NCBI GenBank assembly: GCA_002104945.1
Contig: MCFH01000026.1
Coordinates: 62,001 to 126,000 of the forward strand
Length of the DNA stretch: 64,000 bases
Source: Piromyces finnis finn
Lineage: Eukaryota; Fungi; Neocallimastigomycota
Direction: 5' to 3'
Of this stretch, positions 1 to 64,000 are shown one piece after another. The notes under the pieces were generated by a model. The model saw only the letters and a program-made list of their open reading frames with translations, was not told the DNA's origin and did no database searches. Positions within the stretch are counted from its first letter, which is position 1, and every line of letters begins with the position of its first letter. The translations under genes were made by a program, and so were the position numbers.

Positions 1-400
1 ATTTTTTAATAATAATTTTAATTAAAATTTTATTAATTTTTCAAATTCTTCTAATTATTAATTTTAATTATATATAAAAAAAAAGATACCAAAAAAAATT
101 GTTTTTTACTTTTTTTTTTTGATTCAAATTATTTCGGAGTTTGGTAGTTGTAATTATATGTAAAAGCGGATAATCTGTTAAAACGTTATATTATTACTGA
201 AATAAAATTATAATTTTTGTGTATATAATTTTATTACATACAAATTATTATTTTTAATTAAATTTTAATTAACTATAATATTTTTTTTATTTTAAATTCT
301 AAACTTTTATAAAAGAAGAGTTTTTTTTTTTTTATAATTTTGAAAAATAATATATAAAATAGTAAAAATAAAAATAGGAAAACTTTTATAATAGGCATTA

Positions 401-2704
401 ATGTTAGAAATGTCGAGTGCAATGAATGTTAATGATTCATTAAATGATATTGATGATGATGATATTAATAATGAAATTTACAATACAAATGAAAATAATA
501 AAGAACAAAGTATATATGTATATTAGACAAAGATATAAAATGAAATATAACGTATTAACGACGATATAATACTTAATAATAAAAATATTTTTAATGTATA
601 TATAGGAGAATCAAATGTACCATTAACTACAGGTAATCTTATTCCAAGATTTATAAGAAAGTAATATTTCTATTAATATTTTCTTTTTTTTTTTTTTTAA
701 ATTAAAATATAATAAAATAATATTAATATTTCTTTCCATATAACATTATTTTTGGAATATTAATACTAAGTTGATATATATATATAAATAATTTTTATAT
801 ATTTTATTTAAAATAAAGTGAACCTGCATCAGCATTAGCCATTGCTTTTTCACAAAATGATGAATTTATTGCAGTTGCATTAGCTAATAGTGTTATTAAG
901 GTAGTTGAAAAATCTTATTATAATAATATTACATATTGCAACATTTACATATGTATTAATTTATTATACATTAAAACTAATAAAATTATATATATATTTA
1001 TAATTTATAAATAAAAAAATAAAAAAGGTTTATGAATCTTCGACAGGGGCATTAGTTTCATCTCTTGGTTATCCAAAAACAAATAATGAAGGTTATAGTG
1101 TTCCATGTACATCATTATCATTTAGAAATGTTGATGGATCAGGGAAAAGAGCAAAAAATGTGTTAATTGCAGGATGTAAATAATTTTATTTAGTTACCCT
1201 ATAATATATATTAATATAATTTCAAAAGTATAATAAATTTAACCTTTAACAATTATTTTGTACAATACTATTATATTATATGATTTACTTTAAATTTCAT
1301 TGAAAATTATTATTAATTAATAATAATAAAAAAAAAAGATGCAAGTGGTGCAACTATTCATTGGCATGTTACTTCTGGTCAAGCACTTCAAATGAATATT
1401 GAACGAAACAATCAAATTCATTGCGTATCTTATAATAAACATGGAAGAATGTATTGTACTGCTGGAAGTGATTTTCATGTTAGAGTATATGATGCAACAA
1501 CAACTAATCTTCTTTATGATATGTTTGCAGGGTAAATTTAATAATATTTACAGTGCCATTATTAATTTAATAAAAATTAAATTGTTTCAACAAAAAATAA
1601 TTTAATGGATAAATTATATATATTTAATATAAATATGAAAATATATTTGTTTAATTACCTATATATGACAATGATTAAATGAATTTATAATTATAATTAT
1701 ATATATATATATTTATGGATGTAAAAATTATATATACAGTAAAGATGGATATACATCAGGACATTCAAATAAGATTTTTTCTGTAAAGTTTCATTCAAAA
1801 GATCCAAATATTTTATTATCTGGTGGATGGGATAATACTATTCAAGTAATTTATTATCTTTTATTTAATTTTTTTTTAATCGATCCTAACCCTAATATAA
1901 ATATGAATCTAGATTTGGGATTGTAGATTAAAATACTCAATAAGAAGTATATATGGTCCACATATTTGTGGTGATTCATTAGATATAAATAATGAAGGAG
2001 ATTGTATCATATCAGGATCTTACTCAAAAGAAACACCACTACAAGTTAATATTATAAATTTATTATTAAGTTTTTAAAAAAAATCTATTATGAGAAATGC
2101 TAAAATATATTTAATTATATAATATTGGTCATTATATGTATATTATTAAAAAAATAATAATAATAATTTTTATTAAAGTTTTGGGATTTCAAAACATGTA
2201 AACTTCGTGAAGAAATTATATGGGCATCATCATTTAAACGTCGTTCTTTATTATATTCAGCTCATTTTAGTCATGCTGATAATCCAAATTATTTTTATGC
2301 TGGTGGAAGTAATATAAATGAAGCAAGAGTATACAGTATAGAAACAAATAAGGTAAAATATATAATTTTCTCTTATAAGAGATGCTATTAAATATTTAAA
2401 TTTTTTTTTTTAAGAAAAAAAAAAAAAAAAAACTTATTTTGAATGATAACATTTTTTATTAATATATATATATATTTAAAAAAAAAAAAAAATAAATCAC
2501 TAGTGTCTTGGATCAGCTTATGGATTTGAAAAGCCAGTATATTGTTTAGCTATGTCAAAAAATGAAAAAATACTTGCTTTAGGAGATGGTGATAATCATT
2601 TCTATTATTATAGTATAGATCCCAGCCTATTAGAAGAAGAAAAAGAAGAATTGAGAAAAGTTAATGAAGCGGATACATTATCACACTATTTTGATAAAAA
2701 ATAA
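401..2704 (+). CDS. Multi-exon WD40-repeat (beta-propeller) protein
   Basis: About 9 GT-AG exons spliced by eye from ATG 401 to TAA 2702-2704. They give WD-type segments such as YCTAGSDFHVRVYD, GHSNKIFSVKFHSKDPNILLSGGWDNTIQIWD, SIYGPHICGDSLDI and LQFWDFKT. Track ORF 1399..1605 is an out-of-frame overlap. Confidence 0.85.
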
Positions 2705-3040
2705 ATATTTTTTATAGATCATTTTTATTTCTATTCTATTATTTCATAACACATTATATATAAAAAATTATTTTATTTATTTTTATTCAAATTACGTATT
2801 ATAAAATTATGGTAAATTAAAAAGTAATTATCCAATATACAATATACCAATATCAAAATATTACATTAGTCATATCTACTAATTTTAAATTATTTTTATT
2901 CAATAAATATTTGATTATTAATAATTTATTGGTTAATGATAATTTTTATTATAATTTTAAAGCTGTTTTAAAATCATTGTGTTACATATTTTTTTAAAAG
3001 ACCATTATATATAGTAATGAAAGAAAGAAAAAAAATATTA

Positions 3041-6000
3041 TTAGAAATTAGGTTCCAATAAGGAATAAATATGTTGAACCAATTCATTGACATTTTTGTT
3101 TTTCTTTAAGATTTTTTCTATTATCCAATAGCTAATAAAGTCAACTTCCTCATTTTCTTGTTTAGTTTCATTTGCAAGAAAGTTAATGAAAAAGTTTTCT
3201 ATTTTTTCTAAATCATTTTTATTATACAAGTTAGTTAATGTTAAATTTATAATTAAAGCAAGATTTATAGTATATCCTAAAGTTTCTACAAATAATTTGA
3301 AATTATTCATAAGCCATGTAATTAAACTATTATGAATTGTAATAATTTCACCAGGTTCTATGACTCTCTCAGATAACTGAATTAATACCCTCTTCATAAT
3401 ATATACTGAGTTTTTAAGTTCAACTTCATTATTTTGATTTTTAGCTAAAACTAATTTTTCCTTTAACTGATCAAGCATATCTAAAATATTCATAATTGAA
3501 AATTTCATAACAATTTTTTCAATAATTAGATTTATATGAAAATCATCAATTTGATCTTTATTTTCTTTCATAAAATTGGCAATATAATCTTTTTCAAGGT
3601 TTTCATTAATTTCAGATGTATAGGTGTTGATTCTCAACCATGTTTTATAAGGAATAAGATCTTTGTTTTCTTCATTATTTATGATATAATCCTTTGTATC
3701 CTTTATTATTCTGATAGTATTAAAACATATAATTATAGAAAAACATTATTTAAATATTATTTATATATTTGGATAATGGTTTCAGTTGTTTATAGATGCT
3801 ATAAAAATAATAGAATATCAAAATTACCTTATGTCACTTATTTTTAAGCACTCAATTAATATTGAACTATTTAATGAAAGATTATCACTTATATTTTTAC
3901 CTTTGACTTGATTATAAATATTATAGATAATATCATTTCTAAATGTTTTAATTTTTTCTATAAATGAAGTATGACTTCCATCTTCATAGATACTATAAAC
4001 CTTCAATATTTTATTTATCGTTTCTATTAATTCTAATGATAAACTAATATTTAAATTAATTTACATAAGTTATAGTATATATATACGTATAAATAAAAGT
4101 TAATGTTAATATTATATATATTATATGTTAAAAAAAAAAAAAAAAAAAGAAAACTTACGTGATATCTGAAGATTTACTTAATTGTTCAATAATTTTTAAA
4201 TGATTATTTATAATATCATTTTCATTTTCTTCAAAGGTTGCCCTAAGATCCCGACTTTTCAAAACAAAATATTTCATAAATAATTTATTATCATCCCAAA
4301 TTCTATATTTATCAATTAGTGAAAGACTATTATGATGACTTAATATATTACAAAGAATTTGATTTGGATAAATTATTCTATAGAAAGAAGAAGATTTTTC
4401 ATTTATAATATAAAAGAAACCTGTTTCTTTTTTATTATCTTTTTTAACTAAAGGAACATTAATTACTTGTTCAAATTTATTTAATAATTCAATATATGAA
4501 AATTTATTGATAATATTTCCAGTTTGAGTATCATACTCGTATAAATTTATAAATATTGGAATTCTTCTTGGTTCTCTAGAATATTGATTTTGATATTCAT
4601 AAAATTCATATTCTTCTTCTTTTGGGTAAATACTTGGTAATTGTTGTAAATGAATTGCTAATTTATTTTTTTTAATATTATATTCTTCATCTAAAATTTT
4701 TATTATTGGATAACCTTTAGCTTTCGATATCCAAAATTCAAAGATATTTGCCATTGTATATTTATCAAACTGGTTTATAAAGCATCTAAAAAATTCGCCT
4801 TCTTTAACAGATCTATTTTCATACCTTTTTATAAATTCTCTTAATGTATCTTTAATGTCATATAATTCTATTTCAATATCTTCATCCATATTCATTTCAA
4901 TATCTTCTTCTTCTTCTTCTTCTTCTGCATCTTCTTCATAAAAATATTCTATATTATTATATATGGTATACATATCTAAAAACATTTTTATTATTGAAAT
5001 TCCTGAAAAAACTTGGGATTCATCAATAATATTCTTTAAAAATGCATCATATTCCTTTCTTGGAGGTGATAGCAATTTCATTGAATCAAGCGCATGTATT
5101 ATATAATGTTTATAGAATTCATATTCCATATCATATTCAAAATTCATCTTTGATTCTTTCAAAGCAAGTAAGGCAATATTAGTAGCCAATGCTTCAAAAA
5201 ACCAATATTCAGTTAAATCGGATGGTGAAATCATATTTCTTATCCACTAAATAAAATAACAAATATTTTATTTTATAATATAATCAAGGGGGGAGGAATT
5301 AAATATTTATATTGTATTTTATATGATAAATAAAAAAGTTATAATAATATATGTAATAGTAAATATTTACACGTATTGTATTAATGACTTACAGTTTTAG
5401 CAATTTCTTGAGATAAACTGAAAATAAAAGTTGGATTATTAATTAAAATTGTATAATCAGTATTTTGATTTATGACTTTATTAAATTTTTCCTTATTGAA
5501 AATATGTAAACCCAAAGTTCCACTTCCCATGAAAATAGATGAATTTCTTTCGATTTCTCTTGTATATGTTTCATAATTTGGAAGAAGAAATATATCAATC
5601 TTTTTATTTATATATTCTTTTTTGATATATTGCTCCTGGAAGTATAATATTTGTTCAGTGATCAAAAGAATATTTTCATATTGCTTTAATTCAATTGGTT
5701 GAACAGAGTATAAACGAATAGGTAATTTTTCTGTTTTAAGGCATATTTCAGATAAACGTTCAATATAATTAAACTCACCAATAATAAGCTCTATATTCTT
5801 TTTAAAATAAATAATATATAAATTTTATTTTAAATATATAAATATAATAATATAATAATGAATTATTTTAATAGATTCTTATGCTTACAATTGTAGATAT
5901 TGGTATAGTTGTTTCAAATTCAATTGTTTTTAATTGTGTGTCATCATTGGATGTAATTGTTTTAATTTCGGAGTTAAATAGTGCATTCATTGAATTTGGA

Positions 6001-6287
6001 ATTTCCAAGGAAAGATTTACAGGAACCTTAAGACTTGGAAAATCCCAACAAGGAAATATCCTATATAAATAAAAAATAACAATTAAAAAAACAGGAACAT
6101 AATAATAATACATTAAATTTAAATAATTTGATTTATTATACATTTATTTTAATAATTGCTTATTTGTTTAAATACATTTCTATTTATAAATTATATTATT
6201 ATTATTACCTTCTAGAATTTGAATATAAACATTTTGTGTAATATATATTCCTATTGATATTTTCAATAAATATTTTATTTAGATTAA

Positions 6288-6322
<35 letters not shown>

Positions 6323-7084
6323 TATCAGAAATGTAATTTTGAAATTTGTTTTGGTAAAAAATTTATGTATTTTATTTACTTTTTTTCATTATTTGGTGTT
6401 ATATAACTATCTTTAACAAATCCGACGGTTTCTTCGTATTTATCATGAAATTCATTATTAATAAAACCTGTATACTCTAATATTAATATTGGTTTTTGAT
6501 TTTTATAAAAATGCTCATTAAATTCTAATGATATGGTTTCAAAAAAGTCATCATTTATAACATTGGAGGGTTTTATTCTTTTGTATATAATATTAATTGT
6601 TATATAAAATTAGGATTATATTAATAATTATATTTATAATTATATTAAAAATAATATATGTCAAGAATAAAATATATGTAAGAATACAAACTCTTGAGAA
6701 TCATCTTGTATTAATACTTTAACATTTGTAATTTGCAAGTTGGCAGAATGAAATTTTATTACATTTGTTTCATTCAAAACTATTAATCTATTGACAAATG
6801 AATAAATTTATTAATAAGTTTGTTTTTTTTTTTTTTTTTTTCTTTTCTTTCTCTTTCTCTTTCACATTTTTAAAAATTTTATACTATTATTTATAAACTA
6901 TTTTTAATATTTACGGAATTTCAATTCTTCCAAAGAAGACATTTCTATCAAAATTTGGTTTTATAACCAATTGATATAACGTTGGTAATATACTTTTTTC
7001 AGAAATATCATATAAAGACTGATAATTAATTTTTTTTTGTGGAACTAGAATATTTTTAATTTTATATTTATTAGCAGTTGTCAT
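3041..7084 (-). CDS. M1-family (puromycin-sensitive/Ape2-like) aminopeptidase homologue with degenerate active site, multi-exon
   Basis: Spliced product starts MTTANK...ILPTLYQLVIKPNFDRNVFFGRIEI. It contains TKCLYSNSRRIFPCWDFP (cf. TQFEPTDARRAFPCWDEP), KIDIFLLPNY, QEIAKTWIRNMISPSDLTEYWFFEALA (HEXXH-x18-E position), AKGYPIIKI and SFYRIIY, with an ERAP1-like helical C-terminus ending at 3041. Confidence 0.85.
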
Positions 7085-7287
7085 TTTTGTTTTATTTTAT
7101 TTATATTTATTTAATAAATCGAAAATAAAATAAAAAAGATAAAACTTTTATATAATTAATTTGTGTATCAACATCAAATTTTTCATAAATATTTAATAAA
7201 TCTTAGTGTAACCATCATAAACAAAAATACATCAAAAATATAAAAAAAATAAAACATATATATATATAAATTAATAATACATATTAA

Positions 7288-7344
<57 letters not shown>

Positions 7345-7539
7345 TTTATTAAAATATTTATCTTTATACATATATATTTTTTAAAAGTATATATATTAAT
7401 AAAAAATAATCATTAATTCTTATTGTTTAAATGGTATATATATTATCATTTTAGTAACTTTGGAGAATCGTTCTTTATAATATAAATGTCTATGTTCTAT
7501 TTCTATTATTAAATTAAAATATATAAGCTCATTATTAGC

Positions 7540-8349
7540 TTATTCATTATCATTATTCTTATTCTTATCCTTTGAATTATTAGAATCATTATTATTGTTA
7601 TTATCCTTCTTTTTATCATCATTCTTCTTTTGTATAACTTGTGAAGTCTTTATACAAATAATATTATTATCATATGTTATAAGATCATCTTCACCAAGCT
7701 TCAGTTTCAATATATATAGAGGCAATGTTAATTAGTTTATACTCATTTTATATAGAATACATATTTAAAATTTATTATTATATAATTTCATTATTTTCCC
7801 CTTTTTTAACTTACTCTTATATTTCCTATAGTTTCAGCATATTGATAATATTTATCTAATTCAGGATGAATAATTCTGGCAAATTCACGAACTGTTGTAC
7901 CTCCTGGTACTAACAAACAATCACTAAATACAGCCTTAGTACCACTATAAAAATTTATTTAGAATATTAATATTATTATATTTTTATAATAATAATAAAA
8001 TTGTTGTTGTTTAGTATAATCATAGAATCACTATACATACAATCTACCCGATGAGAAGTTGTTAACATTTTTAACTGGGAAGACTGGAATAACATTAAGA
8101 CACTTGACAGCTTTTCTAATACATTCGACAACACCAGTATTACCATATCTGAATAAAACCATATCTTGAACCTTTTCTAAACGGCTAATTTAAAAAGTAA
8201 TAATATAATTGAAATCACATTAATATAGTTAATTATAATAATAATAATTATTATTATAATGGTATTATTTATATTGTAATAAAAAAAGTACAAACTTTCT
8301 TGTTTTATCATCGAGAGTTTTTAACTTTTCTTCTGGTGATGGGTCAACC

Positions 8350-8418
<69 letters not shown>

Positions 8419-9971
8419 ATTTTTTATAATCAAATTACTTGATCTTCAGCTAAATCAAAGAATTCGGTTCCTTCATAATATTTAATGAACTTTTGTTTAT
8501 CTAATTTACGTAAGAAACATTCAGCTAATGCACTAGTCAATACAACTCTTTCCTTTTGTTTATATATATAAATAATAATTTTAATATTTCAATAATGAAT
8601 CTATTTAAAAAAATTATATATATATATTATATAATAAAAAGTTTCTTTTTTTTATTTTATTTTACCTCACCATATTTTCTACAAATCTTTTCAATATTTT
8701 TTCCTGATTCTGGTAAATCAATCTTATTTAATGCCTTTATATATTGATAAAATAATAAATAATTTGTTTGAATAATTTAAAAAAAAAATTTTTTTTTTTA
8801 AGTACAAAGAAAATATTTAAATGATGTTTAATATACTTACAACAATTGTTGGGAAACGTTCATCTAAGAAAGCTTCAACAACTTTATGTAAGGTTTCGTC
8901 ATCCCAATTTTCTAATGGTTCTTTTAATCCTAATTTATCCATAAATCTTCCTACTAATTTAGCATTTGTACCGTAACCACAAAGTTGGTTGGTTAAAGTT
9001 TCAACAGCATTACATTCTTTAAAAAATTTTTTTTAAAGAATTAGTTTCATTTCTAATTCCATTTTTATTTATATATTATATTTGTAGACATACTTAAAGC
9101 TTTGTGTCTTCTAACAATACCAACCCATTTCTTCTTTAAATTATTGTATACCCAACTATAATATTATATGGTTAATTAGTTAAACTACATTTAGATTTAT
9201 ATATATTATTAATAAATATAATATGTTTTGTTTAATAAATAATTACTTGTGAATTTCTGAATGAAGCCAATCAATATCATTAATTGGATCGTATCCAGTT
9301 GTTACTTTTCCATTTTGGTCAGTTGTACCAGAGACATCAACAACATGAATTAATACATCAGCACCTCTTAAATCATCTAAAAATTGATTTCCGAGACCCT
9401 TTATGATAATATTTTATATATATTAATCGATAAATAATTCCCAATAAACCATTAAATTTTTGGTATAAATTTAAATAATATTAATTACTTCTCCTTCAGA
9501 AGCACCTGGAACTAAACCAGCAACATCTAACATTTCAATTGGTAAAAATCTTGCACCATCGACACATTTTCCTTAAAATTTTAATATTTAATAATTTTTG
9601 AAATTCAAAATTACATTTCTTTAATTTTTTTTTTTTAAAAAAAAAAAAAATCTTTTAAATAATATTATATATACCATATTTTGGTTGACAAAATTCTTCT
9701 TTATGGTATTTTTTACATGGACAATCAATTTGGTAATAAGTAATACCATGATTTGGTTTAATTGTAGTGAAAGGATAATTACCAACTTTAGCTACAGCAT
9801 CGGTAGCTTTATAAAAATGATTATTGAAATTTCATTAATTAAATATAGATGCATTATTCAATATTGATAATATAAATTTCTTTTTCATATATATATACCA
9901 GAATTTAAAAATGAAGATTTTCCGGCAGATGGTTTTCCTACTACACCAATAACAAAATTTCCAACACCCAT
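7540..9971 (-). CDS. Obg-family GTPase, Ygr210/archaeal-type subfamily, multi-exon
   Basis: G1 [13 protein letters not shown]2 [13 protein letters not shown]...C insert, G3 [44 protein letters not shown]4 LNKID, and a C-terminal TGS-like region. Closely resembles yeast YGR210C from memory. Confidence 0.9.
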
Positions 9972-11189
9972 AATTTAACTAATCTTTAAAAAATTAATGA
10001 AAGATAATATAATTAATTTTAAATTTTGGATTAAAAATATATTTTTAAAATATCTTGATTTTTAAATTATTTTTTTATAATATATATTTGCATATACAAA
10101 TATATCTGTGAGTAATACAAAATTAATAATTAAAAAATAGAATTATTATTATTATTTATAATTATAATTATTATTATTATTAAAATTATCATTTATACAT
10201 GATTTTTGGATTACTAATTTATTTTTTTTTTTATTTTTTAAATGAATTTATTTATTTATTTATTTATTCGTTGTATAACAATTTAATATTAATAAAAAAA
10301 ATACCTTATACTAATGTTATTTTTATAATGAAAAGATTTTAATGTTTTATTGTAATTTACAAATAAATTTATATAAAAAAAACAATTAAAAAAAAAAAAA
10401 AAAATTCAAATAATTATCGAGTAAATAATCCAATAAATTTAAAATATATTGATTTAACTTTGTTATAAAAATTTTAATAAAAAATGAAGGATCAAATATT
10501 CTATTTAATTATTTAATCATCAATAATAATATAAATCAAAAAATATTGAATATAAATAATACCTTTTTTTTTTAATTATTGTAGATCATACTTCTCAAAC
10601 TGATTTCTTACTAAATTATAAAAGTTTTCAGAATTATACTAGTTTTTTCTTTTTTAGGTAATTGATTTTGTTTCCTCAGTATTAATGACCTAAAATCCAA
10701 TCCATATATTTATGATTACTTGTAACTGTACAATATTTCACATTTCCTCTCTATGTATCAGCTAATCATCATTCCATAATAGAGAACCCAAAATAAATAT
10801 AATTATTATATTTATATGTTAATAAGTTTTTGGTTAATTTCTATTTTTTATAATTTATTATATAATTATATTTAATTTATATAAAATTATAATATTTATT
10901 ATAATTTTATAGTATGTTCGCTTGTTTTGTTATAATTAAAATATGATAGAATTAATATTATTATTTTAAAAAATATTACATTTCTTATTATCATCTTATA
11001 TAACCCCTGTATGATTGTATTTATAACCATATACAACGATTATTTGCATTCATAATAAATATACAACCTTCTTATACATCATATAAATATCTTCAAACTA
11101 AGCTACTGAAAATACAATTATAACCCAATCTTTATCCAAATCAATATTCAATTACAAATTTTATATCACATAATTATTATAATAAAATC

Positions 11190-11350
11190 TATTTGGTCAA
11201 TTGTAATAATAGCAATATAAATCAAAGTAATAATACCATATTTGAATAATTAATATTAATATATTTGGTCAATTGTAATAATAGCATAAAACAAATTTGT
11301 AATATAAATCAAAGTAATAATACACCATATTTAAATAATTAATATTAATA
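11190..11350. repeat. Short imperfect tandem duplication (72-bp unit; second copy about 89 bp with an insertion)
   Basis: tatttggtcaattgtaataatagca...aatataaatcaaagtaataata...ccatattt.aataattaatattaata occurs at about 11190 and again at about 11262. Confidence 0.8.
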
Positions 11351-14300
11351 AATAATTATCTATTTTCATTATTTATATTATTTATAGGTACATTGTTATA
11401 CGAATCAGTTAAAAATTCATTCATTATAAATAATTAGAATAAAAATCATCACGTGTATATATAAATAAGGATAACACGAGTTATTCATATTTTTATGATT
11501 TATGTAATTTTTTCTATGTTAAATATAGCAATATAGTAATTTTTAATTACTAATATTAATATTACTTTTTATAAATTTAATGTTATTATTAGAAACTTAT
11601 AAATATTGCCTTATTGATACACTCTATTTTATAGAGTATATTTTATTGTTTATATAATGTTTTATAGAGCATGGTATTTTATAAACAATAATCAAGATTA
11701 AATAGCACACTTTAAATTAATGATAGACTTAACAAAAACGATTAATAGATATTTAAACAATATTAATTACATTTTTATATTTTATTAAAATTTATATTTA
11801 AAAGTACATTTTAGTCAATGAAAAAAGATTATCAATAAGATTTACTACTTAAAAATAGAAAGTAATATTCAGCCACAAAATATATATTATACTAATTTTG
11901 TTACAATATAACAAGCCATGTTATAACTTTAATTAATTTAATATAAAAGTAGGCAATAAATATTAATTGAAATTTTAATACTTATGTATGAACTTAATTA
12001 TTAGTAATTAGATTGACTACTTTAAATCTACTAATTAAAAATTAATTTAATTTTTTATATTAAATATTAAATTAATTAATATATATATTAAATATTAAGG
12101 TATTAATTAATTAAGTTTTTAATACATTTTTTTAAAAAATTATATTAAATTAGTTTTAATTATTTTTAAAAAGAAAACTTATTAAAAATATTTTTTTATA
12201 CTATTAATTGTAAAGATTCTAGGTAATTTTTTTTAATAAAAAAAAAAAAAGAATTAATAATATATTAGTATAATTTTATATTAAACCATAATTTTATGTC
12301 TTATTACATATTATGATATAATATTTTTAATCTATTTTAGTTATTGAATTAGACCTCTTAATATTATATATTTATTTAATGCTTCATCTTTCCATTTATT
12401 TTAAATATTAAATAAAGTAAATTATACAATTATATCAAGTTTTTATGTTAAAATTTTAATAAATTTTATTAAATCTACTAAACTTTATGTAACCTTTTTT
12501 TTTTTATTGTTCCTTTTTTGTAGAATTATTTATATCTAATTACTTGGCTTTCAAATAGGATATTCATTAGCACTTAATATATAGAGCATATATTAAAATA
12601 ATTTATTCATTTAAATTTTATTTGATATTTTTTTATCTTTATCCTTATTATTACTATATAATATCACCCTTTTAATAGGATATTGTTAAAGGTACATAAA
12701 ATTAAAGGATGAATAAGCATAATAATTTTCATCAATCGTCATTTTCTTTCATTTTGAAATCATTATGAATAATATGAAGTATTATTCATAATATTTTCAA
12801 CCAAAGGTCCATTTGAAACATACTTTAAATATTATTTAATTCTTGACATTAAAAAAATAAAATATCCTTAAATATTCCTTTCATCTCTTTTGGTATTAGA
12901 AAAAGTTAAAGATACAAACTTTTTAATAATTATTAATTAAAAAAACATATTGTTTTTTTAATTCATCATGTTGTTCATTATTTAATATATTCAAGTTTGA
13001 GATTGTACCTCAAATATTATTATTAATTTTTTATAAAAGATGAATTTATCCTTTTATTACTCAATAATAATTATTTTGTCCTACATTTCACTAATATTAA
13101 TATAGTTGTATCTTTATTAATTATTAAGGTTTAATAGTAGTAAAAATAAAGAAATATTAATATCAAAATATGTTTAATAATTATTGGTATATTTTATTAT
13201 ACATTCATCATAATTCATTATCTAAAACAATTAATGAATATTTTAATTGAATAATTTCTTTGATATAAATAATATATTATAACAATATAATTAATATATA
13301 TAACATTATATTTGAAATTTTCTCTTAAATAAACATGAAAAGTGTAAACTATAAATCTTTTATAAATTTTTATTCCTAAAATCTATTATTATTTGTGGCG
13401 TATATTTACATTTATGTATATATGTAAGTATTATTTTATTGGAATTATTGATATTATTAATAGGTTTTAAATTAAATTTTAGAATAAAATGTATTAATGT
13501 TTTAAATATATAAAAATATAAAAAAAAAAAAACGATATTAAATTATTATTCAAAAATATAATGATGAATTAATATTTATCTTAGATTTTAGCTATGAAAT
13601 TTTCAAAAAAAAAAATGCAGAAAAAGGCCAAAATCTTGTTAAAATCTAGGAAAAGTATTAATAATTCATTGAACCTGAAATTATAATCAATTACTTCAAC
13701 CTATTGATTTTTACATTCTTTATAAATTTTTATAGAATGAGTGTTATTAAAAATAATATATTTTTATTTTGACAATAACATTTCATATTAAAGTTTAATA
13801 ATATTAAAAAAAGTTCACCAATTATAGAAAAATTTTATTGCCTATCTATGGGCTAACTTGGTTTAATGAATATCATAAAAAACTTCATTGAATGTATATT
13901 TTTATTATAAAAAATACCTTTTGTTCTTTGATAAAGTATAATTCCTATTATTTTTATTCTTTATACCAAAATAGACAATCCTACAATGAATTTTGAGTCA
14001 TAATAATAAATATTTTTATAAATTTTTAAGTTTAATGTTTATATTAAAATTAATATATAATAATAATATTAATATTTAAAAAAGATTAAGATTGTTTCCC
14101 CCTTAACAATATTTTAATAATTTATTTTTTTAACTATTATGTAAAAATTGACATTTTTAGATATATTAATTTTTATAAAGATTAATTTTTTTTTTAAGGA
14201 ATTATTATATATTTTGATTTTAAAAAATAGTATTATTATTAAGAGTTGTTTAATTTAGGTTTATAATTATGTCAACTTTATTAATATATTTTATGATAAA

Positions 14301-14922
14301 GAACTACTTGCGTTACATTCTTCTCAAACTACATGTATTTATACATTTACATTGTGGCTTAAATATATAATCAAATACAATATATACAAATACGTTTTAA
14401 TACATTTCAATACATTTGAATACATGTGACATAACGTTTCACATATTCTAACAATTATAATCTTTTTTTATATTAATGATGAAAATTTAATTTAACTTGT
14501 AACTTTAATTAATATTAAATATTATATTGATCATAATGACAAATTTTATTTTACCTTTTATTTATTTTATGGTAAGATAGTGTTTAAATAAATGTTAATT
14601 AAAAATTTAATTAGATATATATATATATTTTTTAATCCTAATTCAACGCTATTTAAAATTAATTATTTAACTTTAATATATATGAAAAAAAAACTTTATA
14701 ATATGATAATAAATACATAAATGATAATAATTTTTTTTATATAAAAAGAAAGCAAATCTCCCTTTACCATTACTTTTTTACTTTAACAAATAAAATAACT
14801 TTTTTGTGTAAATATTATTTTTTAAAATTAGTAAAATAGTAATATATTTAAATAATATTTGCTATCTTATTTATAAAAGTTATAAAATACTTTTTTATAT
14901 ATAAAATAAAAATATATACAAA

Positions 14923-17019
14923 ATGAAATTTACAGATTTAGCATCTGCATTACTTTTTGGTACCTATTTTTTTAATACATTTATTAATAAAAAAATTAAA
15001 AAAAAAAATTAAAACTAAATAATAAATTTAATAATATTTAAATATTATCTAGTTACTTTAACAACTGCTCATACTAATTTCATTAAGGATGGCAATCGTG
15101 CCAAACTTTTTGAACTTTTGGATAATGAAGTACCAGATTTCAGAATTACTATTCCTGATGAAGAGTTTGTTCAATTAAAGAATGAAGTTGGTTACCTTAG
15201 CGCTTTAAAAAAGCGTCAATGGGGTGACGGAAACTGGGGTGATGGAAATTTTGATTTTGGAAATTTTGACTTTGGAAATTTCGATTTTGGAGATTTCGAT
15301 TTTGGAGCTTTGGACTTTGGTCAAGAAGATAATTATAAAGTTAAAGATGCTTCTATGATTACTGAAATTAATGGGTAAGAAAAGTTTTATTGAAAACAAA
15401 AATTTATAATTTTTTCTATAATAAAACCAAATAAATTAAATAGTTTTAATTTATAAAAAAAAAAAAATATATTAAATAATAGAAAAAAGAAATCCTTTGA
15501 TAAAGTAACTTTCTCTGTAGGTGGTAGTTCTTCTCGTACCTACGCTAGACAAGCTTTCAATCTTAAGATTCGTAGTAAAGGTGATTTATACGGACGTAAA
15601 CAATTTAGAATTCGTTCTGAAGCTCGTGAAGCTACTCTTTTAAGATCTAAATTAGCTTGTGATATTCATAATTACTTTGGTATGCCATCTATCTCTGCTA
15701 ATTATATTTCATTATATATTAATGATGAATATTGGGGTTTCTATCTTTTAATGGACGCTCCAAAGCCATCTTGGGCTGAATTAGAATATGATGATGAAAA
15801 CACCACTCATATTTACAAATGTAAACAAGGTGGTAATGCTTTAACCTACAAGTCTTGTGCCACTGCATGTGTAAATGAAAATGAAGAAGCTATTGATAAT
15901 TCAGAATGGGAAAGTATTTTAACTGCTCTTGATAATGCTAAATCTGCTGAAGATATTGAAGATATCTTTGATGTTGATCAATTTTTATATGAAATGGCAT
16001 ATGAATATTTATCTGGTTCTTGGGACCACTTCCTTAGTTCTGGTCACAACTTTATTATGTACAAGATGCCAGAAGCATATGGTGGTAAATGGACAATGAT
16101 TCTTTATGATTTTGATGCTGATTTCGGTCAAGATGTTTGTGCTTTAGAATTTATGGGTTCCGTTAAGGACGATAAGGATTATCCAAGTTGGTCATGGAAG
16201 GACTGGAACAACAAGCCACGTCACATTGTTGATATTTTAATTAATAATGATAGAACTCGTTTCACCAAAGTAATGAAGAAGATGATTGATGAAGTTTTTA
16301 ATCCAGAGGTTCTTTTCGAACGTATTGATGAATTAAAGAAATTCATTAAACCATACATCTTAAAGGATAAAACACCTGTAAACGGTAGAATGCCAGGTGT
16401 ACTTAATGAAAAGATTGCTGATGACTATACCATGGCACATTGGGAAGCCAACAGTGAATTTACTAATATTGGTGTTAGTTCATCTAGTTCTGGTTATGGT
16501 TTAAAGTACTGGATTCTTAATAGATACAGAAAGGCTTGTAGTGAATTCAACTTAGATTGTGATGAAAAGTATTTAGATCTTAACTATTATTACGATATTG
16601 ATAGAAGTGTTGAAGGTCCAATTAACACTGAATTTAATATGTTTAACTTTGGACAACAACAACAACCAAAGCCAGAAACTCCAAAAACCACCCAATCCCA
16701 ACCACCAAAACCAACCGCCACTAGTACAACTGTTACACCAACTAGCACTCAAGTATCTAATGATTGTGTTGCTCTTTATTTAGGTTATCCATGTTGTTCA
16801 CCAGACAACACCTATGTTGTATACCAAGATGAAAGTGGTGATTGGGGTGTTGAAAATAATGAATGGTGTGGTATTACAAAGGTCAACTTACCATCATCAA
16901 CATGTTGGTCTGAAAAATTAGGATACCCATGTTGTAAAAAGAACTTCTTTGTTGTTTACACTGACGAAGATGGAGATTGGAGTGTTGAAAACAATGAATG
17001 GTGTGGTATTAACAATTAA
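14923..17019 (+). CDS. cotH: Secreted CotH-family kinase with two C-terminal non-catalytic fungal dockerin (CBM10-like) domains
   Basis: Signal peptide [18 protein letters not shown] (2 introns). CotH motifs [49 protein letters not shown] and [15 protein letters not shown]-rich linker, then two dockerins: GYPCC...[16 protein letters not shown] and [11 protein letters not shown]...[16 protein letters not shown]. Confidence 0.93.
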
Positions 17020-17649
17020 ATAATAAATTAATGATTAAAAAAAATAATAATATAAAATATACATAACACACCATTTTAATTTTAAAAAATATATTCACAC
17101 AAAAAAGTCACAGAATGAAAAATATTTATTTATTATTTATTATACAATTTTCATTATTTATTAAAAATAATAGTAATAATAATATTTAGACCTACATTAT
17201 TAAAGAAAAAAAAAATAAAAATAAAAATAAAAAAATTAAAAATTCTAGTATATATTTACATATATAATATTAACTTGTAAATATTTTAAAAAAAAAAAAA
17301 AAAGTAGTAAGTTATAATGTTATAGTTTTTAATATTATAAAAAAAAAAAAATGTAAAAAATAAAAAAAAAGATATATACAAAAAAGGAAAAATAATATTT
17401 AAAAAAAAAAAAAAAATTTTTTTTTACTATTGTGTTCAAGTGTAAAATCGTGTCAATTTTAATATTATATTAAAATATGTTTTAAATATTAATATAAATT
17501 GTGAAACGTTAAAATATTAAAAATGAATGGAACAAAAAAAAAAAATATTTTCATGCGGTAACTATTGAAAATTGGATTTGCACATCTTTTAAAAAAATAA
17601 CTAATAATAACTTATAAATATAATAATATAAAGTTAACTCTCTATTGAC

Positions 17650-17897
17650 CCCTCTTGGGAACGTGCCTTCATTTATTTAATAAATGTAGTTTCTCAAGGG
17701 GGTCTACTCATGCTCATGGTACTGAGAGAGTAGAAAGAATTAAATCCAAGTATTGCGCAATGGATGCTTGGTGCCCTCTTAGGAATGTGCCTTCATTTAT
17801 TTAATAAATGTAATTTCTCAAGGGGGTCTACTCATGCTCATGGTACTGAGAGAGTAGAAAGAATTAAATCCAAGCATTGCGCAATGGATGCTTGGTT
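17650..17897 (+). repeat. Two tandem 124-bp monomers at the LINE 5' end
   Basis: 17650-17773 and 17774-17897 differ at 4 internal positions (all transitions). Each monomer contains several inverted repeats. Confidence 0.95.
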
Positions 17898-18540
17898 AGT
17901 CTTCAAGGGAAAATTATTAGGACTAAGCTCATGGTACTGAGCGATTAAAAAACATTTTATTCATCAAATTTAAGTATTTGATGAATAAGTGAATGTTTGA
18001 TTTTTCAGGTAAGTTTGTATAGTATTTAATTAGAAGAGTAATACATTTTGTTGCTGTATTTTTTCTTTTATTCATGTATTCATGTAGTACTACTCTTCTC
18101 TTGTAAGAATCCAATGTAGTCAACTTTAGCATTTGCATTGTACTTTTATATTCATGTAGCTATTGTTGTATTGTTTCTTGTAAGAGACTGATTCACTCTA
18201 CATCATGTAAAAATACTATTCACAAGCTTTCTGGTGTCGACATTCTTGATTCAAATTTTTTACCAATTTAAATATTTAATGAAAAGTAAAGTCAAACAAT
18301 TTTAGTGTCAAAAAGCGAATCGAATTTACTAACAACAAACCAAAACTAGAATTTTTAAAGAAAATTTACAACTAGAATTCAAAAAAAAAGAAACTTTAAA
18401 CAAAGCATCGTAACAATTTTTGTACTATCCAGTACTTTTAAGAAGAGAGAGAGAGACAGATTTTTTCCATATACGTTATATTTGTAATTTTTATTAGTAT
18501 TTATTTTATATTCAATATTTTTTAATTAGAATTTATTATC

Positions 18541-21500
18541 ATGTCAGTCCTTTATATTAAAGATAAGAATTATATCAGACGTGGTACCCGGTCTTATGGT
18601 ATCCCCTTAGATGATATTCGCTCCTTCTTTATCCGTGGTATTCGATCATGGTCAGTAAATATGCTATGGGAAAAACTCGAGGTTATTCTAGAAGATAAAT
18701 TTAATTCAGTTATTAGTGTTAAATATTTTCAGACTTTCAATGATCACTTTTTCTTAGTCAAGGTTCATGGTTCATCAAAAGATTGTATTAAAATCTTACA
18801 CATGTTAAAGAAGAAACTTTCAGTTACCTCAATTTCCTTTTCAGCTCGTAGTAGAAGGAATCACAAATACACTTTTTCCACTCTCAAACGTAAAATTTTA
18901 GTTTCTAATAAACATCAACATTCTATTCAACAATTATTTCAACAATCAGTTCAACAATCTCATCAACAATCCGATCTTCAACAAGATCTTCAACAAGATC
19001 TTCAACAAGTTTCCCATCATGAAAATATTCCAGATCTACAGCAAACACAATTTCAATCTCAACATTCAACAATTAATTCTAATAGCTCTATCAACTCTGC
19101 TAACAGTTCAATAGTTGATAGTTCTTCAGTTTCACAGCCATCTAGTAATAGTTCTACTTATTCCTCTGATGCATCATCCATTAATAATGATGACCTTGAT
19201 AATAATAATAACAGCAACGATTCTTCCTCATCCATCAAGCCTGATAACTTTTCTTTTTGTCTTAGTTGGAACACTAATGGGTGGAATCATGAAAAGAGAG
19301 ATAGTATTAGCTATTTCACAGCTATTTTCAAACCATTATTTTTATGTTTCCAAGAAACTGGTAATGGTTCTGGATCGAATACAGATTATCCTTGTCGTGT
19401 TACTTTGCGAAACTATAGACACTTTTTCAAGAAAGCTGATGAATCAGTTCCTGGAATGAGAGGTTTATATTTAGGTTTTCACAATTCGTGTCAAGCCTCA
19501 CTTGAAAACTTCTCTGGAAAGTATATTATTTCTATTTATACTTTTAGTCTCTGGAATAGATTCAAATGCTCGATTGGAAATGTTTATATGCCTCATAGTC
19601 ATCACAACATCTATGTTGATCATGCAAAGTTAGAAGTTCGCTTGTGGTTACAAACTCATTCATCCCATCCATCGATTCTTGTTGGTGATTTTAATATGTC
19701 TAAAGTAAAATTATCCAACTGGTTATCAACTAATGGATTAGGAGATTGGGAAATTCTTCCGCTTAGAGGGTCTACTATCTCTTGGACTCGAGGTGATCAA
19801 TCTTCCGACATTGACCATGCTCTTATCAATTCGAAGATGAAAGATCTTATTCACTCAGGATCATTTATAAATAATTTTTATCCTGTATCAGACCATAAGC
19901 CACTTCTTATTAATGGTAAAATTATTCCTATGGAAGATTTTTCTAATGACTTTAATGTTCCTAAGAAAATTCTGAAATGGAATAGATTAAAATGTATTGA
20001 GGAAAAGGAATCTATTCTCAGTCATAATAAATTCCAAATACTTTCAGCAAAATTCAACGATCCTAATGTTTCAACAGATGAACTTTCCAAAGAGTTTACT
20101 TCAACTGCTTTTTCAATTGCAGACGAGCTCAGTATTACTTCAGCAAATAATGTTATAAAGTCTTCATTTCATATTTCACAACAAATTTTTAATCTTCAAA
20201 AAATCAAAATGAAGTTGTATAAGAGATTTAAAAAAGAAAGAATTTATGATATAGATGAATTTATTAAAAGAATTAAAATCTACCGTAAGCTCATTGATTA
20301 CATCCACAAAAGATGTAATGAATTTAGGAAACAAGAATATCTTCATTGGATTAAAACAGGATGTGAGTATATGAAGAGTCATAATCCTAAGAAGGCCTGG
20401 AAATGGATCAAGAAAACTGCAAAAATTGGAAAAGATTCTTTCTTTATTGCTCAACCAATTAAAAATAAAAATGGAGAATTAGTTGTTGCTACGGAAGAAC
20501 AACTAGAAGTGTGGCATGATCATTTCGAAAATCTTGCATCAGACCCAAGTGGTGTAAGTCTTGATTTGGAGCATTGGTATGAAGAACCAATGAATAAACG
20601 TTTTTCACTTCCTATGCTTGATGAGTGGGATATCAACCAAGATATTAGTATTGATGAAGTCAAGTCAGCTATCCTCTCTACTCCAAATTATAAAGCATCA
20701 GGTCCAGATGGTATTCCAATTGAATTTTACAAAGCATTAATTCCATCAAGTAATGATTCTAATAATGCTACAGGTAATAATTCTTCTGGTAATACTACTT
20801 CAGATAATGACGCTCATGGTTTAAATTTTATTCTTAAATTATTTAACCGTATTTGGGATGGAGATTTCCCCAACTCATGGAATGAATCCAGTATTGTTTC
20901 TATTCCTAAGAAGGGAGATTTGACAGATTGTGATAACTATCGAGGTATATCACTTATCAATAATGGTATTAAGTTGATCTCCAAAATTGTCACCACTAGA
21001 ATCTCAGAATATGGTCTAAAGAATAATTTCATTAGACCTGAACAATTTGGTTTTCGAAAAAAGGAAGAAAGTATCAGTCTTTTCATTTCAATCCAAGAAA
21101 TATGCCGTAGACGTCAATTAGATAATAAAGAGACATATTTGGCCTTTTTAGATCTCAGGAAAGCATACGATTCAGTCCCAATCGGTAATATTCTCCATAA
21201 ATTAGATTGTTTAGGAATCCGAGGTAAGAGTTTACAATTTATCAAAAATTTATATTTAACATCTAAGGCTAATGTCAAATTAGATGGACAATTCTCGAAA
21301 TCTTTTGATGTGAAGAAAGGAGTCCGTCAAGGTTGCCCTCTTTCTCCTATTCTCTTTAATCTCTTTATTAATGATATATTTAAAGAGTGTGAAGATCTCG
21401 GAGTTAGTTTAGGTGACACTCGATGCTGTGGTGGACTTTTTGCAGATGATATAGTTATTTGTGCTCCAACAAGAGGATGCTTAAAAAAGATGCTTAGAAG

Positions 21501-23079
21501 AGTTAATGAATGGGCCTTGTATAATGAAATGGAATTTGGTATCCAGAAATGTTCAACGATGGTGATTCGTCCTGAATCAATAGAAAATCAGAACAAGAGA
21601 GATCCAACATTTTACTTAGCAGGACAACCCATTCCAACTACTGATTGTTATACTTATCTTGGTGTTCCATTTGATAAGAATTTGTCCCTTAAACCAGTAA
21701 TTAAAGTTCTTAATAACAAGGTTTTGAAAGGACTTTTCTCAGTCAGTAAATTCTTAAGAAATCCTAATATTCCTATTCCTTTCAAAAAACTAGTACTTAA
21801 CTCTCAAGTGATTAGCAGAGTTTCATACTTTGCACCATTACTTGGATCCAACAAAGCTAGGTCTAGGATTGCTCAGAAGCATGTTAACAAAGGAATACGA
21901 TGGGTTGCCGGAGTTCATAAAGCCGTATCGTTTATATCTTTATACTCTATCTCAAAAGATTTGAATATTCCTCCATTGTCAGCCAAATGTGCGTTAGCTC
22001 AGGTTAGATGTTTTAACAAATGGAAAAACTCAAATTGTATTATCTCACACCTTGTCAATTACATTCCTAAATTTAGAAAATACACGTGGTGCAAATCAAG
22101 TAGGACACTTGAAAAAAAACTAAAGAAGCATGGAGATGTTAAAGCAGTTAAAAACTTTTATTGGAAAGATCTCAAAGGGAATTCAATCAAAGCGCAATAT
22201 TATGATGATAATAAATTTATTGAAACTAAAGATTTTATTAAATTATGTTATGAGTACCCAGAGTTTGCCTATGGCTTCTACTGGCTATTGAAAGCAAGAA
22301 GCGGATATAAGTTGGATGCTAGAGTTGCCAAAGCTGCTAAATTTGTTGATCCAGTTTGTCCTAACTACTGTCCATGTTGCAAGTGTGGAGATCAAAGTAT
22401 TAAACATTGGTTATTAGATTGTCCAACATTTAGAGATATCCGTATTAAACATTATGATTCCATAGTCCAGCTATTAAATTTTTTCAGTCAACGTAATTCC
22501 AATAGTCCTATCAATAATAATGAAATTGATAATATCAGTAGAGATAGCAATAACAGTAATAGTAATAGTAACAATAATAATTATAACAATAGTAATAATA
22601 ACAATAGTAGTAATAGTAATAATAGAAATAGTAATAATAACAATAGTAGTAATAGAAATAATAATATTAATAATGATAGCAATAGTGAAGATAATAATTC
22701 TAATTTAGATAGTAATTTAGTTAATGATAGTAATAGTTCTAATAATCCGGTGAATATTAATGTGTATGATTATTCTAGTGTGTGCAGTAAAATATTTAAA
22801 TTCCTTCTTGGGGGAAGAAGTTTTAACAATATTAATTACAATTCAAGGGAATGGAAAGAACTTTGTAAGCGTCAGATTCAATCTGGTACTAATGAAGGAA
22901 CACCATTCTTGACGGTAACCGCGGAACTTCTAACCAAAATCATGCCTTTTGCTATTGGCCAGCAATGGTCAATGTTCAAAAGGTTTGAAGCAACATCCAA
23001 GAGCGTCAATGCTGAAGAAACAGTAAGACAGGCCAGGAGGGCCAGCGCAACCAATGGAGATCATAATTTTGTTCCATGA
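18541..23079 (+). CDS. LINE polyprotein: N-terminal RRM-like region, apurinic endonuclease, reverse transcriptase, C-terminal CCHC zinc knuckle
   Basis: APE: LSWNTNG, CFQET, NVYMP, LVGDFN, DIDHAL, SDHKP. RT: KASGPDGIP, IPKKGD..NYRGISL, QFGFR, FLDLRKAYDSV, GVRQGCPLSPILFN, FADD, YTYLG. Zinc knuckle: CPCCKCGDQSIKHWLLDC. Confidence 0.97.
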   Translation: MSVLYIKDKNYIRRGTRSYGIPLDDIRSFFIRGIRSWSVNMLWEKLEVILEDKFNSVISVKYFQTFNDHFFLVKVHGSSKDCIKILHMLKKKLSVTSISFSARSRRNHKYTFSTLKRKILVSNKHQHSIQQLFQQSVQQSHQQSDLQQDLQQDLQQVSHHENIPDLQQTQFQSQHSTINSNSSINSANSSIVDSSSVSQPSSNSSTYSSDASSINNDDLDNNNNSNDSSSSIKPDNFSFCLSWNTNGWNHEKRDSISYFTAIFKPLFLCFQETGNGSGSNTDYPCRVTLRNYRHFFKKADESVPGMRGLYLGFHNSCQASLENFSGKYIISIYTFSLWNRFKCSIGNVYMPHSHHNIYVDHAKLEVRLWLQTHSSHPSILVGDFNMSKVKLSNWLSTNGLGDWEILPLRGSTISWTRGDQSSDIDHALINSKMKDLIHSGSFINNFYPVSDHKPLLINGKIIPMEDFSNDFNVPKKILKWNRLKCIEEKESILSHNKFQILSAKFNDPNVSTDELSKEFTSTAFSIADELSITSANNVIKSSFHISQQIFNLQKIKMKLYKRFKKERIYDIDEFIKRIKIYRKLIDYIHKRCNEFRKQEYLHWIKTGCEYMKSHNPKKAWKWIKKTAKIGKDSFFIAQPIKNKNGELVVATEEQLEVWHDHFENLASDPSGVSLDLEHWYEEPMNKRFSLPMLDEWDINQDISIDEVKSAILSTPNYKASGPDGIPIEFYKALIPSSNDSNNATGNNSSGNTTSDNDAHGLNFILKLFNRIWDGDFPNSWNESSIVSIPKKGDLTDCDNYRGISLINNGIKLISKIVTTRISEYGLKNNFIRPEQFGFRKKEESISLFISIQEICRRRQLDNKETYLAFLDLRKAYDSVPIGNILHKLDCLGIRGKSLQFIKNLYLTSKANVKLDGQFSKSFDVKKGVRQGCPLSPILFNLFINDIFKECEDLGVSLGDTRCCGGLFADDIVICAPTRGCLKKMLRRVNEWALYNEMEFGIQKCSTMVIRPESIENQNKRDPTFYLAGQPIPTTDCYTYLGVPFDKNLSLKPVIKVLNNKVLKGLFSVSKFLRNPNIPIPFKKLVLNSQVISRVSYFAPLLGSNKARSRIAQKHVNKGIRWVAGVHKAVSFISLYSISKDLNIPPLSAKCALAQVRCFNKWKNSNCIISHLVNYIPKFRKYTWCKSSRTLEKKLKKHGDVKAVKNFYWKDLKGNSIKAQYYDDNKFIETKDFIKLCYEYPEFAYGFYWLLKARSGYKLDARVAKAAKFVDPVCPNYCPCCKCGDQSIKHWLLDCPTFRDIRIKHYDSIVQLLNFFSQRNSNSPINNNEIDNISRDSNNSNSNSNNNNYNNSNNNNSSNSNNRNSNNNNSSNRNNNINNDSNSEDNNSNLDSNLVNDSNSSNNPVNINVYDYSSVCSKIFKFLLGGRSFNNINYNSREWKELCKRQIQSGTNEGTPFLTVTAELLTKIMPFAIGQQWSMFKRFEATSKSVNAEETVRQARRASATNGDHNFVP

Positions 23080-23313
23080 CAAAATTTTGATCTTTGGCTC
23101 GGTGTCCCATTGGAAGTCAAATACAATTATTATACTTTAGTATGATAGTGGCTTTCTTACTTTAATTAAAATTACTAGAATACATTATACCCAATTTTTA
23201 TTCATTTGTGTTTATTAAACATATTTTTTTTTATTTTTATTTATTTTTAATTTTTTATTACATGTATTATAATTTTAATTAAATTAATAATAAAGTTTAA
23301 AATATTTGATGCC

Positions 23314-23387
<74 letters not shown>

Positions 23388-23497
23388 TATTGATTTTATA
23401 TCCCTTAAATTTCAGATATTTTATAGTAATATTAATAATTCATATAATAGTAATATAATCTTTAGAAGTAATAATATCAAAGATAATATTTTAAAGT

Positions 23498-23549
23498 TAA
23501 TAATAAAGTTTAAAATATTTGATGCCGTTAAAAAAAAAAAAAAAAAAAA
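23498..23549 (+). mobile_element. Extremely 5'-truncated LINE copy (3'-terminal ~33 nt plus poly(A)) with its own 13-bp TSD
   Basis: ttaataataaagtttaaaatatttgatgccgtt at 23497-23529 is identical to the LINE 3' end (23284-23316) and is followed by about 20 A. It is flanked by aatattttaaagt at 23485-23497 and 23550-23562. Confidence 0.88.
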
Positions 23550-25279
23550 AATATTTTAAAGTATAACTAGTTTAGCAATAGTAATAATAATAATAACAAC
23601 GCTACTTTTGAAATAAATTTTATTTTTTTTTATAATAAATATTTAAAATCTTAATGTATTATATAAAATCAAAAAGATAATTATTGTTTAATAAAAATGA
23701 ATAAAATAATAAAGATATCCATAAAGTCATGATCATATCATATTTTTTTATAAAAAAAAAATAAAACCATGATTAGTATTCATCGTACTAGACCTATTGG
23801 GCTTAAATATTGGCCATAATTAATCATAGAATGATCAATATCATCATTATTTTAATTAATATTAACACTTCTAACCTAATTCCTAATAATATATAATATT
23901 AAATAATATTAAATAATAATTAAAGGTTTAGAATTTCAATATTTTATATTCTTCTTTTGGTATAGAATTCGTACATAAAATATATAGGGTTTTAATATTG
24001 GAATTGTAATAAAGGAAATTAAAAAATACATAACCATTTTGTTTAACAAAGGTATTCGTATAATACAATAAAAAAAAATAAAAACTATTAAAATAAAAAT
24101 AATTAATTGCTGATAATAATTTATTAAAAAAACATAACACTCAACTATTAACAATAAGTAAGTAATAAACATTTTTTCAGTTTGTTTATTGTATATTGCA
24201 TATTTATATAGAAAAAACGAATAGATTTTTGAATATTAGTATCATTTTAAAAAATAAATAATCCATGATTATATACAATTTAAATATCAATTAATCTTAT
24301 TTTTATAATAATAATAAAATTAAAAAAGAATTGGGAATAAAATGAAGATGATTTACAACTAAATAAGAATAATGATTGTGGTTTAATAGCTCTATTATAA
24401 TCTACAATTAGTTCAACATAAGATTCTCTATGTTGATTTCATTCTATTTTTTAATTATTTATGAAATATTTCTATTTCTACATTCTTATTTATGCCTTTA
24501 TATAAAATAAAATATTAAATTATTGAAATGTTTGAAATAAATATTTTACATTTTTATAAATGGTTTATTATTATGTTGCATTTTATATTCTATTGAATAG
24601 AAATTCTTCAATTGAAATTTTCTTTTTGTATATAATTTTAAAATTTTTAAATTATATTAAAAGGCGAATATGATTGGTCAAATAAAACTTTATTTTTTAC
24701 TAAAAAAAAGTAAATAATTTTGTTAAAGTGGGAATAAATAGGAAGGAAAGAAAGATTATCCAGGTGAAATTTTACCATAAAAAAAAACTATTTAAAAAAT
24801 ATTATAATTTTTTTTAAAAAAAAAAAAAAAAAAAATTAATCATAATAAATAAATAAAAAAAAATTAATAAATAAAATAAAAATACTTATTTCAATATAAA
24901 AATCAAATTTCAAAAAAAAAAAAAAAAAGCAATTTGTGCTAAAAAGGATATTTAGCCAGATTATAATAATTAATATATTAAATTATTTTATTATCTTAAA
25001 TATATAAAAGGTAAAATAACACTAAAATTGAATATATTGTTCTTGTGAAAATTGGAAAAAAAATAGTATTATTTGATTTTAAATAGTATAGTATTTAACA
25101 AATGAAATTTTAAATAAAAAAAAGATTATTTTAAAATTTACCCGATTTAAATTAAAATACTTTTAAAATTCAAAATATATATATATAATTACAATGATTA
25201 TTTAAATTTTTATTTATTTCCGAGGAATATCTAAATAACTATATTTTATTGTAATTATTATCATCATTGAATAACAGAA

Positions 25280-27220
25280 ATGTCTTTAATTAAGCAAACA
25301 TTACCTGTTGCTAAAACTGCCATTACTAATAGTTTATATCCAACAAGTGTAAAATTATTCAATAACGTAAATCAAATTAGATTATTAAATACTGACGATG
25401 GCACAAATCAAAAATTAAAATTAAAAGATAAAATAAAACAATCAAAAATATTTAATCGTAAGAATAAAACTATTCAATACCAAAGTCTTAGAAAAGAAAA
25501 GAAAAAATCTCAAAAAACCTCTCCACCACCAAGTGGTTCTCATCCAATTCTTAACACTGTTATCTTTTTAGGAGGAGCTGCAACTTTAGCTTTCTTATTT
25601 ACTGGTACTTCAATAGTTCTTCATTAAAATAATCAACCAAAATTTAATTTTTAAAATAATTTGAAATTCCACCCTAATTAACTAAAAAAAAAAAAAAAAC
25701 AATATATTATTATTAAAGGTTGGCCAGGAAAAGACGATGATCCATATAATGTTGATGAATGGGTTTATCGTTCAAAAAAACAAATTAAAAAATTTACAGA
25801 GGTATTATATTAAATCAACACTATAAATATGTAAAATTGTGGTTTCTAATTAAATATTAATTTATATATATGTAAAAAAAAAAAAAAATAAATGTTTAAA
25901 TAGGAACCAAAGGTTTCAAAAATCTTACCAGATGAATTACCAGCTCCACATTGTCAACCATTCACACTTTTCATAAATTTAGATGATATTTTAGTTAAAA
26001 GTAGTTGGGATGTATGTCTATTATTTAATATGTAATATAATAGTAAATATTCTTATTATTAATTAAAACTATTTTACTCGATGATATTGAAAATTTTATA
26101 TAGCCAGAAAATGGTTGGCATGTTGTTAAAAGACCAGGTGTCGATTTCTTTATTCAATATTTAGCACAATTTTATGAAATTGTTATCTATTCTGATACAA
26201 ATATTGAAGTAAATATAAATATTTTTAAAATTTAATTGTTTTGTTTATAATATAATATATATATAACGAATGTTAATATCAATATCATAATTTATTATAT
26301 TATTAGACTACTGAACCAGTTATAAATAATCTTGATCCAAACGGTGTTGTTTTAAATAGATTATATAATAAGGATATAAGTTCTATGACAAGAAAGCATC
26401 AAAAGGATTTACATTGTTTAAATAGAGATATTAAAAAAGTTATTGTTCTTGATTCAAACAAAAGTTCATATAAGAAATACGAAAATAATGTTGTATTAAT
26501 TAATGAATGGGATGGTGAAAAGAGCGATAATGAATTATTAAAATTAATTCCATTCTTTGAATGTAAATATCAGTAATATAAGATAGATAATAACTTAAAT
26601 AGGAATTTTTCTTATTGATAACTAATAATGGATTAAACATATATTATCTTTTAATAGGTATGGCCATTACTTTACCAAATGATATTAGACCAGTAATAAA
26701 ATCATATTCAGGAAAGAAGCTATCCGATGCATTCATGGAACATCAAAACATATTACGTGAAAAGTTTAATAAACAAAACAATGAAATATTAAAAAAGAGA
26801 GAAGAAAAGAAGCTTCAAACTAAAGTAAATGGTAAATATAAAATTAAAAAAAAAAAAAAAAAGAAAAAGAAAATATAACGAATTTTTTTTTTAAAAAATA
26901 AAATGTAATAATAATTAATAATATTTTTTCATACTTTATAAATAGATAATGAAAATGGTATTGTAAATGCCTTATTTGGTGGAAGAAATAGAATGGCTCA
27001 AGAAATACCACAAGAAGAAGAAAGTTATGAAGCTCCATTAACTAATCCAGTAGATGATATGGATCAAAGAAGAAAGAATATGAGAAAGGCTTTCTTCAGA
27101 CAAAGATCAGAATGGGCCAGTATGGCTGATGAACAAAGAAGATTAACTATGGAAAGCATAGAAAATCAATTCAATTCAAAAGAAAAAGAAGAATCAATAA
27201 AAGATATTAATTTAGAATAA
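25280..27220 (+). CDS. TIM50: Mitochondrial/hydrogenosomal inner-membrane import receptor Tim50, multi-exon
   Basis: Presequence-like N-terminus, one TM segment ([17 protein letters not shown]), then [101 protein letters not shown]. Confidence 0.92.
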
Positions 27221-27400
27221 ATTTTAAAAATGAATTTTTTTTATTATTAATTTAATTACATATCATACTTTTATTTATTAATTGTTTAAAAAAAAAAAAA
27301 AATACTACAAGAACTATATTTTTTAATAAAAAGTTAACAATAAAATCAAAAAAAGTCAATATTTAACAACTAGATATAAATTATAAATAATAAAAATAGA

Positions 27401-27436
<36 letters not shown>

Positions 27437-29131
27437 TTTATTATTGTTTTTTTTTTTTGTTTTGTTTTGTTTGTTTTTTCTTTTTTTTTTTTTTTTTCCC
27501 CTCTCTCTACCTTTTAATATACATAGTCTATAGAAATTTTTAAAAAAAAAAAAAAAAAAGGAAAAAAATTTTAAGCCTATATATCATTCACTAAATATAA
27601 CATATAAAAAAAAATAATAATAATAATAATAGTAATAATAATAGTAATAATAATAATGATAATAATAATGATAATAATAATGATAATACTAATAAATAAA
27701 TAAATAAAAAAGTAAAAAATAAAAAAAAAAAAAATAAATAAAAATAAGATTATAAATAAAATAAAATAAAATAAAATTAATAAAAAAAGTATAAAAAAAA
27801 AAAAAAAGAGGTTGAATCCTCCTTTTTATAAATTTAATTTTTATCCTTTACTATTATTTCAATTCAAACTTTCATATAATTCAAAGTATAGATTATATTT
27901 AATTTGATTTATCCATTATCATAATAAAAAGTTGATTACCATGATAAAGAAAAAAGAAAAGAAAAAAAAAAAAAAAACTTTTTTTTTTTATAAATAAAAA
28001 AGAATAATTTTTTTTTTTTTTTTATTTTTAATAATATTAACATTTTTGTTGTTTTTATTTTTATTTTACATGAATAAAGAAAAATATTAAAGGAGGGAAA
28101 AAAAAAAAAAAAAAAATTATATATGATGTAGAGTTTAGGAATTATTATTATTATTTTTATTATTATTATAAATAATAATAATAAAAAAGTTATTAAATTA
28201 AAAATTAGTTATAATAGGTATGACTTAAAATATATATTTCTTTTTTTTTTAAAAAAAAAAAAAAAAAAAAAAATTATTAAATAAGAAAAAAAAAATTTAA
28301 AGATATATATATATATATATTTAAAAAAAGGTAAAATGTTTTATAAAGTATCTAAATATAATTATTAAAAAAAAAAAAAAAAAAAGAGAGAATTTAAATG
28401 AATTTTTTAAATGTATATTATTACTACTGTTTTATAAATACAATGATAAAATAAAAGAAATTAAAAATTAAATATATATTAAATATGAATAGTAAAAAAA
28501 AATAATAATAATAATAATAATAATAAAAATCTTAAAATTGTGTTTGTCAATTATATTGTTGGCAATACTGACATTCTATATTTAAAATATGTTCTTTTTT
28601 CTTGATTTTTTTTATGTTTTTTTTTTTTTTTACGTTTTTGATTTTGTTTTGTAAATTGTTTGTTTGCTTATTTTGTATCTTTTATATATATTTATTATTG
28701 CTATGATTATTATTATCATTATTATTATTATATGCATTTATACACCATACATATTCGATGAATATTTGTGGCTTTTTTTTTTTATTATTATTATTATTTG
28801 TTATATTGTTAATTGCATTTTCTTAACTATTTATACATAAATGTTATGTTGTTTTTTTTTTTTTTTTTTGGTTTTTTTTTTTTTGGTTTGTTTGTGTTTA
28901 TTTTTGTTTTTGTTTCTTTTCTTAAATAAATTGACTCAATTATGATTTTTTTTTAAAAATTTTAAATGCTTTTGTTCTCTTTACTATTATATAAATGTTG
29001 AAACAGTAGACTAACTTTTTATTAATAAAAATAAATTTTATTATATATATTTTGATTTTTTTTTAACATAAATAGTGAAGGCCAAAATAATTATAAATGG
29101 ATTTAATGGTACGGACTAAATATTTATCAAT

Positions 29132-32100
29132 CTACTTTTTTTGTTCTAATGAATATAATAATAAATATGGTAATTGATTTTTATTTGGTGTTGTAACTTC
29201 TAATTCGTTTGTTTGTTTTATTTTTGTATCATCAAAGTTTAACCATCTATTATTACATTGTTTAACAGCACAAGTATAATGACCACCACCAGCCATCTTT
29301 CCATGATGATTAACCACTAATTGTAAAAAAAAAAAAAAAATTAAAAAATAGAAATTAATATTAAACTTCATAAAATAGTAATAATAGTTTTTATTGCTGC
29401 TTATATTATTTTAAATACTAACCAGCAAATAAATTGTATTTATATGTTCCATGATTCTTTAAACTTGGAGATAATAAATCAGGTTGAATTTCTAATACTG
29501 GTTTAAAGTTTATAGTTTTTTGTACTTTTTGAGTAGTATTATGATCAAATGTAAAACATTTTAAATGTAATAATAAAACATTTGGTAAGCCATCAATAAC
29601 ATTTTGTTTTGTTGCACTAACTTTAGTTCCATTAACACTATAATCAGGAACAATTTCTGGTTTTGTTAAATTTTCTAAAGCATCTTCTATATCATAAACA
29701 TCACTTGGCTTTAATTTTATTGAAAAAAATAATTAAAAAAAAAAAATTATATCAATAAACTATTTGTAATATTTAATAAAAAAAATAAATTTAAATTATA
29801 TAATTACAGTAATATCTAATTGTAAAGATAAGAATGGTTCAATAGTAGCTGAACCTTTGGTTCCTGGACATTTTAAAATTGATTTTATTCTACCACCGAA
29901 AATCTTATTAATTGGGGATTCTTTAACTTCTGCTTCTCTAGTAACAACAAGTTTATTTTTTGGACCAACTTCCATCCAACCATCTGATTCAGACTTCTTG
30001 TTAGTATTGGAAGTGTGAACATATTCTATTAAAATAAAATATAATAATTAATTATTTTTCTTCTATTTACTATAAACTATATAAAAATTAATGACTTATA
30101 ATTTATGTATTAACATACTTGATACAAATTCATCATGAATGCCATTTAATAAAAATCCTAAATATTCTTCAGCATCTTCTTGTCTACCTTGTAAAGAATT
30201 TGTTGAGTTGAATTTTCTTAAAGTATTATAAACATATTCTGGAAGGAAGGATTCACCATAGTTTTCAATATCTAAATCCTTCTTTTTAACAACCTTAAAT
30301 TCATCAAAGAACATAATCCTATATTATTATAAAAAGATTTATGAATATTTAATTCATATTTACATTATTATAATTAAAATACTTTTTATAAATTACTTAC
30401 ATAGATTCAATAATAGAAGGTTTTTTACCCATATTACTAACAGTTTCTTTCTTAAGTGAATAAATAAAGTTATAAAATGGTGGACAATACAATAATGGTT
30501 GTAAAATAGCATTCATAAAGCACATATTTCCATTGTTGACTAAACCACGTGGTTGTATTGGAACTGGCTCAAATGAAATCTTAATTTTATCATTTACTAT
30601 TGATAAATATTTATATAAATATTAACAAATGTATTTAAAATATAATGATAATAATTTAATTACTAATAAATAAAATATAATAATAAAAGTTTTCATTATT
30701 TTAACTATTATACATACAATTGACTGGTTCATTTACATTTGTTTGTCCCTTTGGAACTGTTTTTGTAGCTGAGACTTTCACCTTATTAATTTTAGTTTTA
30801 GTTGCGTTTGCTTTTATATCTTCCTTTGAGAAAAGAGAGGCCCATGATTTAGGTTTGGATTCTTCTTTCTTAACTTCTTCCTTCTTTTCTTCTTTATTTT
30901 CTTCACTAACTACACTTGGAGTAGTAGGATTTTCAGTTTTAATTTCCTTTTCTTCTTTATTTTCTTCCTTTATTAAATCATTATCATTAGATTCATTTGA
31001 CTTATTATCTTTACTAGATTTAGTAGTAGTACTCTTCTTCTTATCGTTTGTCTTTTTCTTATTCGTATTTTCCATTAACTTACTAGCATAACTATTTTTA
31101 TTGACTTCCTTTACTTCTTTACTCTTTTTTTGTTGTTCATTAGTTTTAATTTTCTTGTCGTTTATTGTTTTATTTTTATTAATCTCATTAGATTTTTGGT
31201 TTTCTTCAGTTTCTGTTTTTTCAACCTTCTCTTTTACATTCTTTTTTTTCTTTGATTGTTGTTGTTCCTTATCTGTTGAACTTTCTTTTTCATTTTTTTC
31301 GACATTTATCTTTTTTCCTTTTTCATTATCAATATCTTCCTTTATAGTCTTTGATTCATCATTTTGAATAATTTCATTTTTAATTTGATCTTCCTGAGTT
31401 TCTGTTAAATCCTCAGTTGATGCTTCAATATCAATAACTACATCCTGATTTTTGTTATTTTCTACATGATCTTCTTGTTGTTCACTAATATTTTCTTCAT
31501 TCATTGGCATCATTTGCTTTTGTTCTTCTATTCTTCCTCCTGGCATATTTTGCATCATAGTTGTTGATGGAACATTCATTGGAATAAATGGTACTTGAGC
31601 ATGTCCATTTACTGGACCATTTTCCATATCATAATCCATTCTATGTGGATTTCCTGGCATCATTCCTTCTTGAGGTGCGTATGTACCATATGTGAAATTT
31701 CTTTGAGGTACTCTCATTTGATAAAACATATCAGGTGTTTGTGGATAGTATTGAAAAACTGGGTAATAAAAGTTTACGGGTATCATATATGGGGTAGATG
31801 CTTGGTTAACATATGGAGTAGTTTTTTCTTTATTTTTTGGTACAAAATCTCTTGCGTGTGGATTTAATCCTTTATTTTTTATATTATTTATTATATCATC
31901 TTTGATAATATTATTATTTATTATCATTTATTAATAATTAATTAATTATATAATCCAATATTTAAAACAAGTTAATATCTAATACTATTTACCTTTTTCC
32001 TTCTCTAATCTTCCTTTATTTCTTGGTAAAACTAATTGTTTTTTAAGATTTCCGTCTTTTGGCTTATAAATCCATTCATTCTATATTCATTATAAACATT

Positions 32101-32382
32101 ATAAATTTATAAATAAAATGTTAAAAAAAAATTTTTTTTAAATATTAGTTTTTAATACATAAAATGAAAATACATCATTTGGGTCTTTCTCATATCCCCC
32201 ATTGACCATAATTTTGTCAATATCTTCTCGAGTAAATTCTCCAAAATTAATGGAACTATTCTCACAATTTGATTCCTAATAAAAATAAAATATATATATA
32301 TATTAATTGTCACTTTTGATACATTATTATTTATCAAATTATATTTATAATAAAATTAAGTTATCCTTACTTTTTCAGTCAT
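29132..32382 (-). CDS. UBP3: Ubiquitin C-terminal hydrolase, Ubp3/USP10 subfamily, multi-exon
   Basis: Cys box IQPRGLVNNGNMCFMNAILQPL, GRQEDAEEYLGFLL, WMEVGPKNK, ESPINKIFGG, His box HHGKMAGGGHYT...WLNFDD. N-terminal PAM2-like LNPHARDFVP. Start inferred at the ATG ACT GAA AAA micro-exon (32382). Confidence 0.92.
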
Positions 32383-34169
32383 TATCAATATATTTTAAAA
32401 ACTGGGTTTTTTTTTAGATATTAATAAAATAAATTTAAATAGCTATTCCTTTTATTATCGTTTTTATTTTTAGTGTATTATTTTAAATATACCTTTTTAT
32501 TATCATTGAATAATAAATAACATCTAATAATTTTTGATTTTAAATATTTTATTATTTCTATAATTTAATTTTAAAATATAACTACTCTTTATAAATATGT
32601 CTTCTAGTAACGTAATAGATTTTAAATAATTTGATTTTACAAATAAATATCTTTTAATCGAAGTAAAAATAATGAATTGTTTTATTAAAAATTGAATTGG
32701 TGAATTTTTACAATGTATTTAATTTTGAAATAATTATGCACTTTTTTTTATATATATATTATTATAATATTAGTTTATGAATTTATTTTATATAATATAA
32801 TTTATCAAATATCTAGTTGAAAAAATGGTATATTGGTATTTAATATTTGATAAAAGTAATTTTTTTTAATATAAAAATGAATATATTGAATAGATTTGGT
32901 ATTCTAAATAAATAAATATAGTTCGCTCTAAATCTATTATGTATTAATTTTTATAAAAATAAATATTATTTTAGTTAGCATTTATTTAATAATAATTATT
33001 ATATTTATTGATTAATAAAAAAAAAAAAAAGAAAAGAATTTCTTGTATATTTGATTTTATGTTCATATTTTTTCATTATTGTTGTTATTTTATTTTTTAA
33101 TTTGAAATAAATATAAAAAAATCTCTGATAATAATATTAAACTAATTTAAAATTTGTAACATTTCAAATGATATTAATGAATTTTATACACAAAATCTAA
33201 GTTATAGTTGTGATAAATAATAAACAATATACATTTTATTGTTTATTTATTTGTGTAATAATTTAATTTATTTATTCTGAAACTTGATAAAATCCATTAT
33301 AAATATTATTGATGTATTATAATTAATATATTATACATTATAAAAATAATAATAATAAAAAATATTTTTTATTACCTTTACTTTTTTTTTTGTCTTTTAT
33401 AAATTTTCAATTAATGACTTATTTTTTTTATACATATATTATTTTATATATTCTTAATCCTTTTTCTGCAATCAAAAAGAATAAATTTTCATTCCAAAGT
33501 AATTATTTTTTTTATTTAATCCTCTTTTTTTTTTTTTTTAACTTATTGTATGATTATTAATAATAATAATTCATCTTTTATTTAACAATTGATTGTTGTA
33601 ATTATATTTATATATAAATATAAATATATAAATATAGATATATTGTTTATCAAAATATTAAATTCTTAAAATTAAATTTAATGGAAGAGTTGTATTGAAA
33701 TAAAAAAAAAAAAAATAAACACACATGTATAATTAATTATAAAAAAAAGTTTTTCTATAATATATATAATATATAATATTAAATAATGTACAATACACTC
33801 AAAATATATTGGAATTAATTTATGTAGTTAATGTTTTTTTTAATATGAAAAATTTTATAAGAATTAACCTTTCTCCATATAATAAATAAGAAATACTAAT
33901 TCATCTTTTTTATACAATGTATCATAAATAATTTTTCTTATCCTTAACACTACATAGAAAAAAAGAAAATATAATACTAAAAACAAACATAAATATAACT
34001 AATATAAATAAAATCAATATATTTTTTTATCTTTTTTTTTTCTCAATTTATAATAATATACATATTTTTAAGTATTGCAAAGGTTAGCATTATATAAAAG
34101 TTCTATTTGAAGAAGTAGAAAAATGAAAATCCACCAATCATTAATATTGATGATCTATTAGAAATATTT

Positions 34170-34172
34170 TGA

Positions 34173-34255
<83 letters not shown>

Positions 34256-34292
34256 GTTTATTATTATGTTTATTATTATTATTATTATTATG

Positions 34293-34354
<62 letters not shown>

Positions 34355-34455
34355 GTTTATTATTATTATTATGTTTATTATTATTATTATGTTTATTAGT
34401 AGTAGTAGTTAGTAGTGGTAGTATTATGTTTATTATTATGGTCATGTTTATTAGT
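34170..34455. repeat. (TTA)n microsatellite with TGT interruptions
   Basis: Long tta run with recurring attatgttt variants; the source of spurious poly-N/poly-Y ORFs. Confidence 0.9.
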
Positions 34456-35055
34456 ATTATTATTATTATTTTCATGACTAATACTAATTATTTAAATAAT
34501 GTATCATGTGATGGAAATTTTATGTCTAATTCTAGGGAAGATATATTTTTAATAACATATAGAATATTTTTTAATAATTGAGATCCATCATTTCTTAATA
34601 TAAATATGGAGTAATCATTTTTATACTTTTAATACATATTTATTAGTCATAATAATGTTACGGTATATAAATATTTTATTAAGTTAATATAACTTATTTG
34701 TTATAATTAATAATTACATGAATATCTATTATATATATATATATATTTATATAGTCAATGTTATTTATATTAAAATTATTAAAATCATTAATACTTAAAG
34801 TGTTATAAATAATAAAAAAAAAATAAAAAAAGGAAAGATAAATAAAAAGAAATGTGTTTACTAATTAAATTTAAAATAATAATAAAAATAAATATTAATA
34901 ATAAAAATAAATATTGAAATTTTAAATGAAATAATATAAAAATATTTAAAAAATAATTTTTATACTACATAAGAAAAAAAAAAGAAATAGATTTTTTTTT
35001 TCTTCTTTGTCCTTTTTCTTGTTAATAGTATAAAGATTTTTCCTATTTAATTACT

Positions 35056-38739
<3,684 letters not shown>

Positions 38740-40998
38740 TTTATTATATATTTAAAATAATTATTTTGAAACTATTGATAAATTGATATTTAATACATAA
38801 AGATATATATAAAAATGTGAGGATAGAACAATAATAATCAATATTTAAAATTCTCCAAATTTTTAAATTATTATTTATAAAAAAGTTAATCCAATGACAA
38901 ATTTTTAATAATATTTTATTATAATATAATAAAATTATTATTAATAATAGTAATTCGTCTTTGAAATTATATACCTTTATTATGTATTACTCAAAAGATA
39001 AAATGAAAATAAAAAATTATTTGTGTAGAATATAATTTATTATAGTATTAATTAAAAGTAAAAGTATACATTATTTTTTACTTAAAAATAATGTTTTTGT
39101 ATTTTAATTTATATGATATGTATGTATATATTTATTTATTTATTTCGCTTTTAATTCCAAATTTCAGAAAAAAAAAAAAAGTGTCAAATTGTTTTTTAGA
39201 TTTTGATAATAAAAAATATAAAGTAGTAATGTTAAATGGATATATATAATATATATAATATATATAATATATATAATATATATAATATTATAGCCTAGAT
39301 GAAATATAAAAAATAATTATAAATTTTTGATACTAAAATTGTTTCTTTATATTGAAAATAATTTCATTTAAAATAAATTTATATTACATATAATAAATAT
39401 GAATGTGATTGGATTTCAAAGTTGTTATAATGTATGGATTATAAATATTTTATAAAAAAATGAAAATTTTTATACAATAAAAATTAATGTTATATAAAGA
39501 TGCCTTCTTTAAAAATATTAAAACCTTTTTATTTATTTGGTTGTTAATAATTCTTTTTTATTTTATTTCATTAGATATTTAAATTCAAATCATTTATATT
39601 CATTAATTTTATTTTCAATAATCAAAATAGGTATATTTCAGATTTAAATACAATAATTTATTTCTTTTTTTTTTTAATTAATTATTTATTTATTTATATT
39701 AAAATATATACATCTATTCTATCCTACATAAAATTAATATAATTCTTAAATATCAAACGCTTAATATTTAAATTAGCGTTTATTATATAATTAATGTAAT
39801 TTTTTAAAATCTAAAGGTACTTATACACCAAAAATACCATGATTTAATAAATTTAAAAATTTATATAGATAGTATATTTAATGACTTTTTGTTGTTGTTG
39901 GTGTTTATTTTTACTAATTTCTCTGTATACTTCATCATTAAATGACATTAATATTAATGATCTATACGTTACACAAAATAATATTACCATTTTGATTTTG
40001 TTTTTGTTTATAAAAGTATCGAAAATGGCATTATTACATTATTATTCTATTCTATATAATTCAGAATAATAATAATAATAAAATATATAAAATATATAAT
40101 AATGGGTATTTATTATTCCTTTATAAATTTTATATGGTATTAAACATCATATAAATACACATTTTTTCTTTTTATATTTCCTGTTAAATATTATGGTAAC
40201 ACAATAGCAAATTAAAGTTGTTTGTTGTTTCTTATGAAATGGTTATATCTTTAAAGTATTTTTTTTTTATAATGATATTAAATACAGTAATAATTAAAAA
40301 TTAAAGTAATATTAATAATATTAATTAGTTCAAGAAAAATCTATTAAGTTTTATTGTATTATTTATTATTTTATTTTATTTTTTAATTTATTTTTAAGAT
40401 GAATAACTCATTTATACATCTTAAAAAAAAAAAAAATAATAATTTGAATGATAAAAATGGCATATATTTATTAATATTATAAAGTTAAAAAAAAAAAAAA
40501 AAACTTCATTATACTTATACCTATAACAAAGATAAAGAATTAAAGAAATAAATATAAACTTTTATTAAAACAACCATACAAAAAAAAAATAAAAATAAAA
40601 AATATTAAAATGGGGTATTATTATTAAAATCATAAGATTTTTTGTTTGTTTGGAATGTATAAAAATAAAAAAAAAAACCTTTTTATATTTCTTTAATAAA
40701 TCGTCAATGCTAATAAATAATATAACAATTTAAAAAAAATAAATATTGAAACAACCATTGTATATAGAGTTGATATTAAAAGGAAAATTATTTTTCTTTT
40801 AATTTCTTTCTTTTTTTTTTCAATATATATAATACTTTGTAAAGATATTCCGTCGATCAAATAAATATCTTAACCCTTTTTTTTTTTTTTTTTGGTAATA
40901 ATAGAATAATAGTCTATTATTATTTTATGTTATTTATAAATCTAGGCATGATAATATAATAATAATTAAAATATTGAAATAATTATGGTTTTCATAAT

Positions 40999-46831
<5,833 letters not shown>

Positions 46832-48859
46832 TTTACTTAAAAAAAATAAAATATTTTTAAATCATATAATTAAACTACATTACAATTAAATATATAGTGT
46901 TTGTTTATTTTATCTCGTTTTTCCTTTTCTTTATTTAAATAAAATCTTTTAACTAGTATGAATAAATTTGAATGGTCCTTTTAAAAAGAAAAAATTTAAA
47001 ATTGTCTTAAAATTAAGTTTGAATTGGATATACACTATTAAAATATTACTACAGTTTTCTTTATGTATATATAAATACTTTTTCTATATTTCTACAAAAT
47101 TTCCTTTTATTCGCCTCTTACTTTTACTATTAAAATATAAAAGAATTACTTGATTTCTCTTTTTTTTTTTTCTATAATATATAACGAAAAAATTGATTGA
47201 TATTAATATATATGTGTGTATATAATATTTTTAACAATAATAATAAAAAAGGCTTGATTTAAGCTGTAATTTAGTATTTTTGAAAACAAAAATTATTATT
47301 ACATATAGTTTTCAACTAAAACAATATAAATATTATCATTTTCGATTTCATAATGTAATTTTTTAGTATGAAAATATTATGAATTTTCTTGTATTTATTT
47401 TTATCATATTTAATTTCTTTTTTTTTTTTTTTTTTTTTTAATATGTTAAATTAAAAAGGTAAATAGAAGTCATTTACTAAAAAATAATGTTTTATAAAAA
47501 CCCATATTAATAAAAATAATAATAATAAAACATAAAAAGAAAAAATATATCTATATTTAACTATATATAATTATCAAGAATTTTTTTTTTTTTTTTAAAT
47601 ATTTTAATTTACATATATTAAATTTATTATTTAATTTTTAATAAATATATTAATATAAAACTCATACTTTATATAAAAAAAAAAAAAATAAAATAAAATT
47701 ACATGAATAATCCAGTATACAGAGAATAAGTAGAAAAGAATGGTTATTTTATGCAGAAATTGTTTTTTATTTATTCGTATATATCATATATCTTTTCAGT
47801 ATATCATTTATAACATCGTATTAAAGGAAAAAACTATAAAAAATGAAAAAGAAAAAAATTAATTCTTTTTTTTATCTTTATAAATAGATTAACGAATAAT
47901 TAAAAAAAAAAATGAATATGAATTATATTAGAGATGTGATTATAACAAGTTTCTATTTCAATGAAATAACTATTAATAGGACTTGTTCAAATGAAGTTTT
48001 CCTCCTCTTCCAACTTTCCATATTGTTGCCTATTTGTTGTAGGCAATAAAATTTTAAGATTTAATTACTCATCCCTTAAAATTAATAACTAATGGTTTTT
48101 CCACTTTTATATATTAATAATAAAATACACAATGATTTATTTAAAGTTTTTAAAGTTTGTCAATATAATATAATGTAATATGTTATATATATAATTCTTT
48201 GTATTTTTATTATATATATTACTTAATATTTGACCAATAGAATTGTTATTTAATAGAGTATGTAATACAAGTAAAACAACGTATTAAATTTATGGGATAA
48301 TATTATTACATAAAATAATATATTGATAATATTATTTATACTATTCATTAAATATATTAAAGTATGGCATTTATATAAAATAAAATATATTAATATATAA
48401 GGAATATTTTGATGAAAGACAATTAAAAAATACTACCGTTAAGATAAATAAATTATTTAAATAGAAGATAAAAAGGTGTATATAAGAATAAATAGCCTTT
48501 CACATAAAGGTATTAAAGATTCTTGAATATAAACTATATTAAGAATGAACGGTTTAAAGTATTTTTAAGGTATACCGAATAATTCCTACCATCAAACTTT
48601 GAAAGTAAACAAATCATTTTTTTTCAGTGCTTTTATCAAAACATAATAATTCTAATCATCCAAATAATTTAAATCCTTTAAACTTAATTATTAAACAAAC
48701 GAAAGAAATATTTTTTGTTATATTCTATTATTAATATAAAATTAAAATCAATTAGTTTCCTATTAAATTCATTTGACAATTCATGTATATAAGAACTTTT
48801 GCTTACTCTTATAAAAAATATATTATAAAAATATCTTAAATATATATATTTATAATAAA

Positions 48860-49850
<991 letters not shown>

Positions 49851-52800
49851 ACTAGTATAAAGTTTACTAATGAGTATTTTTTTCATAGCATTCAAAATTA
49901 GCTAAGCTCTATGTATATAATTAAAATTTTTTAATTATATTATTTTTGGAAATAATTTTAATTATTTCTTATGGATGATCATCTTTTAATTAAAAATAAA
50001 TAATCATAATCATCAAAATAATATAATAATATGGAATAATTTTTAAATTAACGATGAAAAATAATCAAAAAGATTAATTTTTAGCTAAGTCGCTTATTCT
50101 TATATAAAAATTTAAAAGTTCATATATTAATTAATATAATATAATATATGCATGGAATTTCTTTTATGTATTCTGTGTATATTATTTAATTCATATCAAT
50201 ATATTGATAATATATGATTAAATAAAGTGATGAAAATTATTTATTCTTACCTGGAGATATTACTAAAAAGTTACAGTAACCTACCCACCATATTTAGGCA
50301 AAGAGAAATTCTTCAAAAAGATTATTATGATGATTTGATTATGTCATTTGGATGATTTGGATAACTTTTTCATTAGATTAGAATAAATAAAAAAAAAAAA
50401 AACTGTCATCTTGTTTTCTTAAATGTAACTTGAGTTTATAAATAAATTTTATGGAAAAACAACAAACCATAAAGAAATCGATCACTACTATTAATTGATT
50501 TCTTTAAATAATAAATAGACTATTAGAATATGAGGAAGGAATAATTAAGCAAAGTCTTGAATAATTATTTATTTATAAAAATTTAACTGCTAGAACGTAA
50601 AAAAATGTAGTTTGCATTGTATTAATGTATTGATAATTATACTTAAATTATGAATTTATTTAATATATAGTTTTTTTTATTACTTTATTTATTATAACTT
50701 GGCTTTTATTTTATAATATATTATAATATATTATATAATTATATTAAAATATAATATTAATGTATAAATAAAGCATACTTAATATATTACTTTACTAATT
50801 AAAATTTTATATTTCTTTAAAAAAAAAAAAGACAATATGTATTAGGATAGAGTGTATATAACTAATAATACTTTTAATTCATTAACATGAAACTTTTTTA
50901 ACAAATACTTAATTTTATATTGTTATTTTATAATAAGTAGTGTGTAGGTTCTAATACATAAAATAATTATTTAAATATATAGTATTTCATTACCACTAGT
51001 TGATATATCATTACTAATATTTAATTTTTTTTTAAAGTATTTTTATTTAAAGAAATAATAAAAAGTATAGTATTTAAATAAAAAATTAAAATATTTTATA
51101 TATTAAACTTTACATTTCATTCATATGCGAAATATTTTAAAAAGATGTTATCTATAAATATGTAAAAAAAAACATTTATGTTAGTTGGTGTACATAAAAT
51201 GAAAAATTATCTATATTAACATTATAATAAAATATAAAAAAAGTTAAGTAACCTTTTAATTATAAATAAATATTATTATATAATCTTATTTCTTTATTGA
51301 ATACTAAATAACTAAATAAAAAAAATTATTGTTATTACTAAATGAAAAATAAGTCATTAAAGTTTATTCTTTTTAATATTTAGTATTTTTTTATTAAAAG
51401 ATACTAAATATAAAATAATAATAAAATAATAAAACTATTATTTAAAAAAAAAAAAAAAACACTGGAAAAACAGTTTCATTTTCATTTATCATCATCATTT
51501 AAATAATAAAAAAAAACATATGTTATAAATCATATTAATTATAATATAAATCACATGAGTGTCACATGATATAATATATTAATGGAACAATCGCATATTT
51601 ATGAATCTTGAAAAATAAAAAAAATAAAATTCAAAAATTCAAAATTTTTTATTAAATTATTTAATAAATATAAATATTACATATATTATATTATATATTT
51701 GATTTATTTTATGATTTATTTTATTATATTGCTATATATTGATAAATTTATTGTGTATATATAGGAATAATTATATTGAATTGGTTATTTTATCTTTATT
51801 AAAAATTATTGTAATAACATTTCGTACTCTTTGGATAATTTTAGTAATAATTTTAATTAATATAATTGATTAAACAAATAGAAATATATTTAATAAACTT
51901 TAAAAAAACTATATTCTGGGTTTATACTATAGTTAGAGCGTATATAAGATGAGTAACAAAAAATAACTACATAATTTACTTTTTGTTTGTATAAAAAAAC
52001 TAAATAAATAATCTAAATTATATTACTTTTCTTTTAATAGGTTATGCTATTCTACTCATAATAAGTTTTTAAAGAAAAATAGTAATATATAAAATTTTAA
52101 AGTTTTATATAAAAAATGATTTAAAATGTATTTTTTTAATAAATCAACAATTAAAATAATTTTAAAAAATTAAATTTTCCACTTTCTAATTGAAATAGAT
52201 TATATTAGTAATATATAATATAATATATAAAATAACTAAATGACTGATATATTATTTATATGGACTTAATACAAAAATTACTACTTGGATAAAATATATA
52301 TAAATTTTAAGATTAAAATTCATTCAAAAAAAAAAGCTTAAAAATCTGAATAGCAAAAAAAGAAATTAGAATTATTTCTTTTTGCCTTTTTTTTTTTTTT
52401 TTGTTATTCTTGAGCATAAAGTACGTTTATTTAACTATAAATTTGTTTATACAGGATGAATTATTTAAAAAAAAAAAAAACTTAAAATTTCATTAACTTT
52501 AAAAAACTTCATTGTAAATCATGAAATTATAAAAAAAAAACTAGCATTAAAAAATAAAAAAAAGTTTTCATTTATTGCATTAATTTTAATATCATCTATT
52601 TCAATACTATTTATTCACTTTTCTCTCTGTTTAACTAGGTATATATCAATTTTAAATTTCCATTTTTCAACAAATACATTTTATAATTTTTTTAATCTTA
52701 TTTTCCATTATTATCTATCCCATGGATTCCCATATATTTGATTCTGTGATTATATTTAAGTATTAAATACATCCAGATTTCACAATTTCGTTTATTTAAC

Positions 52801-55800
52801 TTTTATTCATTCTCATTGAACTTCTTTTATTCTGCTTGATTGTTTAATTAAAATTTTGATGTTTCTATTTGTATATATTTCTTTTATGCTTTTTTTTTTT
52901 TTTGCCAATTTTTTTTTCTTTCAATTATATTAATTTTTCATCAATGCCAGATTATTTTTCAACCAAAAAATCAAATTATAAAAATTTTCATCAAAAAAAT
53001 TTAATAGAAAAAGGATGAAATGGATGAATTATGCATGATTATTTTTCTTTGTATAATTTTCTTTTTAAGAAAAAATGTTTTAAACAGAATTTTCTTATTA
53101 CTACACCCTCATGTGATTAATAATCTTTAAAAAACATGGGATATGAAAATTTTAATAAAATTATCTATTTTTTACTCTTTGATAGTAATAATTTGTTTTA
53201 AATTTTTCATCATCATCATCATCATCATCATCATTATCTACTAAGAAAAGTATAATGATGGATTATTATCATAAAAATAAAATAATAATACATTGTACAA
53301 TTTCAAATAGAATGTAGTTAACAGCAAATCATATTCCACTTGTTACTAACTTTTGACGATAACTATTCACCACCTTTCCAACAAAAATTAATGTAATGCT
53401 GAAATTATTAACATATAATAATAAATTATATATTTACATTATTATAACAAAAGTAAAAAGATTTAAATTAAAAGCCTTTCTTGACCTACTTCATTTTTAA
53501 TTAAATCCATTATATAATATAGTATATTATTTATTATCATTCATTCTACCTAAATTGTTAAATATATATATAGAGAGCAAAAAATAATAAAATATACCAG
53601 TTAGCTATTAATTGAAAATTAAACTATTTTTATATATAAAAAAAAAGGGGAATTTAATTTTTTTTTTTTTTTATTTTTCCAATACTCATTAATTATAGCT
53701 ATTTTAAATAAAAATATAAATATATTATTTAATAAGATAGTTATATAATACTAAGATATAAATTACTATGCTAATTTTGAATAATTAATAATTTTAAATA
53801 GAGTATCATTAAATTATATCATAATAATAGTATGGATTAATAGTTTTGCTAATTGGGGATGATTTGTTATTTTAGTTTTTCTAATTATTGGTTATATTAA
53901 TTACAAATTACATTACGAAAATTTAAAGGCTGTATTAATCTTAATGCCTATTAAAAATACTAATATATCATTTTGTTAATTTACAAAGATTAATAATATA
54001 TTAAGTAAAATATATTTAATATTGTATTTTAATGTAATAGATTCTTTTTCCATGTCAGCTTTTATTACTATTATTATATTATTATTATATTATATACTAT
54101 ATTTTAAAGTTTTTTAATTGTTTTACTATATTCTACATATATAAATAGATAAAGTTCTCCTCATTTATATATATTAACTACTTTGACAACTTTATTGTAA
54201 AATAGGTCAACGTATTTATTTATAGAACTACATTATTATAATCATTGTATCTGAAGATTCTATAAAAAAAAAAAAAGACTAATAATTTTAATTGAATAAA
54301 TAATACATTTAAACTGAAATATATATAAATCTTGAAGGATAGTATAATGGTATATATATTTATTATACATTTTCTTATATAAGGTTTTAATTTTTTTTTT
54401 TATTTTTCCATAATTAAAAAGATAATTATTTATTATTGAATACTTTTTTATATTATAATAATTAATTATCTTTTTGATCTTTTTATATTCCTTGGACTTT
54501 TTATTGATTTTGGAATTATTAAAAACACTTTTTATTATTATTATATATATCTACAAATTATATGCTTATGAACTGGAAAAGTTAATAAATTGGATAAAAC
54601 CTAATATTATTTTAAAGTTTGATAATTATATTTATATAGTTGTAATACTTAGAATTTATATTGAAATAAATTCGCAAAGTATATAGTATATTTTTATTTT
54701 TTAAAATATTGGTATACCATTTATTGAGTTTATTTACAAATATATGAAAAGCTAAAAGATAAACTAAAAATATGATTACTTTTAATTTTTCAAAAAAAAA
54801 ATATATATATATATATATTTGGTTAGATGTAAATAAATAATAATTTATTAAATTAAATGAAATATTAAATTTTTTGGATGTTTTATTATTCAAATATATC
54901 AACTTGTAATGTTGATACACAATAAAATTTATATTAAATAAATATGCATTGCTTATATATATAACAACTCTTAATTATATATTTTATAATGTAAATAGTA
55001 TAATAGTATATGTACTGAAATTGCATTGCTTGTAATAAAAAAGTCTAATTGCATGTCTTTTTTTTACTTATTTATTTATTTTATAAAATATATATAAAAA
55101 TCATTATAGTAATCTAAATTAAAAGATAATATTATTAAATCTTATTATTAAATCATTAAATTATAAGTGAAAATAAAAAAAAAAAAGTTATTCTTGCATA
55201 TTCTCATTATTTTTAAGTAACAACTAATACACATTTTTGATGTAATATCACCAAGGAAAATGTATCATAATTTTTTTTTCTTCTTTTTTTGTTTTACGTT
55301 TTGATGATCAAATATATAAGATGGATCAAAAAATCTAATTTATAAAGTCTATTTTTATAACTATTTATAACTATTTTATGGCTTTTATTATTATTATTAT
55401 TATTTCATAAATATTATATTAATATTTGATAAACTTTATAAATTAGATTTTATTATGTAAATAAACAACTATGTTTTATTACTTTTTTTTTTTTTTTATC
55501 AACTTATTTATTTATTTTTCATATCATAAATTTTGTTTTGTTTTGTTTTTTTTTTTTTTGTTTTTTTTGTTTTTTTATTTCTTTATTTATTGCTTGTAAA
55601 GTAATCAATTTTTAAAAAGAAAAATTGTTTAAAATAAAATTAAAACAATTAACATTATGAATATTATTAAGATCCAAATTAATATTAAATAATTGTATTT
55701 GTTATCCTTAAATACCAAAATATTAATAATTATTTAATAGATTTGTTTTTACTAACTTTCTGATGATATAATACTATCTTAAAATATTATAATACATGTC

Positions 55801-57721
55801 TCTTAAAACAGTATTTTTACTAATTCGGACTATTGTTATAAACATAGTTAAATAAATAGCAATACACATATCAACCTATAATATTTATTTACATTCCTAT
55901 TTATAGCAATGTAAATAATACATACATTTTGGACCAAATATATTATACATTACTAGGCCCTACTATATAACAAGATTATTATTGCTGTACTAATAGTTTC
56001 ATAAATACCTTACTATTCTTGAATATGGAAATTATTGATATTAACACCTTTTCTAAATAGATTTTACTTTTTTATTATTATTACTATTATTATTTTTAGA
56101 GTGAAAAATATAAAAATATAATGAAAGAATAAAGTTTTAATGGCTTTTTTAATAAAAAAAATCACAAGATATAAATGGATATAATTTTATCTATATAGTT
56201 AAAAAAATAATATGTAAAAGGATTATAAATCTATGTTTTTTGTTGATTAAAAAAAGAAAAGATAAACAATAATCAAAATAGCCTTCTTTTATACTACATA
56301 ATGAATTATAGTTTATCAGAGAATCATGATGATTAAGCGATTAAACACTTTACAAGGAAATAAAATAAAAATTCAGATTTTAAATAAATAATTAATAGCT
56401 ATAGCTTAAATAAAAGGGAAAAAATAGATATAATAAAAGAAATAATTTTATATCTTTCAAAATTAAATACAATAAAAAAGTAATAAAAGTAATATATAAA
56501 AATAAAAGAAATCTACTCTTGTTTTCACTACTACAAGTAAATGCTTAACACTTTTTTAAAAGGTGCATCATTAAAAAAAAATTAAATTTAAATTATTAAA
56601 AAGGTTCCACAGAATCGATTAATTTATTTTTAAATCAAAACTTTTTTTGGTTTTGAAAATTCTTTTATTTTTCTAATCTTAAAATATATTCATTTCTTTT
56701 ATTATTATGAATATTAAAGGAGCTTTTGTTTTTATATACCTTTAAATATAGGTTTTTTATTATTATTTTCTTTTTTTTTTTTAACTTTAAAAATATGAAT
56801 TTTTAAATAAATATTCTTCTTGTAAAATGATCAGGTTTAATTTTTTTTTTTTCAATCATTATAATATGAAATTTAAAAGTATGATCGAAAAAACGGTTTT
56901 TTCTCTGGTAAAAAAAATTTTATAAAAAAAACTTTAAATTTGAAACTTTAAATATATAAATATAAATATATATATGTATGTATTTTTATATTTAATTTCT
57001 ATCGATCTATGAACTTACTATGATATAGGTATACTATTCATATTAAAAATAAATGAATAGAAAAAAGAATAATATATATATATATATATATATTTATACA
57101 CAAAAACTCTGCTTTTTTAAAAATAATAATTCTAATCCTTATGATAAAAAATTAAAAGGTTAATTAATTAAATGATCAAAAATAATTAATCGATTAATTT
57201 ATTTCTAAATAATATAAAATTTTTAGTAAAGGATTAGAATATTAATAATTAAATTATAATGAAAAAGAAAAGAAGAAATAAAGATACTTTTTATATATAA
57301 TTAATAACATAAACATAATATTACTACTTAATTATAATTAAATAATTATATAAAACTTTCTTTTTTACATATGTATGTAATATTAATAATATATTAAATA
57401 TAAAGGTTTATTGGATTCTTTAAAAGCTCAAATATTTCTGAATATATATTTCAATATGCAAATCATTTTTATAATATAATATAATAATAAATTATATTTT
57501 TTTTCTTCTATTTTAAAATATAATATAAAAATTGAATATTTATAATTTTTAAAAAAAGATAACTAAAAATTAAAATTATGTTATAACATAACAAGGTTTG
57601 AAAAAAGCATAATAACTAATTAAGATATATTAACTATTTATTCTTTTCCATATAAACATAGCTTATATATAAATGTATAAATATATCATTATTTATTTTG
57701 CTATAATTATATTAAAAAACT

Positions 57722-59039
57722 TCATGATAAAAGTTCAATTCTTTGTTTTTCTATCATTCCTTCTAAATATTTATTTCGTAGAGTTAATTCGTCAATATTT
57801 TCTTTTAGTTTTAATATTATTTCATCTTTAGTAGCAAGTGCTTGATGTACTTTTTCTTCTACTAATTGAAGTGCCATTTCCTATTATTTATTATATAACA
57901 TAAAATTTATAAAAAAAATATTAAGAAATGTAATAATAATGTTTATTTTTATAAATTTATAAAGTAAAAGTATTACCTTTTCTTTATTTATATTTTCAAT
58001 ATCTTGTTGATTTTTCTTTTTTAACAATTCTGTTTGAGCTTTTTGTGAATTAAGTTGTTCATTTAGTATTTCAATATTTGATTTTGATAGTTCTAATTGT
58101 GATTTAAATTCTTCACCTAATATATTTTTAAGTTTTTTTTTTTTTAATTAATAAAATAAAATAGTATTTTTAATTTTTATAGTAATATTTAATATATAAG
58201 AAATTATTAATTTGACTTACGAATCATATCAGATAAAGCGTCTTTACTAACTTTCAAACGATTTAATTCTTGTTTTTGACTTTGTAATTGTTGTTCCTAT
58301 TTTTATAAATAAATATTTTTAAAAAGAATATGAGTAAACTGATAAAACCTTCGAATTTCATTTTTTTTAAATAATATTTTATGAGAGAAATCCTCATTAT
58401 ATTAAAAAAAAAACAAAAACAAAAAAACAATTACCATTATTGTACTTTCATGTTGCGATCTAATGAGTTCTTTTTGTATTTGTCGTTTTTCATTTTCTAT
58501 TGATTTCATTTTTTCTTGAATTTCAATAATCTTATCTAAAGATAGGTTATGCTCATCTCTCAATTTTTTAATTTCATCTGCATTTTCAGCCTTCAACTTT
58601 TCTATTTCTATTCGATGTTGACGGGTAATATCACTTGTAGATGAATTGGTTTCACTTTCCAGACGTTGGATAACCATTTCTATTTCTGCGTCACGTTCTG
58701 ACATATATTTTTCTTTAATTATTTTCTATATGATTTATAAAGGAAAAAGAGTCATGATTTATAAATTTAGTTAAATTCATATATTATTGTTTTTTATAGT
58801 TCAATTTTTTTTTTTTTTTTTTCAATTCACCTCCTTTTGATGAAGTTCTTTTTCATTCTTTTGTATCATTAAATTTTGCCATTCTTGTTTTTCTATTTCC
58901 ATTTTTTCTTTTATATTGTTAATCTATTAATAATTATTTTATATTTCATAATATATGTATATAAATTAATAAAAATATAATAATTAAATAGGAAATTATA
59001 AATACTGCTTTCTTGAGATTTAATATAAAATCATTTAAA

Positions 59040-59070
<31 letters not shown>

Positions 59071-59985
59071 CATTTGGAGTCTTACTTCTTTAATATTTTT
59101 TCTATTTAATTCGGATATAGATTCTTCATTTTTAGTTTTAATATCTGAAATTCTTTTTTTTAATTCATCAATCTCCTTTAACAGCTTTTCTTCTTCTTTT
59201 TTCTTTTCTTGTTTAAGTTGATTTACAATAATTGTTTTTTCTTCTTCCATTTCCATTATTAATTTACGCTTATTTTGTTGAAACTTTAGTCAAATTTTAT
59301 TTATTAAAAAATATTTTAATATACATAGGTTATATAATTTCAAAATCATTATATTATTATATGTAACGAGTATTTACTTCCATTTCATCTCTTTCTAATT
59401 GTTTCATATAACGTTGTCTTGAAAACTCTCTTTCTTCTTCACAAGCTCTCTGTCTTTCCGAGGATATTTTATCTCTTAATTGTTCCTAAAGGATATAAAT
59501 AGTTAAATATATATATATTTATATTATTATATATTAATTATATATTATAAATTTTAAAATTTAAAGAATAATCTATAATTGTAGTGTTTTTTTTTTTTTT
59601 TACCATTTGATGTTGATGTTGATCAAGAATCAATTGTTTTTCTTTAATAAGTTTCTCTTGATAACTTTCTTCTAATTGCTTTATTTGAAGTTTATGTTGC
59701 TATTTATATATATATTTATATAATAATATACATTTTTTTAGAATGTTTGATTCGTTATATTAATGATTTAATTATTAGTTGTAAATAAATATATATAAAA
59801 TTAATAAATTACTGATAGCATTTTTTGTATTTCTGGTTCCAATCCTTTAATTGTATTATCTTTTATTTGTTTTTCTTTGGTTTGTATCCATTTATCCCTT
59901 CTTAATTTCTCACTGGCCTGCCAGAGTTCTTTTTGTTGTTTGATATCTCGTGTATGATGTTCTTCCAATTCTTTTATCTATATTA

Positions 59986-60039
<54 letters not shown>

Positions 60040-63000
60040 GATGATGATGATGATGTAAATAAAATAAAAATAAAATAATTATATAATCAAATTGTGTTTT
60101 TTTAATATTTCCTTATTTCCTTATACATATATAAATAAAAATATTAAGAAATAAAAAAAAAGATAAATTTATTTATTGTTATTACTTTATGTTTATACAT
60201 TTTTTCCATATTTTTAACCTCATCTCCTAAATTTTGGCATTTAGTAGTGAGTTGTTCTTTTTCACCTAATAATTTATCAACAAATGATAAATGTCTTTTA
60301 ATAATAGTTTCATATTCTTTTCTTTGAAGAGAAAGCTTTGATTTAATATCTTTTCGACTAAGTGAAATGTAAAAATGAAAGTGATAGTGAAATAAAAAAT
60401 TTTAAAATAAATATTATAAATATTTAGAGTATAAATGTATAAATAAAAAGTATTATATTTTTAAATATATAAAAAAAATATTTACTATTGTACAGTTTGA
60501 TCCTTAAGGGTATCTTTTAATTTTTTTAACTCTTTTTTAAGAAAGTCTAAGGATCTTGTTTTTTCTTCAATTTCCATTTGTTGAGTGATTATTTTTGATT
60601 TAACTCCATCAAATACTTCAACTTTTATTAAATTGTTTTTAATATTAAAAAATAGTTAGTATATATTTTATTATAAAGCTCTGGTAGTAAATTTGATATA
60701 TATATAAAAGTTGTATCCTAATATCAATCAAATTATTAATTTATAAAATATACCTGTATTATCTTTTTTATCTTTATTATATAGGCTATATCTAATGTAT
60801 ATTATGGTTATTGAAATAGTGTTATAAATTTGTATATATATAAAATATTTATAATAAATTTATTTCAATTAATTAATTCTTTATTATTTTACATTGATTC
60901 TGTATCTGACATTCTTGAGTTGATCATAGTTCCAACGGTAGAACCATTATATTTTGATACACTATCCATTAAATCAAAATCCGATTTTACTGAAGATTTG
61001 TCAGTGATAGTTTCAGAAAGCATTTCAAATGAATTATTTCCTACTGATTTTAGATAGTCTAAAATACGATCAATACGTTTTGAAGTTTGATCGGCTGTTG
61101 CTGTCACTGTTGGACTATTACTTGAAAAATGATTAAGATCATCGGATGTAGAATTATTACCATTTGAATTTATTAAATTTAAATGTCCGTTTACTCCTAT
61201 CGTGAAATCATTTGTAATTTTTGTGAGAGAATCATTTTTATAATCAAGAGAACTGGTGATAGTACTAATCTTATTAAATATTTTATCTTCATCTGATAAC
61301 TGGGCATCATCTATTATTTTACTTTGAATTAAATTGTCATGTATTTTTTTCCCTTGATTATCAACTAATGATGGAAAAACTACATCTGAATTTAATGATT
61401 TTATCGGACTACCAGGTATTCGTCCACTACCATTATTATTATTATTATTATCACTATTATTGTTCATGGAAGATGGCTTACCTAAATTTTTGTATGAATC
61501 TAGAATTATTTTATCTTTATTACTAATATTATATTCGGTACTTTCACTTTTTATCATCATTCCATCTTTTTTATCAAAATTAATATCCATTTTTTCATCT
61601 TTTGTAGTATTATCGGTGAAGACATATGGTTCATTACTACCACTTATTTTAGTTTTTTGAGAAATAGAAGATGATATTTCGTTTTTTTGAGTATTATTTG
61701 AAAAAATTTGATTTTGAAGTTGCTCTTCTTTTGTTTTTTCTATTAATTTTTCTTTTCCAATGTCTTCTTTTTTATCGAGAGAGTTTCTGATATTTGATAT
61801 AATTTCAGTTGATTTTCCTTTTTCTTTTTCTTTCCGCTTCTTATGTTGATCGAATTCTTTGTTATGTTCTTTGTTTCCTATAATGGATTCACATTCTTCT
61901 AATTGATTTATTTTGTTTTCCAAGACAGATATTTTTGTATTTATTTCTTCTATTGTCTTTGTCTTTTCCTCAATCTTTTTATCTTTTTCTTTTTTAATTT
62001 TTTTTGGGTCATTATTAGAATTAACAGATTTAGTGGTTTCTTGCTTTAAATTTACTGTTGCTTCTTTTTTATTAGTGGTGGTTTTTTTCTTAGGACTGTC
62101 ACTTACTTTAGATATCATACTATTAGAGGGTGAAAGTCTATCATTAGGTATTTTAATTAAATTATTTTCTTTTTTTATTCCATTTGTTAAATTACTTTTA
62201 TGAAGTGTATGATCTACTTTATTTTTTATATCGCTTTTAATATCACCCTTTTTTGTCGGTGTAGTATCTTTAGAGAGAGATTTAATGAAAGAAGTAGATT
62301 TTAGTTTTTCATTATATATTCGTTTTCTTAGCAAATCCTTTTTAGTAAAAATTTTATTAGCTGATGATGGTGTAGAAATATTTTGTTGAGATTCTTTTGT
62401 ATTTGCAGTATTTTCTTTATGCTTGATGTCAATACTACTTTTTAAGGTACTTGCTTTTAATCGTTTATTCAGTGTCCCTGAGGAATGTGTTGCTGTTGAT
62501 AGGGGTATATTGTTGCCAGCAGTTTTTTCTAGTTTTCCTTTAATATTACTATCAACTCTTCCTACAATTTTTTTCTTAATTTCTTTTTCAATGAAATATT
62601 GTTTTGTTTGTGTTTCTTTTGATAATGGTTTTAAAGAAGATGCTTCTTTTTCTATTTTTTTCCCATTTTTTTCCATTAATGGGGATGCAATTTTTCCATT
62701 TTTTGTAAGTTTTAATGAATTTTTCAATTTATTTGTTGTGAGTTTTGTGGCATTATTTATATTGCTTTTCTTTTGAGGGGATAATAATAATTTCGAATTA
62801 TTATTAATAAGGGTTTTATCGATTGATTCTGAATGTGATTTATTTATATTATCATTACCATTACCATTATTATCATTATCATTATCATTATTATCATCGT
62901 CATTATTATTACCATTAATTATATTATTATCATTATCATCATCATTATTGTTGTTTTTATTACTTTGATCTTCATTTTTTTTATTTGTTTTGTTGTTATT

Positions 63001-64000
63001 ACCAATTTCCATCAGCTCTTCTTTCATAGGTAGTGTATCTTCTTTGTTAAAAATAGTAATATCTTTGTTAGTATTATTAATATTATTTTTAATATTATCA
63101 TTAGTAGTAGGATAGTTAGTATTATTCTGATCTTTTTCATCTGTATCTTCTAATGAAACATCCTTTTCTTTATTTAATTTATTATCAAAAACTATCTCAG
63201 TATCTTTACTATTGAACAAATCATTTTCGTTTTTAATTTCTTCTTTTTCTGTTAATAACAGTTCATCTTTAGTATTATTATAATTTTTTAAAGAATTATT
63301 ATTGTCATTTTCTTTTTTTAAAACTAAACCTTCAGCAGAAATATTATTATTTAATTTAAAATTATCCTTATTACTCATATTACCAATTTCTTGTGTTATT
63401 GGTATATTATTTAAAGCAACATCTTTTTTTTGGAGAATGTTATTTTTTTTATTTTCTTCATCATCTATTTTAATACTTGTATCAACTTTGTTAGATTTTT
63501 CAGCAACAGACTTTATTGTATTATCACTTTCCTTTGATTTATTTAAATTATTAAGATCTTCTAATGATATTAGAGATTCTATGTCATTATCTTCTTTTAA
63601 TTTTTTAAAACTTTTATTAATATTTCTTAGTTCTTTTAATGTTTCAATAATCGAAGATCTTGATGCTGATTGTGGTCTAGAAGTACTTTTTTGTTCATCT
63701 GCTCTTAATCCATCATAATTACTATTTGTTTTTTTATCAGGTAATATTTCTTTTTTATTTGAATCATCAAAATCAGCATTTGAATTTCCATTTTCAATTG
63801 TATTATTTTTTGAATAATTGAATTTATTATTTGAATTATTTAATAATACATCTTCTTGTTCTATATGATATTTATTATTATTCATTGAAACATTAGTCAG
63901 CGAATTATTTTGTTTTTTATCCTTAGCTTCATTCTTCTTATCATTTATACTTGATTCTGATTTTACTGTTTCTTCGTCTATTTTCGGAATACCACATTCT
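57722..64000 (-). CDS. CEP131: Centrosomal/centriolar-satellite protein CEP131 (AZI1) homologue, 5'-partial
   Basis: Coiled-coil exons with QRKEYETIIKRHLSFVDKLLGEKEQL, EKLRRDKWIQTKEKQIKDNTIKGLEPEIQK, RDAEIEMVIQRLESE and a terminal RNKYLEGMIEKQRIELLS*. The giant low-complexity exon (60889-63885) stays open in frame to the window edge. Confidence 0.85.

Follow-up and report, generated by a model that had tools for sequence, protein, structure and literature searches.

Why should a piece of LINE coding sequence recur, with its capacity to fold, in the non-coding tail of a SINE? This question is raised by the 64,000-nucleotide stretch of Piromyces finnis DNA that was analyzed here (the window), in which positions 23001-23044 of a LINE (plus strand) and positions 49145-49102 of a SINE-like element (minus strand) are identical at 39 of 44 nucleotides. 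The 44-mer is probably the core of a folded 3′ RNA domain of a gut-fungus L1-like LINE, and its copy in the SINE probably serves as a handle for the LINE protein. The features on which this reading is based are the following.

17649..23382, plus strand: full-length copy of the L1-like LINE, with a 66-nt poly(A) and the 11-nt target-site duplication (TSD) CTCTCTATTGA.
17638-17648 and 23383-23393: the LINE TSD CTCTCTATTGA, 11 nt, from a TSD search.
18541..23079, plus strand: intact LINE ORF of 1512 aa, with an APE endonuclease (aa 241-452), a reverse transcriptase (aa 788-1043) and a weak zf-RVT near the C-terminus.
23001..23044, plus strand: two-hairpin module, LINE copy, from RNAfold, alignment and the covariance model.
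23005-23029, plus strand: hairpin 1, with a 3-bp lower stem, an internal loop, a 4-5-bp upper stem and a 6-nt loop.
23031-23043, plus strand: hairpin 2, with a 4-bp stem and a 5-nt AGNAG loop.
23045..23052, plus strand: conserved single-stranded linker GCGCAACC, in 9 of 11 LINE lineages.
23051..23113, plus strand: hairpin 3, variable in sequence among lineages, from per-lineage folds.
23112..23121, plus strand: conserved box GGAAGTCAAA, the end of the structured domain, found with at most 2 mismatches in 9 of 11 lineages.
23122..23316, plus strand: distal AT/T-rich LINE 3′UTR with the conserved blocks TACATTATACC and ACATGTAT and AATAAA, which the SINE does not have.
48951..49513, minus strand: SINE-like retroposon of about 500 nt of non-coding sequence and a 60-nt poly(A) (49010-48951).
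49525-49514 and 48950-48939: the SINE TSD TAAAAGAAACAT, perfect, 12 nt.
49487-49477, minus strand: B-box-like GGTTCGACCCC in the SINE.
49102..49145, minus strand: two-hairpin module, SINE copy (hairpin 2 is GACC/GGTC), from RNAfold, alignment and the covariance model.
49011..49017, minus strand: SINE end GGAAGTT, which runs straight into the poly(A) and is the counterpart of the LINE box GGAAGTCAAA.

Judged by its domain order, nearest PDB structure, poly(A) and TSD, the LINE is an L1-like (APE-type, poly(A)) non-LTR retrotransposon. Its ORF matched Exo_endo_phos (aa 241-452, E 8e-7), RVT_1 (aa 788-1043, E 1e-35) and, weakly, zf-RVT, and the nearest solved structure was that of human L1 ORF2p (E 3e-33 versus 3e-18 for R2). 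The second element is SINE-like: it is short and non-coding, contains no ORF, is present in high copy number, and has a TSD and an A60 tail. It was matched by 853 contigs of a DNA run from the probable source sample, and RNA-library contigs of it were present in X1, X6 and X11. A B-box-like sequence was seen in the SINE head, ARAGORN found no tRNA in the SINE or the LINE, and no Rfam family matched the SINE stretch even at E≤10. The SINE body showed no similarity to the 5′ region of the LINE. An apparent 5′ end of RNA contigs at 49512 was disregarded as an artefact of repeat masking.

Both the LINE and the SINE were inserted recently. The LINE ORF is intact, and perfect TSDs and poly(A) tails of 60-66 nt are found on both elements (A66 with an 11-nt TSD for the LINE and A60 with a 12-nt TSD for the SINE; a truncated copy has A22 and a 12-nt TSD). 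The TSDs start in or beside A-runs, the insertion sites are T/A-rich, and the LINE and the SINE occur together in RNA runs as well as DNA runs of a single organism.

The 44-nt motif common to the two elements had been noticed in a first-pass annotation of the window and was confirmed, with both strings found at the coordinates and strands given above; blastn within the window aligned 53 columns (23001-23053 versus 49145-49096) with E ~6e-11, so that the resident LINE and the SINE are homologous in their 3′ regions. The copies differ at motif positions 8, 10, 26, 32 and 42. The first three of these belong to the hairpin 1 internal loop, and positions 32 and 42 make up a compensatory double change from G-C to A-U in hairpin 2, which bears out the claim that all differences keep the two-hairpin structure. 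The LINE module is in frame within the last 26 codons of the 1512-aa ORF, and the distance from the module end to the poly(A) was measured as 272 nt in the LINE (poly(A) at 23317) and 91 nt in the SINE (49010), in line with the earlier estimates of about 270 and 90 nt. The shared region is not the extreme 3′ end of either element and adjoins terminal repeats in neither. The annotation had also held that the sequence after the motif differs. This needs correction, since both elements continue with a CAACC box, then further hairpin(s), then a GGAAGT(C/T)AAA box in the same order, and the SINE poly(A) begins where the conserved LINE box sits. What the two have in common is a 3′ domain that measures about 120 nt rather than a lone 44-mer.

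In the 64-kb window, blastn found no module copy beyond the LINE and SINE pair, and when the window was scanned with the covariance model for further, diverged copies, nothing scored above 9 bits. Among 13 LINE lineages, the module nearest to that of the SINE was the one in the window's own LINE (39/44, with both loops identical). The suggestion that a sister LINE family is the true partner is possible and is not required.

RNAfold produced the same two hairpins for both copies, at -13.7 kcal/mol for the LINE module (z -3.0; 0/200 shuffles) and -11.3 kcal/mol for the SINE module (z -1.95). Twelve further LINE lineages were picked by protein homology (41-69% aa identity), and their DNA was then examined; the module occurred once per lineage in 12/12, always at the ORF2 end. 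In a structural alignment of 14 sequences, with the tested structure taken from one of them, 95.5% of 154 pair cells were paired as opposed to 10-38% when the partners were slid, and double changes occupied 10 cells versus 2.7±1.2 in shuffle controls, which ignore phylogeny (0/500). RNAalifold folded the alignment de novo into the same two hairpins. The compensatory changes were located at three pairs, 6-28 (UA to CG), 32-42 (GC to AU) and 33-41 (CG to AU, UA and UG), and correspond to at least 5-6 independent events; the A-U state of pair 33-41 was found in two lineages that are separate by the protein tree. The upper stem of hairpin 1 is invariant and gave no covariation signal. Breaks of single pairs occur in a few lineages (U.U in L087/L088 and L090), and L098 is decayed. 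Hairpin 1 also contains an invariant G.U pair that would be an A.C mismatch if read on the opposite strand, which argues that the fold is selected on the sense strand. The two-hairpin RNA structure proposed in the first-pass annotation was therefore recovered in every LINE lineage sampled, with covariation in the further copies and with constraint at synonymous sites, and is common to a SINE-like retroposon.

Because the module is translated in the LINE, its conservation could lie at the protein level, with a functional C-terminal peptide (KSVNA..TVRQ.SR.SAT) under selection and the hairpins and the SINE match incidental. No other stretch of the C-terminal region is in fact as conserved as this peptide, in which K, S, A, V, Q and A are invariant, and an open reading frame runs through the module in all lineages. 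This explanation is very improbable. For the five codons of the hairpin 1 stem (S, V, A, T, V), one codon was used in 283/283 same-amino-acid comparisons, whereas synonymous identity in the 80 codons upstream was 62% (821/1316 comparisons) and conserved residues upstream of the module use 2-3 codons. It is the loop-encoded residues that vary, and the 6-nt loop of hairpin 1 is hypervariable, with 8 versions that alter amino acids. In one clade, a V-to-A change is compensated by a second change, AGA to AGG, that is synonymous. Across 47 distinct C-terminal peptides, the facing codons of hairpin 2 were A-A in 28, D-S in 5, T-V in 2, I-V in 1 and V-T in 1, combinations that match the base-pairing prediction, with 5 mismatching singles; the coupled changes A-A, T-V, D-S and V-T have no physicochemical logic and fit base pairing exactly. 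The module-encoded tail (aa 438-463 of the model) had a pLDDT of ~30 after a helix at ~90 and is predicted to be disordered. Finally, the SINE keeps the module even though it is non-coding there, with an in-frame stop after 9 codons. The frozen stem codons, the hypervariable loop and the predicted disorder of the peptide together indicate that the RNA is conserved and the peptide is not. By these comparisons, it is the RNA fold of the sense strand that is under selection, and the final 26 codons of ORF2 are in effect a readout of that fold. Since the element overlaps coding sequence, the module is a clean natural case in which selection on RNA structure overrides codon freedom.

Downstream of the module, hairpin 3 of the LINE folds over its full length (-22.4 kcal/mol, z -3.3), as does the equivalent segment in 8/9 lineages (z -1.3 to -5.1), and the per-lineage folds are the only support for this hairpin. 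The ORF stop codon (23077-23079) lies inside it, and the stop is at +78 nt in six lineages. A comparison of rigid-register complementarity within and between lineages (5.9 versus 5.1 pairs of 8) was too weak to count. A helix closing the whole domain (GAGC with a downstream GCTC) appeared in some folds, was not conserved and was rejected. Folding of the SINE did not clearly retain hairpin 3 (z -0.67).

The LINE domain consists, in order, of AAGAGCG, hairpin 1, an A, hairpin 2, the linker, the variable hairpin 3 with the ORF2 stop codon, and the terminal box. The SINE carries its own hairpins 1 and 2 and the flanking boxes, with a templated poly(A) from the position of the LINE box, and omits the distal T-rich LINE 3′UTR, which bears the AATAAA signal and would stop Pol III. 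We propose that the hairpin module, upstream of the poly(A), gives the LINE ORF2 protein a site to bind or anchor on, that this protein primes reverse transcription on the poly(A) where a T/A-rich target has been nicked (target-primed reverse transcription, TPRT), and that the SINE is mobilised in trans by offering the same handle as the LINE. Binding of the module by the reverse transcriptase or LINE protein is what we infer by analogy, and with it a need for the module in retrotransposition.

LINE and SINE pairs of the stringent type, such as UnaL2 and UnaSINE1 of eel, have a common 3′ tail, and L1-clade pairs with a common covarying 3′ hairpin are found in maize (LINE1-1 with ZmSINE2/3) and Chlamydomonas (L1-1_CR with SINEX-3_CR) (PMC3747384). 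The gut-fungus pair resembles these in that the SINE 3′ region is homologous to that of the LINE, a small hairpin structure is common to both, the stems show compensatory changes, and unpaired nucleotides are conserved; as in the L1-clade pairs, both elements end in poly(A). It differs in that the module overlaps the final 26 ORF2 codons, is separated from the LINE poly(A) by 272 nt rather than abutting 3′ repeats as classical stringent tails do, and is composed of two hairpins and flanking boxes instead of a single terminal stem-loop. The LINE also has a further conserved 3′UTR that the SINE does not have, and the host belongs to an early-diverging fungal phylum, Neocallimastigomycota, for which no literature report of SINEs was found. 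For RTE/Bov-B-type LINEs, the 3′UTR is very short, so that LINE-derived SINE tails can reach into the ORF end; in those pairs the part in common is the true 3′ terminus, and we know of no documented dual constraint on coding and structure. The gut-fungus LINE is L1-like, not RTE.

Human L1 ORF2p binds single-stranded poly(A) and an upstream stem-loop of the template, and with Alu this stem-loop rests against the enzyme's C-terminal, thumb and RNA-binding surface and favours the SINE in competition (PMC10830416). The gut-fungus system is like L1 and Alu in having an L1-like APE-RT protein, a T/A-rich target and a templated poly(A) on its SINE, and in the poly(A)-primed TPRT that we propose. The Alu stem-loop is 7SL-derived and not common to L1, whose 3′UTR is without it; in gut fungi, by contrast, the LINE bears the structure itself and the SINE copies it. 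The module connects two accounts of how templates are chosen, a 'stringent' one in which a shared hairpin is recognised and a 'relaxed' one in which poly(A) is the site of priming, and recent L1 ORF2p structures suggest that these are two halves of one mechanism.

Whether the SINE makes use of the module is a separate question. The module may be functional for the LINE only, for instance in terminating translation at the ORF2 stop or in cis-preference or mRNA metabolism there, and the SINE may have gained a LINE fragment by template switching and be mobilised through its poly(A) alone, like Alu. We regard such a passive relic as unlikely. In the DNA run, only 3 sites of the whole SINE vary at a share of ≥5%, and within the module only positions 8 and 32 do; the contig copies were too uniform for a covariation test of selection inside the SINE, so the SINE module could be a young relic, and this near-uniformity gives no sign of selection on it there. 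The LINE is moreover L1-like, with a long poly(A) and a T/A-rich target, a type able to work on poly(A) only (PMC3747384), and hairpin 3 is not conserved in the SINE. However, the module is 89% identical to that of the LINE, whereas the 90 nt that follow it in the SINE tail can hardly be aligned to any LINE lineage, all five differences retain the fold, one double change included, and the common SINE variant at position 32 makes a G.U pair and no mismatch. In the DNA run, the motif bins were also ~1.5x as deep as the SINE flanks, and LINE-type loose ends started at the motif borders, so several families keep the module.

The module lies well inside the LINE transcript, away from its end, and the conserved single-stranded boxes AAGAGCG, GCAACC and GGAAGTCAAA could be sites for host proteins. 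A role in RNA stability, localisation or ribosome association, for example through binding of a host protein and with no direct recognition by the reverse transcriptase, would have a parallel in Alu, which reaches ribosomes through a host-protein-binding fold (PMC10830416). Such a role appears quite improbable, as curated RNA families and known host-factor motifs gave no match and, in the material sampled, the module was found only in the LINE family and its SINE. The first-pass annotation suggested a test for self-cleavage. A self-cleaving ribozyme, or a catalytic or regulatory RNA of another known kind, was unsupported and is extremely improbable. The string CUGAAGA..GAAAC is superficially like hammerhead core motifs, but this would-be core sits in the hypervariable loop of hairpin 1. 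No Rfam family was found in the window at gathering thresholds, and at E≤10 there was still no ribozyme family, with no match in the SINE and three chance-level non-ribozyme matches in the LINE tail.

Returning to recognition by the LINE protein, a more speculative and rather doubtful extension is that the domain, straddling the ORF2 stop, is a translation-coupled capture device that gives cis-preference, with the SINE as its trans mimic. The terminating ribosome would melt hairpins 1 to 3, which would refold beside the just-released ORF2 protein and be bound by it. An active retrotransposon gene would then have its final 26 codons dictated by RNA structure and not by protein function. To our knowledge, such a dual-coding arrangement has not been described for L1-like elements.

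With its covariation support, the module is a candidate recognition element, defined by sequence, for an L1-like LINE that is apparently active and for its SINE, in a fungal phylum for which we found no published SINE. The proposal of an undescribed LINE/SINE system in gut fungi agrees with the presence of the module in both elements, and no paper describing such a system was found. The covariance model also offers a specific marker with which such repeats can be annotated in the genomes of anaerobic fungi and in rumen metagenomes. A DNA-pattern scan of metagenomes with the stems left free gave 79 loci, all chance matches and none with the full module, and a scan of viral contigs gave four chance matches, all ≤14 bits. 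In the material sampled, the model matched once per LINE locus, at the ORF2 end and nowhere else in the loci, and only twice in the 64 kb of the window, where the second match is in the SINE tail, in keeping with an expected position near the 3′ ends of the elements; the scores were 73.8 bits for the LINE module and 61 bits for the SINE module.

A first-pass annotation had described a 44-nt motif, here called the module, that is shared by an L1-like retrotransposon (LINE) and a short non-coding poly(A) retroposon (SINE). Both copies were located in the window, at 23001-23044 (+) and 49145-49102 (-) respectively, with mismatches at motif positions 8, 10, 26, 32 and 42. By blastn within the window the match spans 53 columns (E about 6e-11), and no further copy was detected in the 64 kb by a 3-mismatch pattern search or a covariance-model search. 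Each 44-mer, folded alone, gave the same pair of hairpins that had been proposed (LINE, -13.7 kcal/mol, z -3.0; SINE, -11.3 kcal/mol, z -1.95). Positions 8, 10 and 26 do lie in the internal loop of hairpin 1, where they merely shift the loop (3+5 base pairs in the LINE, 4+4 in the SINE), and positions 32 and 42 form the claimed compensatory change in hairpin 2, a double change from G-C to A-U. The elements and the neighboring host gene are:

17649-23382, + strand: full-length LINE, with an 11-nt TSD (CTCTCTATTGA) and a 66-nt poly(A)
23498-23551, + strand: 5'-truncated LINE copy with A22, retaining the final 32 nt of the 3' end
49513-48951, - strand: SINE, about 500 nt non-coding, with a 60-nt poly(A) and a perfect 12-nt TSD
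15682-17019, + strand: host gene with a CotH kinase-like domain and two CBM_10 dockerin repeats, directly upstream of the LINE insertion

The LINE has a single, intact ORF of 1512 aa that encodes an APE endonuclease and an RT, together with a weak zf-RVT, and the nearest solved structure to its protein is human L1 ORF2p (3e-33; R2, 3e-18). Relatives were sought by protein search with the C-terminal 463 aa of this ORF, and Neocallimastix lanati names are among them. Together with the dockerin/CotH gene beside the LINE, these names assign the source of the window to Neocallimastigomycota. DNA was examined for 12 LINE lineages with 41-69% protein identity, and the module proved to be shared family-wide, with one copy at the end of ORF2 in 12/12. 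Metagenome and viral DNA-pattern scans for the module gave chance matches only. On the metagenome contig of lineage L090, another LINE fragment ~900 nt downstream of the module ends in a second, degenerate copy (L090:2172-2212; 27 bits), which indicates that LINE copies cluster.

Scored on the proposed structure, the ungapped alignment of the module (14 sequences, 46 columns) has standard pairs in 95.5% of 154 pair cells, compared to 10-38% when the 3' partners were slid by 1-3 columns. Double-change cells numbered 10 versus 2.7+-1.2 in shuffles (0/500), and the covariation score was 0.224 versus 0.119, with n=14 sequences, shuffles that ignore phylogeny and a tested structure that was derived from one of those sequences. 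De novo folding with RNAalifold resulted in identical hairpins except for the loop-closing pair of hairpin 2. Further copies bear out structural covariation, with compensatory change at three pairs. At pair 6-28, the L086-L088 clade has CG in place of UA; at pair 32-42, GC has become AU in the SINE and in L080, L083 and L098, and L084 holds the intermediate A.C. Pair 33-41 changes from CG to AU in L081 and L082, to UA in L090, and to UG in L098, a decayed copy. Since L081 and L082 are not sisters in the protein tree, which was made without the module region, A-U at 33-41 arose at least twice; the independent double changes number at least 5-6 in total. The upper stem of hairpin 1 is invariant and gives no information on covariation. 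The closing pair of hairpin 2 is U.U in L087/L088, and L090 has a U.U within the lower stem of hairpin 1, where wobble pairs in a shifted register could form instead. That the module is a ribozyme is extremely improbable, as Rfam gave no ribozyme match.

The hairpin 2 pairs can also be read from peptides, as two facing codons set the paired bases. Among 47 distinct C-terminal peptides, the facing residues were A-A (28), D-S (5), T-V (2), I-V (1), V-T (1) and V-A (1, a wobble); a further 5, all singles, are mismatches. No protein logic accounts for these couplings, which are exactly what base pairing predicts; conservation at the peptide level is a very unlikely explanation. In the codon alignment, wherever two sequences share a residue at one of the five stem codons of hairpin 1 (AGC, GTC/GCC, GCT, ACA/TCA, GTA), they also share the codon (283/283 comparisons). 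In the 80 upstream codons, residues of four-fold or higher degeneracy do so in 62% of comparisons (821/1316), and 10 of 13 near-invariant upstream residues use 2-3 codons. The 6-nt loop of hairpin 1 occurs in 8 versions with altered amino acids, and where one clade has A in place of V, a synonymous AGA-to-AGG change compensates. The invariant G.U pair of hairpin 1 marks the sense RNA strand. In an AlphaFold model (14-sequence alignment, mean pLDDT 59), the encoded tail has a pLDDT of about 30 and is directly preceded by a helix at about 90, a weak hint that the module-encoded peptide is unstructured. The stop codon position differs among lineages, from +66 to more than +117 nt, with the module fixed.

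In the LINE, hairpin 2 is followed by GCGCAACC, a third hairpin that varies in sequence and length and includes the stop codon, and a closing box GGAAGTCAAA. The segment between both boxes folds end to end in 8/9 lineages (z -1.3 to -5.1); a rigid-register complementarity test of the third hairpin was too weak. The sequence after the motif had been said to differ between the two elements. This holds for the SINE equivalent of the third hairpin, which is unalignable to any LINE lineage and whose stability is not significant (z -0.67), but the box order is common to both. The SINE order is hairpin 1, hairpin 2, CAACC, hairpin(s) and GGAAGTT, and its poly(A) starts exactly at the A-run of the closing box. 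The LINE continues 3' of this box for 190-300 nt more of T-rich sequence with the conserved blocks TACATTATACC, ACATGTAT and AATAAA, which lies 25-30 nt ahead of the poly(A), and with a small terminal hairpin, all of them missing from the SINE. The distal blocks may act as 3'-end signals for Pol II, or else as another element for recognition. T-runs are incompatible with a Pol III transcript and AATAAA serves as a signal for Pol II; this would explain why the SINE lacks the distal LINE 3'UTR. In the L086-L088 clade, a further hairpin of ~25 nt stands in frame between hairpin 2 and GCAACC (GCTACT in L087/L088), with its own compensatory changes (CATATC/GATATG versus CATATT/AATATG) and a gain of 8-9 codons in the ORF.

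Window 23122-23316, also in L080, L086, L087, L088 and L090: distal LINE 3'UTR blocks, downstream of the box
L086:3879-3905, L087:4911-4937 and L088:4952-4978: extra hairpin

A DNA run of what is probably the source sample yields 853 contigs that map to the SINE. RNA-library contigs from three organisms match it with 0-1 differences, and these RNA and DNA runs contain the LINE tail as well. Three positions in the whole element vary at a share of at least 5% in the DNA run, and two of these lie within the module, at 8 (G>A) and 32 (A>G), both toward the LINE state. As positions 10, 26 and 42 do not co-vary, the variant contigs are SINE variants and not LINEs. The variant 32 G opposite 42 U is a wobble pair, the classical intermediate. 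In the same run, depth across the module bins is about 1.5x that of the SINE flanks, and loose ends reveal LINE-type sequence beginning at both module borders. The copies were too uniform for a test of selection within the SINE, and it is possible, if rather unlikely, that its module is a passive relic.

Slightly less probable than the relic is a reading of the module as an element for stability, localisation or a host factor. The best-supported reading, by analogy, is that of a putative protein handle for template choice in target-primed reverse transcription, for which we infer both binding and requirement. In humans, single-stranded poly(A) and a template stem-loop upstream of it are both bound by L1 ORF2p, the stem-loop on the C-terminal, thumb and RNA-binding surface, and Alu competes better for the enzyme by virtue of this stem-loop (PMC10830416). 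In the gut-fungus system, the structure is carried by the LINE itself and copied by the SINE. In maize and Chlamydomonas, L1-clade LINE/SINE pairs have a common covarying 3' hairpin (PMC3747384). A SINE that borrows the RNA structure of its LINE is a well-known kind of system. The variant features here are that the module overlaps the last 26 codons of ORF2, that it is internal within the LINE 3' region, that its two-hairpin core belongs to a three-hairpin domain across the stop codon, and that the host is an early-diverging fungus and the element L1-like with poly(A). The literature search found no paper treating SINEs in Neocallimastigomycota.

The SINE contains a B-box-like GGTTCGACCCC, and no tRNA or other small RNA was recognised in it by ARAGORN or Rfam (E<=10). 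Within its body, in the region 49257-49358 (-), single contigs of the DNA run skip 66-100 nt, and one swaps 91 nt for 101 others; at 49189, 12 loose ends diverge. These differences indicate SINE subfamilies with different bodies. An apparent RNA 5' end at 49512 was a masking artefact. The truncated LINE copy, which lies 115 nt beyond the full-length LINE, is flanked by a 12-nt TSD ATATTTTAAAGT (23486-23497 and from 23552). Dead on arrival and truncated at its 5' end to an extreme degree, it testifies to recent activity primed on poly(A). The extreme 5' end of the LINE (17650-17896, +) consists of 2 tandem 123-nt monomers, 97% identical, that may be promoter units, and an intron-like GTAAGT-type site lies 3' of them in the 890-nt leader. 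The CotH/CBM_10 dockerin gene upstream is of a type typical of anaerobic gut fungi.
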